The notes under the pieces: generated by a model | The model's database searches: none | Told to the model about the DNA's origin: nothing | The model's input: the letters and a program-made list of their open reading frames with translations, nothing else | DNA from: a virus | Virus genome (UHGV): UHGV-0269933 | Length of the DNA: 13,616 nucleotides | Strand: one strand, 5' to 3' | Part shown: positions 1 through 13,616 of the stretch, piece after piece | Numbering within the stretch: the stretch's first letter is position 1 | Layout of the letters: every line of letters starts with the position of its first letter | Translations under genes and position numbers: made by a program

Positions 1-25
1 TACTAATCAGTTAAGTGTTTGTTTT

Positions 26-63
26 AAAAGGCGCTACTCGGCATGGGGAAGCGCCTTTTTTAT
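26..63 (+). repeat. attL-type direct repeat (38 bp), also a Rho-independent terminator hairpin
   Basis: aaaaggcgctactcggcatggggaagcgccttttttat is identical to 11239..11276. GGCGCT...AGCGCC stem followed by a T-run. Confidence 0.8.
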
Positions 64-68
64 TAAAT

Positions 69-90
69 TGACTGCACCACTGACTGCACC
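69..90 (+). repeat. Tandem arm-type repeats TGACTGCACC(AC)TGACTGCACC, putative integrase arm sites (P' arm)
   Basis: Tandem 12-bp period repeat immediately inside the left att core. Near-identical tandem repeat at 11045..11068 in the same orientation. Confidence 0.55.
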
Positions 91-115
91 GATACACGAA
101 CTATAGCGAACGGCG

Positions 116-145
116 TTGAACGAAATCACCAACTAATCGTAATAT
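116..145 (+). promoter_or_regulatory. Sigma70-like promoter for the Abi-like gene (TTGAAC-N18-TAATAT)
   Basis: -35 TTGAAC at 116..121 and -10 TAATAT at 140..145. SD AAGGGG at 164..169 upstream of ATG 180. Confidence 0.4.
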
Positions 146-170
146 GATAAACCTCTACATATGAAGGGGT

Positions 171-944
171 ATGGTGTACATGAAGTCTATTCTTGATGAA
201 CTTAGTACTGATATTGAGCGCGCTGAAAGTCTACAGTCCCAGCTGATTAGCGTAGCTACTGGCGGACCTGCGTTACCATATGAATATCAGGAGCTAAGAC
301 GTTTTTTTGTTGAATCACCACTATATAGCAACATTATTCCCTCTTTCGTAAAAACAAACCGCAACACCGACCAATTTTGGCAATTTATTAAATACAAATT
401 TGGTACATATGCTGAAAGAAGGCAGTACATTTGGGATGAATTCCAAGAATTGATGGACTATCTGGAGGGTAAAAACAAAGCACCCGCAGATGAGGACATC
501 TCTGATGTATTAAGACGGTTTGATGAGGATGGTGTTCACACCGTGTGGATGAAAGCACTAGAACGGCGCCACACAGACCCGGATGGGGCGATAACCTCTG
601 CAAGAACACTTCTAGAAACGGTTTGCAAGCACATTCTTGATGATATGGATGTCCCCTATAATAATAAAAATATAGAAATGTCAGAGCTTTATAAAATACT
701 ATCAAAAGAACTTAACTTATCTGCCGACCAGCATACTGAAAGTATTTTCAAACAAATTCTTGGTGGTTGTTCAGCCGTTGTAAATGGGCTAGGTACTCTT
801 CGTAATAAACTTGGTGACGCACATGGAAAGAATCGCTCATCAGTTAAACCATCACCAAGGCATGCAGAACTCGCTGTAAATTTATCAGGCTCAATGGCTC
901 TTTTTCTAATTAGCTCATGGTTAAACCTTAAAGATAAAAATTAA
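171..944 (+). CDS. Abortive-infection family protein (Abi_C-like C-terminal domain); likely true start ATG at 180
   Basis: 257-aa ORF. C-terminal LGTLRNKLGDAHGK motif after a TLLETVCKHIL helix resembles the Abi_C family signature (from memory). AT-rich relative to flanks, own promoter and SD. Confidence 0.55.
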   Translation: MVYMKSILDELSTDIERAESLQSQLISVATGGPALPYEYQELRRFFVESPLYSNIIPSFVKTNRNTDQFWQFIKYKFGTYAERRQYIWDEFQELMDYLEGKNKAPADEDISDVLRRFDEDGVHTVWMKALERRHTDPDGAITSARTLLETVCKHILDDMDVPYNNKNIEMSELYKILSKELNLSADQHTESIFKQILGGCSAVVNGLGTLRNKLGDAHGKNRSSVKPSPRHAELAVNLSGSMALFLISSWLNLKDKN

Positions 945-969
945 TGAACTATGGACGTGATATGACCAA

Positions 970-1227
970 TTAGTTAATCATTATGTTCATCGGTTTAAGC
1001 TGTTTCTGGCTGTTCACCAGCCAATCTTGCATGTATTTGCACCAGGTACTGAACATCGCCTCATCAGTGCCTGGATAGGTGTACAGATACCCCATAAGGA
1101 CTTTATCGGTAATCTCATCCTCTTGATCCCAACCAATGATGAATTGACGAAATAGGCCGTATGATTTAGCCGGATCCGTATTCCTCCACGTTTCCACTAC
1201 TACATCGAATGCCGGAACCCTGAATGT
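970..1227 (-). pseudogene. 3' remnant of an unknown gene truncated by the IS66-family element
   Basis: Track ORF 970..1293; its N-terminal 22 aa are translation of the IS terminal repeat. Only the C-terminal ~85 aa (RVPAFDVVVETWRNTDPAKSYGLFRQF...) lie outside the IS. No start codon or SD. Confidence 0.35.
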
Positions 1228-2001
1228 GTAAGCGTGCAGTGAGAACCGTATTGACGAAGTGAAGCTGGTCAGGCAGGCAGAGTAACCCGCCACGGGAGCA
1301 GAGCACCCACCCGGTTCACAGGCCAGTCGGCGATGACATCAAGTACATAATGCAGATAGCGTTCCGGATCCACGCCGTTTAATTTGCACGTCCCGATAAG
1401 ACTGTACAGTGACGCACCGCGCTCACCACCATGATCCGAGCCGAAGAACAGCCAGTTTTTTCTCCCCAGACTGACCCGTCGTAGGGCGTTTTCGGCAATG
1501 TTATTATCCACCTCCACCCAGCCATCTTCTGCATAGCGGATCAGCGCCGGCCACTGGTTCAGCGCATACCCGAACGCCTTCGCCAGTTCTGAGTGCCTTG
1601 AGAGGGTTTTCTGTTTCTCCCGCAGCCACCCCTCCAGTGACGCCAGCAGCGGCAGCACTTTTTGGTGCCGGACTGCCTGCCGTTCCTCTGCTCTTTTACC
1701 TCTGATCTCCGACTCGATGGCATACAGCTCGCCGATCCGTTTCAGCGCCTCTTGCGAATGTCTGTCCTCTGGCTTTACTGGTGTTCATGTATTTTTCAAA
1801 GCCGGGGAGTGTAACTGACAGCGCTCGAAATACCTCTCGCGGTGTGCTAATCACTCGCTGGTGCTCCCGGCCAAATAATCTGATCAGAGGACCACTCAGT
1901 TTGATAGTTGTCATGACTTCTGCACATGGATTCATAGCCGCCTCAGTTAATTTTGGAGAAAGGAAACGGTTAGGCTTTTTTTAGCTCAAAATAGCGCTTA
2001 C
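1228..2001 (-). mobile_element. Internally deleted IS66-family insertion sequence remnant (~0.77 kb)
   Basis: GTAAGCG-type terminal sequences at both ends (1228 on +, 2001 on -). Contains the C-terminal ~170 aa of an IS66 TnpC-like transposase. No matching 8-bp target-site duplication (ctgaatgt vs catttcct). Confidence 0.7.
1269..1783 (-). pseudogene. IS66-family transposase (TnpC) C-terminal fragment
   Basis: Translation ...ALKRIGELYAIESEIRG...LAKAFGYALNQWPALIRYAEDGWVEVDNNIAENALRRVSLGRKNWLFFGSDHGGERGASLYSLIGTCKLNGVDPERYL...LLPW matches the conserved TnpC C-terminus. In-frame stop lies upstream at ~1786; N-terminal two-thirds absent. Confidence 0.8.
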
Positions 2002-2161
2002 CATTTCCTTTCTTTTTAGATGGTGTTTTCATTAAAAACATATAGTTACATCGAAGAAGAACAGAAACGGCAAATCGCAGAAAATTTTCATAAATAGCAA
2101 GAATCTGCGAGGTCGCCGCCCCGTAGCAGGCCGAATTGCCCGAAAGGACCCGCGCCGAAAT

Positions 2162-2268
2162 CGCTCAAACTTCAATCGGCCGAGTTTTCGAGGCGTTAAA
2201 GAGTAGATATGGGAATATCACATATGTAAAAACCAGCCGCGCTCAAACTTCAATCGGCCGAGTTTTCG
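2162..2268. repeat. Pair of perfect 29-bp direct repeats (2162..2190, 2240..2268) with embedded 9-bp-stem hairpin in second copy
   Basis: cgctcaaacttcaatcggccgagttttcg occurs twice, 78 bp apart. Second copy extends into aatcggccg-agtttt-cggccgatt inverted repeat. Confidence 0.6.
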
Positions 2269-2307
2269 GCCGATTACCAGGTCCGCCGGGTCATTCGGGC
2301 CTGTCGG

Positions 2308-2694
2308 TCAGCCAATCAACGTGCTTTTCCCGCCGCGAGCCTGCTGGCGCACACGCTCGGCCTTAAGGCAAAGAGATGCTTCAGGCTTAGCAGGTACAGG
2401 AACATGGCAGGTTTCAGAGGTCCGGGGAATGTTATTGATCCATTCAATAACTTCACTCAGATACCACGCCTTGCGCCCCTCAGTGACCTGGACGCGTACT
2501 GGAAACTCACCTCGCGCTTCGAGATTCAGCAATGTACGGCGGCTCAGCGTGGTGAGTTCTATGACCTGATTCATATCAACCAGGCGCTCACTGACGTTCA
2601 TTTTGTCTGCCATCTCCAGCAGTTCACCCACCACTGGATCCGGATAGAGAGCATTGGCGGTGGCCATCAGGCTGTTATTTTTATCTTGCATCAT
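2308..2694 (-). CDS. AlpA/Vis-family HTH DNA-binding protein (second copy, with N- and C-terminal extensions)
   Basis: Core MNQVIELTTLSRRTLLNLEARGEFPVRVQVTEGRKAWYLSEVIEWIN fits the phage AlpA/excisionase-type HTH pattern. Start ATGATG at 2694/2691 with AAGGAG SD; the 144-aa track ORF start is an unsupported upstream extension. Confidence 0.55.
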   Translation of the reverse strand: MMQDKNNSLMATANALYPDPVVGELLEMADKMNVSERLVDMNQVIELTTLSRRTLLNLEARGEFPVRVQVTEGRKAWYLSEVIEWINNIPRTSETCHVPVPAKPEASLCLKAERVRQQARGGKSTLIG

Positions 2695-2701
2695 AATCTC
2701 C

Positions 2702-3043
2702 TTACACCAGTGCCAGTGGCTGAACAGAAATACCAGAGCCAACGAACGCTGCTACTTTTGCAGAAAGCGTGGTTACATCATCAGGCCAGTTAAGGGCATC
2801 AACATTCAGCACGCCAGCTTTGTAGACCTGAGCATGTGTCTGGCTTGCGGTATCAACAGCAAAGCAAGATACATAGACAGCCTGCCCGGCATGCGCCCCA
2901 TCCCAGACCACCAAAGCCCCATTGGTAGCATCCTGCATAAGTGGAGTCAGCGCGGGAATAACGCCCTTTGCTCCAGCGAAGATACCCAGAGTTGTCACCA
3001 GCGCTTCAGTACCGGCCGCCAGTTCAGTGTAATGCGTCGTCAT
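2702..3043 (-). CDS. Phage head decoration protein, lambda gpD-like
   Basis: 113 aa; ALTPLMQDATNGALVVWDG...VYKAG...AAFVGSGISV aligns with lambda gpD (AMTPLMLDTSSRKLVAWDG...FYKSG...TAFAGTAISIV). AAGGAG SD; translationally coupled to upstream capsid gene. Confidence 0.75.
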   Translation of the reverse strand: MTTHYTELAAGTEALVTTLGIFAGAKGVIPALTPLMQDATNGALVVWDGAHAGQAVYVSCFAVDTASQTHAQVYKAGVLNVDALNWPDDVTTLSAKVAAFVGSGISVQPLALV

Positions 3044-3052
3044 GATTACTCC

Positions 3053-4093
3053 TTAGGCCACGCGAACGGTGACAAAACGGTTGATACGGGCCGGGATAGG
3101 CTGCGGTGCGGAGTGGGTCTGAACGTACTCAATAGCTGGGTCGCCAGGAACAATGTAGTTCTTTGGCGCCAGCTCAGCTTTGGTAATACCCATACGGATG
3201 AGCTCTGGATCCTGAATTCCGCCGTAGGCCACAATGCCCTGCAGGGCGGTGTTTCCCAGCACCATCAAATCAGGATCGAGGAAGTGCTTTTCGGTGCCGT
3301 CTTCGTCGGTATAGCGACCGCTATAAACCACAATAGCCACATCGCCCATATAGCCTTTAAAGCTCACTGAATCGCCCAGGTCTTTAAGTGCTGTTTCAAG
3401 CTGTGCGTTGGAGCCGCGGCGCGTGTCGAGTACATCTTTAATCGCTTTGAAAGAACGATATTTTTTCCAGACGTTCCCGCCCATAATGATGATATTGGTT
3501 ACGCCTTCACTCAGCTCTGAATAGGTTTCAATATCGTCATTTGGATCAAACGTCGTTTTATCTTTACCTGACCAGGCAGCGCCACCAGCCTGAGTGATTA
3601 TATTCTGGGATTTGATATTCCAGTCCAGCTCATAACGCTCGATCCCTTCCCCCTCAATAATATTTTTCCCGGTAGTTACAGCCTGAACAGCCAGCCATTC
3701 AATACGCGCACGAATAGCAATAGACTGTTTGAGGATTGACTGTTTTACCTTGATATTGCGGGTATCAAGCGTGCTGTATTGATCAGGAGTAACACCAGCA
3801 GGACGAACAGCCAGTTTGTTAGGGTCAATGTTGCTCTTTGGTTTCATGTAGCCAGGACGGATAGACTTGGACTCATATCCCTCATCACGCGCCACCTTAC
3901 TACCCACCATAGGCGAACAGAACGCCGCGATTGGAATATTTGGGTCGTCGATAGTGTCCAGGATGATATCGCGCGTTTCAAAAGTAACTGCGCGGGTAAA
4001 GAATAAATCAGTGAACAGGGTTTTTAGTTGCTTCTGAATATCCTCAGCGCTAACAACCCGAACCAGCGCCGCAGGTGAATATAAATCTGGCAT
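3053..4093 (-). CDS. Major capsid protein, lambda gpE-like
   Basis: 346 aa, full-length collinear similarity to lambda gpE (341 aa): PGYMKPK..., ITQAGGAAWSGKDKTTFDPNDDIETY..., FRSFKAIKDVLDTRRGSNAQLETALKDLG...YMGDVAIVVYSG...MVLGNT...YGGIQD...GDPA... SD GAGG upstream of ATG. Confidence 0.9.
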   Translation of the reverse strand: MPDLYSPAALVRVVSAEDIQKQLKTLFTDLFFTRAVTFETRDIILDTIDDPNIPIAAFCSPMVGSKVARDEGYESKSIRPGYMKPKSNIDPNKLAVRPAGVTPDQYSTLDTRNIKVKQSILKQSIAIRARIEWLAVQAVTTGKNIIEGEGIERYELDWNIKSQNIITQAGGAAWSGKDKTTFDPNDDIETYSELSEGVTNIIIMGGNVWKKYRSFKAIKDVLDTRRGSNAQLETALKDLGDSVSFKGYMGDVAIVVYSGRYTDEDGTEKHFLDPDLMVLGNTALQGIVAYGGIQDPELIRMGITKAELAPKNYIVPGDPAIEYVQTHSAPQPIPARINRFVTVRVA

Positions 4094-4301
4094 ATATTAC
4101 CTCAGTAAAATAAATAGAGCGTTCATCACAAAAATAATGTTAACACTGACAAACACAGAATGATTGAATGCAATGATGTGCAATAGAGTGCAATAATGTA
4201 TAAAGTTAATTCACGGTGATATGGCCCGCTAAATATCTGTTAATGTCCTCACTGTTATTTCCTCCAAATAACATCGTTCGTTAAAAATCCATGTTTTCCC
4301 A

Positions 4302-4331
4302 AGCGGGTCTGGTTGCAGCCCGCTTTTTTTT
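4302..4331 (+). terminator. Rho-independent terminator on + strand (hairpin + T8) with no annotated + strand gene upstream
   Basis: agcgggtctggttgcagcccgct stem-loop followed by tttttttt. Lies in the leader region upstream of the capsid gene. Confidence 0.45.
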
Positions 4332-4366
4332 CGTCTTTCGCAAAATTATGGATCGGCAAAATGAGT

Positions 4367-4646
4367 GGTGAAAATCACCCTACCCACAGCTTTAAAATTA
4401 AAAAATATCCTTTTAAGTGTTCACCCGTTCACCTTTGCGAATTTCTTAATTAAATTCATGTAGTTATAGGGTGAATACTACTCTTTCAGGTATTCACTAG
4501 TGTTCACCCTACCCTTCACCCTTTAGGGCAAAAAACAATCAAAAGGTGAACAGGTGAATACTTGGTGAATACTTAATAAATAAGTGTCCACCCCTTAACA
4601 CTCTGTTATTAATAGAATTTTAAACAGGGTGAATACTGGTGAACAC
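4367..4646. repeat. Iteron cluster of P4 ori/crr type (TGTTCACC / GTATTCACC), ~12 copies in both orientations
   Basis: TGTTCACC at 4418, 4426, 4501; GGTGAACA/GGTGAATAC at 4470, 4545, 4553, 4564, 4628, 4638; variants at 4490, 4513, 4585; GGTGAAAATCACC palindrome at 4367. Matches the P4 type I iteron motif bound by alpha (recalled). Confidence 0.7.
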
Positions 4647-4659
4647 TTTATCTATAACT

Positions 4660-5361
4660 TTACTCTACCCCTTCATTCTCAGTAGTGATTGCACATGATG
4701 GCATCCAGTCGCCAGAATCATCATGCAGGGTTACGTTAGAGCGTATGCCATGTTTGGTTTTCCGCTTCTGGTATTCCTTCCCATACTCAACCATTGCGCC
4801 AGGCATATCTGTACCGAACCGCATCAGTGAGACAGGCTTACTCAGGCCATTGGCTCTCATGTATGCCAGATAGGCGTGATACAGGTACTTGCGCGGGCTG
4901 AATGGCACTATCTCGGCATTACCGATAAACATCCCGTCACACACTACCGACGCCATCAGGTAGCCGCAGAAGTCCACCAGCGAATCACCTTCACGCTTGA
5001 TCGCCAGAGCCTCCTCTGATTTCTGCTGCTCATACAATAACCGTCTGGCTTCGTCCTGGTCTGCAAAACGTGTAAGCAGATGGCGGATAACTACAGCCAG
5101 TTCCCCTTCTATTTTCTCTGCCAGCATCGAGTCTCGCTCGTTTTCTGGTACAACCTCCGAGAAATTGAAAATAACCCGGCGCCGCGAAATCCCCCCGCTA
5201 CGGTCGCTGAATGTCATAGCATTGTTGTTTACCGCCAGCACCACCGCCGGAATACGGGTTGAATATGGTGCTTTATGTTTAGGATCGATAGACACCTTGT
5301 CACCACCAGTTATGGCCTTAATACCTGCACCATCGCCAGCGTACCGGGTCATATCAGGCAT
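4660..5361 (-). CDS. P4 alpha-type primase/helicase C-terminal (iteron-binding) domain homolog, stand-alone/truncated
   Basis: 233 aa beginning near the SF3-helicase arginine-finger region (AVVLAVNNNAMTFSDRSGGISRRRVIFNF). No Walker A/B or primase domain. Located immediately upstream of the TGTTCACC iterons, as the alpha 3' end is in P4. Confidence 0.55.
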   Translation of the reverse strand: MPDMTRYAGDGAGIKAITGGDKVSIDPKHKAPYSTRIPAVVLAVNNNAMTFSDRSGGISRRRVIFNFSEVVPENERDSMLAEKIEGELAVVIRHLLTRFADQDEARRLLYEQQKSEEALAIKREGDSLVDFCGYLMASVVCDGMFIGNAEIVPFSPRKYLYHAYLAYMRANGLSKPVSLMRFGTDMPGAMVEYGKEYQKRKTKHGIRSNVTLHDDSGDWMPSCAITTENEGVE

Positions 5362-5427
5362 AATGATCGTAATGTTCCTTTATTTCATGAATCGTAATAG
5401 GCATAAATTCTCCTTGTTTGTCTAACC

Positions 5428-5620
5428 TGCCGCATTTAGTGCCGCGTTTAGCAATGCCGCACTTAGCGCCGCACCAGTTTTCTCAAAAAATTACGCAAAC
5501 CCAGTAATGACGTGGGTTTCAGTGAAATGCCGCACTTAGCGCGTGTATACAGGGACTAAGTGCGGCATTTGGTCATAAAACATACTAAATGCCGCACATG
5601 CCGCACTTACCGCCGCATTT
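5428..5620. repeat. Cluster of >=5 copies of ATGCCGCACTTAGCGC-like repeats including a 15-bp perfect inverted repeat
   Basis: Copies at ~5428, 5455, 5527, 5554 (inverted), 5588-5620. AAATGCCGCACTTAG-N16-CTAAGTGCGGCATTT at 5526..5571. Hairpin aaaccca/tgggttt at 5497..5519. Confidence 0.6.
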
Positions 5621-6983
5621 ACTCGACTGTTACCGGGTAAAGGTTCTCACCCTCGATGCGAATAATTTGCTCACTCTCCAGCTTGTCCAGCCAGCGCGGG
5701 AATGACTTTCTCACTTTGTCTGAGCCCAGCGTTGCACGCAGATCGTCTTTAATGACGGAGATAGTGCATGGCTCCCCCTTAGCTGTTCGGCTGCGAACTG
5801 CCTGCCATAGTGCATGATGGTTATCGCTAAGACGGGATACATGGGCCAGTTCAGGCTCAACCTCTTTAGCCTCTCTCGGCTGATCGTGCACAACCAGAGA
5901 GCAAACAAGCTCGCCATCTTCATCGGTGTAAAGCTCTGCCGTTCTCAGGTCATACGCTTTACGCTCTGGCTCCTCCGCGTCTTTCATCTTGGTACAGGTC
6001 AGAATAAGCGCTTTTCCATCCCCTTCACGCTTAACGTTAAATTCAGTATCAAGCGCAGCGCGGAAAGCACTGGAACCGCGAGCGCCTTTCCCTTCATCTT
6101 TGCCGGAGTGGTGAACTACCAGCACCGTTGCACCCGTTTTCTGTTTGATAACGTCACACCCTTCAATAAATGCCCCCATATCACGAGCATCGTTCTCGTC
6201 GTTACCGCCAAAACAACGGGCCAGCGTATCGATCACCACCATGCGAACCGGCACACCACATTCGGCTTCAATCTGCCTGGCAGCCAGAAGAACTTCTGTA
6301 ACCTCTGACTCACGCACCGGGAACACCGGACGATTGACCAGCCAGAGGTTGTCTGCCTGTATGCCATGCACCTGTTCCCATGCCCGTATACGCCGGGGAA
6401 CACCTACACCACCCTCGCCAACCACATACAGCACCGCGCCGGGAGTGACCTTCTTCCCCGCCCATGGCAGACCAGCAGCGATATGACAGGCCCACGACAC
6501 GGCAAGAAAACTCTTATACGAACCGCTGGGGCCGTAAATGCTGCACAGTGATTGCGCTGGCAGAAAGTGTTTAAGGATATAGTCCTGACGGATATCAAAG
6601 CCCTCAGAACCGCGAGAGAGAGGCAGCTTTGTCCTGAACTTTGCACCAGCATCAGGGAATACGCGGTGAATGCGCTGCACGTCAGACAGCATGGCATTCA
6701 TTTCCCCTTCGCCTATCTCTTCCACCAGCACAGAACGCCGCGCGGTAATCATATGTTTGCGGTCGGTATCGAGATACCCGGCATCACAAAGCTCCTCATA
6801 CGGCATTGCTGCTATCTGGTTGAGGCGAGCCACCAGCTTTCCGTAACGGGTAGTGGGGTCCTTATGCTGGTGGAGAGCTTTATCCAAATCGCTGCGACTG
6901 TACTGCTTGCCATGCGCCCACAGATACGAACAGGTGAACAAGGCATCCGATACGGTTTCTACAGCTGTCAGTTGTACCGTCAT
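5619..6983 (-). CDS. RepA-like replicative helicase / AAA_25 (RecA-fold) ATPase with N- and C-terminal accessory domains
   Basis: 454 aa; Walker A GPSGSYKS, Walker B-like VVIDTLARCF, HHSGKDEGKGARGSSA motif typical of RSF1010 RepA/DnaB-like helicases. ATGA overlap with upstream gene. Confidence 0.75.
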   Translation of the reverse strand: MTVQLTAVETVSDALFTCSYLWAHGKQYSRSDLDKALHQHKDPTTRYGKLVARLNQIAAMPYEELCDAGYLDTDRKHMITARRSVLVEEIGEGEMNAMLSDVQRIHRVFPDAGAKFRTKLPLSRGSEGFDIRQDYILKHFLPAQSLCSIYGPSGSYKSFLAVSWACHIAAGLPWAGKKVTPGAVLYVVGEGGVGVPRRIRAWEQVHGIQADNLWLVNRPVFPVRESEVTEVLLAARQIEAECGVPVRMVVIDTLARCFGGNDENDARDMGAFIEGCDVIKQKTGATVLVVHHSGKDEGKGARGSSAFRAALDTEFNVKREGDGKALILTCTKMKDAEEPERKAYDLRTAELYTDEDGELVCSLVVHDQPREAKEVEPELAHVSRLSDNHHALWQAVRSRTAKGEPCTISVIKDDLRATLGSDKVRKSFPRWLDKLESEQIIRIEGENLYPVTVE

Positions 6984-7348
6984 TTTGGAATGCCCCCGCT
7001 CATCTGGAATTTGCCGATCAGAGGATGGAACCAGTATGCAGAGCCATATTTGCGCTTAGCACTGCGCAGCACCAACCGTGCCGCTTCCCTGAACTTTTCA
7101 TCAGGTGCAACGAACCCGCCTGATTTCAGTTTAACCAGCATCACCCCTGTGTTTTTCGCCAGCTCCTCAGCCTTTTTGGTTGAGATACCGTATTCAGCAG
7201 CCAGTGTTGCTACTGGCGTCATACCCGGAGGGATTTCTCCGCCCTGACTATCGGTAAGTGATTTAACCTGAGCCTCAAGGCGCAAGACCTTCTCAACCAG
7301 CAGATCAACGCGGTTAGCCAGTTCGTTAAACTTCACATTGCTGATCAT
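6980..7348 (-). CDS. Hypothetical protein with N-terminal coiled coil and putative HTH
   Basis: 122 aa; TPVATLAAEYGISTKKAEELAK looks HTH-like. ATGA start/stop overlaps on both sides. Confidence 0.55.
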   Translation of the reverse strand: MISNVKFNELANRVDLLVEKVLRLEAQVKSLTDSQGGEIPPGMTPVATLAAEYGISTKKAEELAKNTGVMLVKLKSGGFVAPDEKFREAARLVLRSAKRKYGSAYWFHPLIGKFQMSGGIPK

Positions 7349-7572
7349 GGTCTTGCCTCCTGCGTTTCAGGGTCTGAAAAAGTAGAAATATCCAGTGAGT
7401 TTGCCAGTTCGTCAGAAAGGCGCTGAGCCAGGTGCGTTAAACTCATTACATGGATACGCTCCGCCTCCCCCTTGATAGTTGAAAGGTAAGCAGCACATGA
7501 CATGAGCGCAGCAACCTCTTGCGCCAGTAACAGCAAATCTTTTTTGCTGCGGTAGGTGTAAAAGTTATCCAT
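7345..7572 (-). CDS. Hypothetical small protein (75 aa)
   Basis: Start ATG at 7572 overlaps upstream stop (ATGGATAA). Track ORF 7345..7689 extends upstream without support. Confidence 0.5.
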   Translation of the reverse strand: MDNFYTYRSKKDLLLLAQEVAALMSCAAYLSTIKGEAERIHVMSLTHLAQRLSDELANSLDISTFSDPETQEARP

Positions 7573-7750
7573 TGAGCGCTCCCGTTTCATTCTGCTCCAC
7601 CATGCTTGCCGCAAGTTGATCCGATACTCGTCTGGCCAGACTGATAAGGTTTTCACGCTCAACCTGATCAACGTCGTACTCTTCGACAACCATCAACAAC
7701 GCAGCCAGTTCACAGGCTATTGACGCACTTTTATTGGTTAATTCACGCAT
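7565..7750 (-). CDS. Hypothetical small protein (61 aa)
   Basis: Start ATG at 7750 in ATGCGTGA overlap with upstream gene stop. Track ORF 7565..7912 is an upstream extension in another gene's sequence. Confidence 0.5.
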
Positions 7751-8012
7751 GGCGCACCTCCTGAATAGCTGCGCTATCGAACTCCCAGCCACGGCGGGTG
7801 GTGTAATCGAAAAACGCAACGCGACAAGGAGACTGGGCGCGGATTTTGGCAGCGAAAACCAAATCCCAGCCGGGGAATGCAGAGCGGGCTTTATCTTCCG
7901 TATCAGCATCAAAGCGGAGCACTACAGGTGTGCATTTTGGGGTGTGGTCTGGGGTTGCCAGGAATAACCATGTAAATTCCGGGCGAGTTTGGGTATGCTG
8001 TTGATCAGCCAT
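7743..8012 (-). CDS. Hypothetical protein (89 aa), first gene of replication operon
   Basis: Start ATG at 8012 with GGAG SD ([13 protein letters not shown]...). The 318-aa track ORF 7743..8699 upstream of this Met is low-complexity, Cys/Arg/Ser-rich non-coding translation. Confidence 0.55.
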
Positions 8013-8139
8013 AACTGTTACTCCGATTAACGGTTTGGTTAGACGCCCTGGTACTGCTCTAACAGTCCGGGGCGTTGCTTTTTGGTATGCACCTGCCATA
8101 CACTTGATTACCATTTCAAAGTAATCAGGTGTCAACCAA

Positions 8140-8319
8140 ATGTCAACCATAGAAATTAAAGCCAAAGGTAACAAGCAGATCGCATTACGCGTAGAACCAA
8201 ACCTAGAAGAAGGAATTAAACAGGCTCTGGCGCAAGATGGTGACGCTTCTGTATCAGCATGGATAAAGCGAATAATCCGCAAAGAGTTACAGCAGCGAGG
8301 CATTGAGCCGAAAAGCTGA
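8140..8319 (+). CDS. Small ribbon-helix-helix-like DNA-binding protein (59 aa), candidate island regulator/repressor; absent from ORF track
   Basis: ATG 8140 with AGGTG SD 9 nt upstream; stop TGA 8317..8319. KQIALRVEP strand plus two amphipathic helices fits Arc/MetJ/CopG topology. Divergent from the replication operon across a 127-bp region. Confidence 0.5.
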
Positions 8320-8499
8320 TACCCAAAATCTGGGTAACGGTCGAAACTACGGGAATTCTCCGGGGTATGCTGCATTGCAGTACACCCGGCACTCTGTTCC
8401 AGTTCTCCCCAGATTTGGGGAAATGGGGTATGCGCCAATGCCGTACACCCTAAACAGCCCAATTTCTGGGTAGTTTCACGTAACCGCGCCATTGACACA

Positions 8500-8519
8500 G
8501 TTCCTGTAATTACAGGAAC
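8500..8519. promoter_or_regulatory. 20-bp perfect palindrome GTTCCTGTAATTACAGGAAC adjacent to TTGACA; candidate operator
   Basis: Perfect dyad symmetry. TTGACA hexamer at 8492..8497 immediately upstream. Confidence 0.45.
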
Positions 8520-8588
8520 GCTCAGGCTTTGACCACCAGCATTAACCCTGGTATCCTGACTTTGCTTAATTTTTTGGTAGTGACATTG

Positions 8589-8616
8589 GCGGCCCGGCAT
8601 GGCCGCTTTTGTTTTA
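8589..8616 (+). terminator. Rho-independent terminator on + strand
   Basis: gcggcc-cggcat-ggccgc hairpin followed by ttttgtttta; ~270 nt downstream of the RHH gene stop. Confidence 0.55.
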
Positions 8617-8634
8617 TGTGACATTCCCCACCCC

Positions 8635-8844
8635 TCACGCTGCTTTGCTGCGGCTCTGCTGCCATGCTGTGACCTCAGAAAGAAGCCAACCAACGGCACG
8701 ACCTCCCAGCTTACGGCGGGCGGGAAAGCTCCCCTCTTTTTCCATCATGTATCGAGTGGTTCGACAAATACCGGTTAGCTGTCGGCACTCAGCCTCACGG
8801 ATAACTCTTTCTGCTGGCTGCTGGGATTGTTTAATATTGTTCAT
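8635..8844 (-). CDS. alpA: AlpA-family transcriptional regulator (prophage CP4-57-type)
   Basis: 69 aa from MNNIKQ; ...[43 protein letters not shown] is the AlpA HTH signature. The longer 81-aa reading would translate through a hairpin and has no SD. Confidence 0.75.
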
Positions 8845-8880
8845 AAAAAAATGCTCTCGTTCGCTAAGGTTCGAGAGCAT
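8845..8880 (-). terminator. Terminator-like hairpin with 9-bp perfect stem directly abutting the alpA start codon
   Basis: On the - strand, atgctctcg-aaccttagcgaa-cgagagcat followed by ttttttt then ATG of alpA. The 3' arm contains the only SD-like GAGAG. Confidence 0.45.
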
Positions 8881-8959
8881 TGTTATTCAACAAAATTATC
8901 ACCGCGACGGTGAGAAAAAAATTATATTCCTCTAAAGGAGTTACCCTTATTCAGTTATA

Positions 8960-9802
8960 TCAAGATAATTCTTTCCTGATTTTATCTAAAGAATCACTTC
9001 TTATGATTTTATCCAAGAAAGGTTTTACCGTTTGAGCTATGGCAAAGGACTCCTTTTCTCCATCCGGGAACAGGGATACTGCGAGTACGCCAAGAGATAT
9101 TTTGCTGTCGGTAGCGCTTTCCCATGACATCAAATCAATAAGTGGAATTATTCTGTAGTCAATTATTTTCCGTCTGACGCTCTCCCAGTCCCCTGAGACT
9201 GGCTTATCTGGTTCAGGTATTCCGAGTTCTTCGCGCCATTTTGGGAGGAGGTTCGTGAATGCTTCAATCAAAAGATCATCTCTGTTGTTTAAGTCAACAG
9301 TAATCATCACGTTTTCCACAACATCAGAAAGTAAGTTTACTGGCTCGCGCATGATAGCCCAAAACATACCGTTATCTGCTGTAAACAAATCCCCCACCAA
9401 ATCATCGTCAACTACTATTGGCTTTCCTTTCCAGTGACCTTTATCAGCATTGATTTTATTTAAAAATGCCAACTCAAATCTCATTAATGGTTTTATACCA
9501 TCGCCGTAACTTAATTTTAGCAAATCAGGCTGAGTCTTGTACTCGTATTCCTTTTGCTTTTCAAGAAACCATTCTTCTGCTTTGAGTTCCCCGAATGGAT
9601 CACCAAAATTATTGTTAAGCGGGTATTTAGCACCATATTGCAAACCATAGTCAGGGCAGTCTGTATTTTTTATTGCTAAATCATCGCATCGCCAATAGAG
9701 CTGACGAAACAAATCCTTATCAGACATATTTTCAAGGTCATCATATTTTTCCAAGCTGAATGACTTTGGTAAGTCTCTTTTACTGTTAATTTTTTTTGTC
9801 AT
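8960..9802 (-). CDS. Hypothetical protein (280 aa), AT-rich cargo gene translationally coupled to integrase; function unknown
   Basis: ATG overlaps the integrase stop codon (ATGA). Markedly lower GC than neighbours; acidic, Lys/Asp/Glu-rich; no motif recognised. Confidence 0.6.
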   Translation of the reverse strand: MTKKINSKRDLPKSFSLEKYDDLENMSDKDLFRQLYWRCDDLAIKNTDCPDYGLQYGAKYPLNNNFGDPFGELKAEEWFLEKQKEYEYKTQPDLLKLSYGDGIKPLMRFELAFLNKINADKGHWKGKPIVVDDDLVGDLFTADNGMFWAIMREPVNLLSDVVENVMITVDLNNRDDLLIEAFTNLLPKWREELGIPEPDKPVSGDWESVRRKIIDYRIIPLIDLMSWESATDSKISLGVLAVSLFPDGEKESFAIAQTVKPFLDKIIRSDSLDKIRKELS

Positions 9803-11022
9803 CTTGCGACCTCAAGAATAGTAACATTTGAGATATCAGAGGTAATAACCTCTAATCTCTGCATCCATTTATTCAGTGCATCCAGCTTTTCAGGTAAATA
9901 CTGACTGCGGTTATATACGGACATGACACCGCCCAGCGCATGGCCCAGAAGCTGCTCGACAACATGCGGAGCAATTCCCATGTTGTTCAGAGTCGTGGAA
10001 AACGTACGGCGTAGATCGTGAAGCGTCCACGGTTCAGAGTGGCCCAGACGCTTATACAACATCCTTCCCCACTGACTGACAGCTTCCGGTTTCTTTATCT
10101 CTCCAAGCAAAAGCCCTGTGCTTTGGTGCTGCTCTAAGAGCTGTTTGATAAATGGGCGGATATCTACGGGAATAGGACGTAGTATTTTCTCACCACCTTT
10201 GCTGTGCTCTTTAGGTACAGTCCAAACCCAATCACTTAGATCCCATTCGGTTACGCGAGACAATCTCAACTCCTGAGTTCGGCACCCAAACACTACTAGC
10301 AGACGTAGCAGCGAGGAGTAGTAGGGCTTGAATTTCAAGCCTGAACACTCCCGCCATATATCAGCCAGTTCTTGCCGGGTATGTTCCCTGTCCCGTTTAT
10401 TCTGTTTACGTCCAACATCATCAATGGTCAGATCGTCCAGGACATTACTCACCGCGTACCGATGAACACGGCAGAACTTGAGGGCTTGCTTACACATTTG
10501 CAGAAGATAGCCAGCAGCTACAGGAGCCTCATCTCTCACCCTGCTGAAACACTCCAGCCAGTGGCGGGTTTCGCACATAGAGAGGGGAAACGCCCCAATA
10601 TATGGGTAGATATGCTTATTGAGCTGTTCTATATGCTTTTCTACATTAGCCCGTTTATGAGATGCATATTCCCTTATCCAGTATTCAAGTGCCTCTTTTA
10701 CAGTTACCGGCTTAAGTGTTTCCTGTGTGGTGACAGTTAACTGGTGTTTCGGGTTCTTCCCCTCAGCAAGCCAGGCACGACATTGATCTCGCTTTGCCCT
10801 CGCGGCCTTAAGTGAAAGATCGGGATAGTTACCTAACTTCAAACGCTGAGGGGCAGTACTGCGTCCACCAATACGGTATGTAAAATACCAGGTCATTATG
10901 CCTATCTTTGACACCTTTACGCTCAGGCCATCACCATCAGCGTAAAAGCTATCACCGGGGCTTTCCCTCCCAACCATCTTGCGGAGCGATGTATCGCTTA
11001 ACTTGTTCGTTCCACCAGCCAT
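9799..11022 (-). CDS. int: Site-specific tyrosine recombinase, P4-type integrase (Arm-binding N-domain + catalytic domain)
   Basis: 407 aa. N-terminal ...DGDGLSVKVSKIGIMTWYFTYRIGG...LKLGNYPDLSLKAARAKRD arm-binding pattern. C-terminal HDLRRTFST...LGHALGGVMSVYNRSQY catalytic motifs, similar to P4 Int. GAGG SD. Confidence 0.9.
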   Translation of the reverse strand: MAGGTNKLSDTSLRKMVGRESPGDSFYADGDGLSVKVSKIGIMTWYFTYRIGGRSTAPQRLKLGNYPDLSLKAARAKRDQCRAWLAEGKNPKHQLTVTTQETLKPVTVKEALEYWIREYASHKRANVEKHIEQLNKHIYPYIGAFPLSMCETRHWLECFSRVRDEAPVAAGYLLQMCKQALKFCRVHRYAVSNVLDDLTIDDVGRKQNKRDREHTRQELADIWRECSGLKFKPYYSSLLRLLVVFGCRTQELRLSRVTEWDLSDWVWTVPKEHSKGGEKILRPIPVDIRPFIKQLLEQHQSTGLLLGEIKKPEAVSQWGRMLYKRLGHSEPWTLHDLRRTFSTTLNNMGIAPHVVEQLLGHALGGVMSVYNRSQYLPEKLDALNKWMQRLEVITSDISNVTILEVAR

Positions 11023-11044
11023 AAAAACCTCAGTTCATTTTTGG

Positions 11045-11068
11045 CACTGACTACACCACTGACTACAC
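11045..11068 (+). repeat. Tandem arm-type repeats CACTGACTACAC x2 (P arm)
   Basis: Perfect tandem 12-mer between the integrase start and the att core; homologous to the repeats at 69..90. Confidence 0.55.
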
Positions 11069-11195
11069 ATCTCAATGTTACTCTATGAACAGCAATGAAC
11101 AAAGGCAAACCAGAAAAACGATATTATCGTTATATATCATAATAATACACGAACAACAGCAAACATAACCGAACGGTAAAAAACGTAGGTTTTGA

Positions 11196-11213
11196 AAATA
11201 CGGCATGAACTAA
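11196..11213 (+). other. fis: Last six codons of fis (K-Y-G-M-N-stop) at the island/chromosome junction
   Basis: aaa tac ggc atg aac taa encodes the conserved Fis C-terminus. Stop lies 85 bp upstream of the yhdJ ATG. Sequence upstream is integrase leader, not fis. Confidence 0.5.
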
Positions 11214-11238
11214 TTCAGGTTAGCTAAATGCTTGATTA

Positions 11239-11276
11239 AAAAGGCGCTACTCGGCATGGGGAAGCGCCTTTTTTAT
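11239..11276 (+). terminator. attR-type direct repeat, the fis Rho-independent terminator
   Basis: Identical to 26..63. GC-rich hairpin followed by a T6 run, upstream of yhdJ. Confidence 0.8.
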
Positions 11277-11298
11277 AGGTGTCACAAAGGGAGTGACC

Positions 11299-12183
11299 AT
11301 GAGAACAGGATGTGAACCGACCCGGTTTGGTAATGAAGCTAAGACCATTATTCACGGTGATGCCCTTGCCGAACTTAAAAAGCTACCTACTGAAAGCGTC
11401 GATCTGATCTTTGCCGACCCACCGTATAACATCGGTAAAAATTTTGATGGTCTGATCGAAGCCTGGAAAGAAGATCTGTTTATCGACTGGCTGTTTGAAG
11501 TGATTGCAGAGTGCCACCGCGTTCTGAAAAAGCAGGGCAGCATGTACATTATGAACAGTACGGAAAACATGCCCTTTATCGATCTCCAGTGCCGCAAGCT
11601 TTTTACCATCAAAAGTCGCATCGTCTGGTCATATGACAGTTCTGGAGTACAGGCGAAAAAACACTACGGCTCCATGTACGAACCCATCCTGATGATGGTG
11701 AAAGACGCAAAGAACTACACATTCAACGGTGATGCTATTCTGGTAGAAGCCAAAACCGGATCGCAGCGCGCGTTGATCGATTATCGCAAAAATCCTCCAC
11801 AGCCATACAATCATCAAAAAGTACCGGGTAACGTCTGGAATTTTCCGCGCGTGCGTTATTTAATGGATGAATATGAGAACCACCCGACGCAAAAACCGGA
11901 AGCCTTACTGAAACGCATTATTCTCGCCTCTTCCAACCCAGGCGATATCGTTCTCGACCCGTTTGCCGGTAGCTTTACTACCGGTGCCGTAGCCATCGCC
12001 AGCGGACGAAAATTCATTGGTATTGAGATCAACAGCGAGTACATCAAAATGGGGCTTCGACGGCTGGATGTCGCGTCGCATTACTCCGCGGAAGAACTGG
12101 CGAAAGTGAAAAAAAGAAAGACGGGCAACCGGTCAAAACGATGCCGGGTTAGCGAAGTTGACCCCGATCTCATTGCAAAGTAA
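11299..12183 (+). CDS. yhdJ: DNA adenine (N6) methyltransferase YhdJ
   Basis: 294 aa from MRTGCEPTRFGNEAK...; DPPY motif (FADPPYNIG); C-terminal SAM-binding motif DPFAGSFTTG. SD AAAGGGAG. Track start at GTG 11293 is less likely. Confidence 0.9.
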   Translation: MRTGCEPTRFGNEAKTIIHGDALAELKKLPTESVDLIFADPPYNIGKNFDGLIEAWKEDLFIDWLFEVIAECHRVLKKQGSMYIMNSTENMPFIDLQCRKLFTIKSRIVWSYDSSGVQAKKHYGSMYEPILMMVKDAKNYTFNGDAILVEAKTGSQRALIDYRKNPPQPYNHQKVPGNVWNFPRVRYLMDEYENHPTQKPEALLKRIILASSNPGDIVLDPFAGSFTTGAVAIASGRKFIGIEINSEYIKMGLRRLDVASHYSAEELAKVKKRKTGNRSKRCRVSEVDPDLIAK

Positions 12184-12266
12184 AGGAAGTGTAAGCCTGG
12201 TTTTCAGATTATTCATTTCGTGTATATTTCCTGCCAGACTTGGTTAAACATGCACAGGCTCAGGTA

Positions 12267-12446
12267 ATGATTCGCAAGTATTGGTGGCTCGTCGTTTTCG
12301 CTGTCTTCGTTTTTCTGTTTGATACTTTACTGATGCAGTGGATTGAACTGCTGGCAACAGAAACAGACAAATGCCGTAATATGAACTCAGTTAATCCACT
12401 AAAACTGGTTAACTGTGACGAACTGAATTTTCAGGACAGAATGTGA
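12267..12446 (+). CDS. yhdU: Small membrane protein YhdU
   Basis: 59 aa from MIRKYWWLVVFAVFVFLF... with one hydrophobic helix; conserved position between yhdJ and envR. Confidence 0.75.
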   Translation: MIRKYWWLVVFAVFVFLFDTLLMQWIELLATETDKCRNMNSVNPLKLVNCDELNFQDRM

Positions 12447-12448
12447 AT

Positions 12449-13111
12449 TTACATGACACTTAATTCATTCGTTTGATGAATTAATTTCGTTATGTTTTCA
12501 TCTGGCATGAACATTCTTAATACGTTATCGACCAGCGCGGGTGCTTGTTTATAAAGATCATAACCCGCCATATTCATTAACCAGTTTTGAACAATTCCGC
12601 TGAAGGCACCATCAATAATAATCATCACAACATCTAAATCGAGGTTATTTGCTACACAACCTTGTTGCTGACACGCCTGCAATACTTCGCGGAGAGTCTG
12701 CGGATTAAAGCCCATCTTTTCGCGTATCACTCCCTCGGCCAGCATCTCATCATTAAATTCACATTTGTGATATAAGATTTTCAGCAACGCCTGCTGGCGG
12801 GGAATTTTGGCAATATATTGCAAGCCGACAATCAATTTTTCACGCAATTGTTGAAACGGGTCATGCTCTAATCCAGCCGTCAAGTGTTCCTGGATTAACT
12901 CCCGCAATGAAGGCTGTTGCAACCACATCTCATTAAACAGTTGAGTCTTGTTTTCGAAGTGCCAGTAGATAGCGCCACGCGTAACGTTAGCAGCGTCGGC
13001 AATGTCGTTGAGCGTCGTCTTGCTTACGCCATGCTGCGCAAACTGGGCGATGGCAGTTTCAATCAGTTCTTGCCGGGTCTTCAGAGCTTCGGCTTTGGTT
13101 CTTTTTGCCAT
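12449..13111 (-). CDS. envR: TetR-family repressor EnvR (AcrS) of acrEF
   Basis: 220 aa, N-terminal TetR HTH (TRQELIETAIAQFAQHGVSKTTLNDIADAANVTRGAIYWHF). Divergent from acrE. Confidence 0.9.
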   Translation of the reverse strand: MAKRTKAEALKTRQELIETAIAQFAQHGVSKTTLNDIADAANVTRGAIYWHFENKTQLFNEMWLQQPSLRELIQEHLTAGLEHDPFQQLREKLIVGLQYIAKIPRQQALLKILYHKCEFNDEMLAEGVIREKMGFNPQTLREVLQACQQQGCVANNLDLDVVMIIIDGAFSGIVQNWLMNMAGYDLYKQAPALVDNVLRMFMPDENITKLIHQTNELSVM

Positions 13112-13509
13112 GATTAATTATTCAGGAAATAAATATATTCGACACAGGGTGAGAAAATAGCGAAGGTTAATCTATCATCTAATGTGTATTTATACGAGAG
13201 GGTAACATTAAGTTGCTATAAATCGTCAAATAAATAATATATATTATTTACCTAAAATACATTCGCCACATGAATATATATTTCAATTTACGAGGTTTTA
13301 ATTCTACCTCTTTCAACCCGCGTCAAAATAAAACAGTAGAATATTAATCTTTTTTTGTGTTTATGTGCCTTGAGACGCCAGTATTCATAACTATTCCTTA
13401 CATCGACGAATGATAATTTGTAGGATAGCAAACTGTATTTTTCTTTCTGCGAGTTAACGCGTTGCCTTTCTGGGTAAATAACGCGCTTTTGGTTTTTTGA
13501 GGAATAGTA

Positions 13510-13616
13510 ATGACGAAACATGCCAGGTTTTTCCTCCTGCCCTCCTTTATTCTGATCTCCGCGGCTTTAATCGCCGGTTGTAACGATAAGGGAGAAGAGA
13601 AAGCTCACGTCGGTGA
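13510..13616 (+). CDS. acrE: Multidrug efflux periplasmic adaptor lipoprotein AcrE, 5' partial (runs off window)
   Basis: MTKHARFFLLPSFILISAALIAGCNDKGEEKAHVG: lipoprotein signal peptide with lipobox LIAGC. SD GAGGA. Confidence 0.85.
   Translation, partial: MTKHARFFLLPSFILISAALIAGCNDKGEEKAHVG

Follow-up and report, generated by a model that had tools for sequence, protein, structure and literature searches.

A small ribbon-helix-helix-like gene divergent from the replication operon of a capsid-forming phage satellite is a candidate local repressor

In the immI region of phage P22, control lies with two ribbon-helix-helix (RHH) repressors of ~53-83 residues, Arc and Mnt, whose short dyads overlap closely spaced opposing promoters, and with sar, an antisense RNA of ~70 nt that begins within the first gene and spans the ribosome-binding site of that gene; the product controlled in this way is harmful if expressed in the lysogen. 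On plasmid pMV158, repB is under the dual control of the RHH protein CopG (~45-60 residues) and antisense RNA II, with CopG co-transcribed with its target and repressing its own operon. The switches of phages P2 and 186 have start sites tens of base pairs apart and overlapping transcripts, and their repressors are not RHH proteins. In the immI region of phage P1, the c4 antisense RNA controls icd-ant; C4, like CI, is made from the same strand upstream of its target.

Among satellites, Stl and Rpr are larger helix-turn-helix proteins, encoded co-directionally with int and relieved by helper-phage proteins (PMC6092414). For the Gram-negative PICIs, Fillol-Salom et al. reported that AlpA activates, that helper phages switch alpA on and that AlpA overexpression alone induces excision and replication of EcCICFT073, while the global repressor was left unclear (PMC6092414); mutation of alpA abolishes helper-phage induction and transfer of EcCIEDL933 (bioRxiv 10.1101/2022.09.08.507074). 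In satellites, Mageeney et al. described a dynamic zone that separates alpA from the replication genes and carries swappable anti-repressors, Bro-type proteins and immunity RNAs, and the P4 CI RNA and the Rfam families C4 and isrK occur in PICIs (PMC10111431). A 2026 survey lists YlcI/YnfO and Icd merely as accessory genes of capsid-forming PICIs (cf-PICIs), with HicB-like proteins likewise accessory (PMC13612085). In the literature searched, we found no description of an RHH repressor in PICI, satellite or cf-PICI elements, and the term "ribbon-helix-helix" was absent from the best-ranked papers in a full-text search combined with satellite, PICI and repressor terms.

Here, we analyze UHGV virus genome UHGV-0269933, a 13,616-nt stretch of DNA referred to below as the window, and concentrate on a 59-codon open reading frame (ORF) that the first-pass annotation had put forward as an RHH-like candidate master regulator divergent from the replication operon. 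The ORF proves to be a conserved gene with a predicted RHH fold, and its sequence and setting make it a good candidate for a repressor of Gram-negative phage-inducible islands, in which none was thought to exist. The coordinates are collected in Table 1.

Table 1. Features at and around the RHH gene in the window; promoter, operator and antisense entries are predictions.
Feature	Position	Strand	Remarks
RHH (Arc-like) protein gene	8140-8319	+	ATG start, 59 aa; called from ORF, conservation, purifying selection, fold
Shine-Dalgarno AGGTG	8127-8131	+	8 nt before RHH ATG; sequence reading
Predicted -35 TTGACA, leftward icd-replication promoter	8141-8146	-	inside RHH start codon and codons 2-3 (A-TGTCAA-CC)
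Predicted -10 TACTTT, leftward promoter	8118-8123	-	17-nt spacer; inferred start near 8111, ~99-nt leader to icd ATG 8012
Predicted RHH promoter	8075-8104	+	-35 TTGCTT 8075-8080, 18-nt spacer, -10 TACACT 8099-8104; inferred start near 8111
Operator-like inverted repeat ACACTTGATTAC-N9-GTAATCAGGTGT	8100-8132		arms 8100-8111 and 8121-8132; 11/12 complementary; centred on inferred start sites
Second imperfect dyad GGTATGCACCTGCCATACAC	8084-8103		spacer and -10 of RHH promoter; weak on its own
Conserved intrinsic terminator	8043-8083	+	stem 8043-8075, T-run TTGCTTTTT 8075-8083; between icd start and RHH promoter
Predicted cis-antisense RNA unit	7994-8083	+	-10-like TATGCT 7994-7999 in icd codons 5-7
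Icd-like gene, operon gene 1	7743-8012	-	NF033153, E 4.5e-18; presumed control target
Two small ORFs, then 122-aa ORF of icd operon	6980-7348 (122-aa ORF)	-	
RepA/AAA_25 helicase	5619-6983	-	last of five operon genes
Promoter-like site TTGACC-17-TATCCT	8529-8557	+	just before terminator 8588-8617; conserved in HZ13 and L008
Intrinsic terminator	8588-8617	+	would stop RHH transcripts before antisense run into alpA; conserved in HZ13 and L008
AlpA-like excisionase/regulator gene	8635-8880	-	convergent with RHH; phrog_2790, E 7e-17
DUF6387 protein	8960-9802	-	
P4-type integrase	9799-11022	-	

The island and the small gene opposite its replication operon

The window carries an integrated phage satellite adjoining yhdJ and acrS/envR. 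Besides the genes of Table 1, its minus strand carries a D5-like fragment, a lambda-E-type major capsid gene and a head-decoration gene, and an island of Escherichia coli HZ13 occupies the same chromosomal site with the same gene order, plus a prohead protease and a portal. Judged by these gene features of HZ13 and the window, the satellite is of the capsid-forming PICI type. The AlpA-like protein is 99% identical to an HZ13 protein named "helix-turn-helix transcriptional regulator," and the five ORFs from icd to repA, which are co-directional and abut or overlap one another, are the same five that are annotated in HZ13. A long minus-strand ORF at 7743-8699, which runs antisense over the RHH ORF, was set aside as spurious, being opened by an upstream GTG; the Icd-like gene takes up only its last 89 codons (7743-8012).

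The divergence from a five-gene replication operon across 127 bp, claimed at the outset, is exact (8013-8139, with the Icd-like start at 8012), and the layout recurs: about 60 of 70 loci have a minus-strand gene whose start lies 126-145 bp upstream of that of the RHH gene. This first divergent gene is usually Icd-like (MADxQ[HS]TQTRPKF...); in some Xenorhabdus loci, it is fused to a primase, and at other loci, an unrelated 120-aa protein is found instead. On the other side of the RHH gene lie alpA and int, both convergent with it. The idea of a classic satellite repressor layout therefore stands as far as divergence from the replication operon is concerned but not with respect to int and alpA, because SaPI Stl is co-directional with int. 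A Pasteurella element of 15 kb, listed under the name "phage Pmp8," has the same RHH arrangement. Between alpA and the icd operon, a terminator scan detected no minus-strand terminator.

The ORF begins with ATG and is preceded by a proper Shine-Dalgarno sequence, as first described, and an equivalent purine-rich element is found in related loci. A protein search recovered 98 homologous clusters, nearly all of 55-63 aa, from Salmonella, Klebsiella, Rahnella, Erwinia, Pantoea, Xenorhabdus, Photorhabdus, Yersinia, Pasteurella, Avibacterium and others, and a genome scan found 71 loci in Enterobacterales, Pasteurellaceae and Orbaceae; conservation in related islands, the absence of which had been named beforehand as grounds for giving up the idea, is thus clearly present. 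The family is small and narrow, since an exhaustive profile search of 1.84 billion representatives returned only 52 clusters at E ≤ 1e-3. Compared with its closest locus (L002), the window differs at 23 synonymous and 4 non-synonymous positions over 43 codons; across the family, most comparisons show saturation at synonymous sites, with dN staying between 0.04 and 0.45, and dN/dS has a median of 0.17 over the 171 pairs for which dS could be used. The ORF is a real, conserved gene under strong purifying selection.

Annotation of this gene is uneven. In O157:H7 strain F8092B, whose island resembles the prototype EcCIEDL933, a 57-aa RHH gene (L073, 7315-7488) has no annotation, and the opposite strand instead carries a pseudogene, "Icd-like, incomplete." RefSeq names relatives of the HZ13 type and of a second type, PPFQFRL, "YlcI/YnfO family protein" and most others "hypothetical protein," and some databases call RHH relatives "HicB family antitoxin." The description of the gene as unannotated is, then, right for the O157:H7 cf-PICI and too broad elsewhere, where relatives do carry the two RefSeq names. 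Among phage genomes, the family is found in 1 of 50,697 records, a 15-kb satellite-like element; it also occurs on 111 plasmids, and the one such locus inspected, on an IncR plasmid, is flanked by IS elements.

The proposed RHH-like fold was supported by an AlphaFold2 model of the monomer, built from the alignment and of moderate confidence (pLDDT 75.6), which has an extended N terminus followed by helix A (residues 20-33) and helix B (38-53), the predicted β-strand at about residues 12-18 (KQIALRV) appearing only as "extended." The model has the β-α-α order, over about 45-55 residues, that characterizes the RHH superfamily. When it was compared with the PDB using Foldseek, Arc ranked top (probability 0.85, TM 0.61-0.67), followed by NikR, MazE9, ParD, AtaR and HicB; overall, the structures most like it are AmrZ, NikR and Arc, and matches in BFVD are led by viral models named CopG, RHH or "Repressor." RHH proteins are marked by a strand arginine and by a glycine inter-helix turn, after which a small polar residue (S/T/N) contacts phosphate. 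In the family alignment, R17, D33, G34, D35, W41 and K43-L50 are invariant: R17 lies in the alternating strand K-Q-I-A-L-R-V, and D33-G34-D35, followed by A/E-S37 (G-x-x-S), forms the inter-helix turn, giving the glycine turn, the small polar residue at the start of helix B and the basic strand residue expected of the fold. An hhalign pairing with Arc agrees in register with Q9-F-N-L-R13 and G30-R-S32, at a probability of 4%, which is statistically not significant.

Sequence models place the protein less firmly. PHROG 228, "Arc-like repressor," matched at E 4e-5 and is the only significant RHH-type model; the Pfam RHH families gave no match at E < 0.01, a PDB profile search gave nothing significant (best RHH-like entry 2kke, E 1.1), and family members showed only weak matches to RepB-RCR_reg (PF10723), CB_ParB_C, HicB, TacA1, VapB and NF010256 (replication regulatory protein RepA). 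Against NCBIfam NF041551 (YlcI_YnfO_N), the window protein scored 20.0 bits (E 5e-4), below the 30-bit cutoff for family membership, and 38 of 53 relatives matched at E ≤ 0.01 (best E 2e-5), also below threshold. We therefore describe the protein as one with a predicted Arc-like RHH fold and, by these scores, as a sub-threshold relative of YlcI/YnfO, a family for which the literature searched describes no function.

Predicted promoters, operator-like boxes and antisense RNA

Promoters were sought by a position-weight scan over all loci, with a strict count over 64 distinct regulatory regions. The exact hexamer TGTCAA stands at the RHH start in 64 distinct regions and is missing in five loci (L045, L053, L054, L057 and L063). 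Read leftward, it is TTGACA, and a minus-strand TAnnnT follows at 16-18 nt in 63 of the 64 regions, compared to 8% of shuffles; a rightward promoter, TTG and TAnnnT separated by 16-18 nt, stands at the equivalent place in 63 of 64 as well, with 13-18 nt between the two -10 boxes. With the exact hexamer, the codon for Ser-2 is necessarily TCA, whereas it is TCT in L045 and L054, both of which have no exact anchor, a pattern that argues for constraint at the DNA level. We thus predict a feature that is new, namely, a leftward icd -35 element built into the start codon and codons 2-3 of the RHH gene. The -35 of the predicted RHH promoter, for its part, sits within the T-run of the upstream terminator.

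An independent scanner called TTGACA-17-TATAGT (11/12) at the place of the leftward promoter in L008 and TTGATT-16-TACAAT at the place of the RHH promoter in the O157:H7 island, where the leftward promoter has no good -10 at the expected place. The two promoters of the window fall below the threshold of this scanner and are weak by consensus (3/6 hexamers), and the argument for them accordingly rests on positional conservation. If transcription starts ~7 nt past each -10, as we assumed, both start sites would lie near 8111. The icd and RHH promoters would then face each other and be mutually exclusive, since RNA polymerase could not occupy both at once.

Over these presumed start sites lies the operator-like inverted repeat. 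Its left arm overlaps the RHH -10, and its right arm reaches across the 5' part of the leftward -10 into the spacer of that promoter; copies of the half-site with 0-1 mismatch occur at only these two places in the window. At the place of the second, imperfect dyad, relatives have GTATGAC-N4-GTCATAC, and L019 has TGTATGAC/GTCATACA. Box symmetry partly coincides with the two -10 hexamers, so that some of the apparent operator conservation may be promoter conservation. Two other candidates were rejected. Copies of a GGTATGC...RTACAC motif stand at 8084, 8362 and 8425 with differing spacings, and a search at fixed spacing gave no matches; the copies at 8362 and 8425 are not counted as operators of the window protein because HZ13 keeps them despite its different RHH type. 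A perfect 20-bp palindrome at 8500-8519 is not conserved in HZ13 and was not taken as part of the system.

Seven types of β-strand were distinguished in the family, six of which have two related boxes at the same two positions, the distal about 41-61 nt and the proximal 10-20 nt before the RHH start codon, in a sequence specific to the type. The boxes were found by per-locus repeat searches, small indels putting window-type sequences out of register for a group consensus. KQIALRV, the strand of the window, goes with ACACTTGATTAC and GTAATCAGGTGT; KQIAFRV (L022) with two copies of GTGTCAGACACATG; PTFQIRI (HZ13) with CGTACGTACATAAC and GTTATGTACGTACG; DQYQIRL (L059) with two copies of TTGTAATTACAA; PPYQMRL (the O157:H7 locus) with two copies of GGTAATTACCATGT; and PPFQFRL (L031) with TGTAAT/ATTACA dyads. 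The same searches found no box pair for KQINFRV (L020), nor in L025 (KQIAFRV) and L016 (KQIALRV). As an anecdotal observation, types with the same Gln and Arg at predicted DNA-facing strand positions have a common GTAATTAC core.

Boxes and gene appear to travel together. Over 2016 locus pairs, the more alike the genes were, the more alike were their 58-nt promoter regions (r 0.73, or 0.67 as a partial correlation that allows for the icd-side flank), while the partial correlation of the promoter region with the icd-side flank, the gene accounted for, was 0.15. Six recombinant pairs have flanks at least 86% identical and different cassettes; these came from a search with a shorter left flank, divergence of icd beyond ~15 codons having left a 165-nt flank without any. 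Identity between the window and HZ13 is ~93-99% over the 5' end of icd and the terminator, and it returns to this level at 8321 and holds across alpA and DUF6387 (the two integrases are 94% identical at the protein level); in between, 8084-8320, with the promoters, the boxes and the RHH gene, is replaced as a block. On these comparisons, the RHH gene and the ~60 bp ahead of it are one exchangeable control cassette between near-identical islands. The pattern looks like that of a repressor with its own operators, with linkage alone contributing to it.

The terminator between icd and the RHH promoter, which the terminator scan lists too, is itself conserved. Over 63 sequences, 11 of the 13 pairs in its stem have compensatory changes, and the 10 nt after the stem contain a mean of 6.6 T. 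Read on the plus strand, 94.3% of pairs are standard, with 61 G.U, compared to 87.9% with 9 G.U on the minus strand, and from this G.U excess and higher pairing we read the element as a plus-strand terminator. A -10-like hexamer lies upstream of it within icd: TAnnnT ends 13 nt inside the first gene, at a fixed place, in 42 of 52 distinct 5' coding regions from several unrelated first-gene families, and in those 42, codon 6 specifies any of eight amino acids (H, S, G, Y, F, R, D or C), its third base always being T, so that synonymous choice preserves the hexamer. The accompanying -35 is weak in the window. Terminator and hexamer together predict an RNA of ~78 nt that would start near 8006, end at the terminator and be complementary to the start codon, Shine-Dalgarno sequence and leader of icd, thus covering its ribosome-binding site. 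An immunity RNA of the P1 C4, P4 CI or isrK type was considered and rejected: an Rfam search at E ≤ 1 over the whole window and another at E ≤ 10 over 7950-8700 gave only noise (miRNA, NEAT1) and no family that matches the predicted antisense RNA.

Proposed role and competing readings

We consider it fairly probable that the RHH protein is a local, specificity-variable repressor and autoregulator of the icd-replication promoter. The -35 in the start codon, the boxes that vary with the protein type and the co-inheritance of the cassette support this role indirectly, and it is from this architecture and co-variation that we infer DNA binding and its sign, repression. Presumably as a dimer of dimers, the protein would bind the boxes at 8100-8111 and 8121-8132, covering the RHH -10, part of the leftward -10 and a stretch of the leftward spacer, and would so silence the icd-replication operon as long as the island stays integrated, while regulating its own synthesis. 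As a second layer, the antisense RNA (about 8006-8083) could block translation of any icd mRNA made despite repression. The activator AlpA would still be what induces the island, and transcription of alpA, given no detectable terminator, may run antisense through the RHH gene into the icd operon.

The term "master regulator," used in the first-pass annotation, is not supported: the key regulator shown experimentally in Gram-negative PICIs and cf-PICIs is AlpA, for which the window has its own alpA-like gene. Since AlpA overexpression alone induces a related island, any repression by the RHH protein can be overcome and may be of minor weight. The published findings and the lack of a detectable minus-strand terminator between alpA and the operon are both consistent with a local repressor that yields to AlpA-driven transcription. 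A far more ambitious version, which we offer tentatively and think rather doubtful as a whole, would make the cassette of RHH gene, facing promoters with the start-codon -35 and cis-antisense RNA the missing quiescence switch of Gram-negative PICIs, including the capsid-forming EcCIEDL933; the specificity types would then be "immunity groups," and the committed step of induction would be the lifting of repression, whether AlpA-driven antisense transcription or a helper-phage factor brought it about.

The same boxes might instead serve a switch factor that favors one of the facing promoters, or a true activator of icd, with net activation or timing rather than quiescence as the outcome. P22 Mnt, which turns up its own promoter by shutting the opposing one, is a precedent, but most small Arc-type proteins are repressors, and boxes that overlap core elements of both promoters are easier to read as repressing both, which leaves this alternative distinctly unlikely.

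We judge it equally improbable that the protein is an accessory factor acting on outside targets, such as helper-phage or host promoters, in interference or superinfection control, with its siting at the icd promoter incidental and the local repeats autoregulatory only. The RHH gene does lie within the alpA-replication dynamic zone with its swappable accessory genes (PMC10111431), YlcI/YnfO and HicB-like proteins are listed among satellite accessory genes (PMC13612085), and cassette exchange is typical of accessory genes too. However, the distance to the first operon gene varies by no more than about 20 bp among first-gene families and bacterial orders, the leftward -35 is built into the RHH start codon, the family is almost absent from phage genomes, and the window holds no further copies of the boxes.

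A third reading, to which we give very little credence, takes the RHH protein for an antitoxin-like partner that neutralizes the Icd-like division inhibitor by protein contact. The name "HicB family antitoxin," the weak VapB, TacA and HicB matches and the annotation of Icd-like proteins as division inhibitors all lean this way. Against it, no co-directional toxin gene comes next, downstream ORFs being absent or unrelated in most of 70 loci; helix B ends at residue 53 of 59, and the six residues left make no toxin-binding tail; and the RHH gene and its spacing persist where the first divergent gene is non-Icd-like or fused to a primase. The toxin-antitoxin reading was rejected also because no downstream ORF recurs across the 70 loci (the largest cluster is a lipoprotein-like ORF of ~50 aa, in 4 loci) and the upstream neighbor is divergent. 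That the ORF is a chance ORF or a decayed, functionless remnant, as its shortness and its place below every curated family threshold might suggest, has practically no probability left, being already refuted by the length and sequence kept over three bacterial orders and by very low non-synonymous change where synonymous change is saturated.

For the Gram-negative PICIs, then, the activator AlpA is in hand and no repressor is, and the RHH gene sits on the icd-replication promoter; it is found in the O157:H7 capsid-forming island, in Pasteurella elements and in dozens of genera, and annotation pipelines miss or mislabel it. If the protein is a repressor, it offers an experimental handle on the silence of the island and the tightness of the replication lock, it would account for the exchange of regulatory cassettes among islands that are otherwise identical, and engineered PICI "drones" might be tuned through the RHH gene. 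If it does no more than regulate itself, it is an ordinary small RHH gene.

Comparison with known systems

As a satellite-encoded protein divergent from the excision/replication operon, the candidate repressor resembles SaPI Stl and Gram-positive PICI Rpr. Unlike these, it is a 59-aa RHH protein, and its gene is convergent with the minus-strand int (9799-11022) and with alpA instead of co-directional with int. Its best curated match is YlcI/YnfO (NF041551; Pfam DUF3950, small prophage proteins), and relatives at the same position in E. coli islands carry that name.

With P2 and 186, the locus has in common, as predicted, face-to-face promoters, repressor sites over one or both of them and an exclusive choice between the two, whereas the start sites inferred in the window nearly coincide. 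With the c4 system of P1 immI, it shares an Icd-type first gene, the translation start of which is the predicted target of RNA control; unlike C4 and CI, the RNA predicted here would be a true cis-antisense RNA, and 7950-8700 holds no C4 or isrK match even at E ≤ 10. CopG and RNA II of pMV158 offer a parallel to the control predicted here, in which replication genes are subject both to a small RHH protein that represses transcription and to an antisense RNA directed at the translation start. In the window, by contrast, the RHH gene is divergent from its presumed target, the element is an integrated satellite and not a rolling-circle plasmid, and the matches to RepB-RCR_reg and NF010256 are below thresholds.

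P22 immI differs in having two RHH genes where the window has one and in controlling an antirepressor instead of icd and the satellite replication genes; moreover, in the window, the predicted -35 of one promoter lies within the repressor start codon, and sequence similarity to Arc is not significant. In its predicted architecture, the locus is like P22 immI, with a small RHH protein, a controlled product that would be harmful in the integrated state, dyads at opposing promoters and an antisense RNA over the ribosome-binding site of the first gene.

A predicted promoter element and a candidate antisense RNA around the first gene

We examined the sequence elements that lie within and opposite the ribbon-helix-helix (RHH) gene and icd, the Icd-like first gene of the leftward operon; their coordinates, with those of the other features discussed here, are collected in the table. 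The predicted -35 hexamer of the leftward promoter overlaps codons 1-3 of the RHH gene. This overlap would explain two sequence features seen across the family: the N-terminus is conserved as (M/V)-S-T, and Ser-2 is encoded almost exclusively by TCA. Between the icd start and the RHH promoter, the + strand terminator is kept among the loci, with 11 of 13 pairs covarying and with 61 G.U pairs on the + strand versus 9 on the - strand. A -10-like TAnnnT occurs at a fixed place within the first gene (42 of 52 distinct sequences), and in all 42 of these sequences the third base of codon 6 is T, despite 8 different amino acids being encoded there. Together, the conserved terminator and TAnnnT point to a predicted cis-antisense RNA of ~78 nt directed at the icd start, for which an Rfam scan of the window returned no matching family.

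Features of the window, with positions and strands
Feature	Position	Strand	Remarks
Abi_C abortive-infection-type protein	171-944	+	
IS66 transposase fragment	1269-1658		
Lambda tail-assembly-I-like fragment	1696-1935		
Second AlpA-like gene	2308-2742		
D5-type primase/helicase	4660-5361		C-terminal part only
Predicted cis-antisense RNA	7994-8083	+	versus icd translation start
Predicted -35 hexamer TTGACA, leftward promoter	8141-8146	-	encoded by RHH start codon plus TCA-A
Two 26-nt hairpins, GGGGTATGC...GTACACCC	8362-8387, 8425-8450		63 bp apart
CCCAAAWTCTGGG, three copies	8322, 8408 (inverted), 8458		
Perfect 20-bp palindrome GTTCCTGTAATTACAGGAAC	8500-8519		
Promoter-like TTGACC-17-TATCCT with upstream TG, then strong terminator (8588-8617)	8529-8617	+	

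Annotation of the RHH gene and variation around it

The window also holds a 318-codon ORF (7743-8699, -) that runs from an upstream GTG start antisense to the whole RHH gene; the Icd-like gene takes up just the final 89 of these codons. Such an ORF is apt to mislead gene-calling programs, as happened in the annotation of an O157:H7 island. E. coli O157:H7 F8092B (NZ_CP038355.1) has an EcCIEDL933-like capsid-forming PICI whose RHH gene (7315-7488 of locus L073) is absent from the RefSeq annotation, and a "pseudo, incomplete Icd-like" CDS is annotated over it on the opposite strand (7338-7931). The region upstream of this RHH gene carries two exact boxes of 14 nt (GGTAATTACCATGT).

Several loci differ in the genes around the regulatory region. 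In the cassette of the E. coli HZ13 island (L001), an extra cysteine-rich ORF of ~85 aa (about 6583-6850; MMRIDEKGHFYCTCEVCGSE...CCNDCWEGNWDGW...) directly follows the RHH gene, and it has no counterpart in the window. In Xenorhabdus spp. (L045-L050, L055), a ~920-aa primase-type protein is fused in frame to the Icd-like N-terminus (MADTQHNQTRPKF...), while the RHH gene and the 130-bp regulatory region are unchanged. Four loci (L010, L015, L062, L067) carry a second RHH paralogue in tandem, directly downstream of the first; in the Gilliamella/Orbaceae loci it resembles a classical YlcI/YnfO protein (…IRFEDDLLEQI…FSGWVK…). In the window itself, the left part of the island (171-5361) looks rearranged.

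The RHH family was found in 111 plasmid records (hits H56-H70 among them) versus 1 of 50,697 phage records. At the single plasmid locus inspected, on a K. pneumoniae IncR plasmid (L074), the module lies between the IS elements IS26 and IS903B, and the divergent neighbor of the RHH gene is a hypothetical gene of 86 aa.

Non-coding DNA between the RHH gene and alpA

Downstream of the RHH gene, positions 8320-8480 are non-coding and highly structured (z about -3.2, both strands alike), and contain the hairpins and the CCCAAAWTCTGGG copies. Since this stretch is kept in HZ13 despite the different RHH type there, it is probably not the operator of the window's RHH protein. The palindrome beyond it is not conserved in HZ13, and its significance is therefore doubtful. 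The promoter-like site and the terminator that follow are both present also in HZ13 and Erwinia endophytica (L008). They would give rise to a + strand RNA of ~50 nt that abuts alpA, the convergent AlpA-like regulator gene, at its 3' end.

We also observed a 12-nt complementarity (11/12) between 7985-7996, at icd codons 6-9, and 8319-8330, directly past the RHH stop codon. Such a match could be chance; it could also allow a minus-strand read-through transcript from alpA to pair with the 5' coding region of icd. This possible pairing of an alpA read-through transcript recalls the CI/seqA logic of P4.

Follow-up and report, generated by a model that had tools for sequence, protein, structure and literature searches.

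A predicted antisense RNA unit and a hairpin array within a P4 eta-like spacer reading frame of a PICI-type phage satellite

The window analyzed here (the whole 13,616-nt stretch of UHGV virus genome UHGV-0269933) is a lambda-cos PICI-type satellite, as judged from its genes and from a cosN site and iteron clusters that lie elsewhere than in the region under study, 8320–8634, which holds neither the packaging site nor the origins. The insertion site of this integrative phage satellite adjoins yhdJ/acrS, as in several E. coli genomes. The main features outside the region are as follows.

2110–2121: perfect lambda cosN, GGGCGGCGACCT, the sole match, outside 8320–8634
4415–4648 and 5425–5617: iteron clusters directly 3' of the two replicase genes
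5619–6983, minus strand: RepA-type helicase
6980–7348: a conserved 122-aa protein
8635–8880, minus strand: alpA, a regulator of the Phage_AlpA family (Pfam PF05930, E = 8.6e-16)
9799–11022, minus strand: integrase
Other minus-strand products of the satellite: a DUF6387 protein, an Icd-like protein, small ORFs, a D5-like primase fragment and the major capsid protein

For comparison, about 45 related loci were sampled from viral contigs, E. coli records and five species-representative genomes (Kosakonia, Rosenbergiella, Kluyvera, Leclercia and Phytobacter), many of them akin to each other, so that the independent observations are fewer than the locus count. Among E. coli genomes, 373 of 5,426 carry a match somewhere in 7900–8700, and the DNA segment most often matched, among the matches listed, is 7957–8083. 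Region 8320–8634 is ~95% conserved between islands whose adjacent 59-aa ribbon-helix-helix (RHH) gene is of unrelated sequence. A search of the published literature for six signature sequences of the region found none of them in any paper.

The first-pass annotation had described the region as non-coding and without a convincing ORF. It is instead spanned by a minus-strand ORF that is open from end to end and kept stop-free in relatives, running over 7743–8699 if a GTG start is used and over 7743–8624 from a conserved ATG. The features in and around this frame are listed below.

7743–8012, minus strand: nested Icd/Kil-like gene of 89 aa, with its own GGAG Shine-Dalgarno sequence (8021–8024) and an invariant internal Met
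7920–8000, minus strand: C-rich, G-poor stretch at the icd start, a candidate Rho loading/termination region
8100–8132, both strands: inverted repeat ACACTTGATTAC / GTAATCAGGTGT
8135–8107, minus strand: weak promoter candidate found by eye (TTGACA 8135–8130, 17 nt, GGTAAT 8112–8107), overlapping the inverted repeat
8140–8319, plus strand: Arc/YlcI-like RHH gene, antisense inside the long ORF
8319–8497, both strands: modular hairpin array
8319–8339: array unit, GATACCCA..TGGGTAAC
8361–8388 and 8425–8450: array units, GGGGTATGC-stem-GTACACCC
8403–8424: array unit, TCTCCCCA..TGGGGAAAT
8455–8475: array unit
8500–8519, both strands: operator-like palindrome GTTCCTGTAATTACAGGAAC, perfect in the window
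8529–8557, plus strand: predicted small RNA promoter (-35 TTGACC 8529–8534, 17-nt spacer, TG-extended -10 TATCCT 8552–8557)
8564–8616, plus strand: predicted small RNA of ~53 nt, its 5' end placed from the promoter
8588–8616, plus strand: intrinsic terminator from a terminator scan (7-bp G+C stem, 6-nt loop, TTTTGTTTT), with the stem at 8588–8607 and the T-run reaching 8616
8624 to 7743, minus strand: eta-like long ORF of 293 codons (ATG 8624–8622), with region 8320–8634 wholly inside
8625–8637, minus strand: coupling junction, consisting of the alpA stop TGA (8637–8635), then GGGGTGGGGA, then the long-ORF ATG

Region 8320–8634 is thus not intergenic: it is the 5' half of a spacer ORF of the P4 eta type, whose final 89 codons are the Icd/Kil-like gene. 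The frame is stop-free in 32 of 33 distinct relatives (489–975 nt, 26 different lengths, of which 25 are divisible by three), while the other five frames of the 33 distinct sequences contain 9–15 stops on average. The sole exception carries a single frame shift, after which the open frame goes on in another register. Measured from the other end, the icd frame is open for 167–366 codons upstream of the icd ATG in 34/35 relatives, and the spacing from that ATG to the plus-strand -35 is a multiple of three (34/35). At its 5' end, the long ORF begins 10 nt past the alpA stop with a G-rich Shine-Dalgarno sequence in front, and this stop-SD-ATG layout is kept in nearly all relatives, regardless of which gene lies upstream. 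In the window and in relatives alike, the conserved ATG sits 9 nt beyond the T-run of the plus-strand terminator.

Amino acid-level selection on the N-terminal part of the long ORF was sought and none was detected. Among close relatives, variable sites at codon positions 1, 2 and 3 number 14, 16 and 19, without a third-position excess, and the two conserved N-terminal protein motifs (an 11-aa motif and AGGQSLS) are the antisense of the plus-strand terminator and -35. Hence, because the frame is stop-free, changes are spread evenly over codon positions and the conserved motifs mirror plus-strand signals, the reading frame is under selection and the N-terminal protein sequence is not. What this shows is a lack of amino acid constraint, which bears only indirectly on whether translation, rather than a protein sequence, is required. 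Aligned with 17 diverse database homologs, the ORF shows good conservation in its C-terminal Icd domain, with M205/A206 invariant in 17/17, while the middle is unalignable and rich in indels; the N-terminal 200 aa contain no Pfam domain. Database proteins of 250–396 aa matching the long ORF number 409 and go under the NCBI name "Icd-like protein"; the best full-length match, from Enterobacter hormaechei, is 94% identical. Annotation of this ORF is inconsistent between records, appearing as a 70-aa Icd-like gene in some, as a pseudogene in one and as a 290-aa protein elsewhere.

The Icd assignment of the 3' part comes from NCBIfam NF033153 (cutoff 25 bits), which scores 59.5 bits against the 75-aa stretch 7743–7970 and 64.2 bits against residues 217–262 of the 293-aa ORF; the gene also matches PHROG 1743. 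A C-rich bubble spans icd +15 to +90 in all 31 distinct loci, and C minus G amounts to 0.13–0.22 at icd +30 to +75 in 31/31. From its base composition, this stretch is a candidate Rho entry region analogous to P4 timm. The P4 terminator is reportedly Rho-dependent and overlaps kil, a result attributed to Forti et al. in 1999.

The strand opposite the first codons appears to carry a tiny RNA gene, placed where it would block translation of the long ORF. Its TTGACC/TATCCT pair was the sole sigma-70 match returned by a promoter scan of 7600–9000. The -10 hexamer, with T1, A2 and T6, occurs at the fixed 17-nt offset in 45/45 loci behind a spacer of variable sequence, the -35 itself having been part of the search pattern by which these 45 loci were collected. 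The TTGACA at 8492 listed in the first-pass annotation is not the promoter; it is specific to the window, most relatives having TGGCGC at that place. In the terminator helix, 100% of cells pair, compensatory changes occur in 3/7 pairs, and 9/9 wobble cells are G·U on the plus strand and would be C·A on the other. A plus-strand small RNA ending at the 8588–8616 terminator is therefore very likely, since ~45 loci keep both promoter and terminator, and the covariation in the terminator is specific to that strand. The small regulatory RNA suggested from the first reading survives in this form, at ~53 nt and not at the 100–300 nt then envisaged, and the CCCA...TGGG and GGGGTATGC motifs fall outside the predicted transcript.

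The predicted RNA is perfectly complementary to nucleotides +9 to +61 of the long ORF (codons 3–21), with the Shine-Dalgarno sequence and AUG outside the overlap. Pairing inside the first five codons is said to block initiation (Bouvier et al., in 2008, are the reported source), and a translational block by an RNA pairing from +9 would rest on this five-codon window rule. No other part of the region varies as much as the RNA body, which has at least eight alleles, one of them in a form of ~100 nt, and whose indels are all of 6 or 48 nt, i.e., multiples of three. No Rfam family matches the small RNA in a search of the window at the gathering score or at E ≤ 10. Pairing in trans with the icd leader/TIR averaged −16.7 kcal/mol for each RNA with its own leader, −17.3 for cross combinations and −17.6 for shuffled sequences, and no co-variation between the two was seen. 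The RHH start (8136–8162) was set aside as a target: its pairing energy of −20.7 kcal/mol is within the window background, and one RHH allele is found alongside other RNA alleles.

Upstream of the promoter, the 20-bp palindrome has its center ~54.5 bp before the predicted RNA start and is kept as yTCCTGTAAT.ACAGGAr in nearly all relatives, at a fixed distance from the -35 and as one site per element. At the Y/R position each half varies independently of the other (TT, TC, CT and CC all occur), and some combinations would mismatch on either RNA strand. For this reason the palindrome behaves like a protein operator, a pair of DNA half-sites rather than an RNA stem. It follows neither the AlpA nor the RHH allele and, compared by eye with the LexA, CRP, IHF and sigma-54 consensus sequences, fits none of these.

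The repeats that had drawn attention to the region are all present within 1 nt of where they were first placed, namely the CCCA..TCTGGG motifs (8322, 8408 inverted and 8458), the 26-bp repeats, the 20-bp palindrome and the terminator. The direct CCCA-N5-TGGG repeats (8322–8336 and 8458–8472) are 87% identical, the inverted copy (8408–8420) is 92% complementary to 8322–8334, the 26-nt repeats (8362–8387 and 8425–8450) agree at 85%, and a fourth segment akin to these is found among the first icd codons (7985–7996 versus 8319–8330). GGTATGC occurs four times on the plus strand, always within 7992–8427, against ~0.8 expected in the whole window. On either strand, region 8320–8634 also forms a more stable fold than its dinucleotide shuffles (z = −3.3 and −3.7), as do the arrays of relatives, with mean z of −4.7 (plus) and −4.2 (minus). 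Taken with the ~95% conservation between islands, the clustering and folding show that these features exceed chance.

Across islands the array comprises from 0 to ~10 units, begins at the stop codon of whichever plus-strand gene precedes it, and is built of motifs almost confined to this location. Within unit types, the arms change in ways that keep them paired, as in ACTCCC-CCC/GGG-, -TCC/GGA- and -ACC/GGT-. The third CCCA motif and the TTGACA at 8492 belong to an insertion with GCGCCAATG repeats on both sides; many relatives lack this insertion, and many lack half of the second 26-mer. Since the array is absent from some relatives that retain the RNA unit (L002, L023 and L063), it is not essential to the core switch. 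Covariation is found in the terminator, with its compensatory pairs and plus-strand-only G·U, and not as a strand signal in the array, where the census of stem mismatches gave 14 G·U versus 17 A·C and RNAalifold on close relatives showed no double changes. The array is found alongside RepA-type as well as D5-type replicases, and which units it comprises does not depend on the RHH, AlpA or replicase allele. Because they track neither the RHH nor the AlpA allele, the hairpin motifs are unlikely to be operators of these proteins; of the operator array proposed earlier, the palindrome is the part that remains operator-like. For the hairpins we loosely favor a role in RNA (folding, protection from Rho or RNase, or loop-loop contact of complementary transcripts), because the long-ORF mRNA and the 3' UTR of the RHH mRNA would both contain them.

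The RHH gene that precedes the array resembles the Arc-like repressors of PHROG 228 (E = 4e-5) and scores 20 bits against NF041551 (YlcI_YnfO_N; E = 5e-4), below the cutoff of 30; homologs in RefSeq relatives are annotated YlcI/YnfO, and in other islands the gene is replaced by unrelated small genes. The inverted repeat at 8100–8132 is a possible RHH operator, and allele-specific repeats occupy the same place next to the other RHH type. A promoter scan of the long ORF for a consensus minus-strand internal promoter, equivalent to P4 PLE, found none. In some relatives, antirepressor-type genes (KilAC, BRO-N) adjoin the unit.

The closest parallel to this arrangement is found in phage P4, and the locus looks like an undescribed variant of its immunity switch. 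According to passages of PMC10111431, P4 Kil is a truncated Eta, translation of Eta prevents termination so that an upstream promoter reads into downstream genes, and CI RNA and seqA (Rfam C4 and isrK) are located within eta. In P4, eta has 199 codons, starts at the stop of vis (an AlpA homolog) and ends as the 65-aa kil; in both elements an alpA/vis homolog is thus followed by a coupled long ORF, a C-terminal Kil of the Icd family and the replication genes, the long ORF spans the immunity determinants, and a C-rich region lies at the kil/icd start. P4 Kil and the C-terminus of the long ORF both score above the NF033153 cutoff, whereas P4 Eta matches Phage_ASH and the long ORF does not. The window also differs from P4 in lacking a CI (Rfam C4) or seqA (isrK) element: the covariance models RF01695 and RF01394 gave no match in the window at the gathering score or at E ≤ 10, and none in 11 array-bearing relatives (0/11), while the same search found C4 and isrK in the P4 control at 74.9 and 60.8 bits. 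Regulators in the window lie instead on the opposite strand, as a ~53-nt cis-antisense RNA at the first codons and an Arc-like repressor gene, and are accompanied by a variable hairpin array that P4 does not have. Moreover, whereas the P4 vis-promoter transcript is immunity-insensitive, the RNA in the window is placed to control the transcript of the alpA (vis-equivalent) promoter.

Other systems share parts of this design. As in P1/P7 immI (c4 - icd - ant), a small RNA is positioned to control, via translation, an operon whose first gene is of the Icd family, and antirepressor-type genes are nearby (here in some relatives). P1/P7 c4, however, is transcribed together with its target and works in trans through short a'/b' sites, whereas the RNA in the window comes from the opposite strand, is fully complementary to its target and has no C4 model match. 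IS10 RNA-OUT, Sok (hok/mok), lambda OOP and P22 sar are likewise short opposite-strand RNAs with their own constitutive-looking promoter, a single-stranded 5' recognition part and a terminator hairpin, and, as for Sok/mok, what is targeted directly is an overlapping frame upstream that must be translated for downstream expression to occur. None of these four is related to the predicted RNA in sequence or through Rfam; in the window the overlap starts at about +9, leaving out SD and AUG, and the proposed output is operon-wide transcription termination. With Stl/Rpr of Gram-positive PICIs the locus shares a small DNA-binding repressor gene divergent from the replication operon, but here the protein is an RHH (Arc/YlcI-like) protein, its gene is antisense inside a translated ORF, and it is swapped from island to island while the RNA unit is retained.

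By analogy with P4, the long ORF probably must be translated for the satellite replication genes to be switched on. For this anatomy and its conservation, both of which are observed directly, the regulatory mechanism that we infer from P4 is as follows, and we consider it somewhat probable: an antisense RNA blocks translation of the spacer ORF, so that read-through from alpA ends in termination and the satellite is kept quiescent. For alpA-promoter transcripts to extend into the icd-replication operon, ribosomes arriving from alpA by translational coupling would have to go on to translate the spacer ORF, covering the C-rich Rho entry region at the icd start. A constitutive antisense RNA pairing within the first codons would block this translation and/or trigger cleavage, and convergent transcription from its promoter may add interference or polymerase collision. 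Basal read-through from alpA would consequently terminate, leaving the island quiescent, until a helper-induced burst of alpA transcription outran the antisense RNA. The hypervariable RNA body may set immunity specificity between islands. Least certain is the part of the hairpins common to the long-ORF mRNA and the RHH mRNA 3' UTR, which might serve in folding, protection or kissing-loop contact.

Several other explanations were weighed against this one. The hairpin motifs could be double-stranded DNA operators, together forming a set of sites through which a protein of the satellite, host or helper would control the divergent and convergent promoters. The motifs are palindromic around A/T-rich centers, their stem mismatches are without strand bias, the adjacent 20-bp palindrome behaves as a DNA site, and the TCTCCC..GGGAGA unit, which we take to resemble lambdoid origin iterons, keeps its outer arm sequence across loci. 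Nonetheless, the arms within one array are unrelated (CTCA/TGAG, GCGCC/GGCGC, TTGCA/TGCAA, CCCC/GGGG) and their changes preserve pairing, so that no single protein could read all units, and the independence of array composition from the RHH, AlpA and replicase alleles also speaks against this explanation, which we regard as unlikely. We give a similarly low probability to the promoter-terminator unit being chiefly an insulator, with base pairing by the short RNA irrelevant; the terminator would then stop RHH transcription before it runs antisense to alpA, and the strong promoter would block alpA read-through by polymerase collision. This agrees with the convergent geometry, with a terminator that works on the plus strand only and with the lack of any terminator from the RHH gene to 8588. 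It leaves unexplained, however, why variation is highest in the RNA body and yet always keeps the frame, and why the unit always lies at a fixed 9-nt distance from the ORF start.

A role in RNA-based immunity, raised at first reading, remains plausible, but the specific form of it known from P4 CI and P1 c4 (seqA/B/C) is improbable. In that form, the middle CCCAGATTTGGGG motif (seqB-like) would reside in a processed stable RNA that acts in trans by pairing with the flanking CCCA..TCTGGG motifs (seqA/seqC-like) on the minus-strand leader, with premature termination upstream of icd. The direct-inverted-direct layout, with complementarities of 12/13 and 10/13, the fourth segment in the first icd codons and an Icd-like gene downstream (as in P1 and P4) all fit. 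Against it are the failed Rfam test, negative for C4/isrK even at E ≤ 10 in the window and in the 11 relatives when both were found in P4, and the frequent loss of the third motif and of half of the second 26-mer; moreover, every motif is itself a hairpin, the centers differ in most loci without compensation (ATATC versus GATTT), and a plus-strand gene lies between the motifs and icd. It is still less probable, indeed very unlikely, that the long ORF encodes a functional multi-repeat protein of which the hairpins are a by-product of peptide repeats (GCTA.xHTP, P.xWG), even though gene callers predict the ORF, NCBI lists the 250–396-aa proteins as "Icd-like protein" and the repeats resemble the Icd N-terminus QHT..PEF.W. 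Neither the even codon-position changes, nor the unalignable, indel-rich middle, nor the coincidence of conserved stretches with plus-strand transcription signals, nor the lack of a Pfam domain outside the Icd part favors such a protein, and stems of 10–11 bp with pairing-preserving changes would not be expected from peptide repeats. Finally, a packaging (cos/pac) site, which the first-pass annotation had considered, or a replication origin in 8320–8634 seems exceedingly improbable to us. Its richness in repeats, its conservation and the iteron-like look of some units would fit, but both features are located elsewhere in the window, the perfect cosN at 2110–2121 and the iteron clusters directly downstream of the replicases, that at 4415–4648 being AT-rich with P4-type TGTTCACC repeats. 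The region itself has a G+C content of 48–57%, no AT-rich segment was found in 8320–8520, and the array is present with replicases of both types.

Returning to the antisense switch, a wider claim can be put forward tentatively, with less confidence than the mechanism itself: a family of Gram-negative PICIs may be silenced by an undescribed switch in which a hypervariable cis-antisense RNA of ~50 nt blocks a spacer ORF that is translated only for escape from Rho, antisense cargo genes and hairpin arrays are tolerated as long as they are stop-free, and heteroimmunity groups are set by the RNA body. AlpA of Gram-negative PICIs activates the alpA promoter together with the genes that follow alpA, and no repressor was identified (PMC6092414). 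The locus offers testable candidates for the quiescence of these islands, namely the antisense RNA at the alpA-coupled ORF and the embedded Arc-like repressor, the former encoded by an RNA gene that belongs to no Rfam family. It would also carry the P4 eta concept, in which selection acts on an ORF solely to keep it translated, over to hundreds of enterobacterial islands, and it points to an unusual coding constraint, under which the genes, promoters, terminators and hairpins of one strand all evolve subject to keeping the opposite strand free of stop codons.

In other islands related to this lambda-cos PICI-type satellite, the interval between the gene for the Arc/YlcI-like ribbon-helix-helix (RHH) protein and the hairpin array carries extra small plus-strand genes, which include ORFs of 84 aa (Cys-rich) and 79 aa and a lipoprotein-like ORF of about 50 aa:

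L001, 5554-5808, plus strand, extra small gene
L006, 4033-4272, plus strand, extra small gene
L011, 6401-6562, plus strand, extra small gene
L063, about 3560-3720, plus strand, extra small gene

All of these genes lie antisense within the long P4-eta-like ORF that ends as the Icd/Kil-like gene (icd), and the frame of the long ORF is unbroken. The distance from icd to the small-RNA unit is 940 nt in L031, which is the sole relative in which this length is not divisible by 3. L031 still has one minus-strand frame that is stop-free from end to end, although this frame is not in phase with that of icd; possible causes are a frameshift, a misassembly, and a join that differs from that of the other islands. 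The annotation of the long ORF is inconsistent between records. For example, RefSeq gives L074 2650-3099 (minus strand) as an incomplete "Icd-like" pseudogene, which covers an upstream portion of this ORF and overlaps the YlcI gene, while other records hold either the 70-aa Icd part alone or a protein of about 290 aa.

The start of icd (7957-8083), comprising its first codons, the Shine-Dalgarno sequence, and a leader hairpin (8046-8079), is conserved at the DNA level far outside this island family. A match somewhere in 7900-8700 was found in 373 of 5426 E. coli genomes, and most of the matches listed for this query covered 7957-8083. Within this segment, CCGGGCGAGTTTGGGTATGCTG is invariant across three aligned islands and near-invariant in a wider set, unlike the flanking codons, which vary. 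This sequence may be a common target site for Rho or an RNA.

The Pfam family Phage_ASH (PF10554) matches residues 22-146 of P4 Eta (L003 8168-8767, minus strand), and because this part is the translation of the stretch containing seqA and the CI RNA gene, conservation of the family may in part be at the RNA rather than the protein level. L063, an island from E. coli whose integration site is a prophage terminase gene, encodes a bona fide C4 RNA (2590-2677, minus strand) inside a second Icd-like ORF, and also contains the palindrome-promoter-terminator unit in a diverged form (3735-3880, plus strand); hence, coexistence of the two systems is possible. The Rfam int-alpA RNA motif (RF02996) occurs in the relative L002 (7095-7161, minus strand) between the integrase and a DUF6387 gene, and had no match in the window at gathering score. 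The window allele of the small RNA (8564-8590) can form an interrupted duplex of about 24 bp (-20.7 kcal/mol) with the RHH start codon region (8136-8162) on the same strand, although this pairing showed no allele linkage among relatives and is therefore probably due to chance.

Further features of the window concern a conserved protein, packaging, and replication:

2110-2121, minus strand, perfect lambda cosN cohesive-end sequence, GGGCGGCGACCT
4415-4648, P4-type iteron cluster (GGTGAATA/TGTTCACC repeats), downstream of the D5-like fragment
4660-5361, minus strand, D5-like primase ORF (233 aa)
5425-5617, iteron cluster (ATGCCGCACTTAGCGC repeats, both orientations), downstream of a RepA-type helicase gene
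6980-7348, minus strand, 122-aa protein of PHROG 6610 (unknown function)

No other small protein is as well conserved among these islands as the PHROG 6610 protein, which shows 86-100% identity and includes a stretch resembling a helix-turn-helix; this protein is a candidate for binding to the conserved palindrome. The perfect cosN implies a lambdoid cos phage as the putative helper of the satellite. The two iteron clusters, of which the P4-type repeats lie in DNA of 30-40% G+C, are probably two origins, one from each of two replication modules. The D5-like ORF aligns to only a segment (419-667) of a PHROG profile that has 1064 positions, and it looks like a truncated remnant, which would make the island a mosaic with one complete and one partial replicase.

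Follow-up and report, generated by a model that had tools for sequence, protein, structure and literature searches.

A conserved hairpin containing the ribosome-binding site of alpA is a probable composite control element of Gram-negative PICIs

We analyzed a stretch of 13,616 nucleotides from the viral genome UHGV-0269933, referred to below as the window. By gene content and att repeat it holds an 11.2-kb Gram-negative PICI at the terminus of fis. A perfect 38-bp repeat (att) at 26-63 and 11239-11276 marks the two island ends, the fis-terminus block TACGGCATGAACTAA lies at 11199-11213, and the right end is flanked by yhdJ-like and acrS-like genes; together with the gene content, these features mark it as one of the fis-site Gram-negative PICIs. 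int, alpA and the replication genes are co-oriented. The AlpA protein matches PF05930 with E = 5.9e-16, and downstream of its gene, still on the minus strand, follow genes for a RepA-type helicase and a D5-like protein, a lambda-E-type capsid gene and a head-decoration gene. Near-identical islands adjoin yhdJ in five E. coli genomes, and Enterobacter soli ATCC BAA-2102 encodes an AlpA that is 100% identical to that of the window. A Pfam search of the variable genes between int and alpA returned no family except DUF6387. The genes that bear on the present analysis are as follows.

11022-9799, minus strand: int, upstream member of the int-DUF6387 operon.
9802-8960, minus strand: DUF6387 gene, overlapping int by 4 nt.
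8960-11022, minus strand: int-DUF6387 operon, in the same orientation as alpA and reading towards it.
8635-8844, minus strand: alpA, 69 aa, PF05930, ATG at 8844.

Fis-site Gram-negative PICIs have been catalogued (PMC10111431). AlpA is the master activator of such islands, its expression triggering excision and replication (PMC6092414). Transcription of alpA is induced by the helper through an inducer that is unknown, and the islands need AlpA for their induction, excision and transfer (PMC6092414, PMC11773190).

The spacer between the DUF6387 gene and alpA is 115 nt long and ends in a hairpin. Reading along the minus strand, the order is gaataac, A8881, ATGCTCTCG (8880-8872), a loop of 12 nt, CGAGAGCAT (8859-8851), T8850, TTTTT (8849-8845) and the alpA ATG (8844-8842). 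The loop, 8871-8860, is AACCTTAGCGAA, also written AACCUUAGCGAA or aaccttagcgaa. The first-pass annotation had described a perfect 9-bp stem abutting the alpA start codon; this stem can be read directly from the minus strand, and with the pair A8881-U8850 it extends to 10 bp (8881-8872 with 8859-8850), 5 of them G-C. The run of T that was said to lead into the ATG is likewise present, with seven consecutive T at 8851-8845, two of which belong to the stem. The parts of the hairpin are these.

8872-8881, minus strand: 5' arm AAUGCUCUCG, an anti-SD-like CUCUC strand that pairs with 8859-8850, as indicated by sequence, fold and covariation (50 and 87 leaders).
8860-8871, minus strand: loop of 12 nt, with conserved ends AAC...YGAA.
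8850-8859, minus strand: 3' arm CGAGAGCAUU, which holds the only SD-like sequence, GAGAG at 8858-8854.
8845-8851, minus strand: run of 7 U after the G+C part of the stem, a terminator-type U-tract that is also the spacer between SD and ATG.

The segment 8886-8842 folds with a predicted free energy of -13.4 kcal/mol (z = -4.64), a value that was equaled by 0 of 200 dinucleotide shuffles; the hairpin by itself contributes -12.8 kcal/mol. A possible pair within the loop, C8869-G8862, could shrink the loop to 6 nt; it is CG in 43 of 50 aligned sequences and never changed on both sides. The promoter and terminator scan missed the hairpin because its loop limit was 8 nt. With 18 inverted repeats of at least 9 nt in the window, a perfect repeat of 9-10 bp is not rare in itself, and it is conservation and covariation, rather than repeat length, that argue against chance.

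We gathered loci by AlpA homology from three sources (24 genomic, 80 metagenomic and 80 viral-contig loci) and aligned their leaders on the alpA ATG, which gave 87 distinct leaders from Enterobacterales satellites. Nearly all loci with an AlpA at least 55% identical to that of the window carried a stem-loop at the same place, and the hairpin was found directly 5' of the alpA ATG in Enterobacter, Phytobacter, Kosakonia, Raoultella, Tenebrionibacter, Scandinavium, Hafnia, Buttiauxella, Serratia, Yersinia and E. coli. The match in Rahnella was weak (E 0.88). A covariance model of the element matched 61 of the 80 metagenomic alpA loci at E <= 0.01, loci that had been chosen only by AlpA homology, and every match on the sense strand ended on the alpA ATG. 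The model had no match elsewhere in 236 kb plus 251 kb of sequence (~490 kb), which included P4, KplE1 and the CFT073 prophage region. The hairpin is thus real and conserved across many phage-satellite islands. A search of Rfam 15 identified no family, the best matches in 8400-9200 having E values of at least 1.8, far below gathering scores. The CFT073 region, which had been tried for EcCICFT073, turned out to be a lambdoid prophage at icd.

The two arms of the stem change together. Arm pairs observed among the leaders were CTCTCG/CGAGAG, CCCTCG/CGAGGG, CTCCCG/CGGGAG, CTCCTG/CAGGAG, TCCTCG/CGAGGA, CCCTTG/CAAGGG and CTCCTTACG/CGTAAGGAG. In a gap-free alignment of 50 sequences, which are related by descent, 92.3% of cells were paired and 10 of 13 pairs had changed on both sides; since only sequences with at least 8 of the 9 core pairs had been admitted to this alignment, its percentage paired is inflated, while the counts of both-side changes are not. 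None of 500 shuffles reached any of the five observed measures. When the partner column was slid by 1-3 positions, pairing fell to 33-53%, and RNAalifold recovered the 8-bp core unaided. Cells of the core that were not Watson-Crick comprised 29 G.U against 4 A.C when read on the alpA sense strand, which points to RNA transcribed in the alpA sense rather than to a DNA palindrome.

A common E. coli AlpA variant, the L188 type at the cspD site, whose AlpA is 71% identical, has no significant hairpin before alpA, so a lock of this kind is not obligatory for AlpA control. A second hairpin-type lock in this variant was considered and dropped, its fold being no better than shuffles (z = -0.61).

An in-frame ATG at 8880, inside the 5' arm, would extend alpA to an 81-aa ORF, and if initiation took place there the hairpin would be nothing but the coding sequence of a 12-residue N-terminal extension. 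The frame is open in the window and in 57 of 87 leaders, and some gene callers do output proteins of 78-86 aa. Against this, the hairpin persists in the other 30 leaders, where the extension is interrupted by a stop or frameshift or lacks an ATG, the middle codon of the loop varies freely, and no SD precedes 8880. PGAP calls the 69-aa protein, with the same start as ours, in the E. coli relatives, and most database entries give the 68-69-aa form. Initiation at this upstream Met, which the first-pass annotation had itself raised as an argument against its reading, is therefore unsupported, given the leaders in which the extension is closed or absent, and we regard it as hardly credible.

Within 22 nt of the ATG there is no SD-like sequence other than GAGAG, as had been claimed, and it lies wholly inside a stable stem that adjoins the start codon. 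The same arrangement holds among the relatives: an SD-like tetramer falls within the 3' arm in 84 of 87 leaders, with the 5' arm as its complement, and the stem that contains it is kept by compensatory change. Translational occlusion would on this evidence be the universal feature of the element. The predicted probability that the SD is unpaired is ~0 in any transcript that contains the 5' arm; in its absence the prediction rises to 0.77-0.96 at five of the six bases and 0.3 at the last. The proposal that the folded stem sequesters the SD is thereby borne out by comparison and by predicted folding, and comparative evidence argues strongly for a translational gate at alpA. The SD of the relatives is usually better (GAGG, AGGAG or AAGGAG) than the GAGAG of the window, and the calculated SD:anti-SD energy is -3.0 kcal/mol in the window versus -5.9 to -8.4 in four relatives tested. 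Because the SD of the window is very weak, its translation may be poor even with the stem open.

The first-pass annotation had also proposed that the hairpin terminates transcription coming from the int operon, so that alpA would be gated twice. Two properties expected of an intrinsic terminator are present, namely a G+C-rich stem of at least 5 pairs (10 pairs here) and a U-tract of 7 U directly 3' of it. Intrinsic terminators usually have loops of 3-8 nt; the 12-nt loop of this hairpin is atypical. Of the 87 leaders, 68 carry a terminator-like U-tract, the window among them, and 19 keep the hairpin but have none, including all those with AAGGAG-type stems. T was strongly enriched at all six tail positions (65 leaders). 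The T at -3 to -1 are conserved though mostly unpaired, even where there is no upstream A partner, which fits selection for a U-tract as such. In many leaders an A-run lying upstream pairs with the beginning of the U-run, over three or four U, and compensatory changes link the two runs (AAAGAA with TTCTTT, ATATG with CATAT, AAAGTG with CACTTT, TGATTG with TAATTA). A further terminator-like structure sits between the int-DUF6387 operon and the alpA hairpin.

8899-8913, minus strand: upstream hairpin TCACCGTCGCGGTGA followed by TAATTTTGTT, terminator-like; a candidate terminator of int-DUF6387 or a part of the alpA leader.

Of the double gate, then, the translational half stands well. The terminating half is likely in the window, by virtue of its stem and 7 U; its atypical loop, the partial pairing of the U-run with the A-run, the hairpin at 8913-8899 that already follows the int operon, and the leaders that have no U-tract all limit it, and across related leaders we would treat termination as an accessory feature.

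These observations also bear on the reading that the element is only the intrinsic terminator of int-DUF6387 and overlaps the alpA ribosome-binding site by accident. The G+C-rich stem with its 7 U, the frequency of the U-tract and the conservation of T beyond what pairing requires are all as such a terminator would predict. It would not predict that the 19 leaders mentioned above keep stem and SD geometry with no U-tract, that the distance from stem to ATG is fixed with the SD in the 3' arm, or that the element travels with alpA and not with the upstream operon, and in the window the other terminator-like hairpin precedes it. We consider this reading improbable.

The loop of the hairpin contains a second kind of signal, one that the first-pass annotation had overlooked. 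Together with its closing pairs it reads exactly CGAAC-N5-CGAAC, and related arrays lie near both island ends.

8873-8869 and 8863-8859, minus strand: two direct CGAAC boxes with a 10-bp period, a candidate AlpA (excisionase-type) or Int arm-type site.
11086-11110 (three units) and 11150-11184 (four units), plus strand: two phased YRAAC arrays between the start of int and one att copy.
97-121, plus strand: third phased array, CGAACTATAGCGAACGGCGTTGAAC, which adjoins the other att copy and shares TAGCGAACG with the hairpin loop.

Two phased YRAAC boxes were found in 75 of 87 loops. In 7 of these 75 the boxes were reversed, GTTYR-N5-GTTYR (GTTCG in the examples seen), and still lay between the arms, as one would expect of a DNA site but not of a motif in an RNA loop. 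Phased arrays beside att were present in 17 of 20 sequences scanned (the window and 16 loci) versus 0-0.06 in shuffles, the shuffle expectation being ~0.06 arrays per window. In a different E. coli PICI type the 14-mer GAACCTTAGCGAAC is kept ~125 nt upstream of alpA while the stem is lost; as the 14-mer survives without the flanking stem, the boxes are selected independently of it. Int and AlpA are both conserved wherever the boxes occur (54% and 71% identity for the two island types compared).

The boxes resemble a mapped excisionase site. The TorI excisionase sites in attL of KplE1 have been mapped as GTTCG, GATCG and GTCCG (PMC2951348), and in the K-12 sequence of KplE1 they read GTTCGtcatgGTTCGcttcaGATCG, with the same pentamer and the same period as the CGAAC boxes. 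The alpA boxes thus share with that site a short head-to-tail box, its sequence and a period of ~10 bp. Because they match both the att arrays and the TorI sites, the leader DNA is probably an operator for AlpA acting as an excisionase-type protein, with the Int arm domain as the alternative binder. TorI itself is not a formal member of the AlpA family; Pfam did not place it in PF05930 and gave only a sub-threshold match to HTH_17. A PDB profile search returned only 8c3t, an 'AlpA family' chain. The leader of P4 vis was considered as a homologous element and set aside, having neither a comparable hairpin nor a covariance-model match. AlpA reportedly activates its own promoter. Simple activation of alpA by AlpA does not fit easily with boxes placed directly in front of the ATG.

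One could go further and take the whole inverted repeat for a DNA operator of a dimeric protein, with the RNA structure irrelevant. Its symmetry, the protein-type boxes at its centre and the presence of other palindromic operators nearby would suit such a site. The boxes, however, are direct and not inverted repeats, the arms covary while the recognition helix of AlpA is invariant, the arms are SD and anti-SD in nearly every leader, and the mismatches favor G.U on the sense strand by the ratio given above. An operator alone is, in our judgment, a very unlikely account.

In our view, then, the alpA leader of Gram-negative PICIs probably has a conserved composite control element, made of an RNA lock and DNA boxes, in the 45 nt that precede the gene. 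At the RNA level, the minus-strand transcript would fold into a stem-loop of 10-13 bp in which the 3' arm is the alpA SD and the 5' arm the anti-SD. Whenever both arms are present in a transcript, ribosomes would be unable to load on alpA, and the transcripts blocked in this way would include read-through from the co-oriented int-DUF6387 operon. Where there is a U-run, as in the window and about four fifths of its relatives, the stem may also terminate part of the transcription within a few bases of the ATG. At the DNA level, AlpA, an excisionase-type winged-helix protein, or the arm domain of Int probably binds the boxes in the alpA leader and so provides feedback on expression. The likely purpose of the composite element would be to keep AlpA off as long as there is no helper phage.

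How the lock might be opened depends on where alpA transcription starts. Neither the window nor any of eight other modules showed a strong sigma-70 promoter for alpA. When the 125 nt upstream of alpA were compared across 84 leaders, a single -10-like signal was conserved in position, and it ends at the T of the hairpin ATG. Two candidates can be named in the window.

8879-8884, minus strand: hypothetical -10-like hexamer AACAAT at the 5' edge of the hairpin, with a start at ~G8872; promoter score 4.3.
8921-8939, minus strand: imperfect palindrome TCCTTTAGAGGA (8939-8928) and a perfect TATAAT (8926-8921), an alternative candidate promoter or operator; score 4.5, with a poor -35.

If the first candidate is used, the alpA promoter, inducible by the helper, would lie inside the element itself, as in IS10, with its -10 at 8884-8879. 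An mRNA starting near G8872 would not carry the anti-SD arm and would be neither terminated nor blocked, so that only read-through from int or from the chromosome would fold the lock, and the boxes, at about +1 to +15, would give negative feedback by AlpA or Int. This proposal refines the composite-element explanation rather than excluding it. Besides the lone conserved signal at the hairpin edge, several observations are consistent with it. Homology between modules begins exactly at the hairpin. Unrelated palindromes (GTGATATCAC and GGAAnTTCC types) stand at a fixed distance from the edge in other modules, with centres ~31.5 bp upstream and 22 bp further, that is, at -39.5 and -61.5 if such a promoter is assumed. 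The SD is predicted to be open in a transcript that begins at -28, and a lock blind to whether transcripts are the gene's own or foreign would need an extra key. On the other hand, only ~60% of sequences have the critical A at position 2 of the hexamer, pairing with the U-run accounts for the A-run just as well, matches to the -35 are poor, and the module of the window itself does not have the -31.5 palindrome geometry. Three modules have other -10 candidates, which end at -45 to -47, and the perfect TATAAT of the window is at -77; with any of these the whole hairpin would be inside the mRNA. We regard a start inside the element as possible but less likely than not.

Alternatively, the alpA mRNA might always carry the hairpin, and a factor of the helper phage or of the island would melt or bypass the lock; candidates would be an RNA-binding protein acting on the loop, a small RNA directed against the 5' arm or a terminator-resistant polymerase. 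That alpA expression needs a helper whose inducing factor is unknown would suit a key acting in trans (PMC6092414, PMC11773190), as would the conserved bases of the loop and the candidate promoters that place the start upstream of the hairpin. Against it, a search for an RNA partner of the 5' arm or loop elsewhere in the island gave short chance matches only, apart from TAGCGAACG in the att-arm array, and the DNA boxes, their inverted form included, already explain why the loop is conserved. The antiterminator AlpA of P. aeruginosa is no precedent, being an unrelated protein. It is Q-like and eight-helical, with residues to at least 142 and a ring-forming N-terminus, and works through an AlpA-binding element in the promoter spacer with a terminator downstream (PMC9371919). 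Antitermination of this type was accordingly rejected for the window, whose AlpA is a 69-aa PF05930 winged helix; only the name is common to both. A trans-acting key is, we think, unlikely.

A still broader reading, which we offer as speculation and hold to be rather doubtful as a whole, would make the hairpin the discriminating half of the PICI helper switch. The promoter would lie inside the element, only induced transcripts without the anti-SD arm would escape both termination and block, AlpA would feed back through the boxes, and the upstream modules would be regulators that sense the helper. These modules, each with paired palindromes at set distances and an uncharacterized protein of 245-290 aa encoded between int and alpA, would then be functional analogues of the Stl repressors of Gram-positive islands.

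An element on the alpA start would define where the decision of the helper phage is executed, and it would explain how a co-oriented integrase operon can run with no leak of the toxic activator AlpA. Stem, U-run, boxes and -10-like edge can each be mutated, which makes it possible to test how helper phages turn Gram-negative PICIs on. As the covariance model matches only at alpA, it also provides a signature of sequence and structure for finding such satellites. Each part of the element has known counterparts, in intrinsic terminators, in leader hairpins that sequester an SD, and in excisionase boxes that serve at the same time for transcriptional control. Their combination appears to be undescribed, with two boxes lying in the loop of a hairpin that is both terminator-like and SD-bearing and is placed exactly where the master activator gene of a satellite starts; a term search of PMC10111431 and PMC6092414 turned up neither a terminator nor a hairpin at alpA, and these papers do not describe the CGAAC boxes.

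The island as a whole agrees with known fis-site Gram-negative PICIs (PMC10111431; PMC6092414) in the order int-alpA-replication on one strand, in its 38-bp att repeat with TACGGCATGAACTAA and in a captured major capsid gene. The hairpin resembles intrinsic terminators in having a G+C-rich stem followed by a U-run, and, like bidirectional terminators, it has an A-run able to pair with the U-run. It differs from them in its 12-nt loop, in a U-run that ends on the start codon and in the SD within its stem. Unlike both intrinsic and attenuator terminators, one fifth of its relatives have no U-tract and there is no conserved antiterminator pairing, because the upstream sequence is not conserved. 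With SD-sequestering leader hairpins it has in common a ribosome-binding site paired with a complementary segment upstream.

For the boxes, the nearest comparison is with TorI, whose sites are GTTCG (CGAAC on the other strand) with a 10-bp period and double as transcriptional control sites; the two proteins, which are only distantly related, also have a helix-turn-helix core in common (pairwise E = 3e-4). The regulatory sites of TorI, however, are at the integrase promoter and not in its own leader, nor do they lie within an RNA hairpin. P4 Vis is similar to AlpA in being a PF05930 protein (E = 1.7e-20), in standing at the head of a satellite replication and immunity operon (P4 late left) and in its reported self-regulation. 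It is said, in work by Polo et al. in 1996, to bind and regulate its own promoter, PLL. The coupling of P4 vis to eta has also been described (PMC10111431).

The closest precedent for the translational lock lies among insertion sequences. In IS10 and IS50 the controlled gene is likewise a dangerous mobility switch with a co-oriented source of read-through upstream. There, 'fold-back inhibition' reportedly shields the transposase genes from outside transcription, according to Davis, Simons and Kleckner in 1985. The start site within the repeat has been mapped in IS10, whereas at alpA it is only hypothesized; and unlike IS10, the alpA element adds a U-tract and places protein-type boxes in its loop.

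A 38-bp perfect direct repeat, AAAAGGCGCTACTCGGCATGGGGAAGCGCCTTTTTTAT, occurs at 26-63 and again at 11239-11276 in the window, and its two copies, a sequence that also forms a terminator hairpin, delimit an island of 11.2 kb. Immediately internal to the right copy, at 11199-11213, we found the fis-terminus block TACGGCATGAACTAA. The bounding repeat together with this block therefore identifies the element as a fis-site phage-inducible chromosomal island (PICI) of the type described previously (PMC10111431). Besides the int-alpA region, the island harbors the following features, with the Abi_C gene and the transposase fragment forming accessory cargo by its far end.

171-944, + strand: gene for an Abi_C (abortive-infection C-terminus) protein
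1269-1658, - strand: fragment of an IS66-family transposase
2308-2694, - strand: second AlpA-family gene, a 144-aa ORF with PF05930 at residues 53-102
5525-5609: cluster of AAATGCCGCACTTA copies, inverted and direct

The AAATGCCGCACTTA cluster, which likely represents replication-origin iterons, lies immediately past the 3' end of the RepA-type helicase gene (6983-5619). The second AlpA-family gene follows the head-decoration gene and has a canonical AAGGAG Shine-Dalgarno (SD) sequence without a hairpin; two AlpA paralogues with different functions have been described within one PICI (PMC11773190).

In the leader of alpA itself, position 8882 is C in the window versus G in the closest relatives (aataaGaatg). 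This substitution costs the pairing of the upstream A-run with the U-run that follows the hairpin stem one G.U pair, and it turns the -10-like hexamer AAGAAT into AACAAT. The exact loop 14-mer of the hairpin, GAACCTTAGCGAAC, was also present approximately 125 nt upstream of alpA in another type of PICI, represented by L188 (14-mer at 2340-2353) and also by L098-L100, L104, L106, L107, L170-L173 and L183-L187, all loci gathered by AlpA homology. This type, observed next to cspD in an E. coli chromosome, has an int-alpA spacer of 420 bp with no gene in between, and lacks the hairpin stem.

In loci whose int and alpA are separated by a gene other than DUF6387, a 10-14-bp palindrome of either the GTGATATCAC type or the GGAAnTTCC type occurs twice, 25-60 nt upstream of the hairpin (L123, L134, L113, L002, L125, L133, L052, L101, L174, L018, L155, L156, L083 and L148). 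The distances of both copies from the hairpin are fixed, with one center approximately 31.5 bp upstream of the hairpin and the other 22 bp further, and the palindrome type appears to vary with the family of the upstream gene. The 245-290-aa proteins encoded between int and alpA in these loci matched no Pfam family and are candidate regulators of alpA.

Three features were identified downstream of alpA.

8624-7743, - strand: 293-aa ORF opening at ATG 8624
8588-8607: hairpin GCGGCC-ATGCCG-GGCCGC, immediately downstream of alpA
8500-8519: perfect 20-bp palindrome, GTTCCTGTAATTACAGGAAC

The palindrome, close variants of which occur in relatives (e.g. CTCCTGTGATTACAGGAAC), is possibly an operator. 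The hairpin appears to be conserved among the loci, with apparent compensatory changes when judged by eye (GGCAGCT/AGCTGCC and GGCGACC/GGTCGCC). Read along the + strand, the hairpin runs into TTTGTTTTAT, an arrangement that is terminator-like for transcription converging on alpA.

The 293-aa ORF had no Pfam match, and PGAP leaves its strand unannotated in the E. coli relatives, where a short YlcI/YnfO gene on the opposite strand is the sole call. Ten nucleotides past the alpA stop, the conserved GGGGTGGGG(a)ATG (8634-8622) provides a good SD sequence and the ATG at 8624. Translation of the ORF may be coupled to that of alpA, in the manner of eta and vis in P4.

What the first reader, a model, noticed from the sequence alone, without database searches (positions are those of the whole stretch)
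8960..9802. AT-rich 280-aa gene of unknown function translationally coupled to the integrase: candidate hotspot cargo (anti-phage or helper-interference)
Its ATG overlaps the integrase stop (ATGA), so it is co-expressed with int. Composition is clearly more AT-rich than flanking island genes, implying separate acquisition. It sits between int and alpA, where P4-like and PICI-like satellites are reported to carry variable defence cargo. A terminator-like hairpin follows before alpA. I recognise no domain; this is the best candidate for an undescribed function in the window.
Basis: partly seen in the sequence, partly recalled or inferred. Interest (0 to 1): 0.7.

Follow-up and report, generated by a model that had tools for sequence, protein, structure and literature searches.

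The report
Integrase-overlapping DUF6387 gene of a satellite
The gene is real, but it belongs to a large uncharacterised protein family (DUF6387) that sits between the integrase and the AlpA switch gene of phage satellites and related islands, so it is more likely a partner of the cut-and-paste machinery than anti-phage cargo.

Summary
There is an intact 280-aa ORF at 8960-9802 (-), and its ATG overlaps the integrase stop (ATGA). It is 38.6% GC against 48-54% for its neighbours, and a small hairpin lies before alpA. The protein does have a known domain, Pfam DUF6387 (E=6e-30), from a family of at least 1,235 clusters. In all 23 informative loci I examined, from Enterobacterales to marine bacteria, the gene lies directly after a tyrosine integrase, directly before an AlpA/HTH_17 gene, or both. 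The downstream replication modules differ between these loci. The ATGA overlap and the AT-richness are traits of the family, not signs of recent acquisition. The slot is variable in E. coli fis-integrated islands: unrelated proteins or nothing. However, a second slot family is just as slot-specific and overlaps int in the same way. The closest precedent is 'iolg', the integrase-overlapping gene of Vibrio PICMI satellites, which use the same fis site. Deleting iolg abolishes excision. The best reading (about 0.5) is an integrase-coupled cofactor of AlpA-dependent excision or integration. Defence cargo (about 0.25) is not excluded. A pLDDT-94 model has no solved structural relative. This is a new member of a known kind, of moderate interest.

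The parts
8960..9802 (-). DUF6387-family gene (280 aa), an integrase-overlapping gene of the 'iolg' type
   Evidence: ORF. Pfam PF19924 E=5.9e-30. 44 close and at least 1,235 distant homologue clusters. AF2 model pLDDT 94. dN/dS 0.08-0.20 in homologue pairs.
9799..9802 (-). ATGA overlap: int stop (TGA) and DUF6387 start (ATG)
   Evidence: The same 4-nt overlap is found in 12 of 16 int-DUF6387 loci (11 of 15 tabulated, plus L013; L025 and L163 were not tabulated there). It is also found in the unrelated slot genes of L002, L003, L091, L154 and L156.
9810..9813 (-). GAGG Shine-Dalgarno, 7 nt upstream of the DUF6387 ATG, inside the int coding sequence
   Evidence: Read from the sequence.
9799..11022 (-). 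Tyrosine integrase (407 aa; Arm-DNA-bind_3 + Phage_int_M + Phage_integrase), fis-3'-end specific
   Evidence: Its 3' ~500 nt belong to the same near-identical block as DUF6387 and alpA, while its 5' half is only 73-82% identical to relatives.
8899..8913 (-).
   Evidence: It lies inside the exchangeable cassette and is not conserved in distant loci.
8845..8881 (-). Conserved covarying hairpin plus U-tract, immediately 5' of the likely alpA start (ATG 8844)
   Evidence: 13 pairs, 95.7% of cells paired, 7 pairs with compensatory changes, 0/500 shuffles as high. Present whatever gene fills the slot (L002).
8635..8844 (-). alpA (Phage_AlpA family regulator/excisionase). The longest ORF begins at 8880; RefSeq relatives use the start equivalent to 8844
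   Evidence: E=8.6e-16; 70-aa annotation in L001.
11199..11213 (+). attR core TACGGCATGAACTAA, a duplicated 3' end of fis
   Evidence: The same core lies ~180 nt upstream of int in 14 related loci, and forms attP in the circular record CP018459.1. It is identical to the PICMI direct repeat.

Best explanation
The gene encodes a DUF6387 protein that belongs to the integration/excision module (int - DUF6387 - alpA) of a fis-integrating phage satellite. It is not cargo.

Shown here: it is translated from the int transcript, with an ATGA overlap and its own SD, so it is made whenever Int is made. A hairpin and U-tract separate it from alpA. It is inherited as one block with alpA and the catalytic half of int.

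Inferred: by analogy with the position-equivalent 'integrase-overlapping gene' (iolg) of PICMI115, the protein acts as a constitutive partner of Int. Once the helper phage switches AlpA on, it is needed to assemble or direct the excisive (and perhaps the integrative) recombination complex at the att site. The conserved N-terminal motif (LPKxFxLxKY...SDKDLFRQLYWR) and the C-terminal helical domain (residues ~170-280, with D223/L224/W227 invariant or nearly so) would be the parts that contact Int, AlpA or DNA. The less conserved middle (~45-165) would give subtype specificity.
For: (1) Synteny over great distance. All 23 informative loci place DUF6387 directly downstream of a tyrosine integrase and/or directly upstream of an AlpA/HTH_17 gene on the same strand, and 17 show both. 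They come from Enterobacter, Klebsiella, Providencia, Yersinia, Tenebrionibacter, Winslowiella, Citrobacter, E. coli/E. albertii, Pasteurellaceae, Neptunomonas, Oceanospirillum-like and TARA marine contigs, at 99% down to ~25% identity. The downstream modules differ: RepA helicase, D5 primase, Toprim+DUF3987, P4-alpha-like.
(2) The 4-nt ATGA overlap with int is kept in 12 of 16 int-DUF6387 loci, even at 40% protein identity.
(3) The linkage block shared with relatives is alpA + DUF6387 + the int 3' half (97-100% identity), whereas the int 5' half is 73-82% identical.
(4) Literature. In PICMI115 (same fis site, same direct repeat) the ATGA-overlapping gene between int and alpA is required for helper-induced excision, packaging and transduction. 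21 of 35 PICMI subfamilies have such a gene, in 13 sequence families (PMC10803314). [quoted passage not shown] A Serratia island also has DUF6387 directly upstream of alpA.
(5) Absent from other contexts: 2 weak hits in 50,697 phage records. In 72,556 plasmids there is a weak C-terminal hit to an annotated DUF6387 in an E. coli plasmid, plus one excised circular copy of this same satellite.
(6) A second, non-homologous slot family (L002 type) is just as slot-specific and also overlaps int by 4 nt in Serratia, in a metagenome and (adjacent rather than overlapping) in Providencia. The slot therefore holds dedicated families, not general cargo.
(7) Purifying selection, dN/dS 0.08-0.20.
Against: - No homology to PICMI115 IOLG could be tested, because no sequences were obtainable. 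The link is positional only.
- In the PICMI study, the iolg deletion was complemented only with int+iolg together, so a cis or polar effect on int is not formally excluded.
- The gene is dispensable for the island type. A near-isogenic island (AlpA and RepA ~99% identical) carries an unrelated protein instead. Some fis islands, and 3 of 35 PICMI subfamilies, have nothing between int and alpA.
- DUF6387 diverges much faster than its partners, or is swapped between subtypes: Int 86% and AlpA 86% against DUF6387 42% in L147.
- My locus sample is biased. Most loci were found through DUF6387 itself, which tests where the family sits, not how often the slot holds it.
Confidence: 0.5

Rival explanations
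1. Accessory cargo in a recombination hotspot. The protein would be a single-gene anti-phage, anti-defence or helper-interference factor, expressed constitutively from the int transcript in the integrated state or at entry.
For: - The slot is variable among close relatives, with cassette-like boundaries exactly at the int stop and the alpA leader.
- The gene is rare in E. coli: 5 of 5,426 complete genomes carry this subtype.
- AT-rich, moron-like composition.
- Deep subtype diversity and tandem paralogues in Providencia and a marine contig.
- An acidic protein made together with Int at entry would suit an anti-restriction or anti-defence role (inference).
Against: - No PADLOC hit and no fold match to any known defence or anti-defence protein.
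- The family is never seen away from int/alpA in 23 informative loci, and is practically absent from phages and plasmids. Mobile defence genes usually appear in many contexts.
- AT-richness and ATGA coupling are family-wide and old.
- It is a conserved backbone gene in EARL islands.
- In PICMIs the identified defence hotspot is elsewhere (prim-fis), while the int-overlapping gene is an excision gene.
- This window has a better defence candidate at its other end, the AbiJ-like gene at 171-944.
Confidence: 0.25
2. Regulator or sensor of the alpA switch. The protein would be made with Int in the quiescent island and keep alpA, or AlpA-dependent excision, off (or licensed) until it meets a helper-phage product. 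This would be a Gram-negative functional analogue of the SaPI Stl repressor, with the variable middle region setting helper specificity.
For: - It always lies immediately upstream of alpA.
- It has conserved ends and a variable middle, with distinct subtypes on near-identical Int/AlpA backbones.
- Whether Gram-negative PICIs have a global repressor is reported as unclear, and the phage inducer of alpA as unidentified (PMC6092414).
Against: - The protein is acidic.
- Profile comparison with AlpA-type HTH proteins is negative.
- In PICMI115, alpA expression alone triggers excision with iolg present, and the iolg deletion abolishes rather than derepresses excision.
- Many functional-looking islands lack any slot gene.
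- There is no divergent-promoter architecture like stl/str.
Confidence: 0.12
3. Non-functional remnant or mis-called ORF.
For: The left half of this island is visibly degraded, with an IS66-family fragment and a truncated D5 primase.
Against: - The ORF is full length relative to homologues.
- P(open by chance) is 6e-10.
- Strong Pfam match.
- 98-99% identical in E. coli, Enterobacter and Klebsiella copies.
- dN/dS is well below 1 in the family.
Confidence: 0.01

Closest known systems
iolg ('integrase overlapping gene') of PICMI115 and other Vibrionaceae PICMI satellites (Barcia-Cruz et al. 2024, PMC10803314)
   Same: - It lies between int and alpA on the same strand.
- The ATGA overlap with the int stop is the same.
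- The element integrates at the 3' end of fis, with the same core (AATACGGCATGAACTAA; window 11197-11213).
- Function is unknown by sequence.
- The slot holds many unrelated families or is occasionally empty.
   Different: - Sequence relationship is untested. PICMI IOLGs fall in 13 families, and I could not obtain any sequence.
- The host element here is an ~11-kb enterobacterial island of cf-PICI type (RepA helicase, capsid gene), not a 5-7-kb minimalist Vibrio satellite.
- The excision requirement is shown only for PICMI115.
The 'conserved gene of unknown function' next to the RDF in EARL (ROD21-like) genomic islands, e.g. KPNJ2_RS09320 of ICEKp258.2 (PMC10763509)
   Same: Same Pfam family (annotated DUF6387). 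It lies directly upstream of the AlpA-family RDF on the same strand, at the island end next to the att site. It is a conserved backbone gene.
   Different: In EARL islands the integrase is at the opposite end of the integrated island, so there is no translational coupling to int. Those islands are conjugation-related, not phage satellites. The gene has not been studied experimentally there either.
Recombination directionality factors (Xis/AlpA/TorI/Vis family)
   Same: Encoded next to int, and expected to act in the excisive complex.
   Different: RDFs are small (60-100 aa), basic, winged-helix proteins. DUF6387 is 280 aa, acidic and mostly helical. It shows no profile similarity to AlpA and no solved structural relative. 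It accompanies an RDF rather than replacing it.
Defence hotspots of satellites (P4 psu-int hotspot; PICI accessory regions; PICMI prim-fis hotspot)
   Same: Adjacent to int. The slot content is exchanged between otherwise similar islands.
   Different: Occupants of those hotspots are recognisable defence systems that are also found elsewhere. DUF6387 and the L002-type family are found only in this slot, are coupled to int, and match no defence model.
SaPI Stl master repressors
   Same: Encoded next to int. Highly diverse between related islands. Proposed here only as an analogy for the sensor reading.
   Different: Stl proteins are HTH repressors transcribed divergently from the excision/replication operon. 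No such architecture or DNA-binding evidence exists here.

Membership tests
Pfam DUF6387 (PF19924) | Whole-protein score above the curated gathering threshold of the family HMM | tested here: met
   105.1 bits against a cutoff of 28.9, E=5.9e-30. All 44 close homologues carry PF19924. RefSeq names the 98%-identical copies 'DUF6387 family protein'.
iolg class (integrase-overlapping gene, PICMI paper) | Start codon overlaps the 3' end of int by 1, 4 or 13 nt (ATGA typical) | tested here: met
   ATGA at 9799-9802.
iolg class (integrase-overlapping gene, PICMI paper) | Located between int and alpA, same strand, in an element integrated at the fis 3' end | tested here: met
   Gene order int 9799-11022, gene 8960-9802, alpA 8635-8844, all on the - strand. 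fis-tail core at 11199-11213.
iolg class (integrase-overlapping gene, PICMI paper) | Sequence membership in one of the 13 IOLG/ICG families (e.g. IOLGd = VCHA34P115_150119) | not testable with these tools
   The supplement holds only locus tags. Searches seeded with PICMI115 AlpA returned no PICMI locus.
iolg class (integrase-overlapping gene, PICMI paper) | Required for helper-induced excision | not testable with these tools
   This needs genetics. It is shown only for PICMI115.
PICMI satellite (the element, not the gene) | Minimal 5-7-kb element with int, alpA, DUF3987/DUF5906 primase and no capsid or packaging genes | tested here: not met
   The island is about 11.2 kb. It has a RepA-type AAA_25 helicase, a Phage_cap_E capsid gene and other genes. 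Close relatives are cf-PICI-like, with HK97 capsid, portal, protease and terminase.
Known anti-phage defence systems (PADLOC-DB v2) | Match to any defence-protein HMM | tested here: not met
   No hit at E<=0.1. The three other slot occupants are also negative.
Xis/AlpA-type recombination directionality factors | Small winged-helix (HTH_17/Phage_AlpA) DNA-binding domain | tested here: not met

The most novel reading that the evidence does not exclude
DUF6387 and the other unrelated, slot-specific 'integrase-overlapping' families would be interchangeable licensing subunits of the Int-AlpA excision switch. Their conserved ends would dock on Int or AlpA, and the variable middle would recognise a helper-phage (or host) factor. 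The slot cassette would then decide which phages can mobilise the satellite, as the Gram-negative counterpart of Stl diversity in SaPIs. This would be built on a protein fold with no solved relative.
Probability: 0.12. Interest if true: 0.8.

Novelty: new member of a known kind. Interest (0 to 1): 0.45.

Why it matters
AlpA-controlled satellites (PICIs, cf-PICIs, P4-like elements, PICMIs) and EARL islands move virulence, defence and resistance genes among Enterobacterales. How Int and AlpA assemble an excision complex, and how the helper phage triggers it, is still open (PMC10803314, PMC6092414).

If DUF6387 is a third, integrase-coupled component, then a family of more than a thousand clusters with a previously unseen fold gains a testable role. 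The observation made on one Vibrio satellite would extend to clinically relevant E. coli, Klebsiella and Enterobacter islands, including near-identical copies in three genera. If it is instead cargo, it would be a new single-gene function with an unusually strict genomic address. Either way, the experiment is simple and the gene is small.

Tried and rejected
- Remote homology of DUF6387 gave nothing. A 27-sequence profile against PDB sequences had a best E of 1.2. NCBIfam found nothing. PHROGs returned only an unknown-function family. PADLOC found nothing.
- I tested whether the other slot occupants are hidden DUF6387 relatives. BLASTP and hhalign were all negative. One shared D-L-x-x-W stretch between DUF6387 and the L002 family (16 columns, probability 1.4%) is not significant.
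- I tested whether either slot family contains an AlpA/Xis-like HTH. The result was negative.
- I tried to obtain PICMI IOLG sequences and failed. The supplement has locus tags only. PICMI115 AlpA used as bait in viral and metagenome contigs returned unrelated loci without int/iolg. A deep alignment could not seed a viral-contig scan.
- A profile search of the 5.8-billion protein set added few new members and no Vibrio names.
- Rfam scan of the window: no family.
- I rejected 'AT-richness means recent acquisition', because the bias is family-wide.
- I rejected 'strong diversifying selection', because dN/dS is 0.08-0.20, including in the middle region.

Full report
1. THE OBSERVATION

The window contains an open reading frame at 8960..9802 on the minus strand (280 aa, ATG). 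The 407-aa integrase ORF occupies 9799..11022 on the same strand. The four shared bases read ATGA on the minus strand, so the start of the downstream gene overlaps the integrase stop. A GAGG lies 7 nt upstream of the ATG (9810-9813).

With the region's own base composition, 280 codons stay open with probability 6e-10. In 2000 shuffles the longest open run averaged 77 codons and never exceeded 169.

The gene is 38.6% GC (GC3 37.7%). Neighbouring genes are richer: int 48.4%, alpA 51.6%, repA 53.9%.

A small terminator-like hairpin (8913..8899, TCACCGTCGCGGTGA plus a T-rich tail) lies in the 79-nt spacer before alpA. All descriptive points are therefore correct. The exception is 'no domain': the product is a clear member of Pfam DUF6387 (105 bits, cutoff 28.9).

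2. THE ELEMENT

The right flank is yhdJ-acrS. The 15-nt core TACGGCATGAACTAA at 11199-11213 is a duplicate of the fis 3' end, which is found in 5,423 of 5,426 complete E. coli genomes. The island is therefore integrated at fis.

On the minus strand the gene order is:
- int
- DUF6387
- alpA
- an Icd-like gene
- two small ORFs
- a RepA-type AAA_25 helicase
- a truncated D5-type primase
- a lambda-E-type capsid gene

A small YlcI/YnfO-like gene lies on the opposite strand. An AbiJ-like gene sits at the far left.

Close relatives are capsid-forming PICI-like elements in E. coli, Enterobacter soli and Klebsiella. One of them is deposited as a 16,971-bp circular 'plasmid' that carries the attP core.

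3. WHERE THE FAMILY LIVES

A full HMMER scan of 1.84 billion cluster representatives found 1,235 clusters at E<=1e-3 and 403 at E<=1e-10. I examined the neighbourhood of every member for which flanks were available:
- Ten genome loci.
- Seven distant representatives looked up in assemblies.
- Four IMG/VR contigs that surfaced in a search for the fis core.

In all 23 informative loci the gene lies directly downstream of a tyrosine integrase and/or directly upstream of an AlpA/HTH_17 gene on the same strand. Seventeen loci show both. This holds from 99% down to about 25% identity, in Enterobacterales, Pasteurellaceae, Neptunomonas, an Oceanospirillum-related cluster and TARA marine contigs. It holds at two different attachment sites, fis and the proA-side site.

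The modules that follow differ: RepA helicase, D5 primase, Toprim+DUF3987, P4-alpha-like primase. The 4-nt overlap with int is kept in 12 of 16 int-DUF6387 loci, including members only 40% identical. Two loci carry tandem paralogues.

The family is practically absent from 50,697 phage records. In 72,556 plasmids the only full-length copy is the excised satellite, alongside one weak C-terminal hit to an annotated DUF6387 in an E. coli plasmid.

Two papers list a DUF6387 gene directly upstream of alpA in other island types. [quoted passage not shown]

4. IS THE SLOT VARIABLE?

Yes. Only 5 of 5,426 complete E. coli genomes carry this subtype, while 154 carry a detectable relative of the integrase. 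In sampled fis islands the int-alpA slot holds one of the following:
- DUF6387.
- An unrelated 270-aa protein (4-nt overlap).
- An unrelated 245-aa protein (4-nt overlap).
- An unrelated 309-aa protein (no overlap).
- Nothing.

None of the others resembles DUF6387 by BLASTP or profile-profile comparison, and none has a Pfam or PADLOC match.

Against island L002, AlpA and RepA are ~99% identical. Nucleotide homology stops at 8881 (the alpA leader) and resumes at 9799 (the int stop). The exchanged unit is therefore exactly the slot.

The 270-aa family is itself strictly slot-bound. Homologues 35-57% identical, in Serratia, Providencia and a metagenome, again lie between int and alpA. Two of the three overlap int by 4 nt. 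The slot therefore holds several dedicated families rather than general cargo.

5. COMPOSITION AND EVOLUTION

DUF6387 genes are AT-richer than their own integrase in all ten other loci tested, for example 36.8 vs 55.3%, 32.1 vs 48.6% and 28.7 vs 35.8%. The bias is a family trait and says nothing about recent acquisition here.

Between this window and its three nearest relatives, identity is 97-100% from alpA through DUF6387 into the 3' ~500 nt of int. It falls to 73-82% in the 5' half of int. DUF6387 is thus inherited as a block with alpA and the catalytic half of int.

Across loci, DUF6387 distances correlate with Int and AlpA distances (Spearman 0.72 and 0.78). The pairs are not independent, so the p-values mean little. 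The protein is far more diverged than its partners: Int 86% and AlpA 86% against DUF6387 42% in L147. This points to old subtypes exchanged by recombination.

Two pairs of intermediate divergence give dN/dS of 0.08 and 0.20, with no excess in the middle region.

6. THE PROTEIN

The protein is acidic, with pI 4.8 against a family median of 5.4. Alignments show three regions:
- A conserved N-terminal motif (LPKxFxLxKY..L..SDKDLFRQLYWR).
- A variable middle (~45-165).
- A conserved C-terminal region.

Across 144 diverse members D223 is invariant, and F15, Y20, R38, D175, L186, R190, L224, W227 and P246 are nearly so.

7. THE CLOSEST PRECEDENT

PICMI115 of Vibrio chagasii integrates at the fis 3' end with the direct repeat AATACGGCATGAACTAA. 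It has a gene overlapping int by ATGA, between int and alpA, named iolg. Its deletion abolishes helper-induced excision, packaging and transduction. Expression of int/iolg restores excision, and alpA expression alone triggers it. The authors propose that Int and IOLG are constitutive, that AlpA is phage-induced, and that the three act together in excision.

Of 35 PICMI subfamilies, 21 have an iolg (ATGA in 14), 4 have a contiguous gene and 3 have none. These genes form 13 families of unknown function (PMC10803314). This is the same picture I find in Enterobacterales. I found no later paper on iolg.

I could not obtain any IOLG sequence, so homology is untested. The published complementation used int and iolg together, so a cis effect is not formally excluded.

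8. EXPLANATION AND RIVALS

The best-supported reading (about 0.5) is an integrase-coupled cofactor of AlpA-dependent excision or integration.
- Shown: the coupling, the synteny, the linkage block, purifying selection and absence from other contexts.
- Inferred: the molecular role, which rests on the PICMI analogy.

Against it:
- The gene can be replaced or absent.
- It evolves faster than Int and AlpA.
- It has no recognisable DNA-binding or recombinase-related fold.

Rival 1 is defence or anti-defence cargo (about 0.25). It draws on slot variability, rarity, AT-richness and paralogues. There is no positive evidence for it, and the strict genomic address argues against it.

Rival 2 is a regulator or sensor of alpA (about 0.12). 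It draws on position, weak HTH-like hits and the open question of how helper phages switch alpA on (PMC6092414). PICMI genetics points the other way.

9. VERDICT

The finding is real, but the gene is neither domain-less nor evidently cargo. It is a member of DUF6387. This analysis places that family in the 'integrase-overlapping gene' class, across cf-PICI-like, P4-like and EARL islands. I rate it a new member of a known kind. Interest is moderate (0.45): the family is large, the fold has no solved relative, the role is unknown, and the decisive experiment is easy.

Noticed in passing
window 8845-8881 (-), just 5' of the likely alpA start at 8844: A hairpin (AAUGCUCUCG..CGAGAGCAUU) with a U-tract is conserved with compensatory changes in 9 distinct loci: 13 pairs, 95.7% of cells paired, 7 pairs changed on both sides, 0/500 shuffles as high. 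It is present whatever gene fills the slot. Another alpA clade (L004, L011, L115) has a different hairpin that buries the GGAGG just before the ATG. No sigma-70-like site was found on the - strand between int and alpA. The element could be an attenuator or an RBS-sequestering structure, and so a route by which a helper phage turns alpA on (antitermination). No Rfam family matches.
   Followed up: partly
window 171-944 (+): An AbiJ-like protein (Pfam Abi_C E=8e-22; PADLOC AbiJ E=1e-20) sits at the island's left end next to attL. It is a more credible anti-phage cargo gene than the finding itself.
   Followed up: partly
window 1-5400: The left half of the island looks chimeric or degraded. It holds an IS66-family transposase fragment (1269-1658, -), a second AlpA-like ORF (2308-2742, -), a lambda-E-type major capsid gene (3053-4093, -) with a small ORF downstream (2702-3043), and a truncated D5-type primase C-terminus (4660-5361, -) beside an intact RepA helicase. 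Relatives carry an HK97-type capsid module instead. Window 1-92 matches the DNA next to the attP core of the circular relative, so attL lies just off the left edge.
   Followed up: partly
L017 = CP018459.1 (K. pneumoniae 'plasmid' pKp_Goe_795-4, 16,971 bp circular): This record is an excised, circular cf-PICI-like satellite with the attP core at 10599-10609. It encodes a DUF6387 protein 98.6% identical to the window's. Near-identical int-DUF6387-alpA blocks occur in E. coli, Enterobacter soli and K. pneumoniae, so the element crosses genera.
   Followed up: partly
window 10350-10950 (int 5' half) versus 8550-10350: There is a recombination breakpoint inside int. The catalytic 3' half travels with DUF6387 and alpA (97-100% identity to L001, L007, L017). 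The arm- and core-binding 5' half and the att-proximal DNA are only 73-89% identical.
   Followed up: yes
L008 6007-7684 (Providencia) and L018 1583-3330 (TARA marine contig): Two DUF6387 paralogues lie in tandem between int and alpA. In L018 the second overlaps the first by 4 nt.
   Followed up: no
L002 5192-6004, L152-L156 (second slot family, 266-281 aa): An unrelated family with no Pfam, PADLOC or PDB match occupies the same slot with the same 4-nt overlap, in E. coli, Enterobacter, Dickeya, Serratia, Kluyvera, Salmonella and Providencia. Its invariant N-terminal stretch (EDLLHWAEIG) resembles the invariant DLxxW of DUF6387, but not significantly.
   Followed up: partly
L031 (E. coli K-12 CP4-57, 2757644-2758600): In the island where AlpA was first described, the intA-alpA slot holds yfjH (318 aa, unknown function, phrog_19089) on the opposite strand. 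It is not related to DUF6387 (hhalign probability 0.3%).
   Followed up: partly
window 8320-8634: A ~315-nt stretch without a credible gene lies between the YlcI/YnfO-like gene (8140-8319, +) and alpA. It contains a terminator-like site on the + strand (8588-8607). Part of it (8400-8550) is only 56% identical to L001, although both flanks are 97-99% identical. The 318-aa ORF 7743-8699 (-) that spans it is probably spurious beyond the 89-aa Icd-like part.
   Followed up: no
literature: ROD21 (PMC8844411): Deleting the AlpA-type RDF SEN1998 changed ROD21 excision only slightly. The neighbouring last gene of the island, SEN1999, has not been characterised. I did not verify that SEN1999 is a DUF6387 member; the ICEKp258.2 counterpart is.
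   Followed up: no
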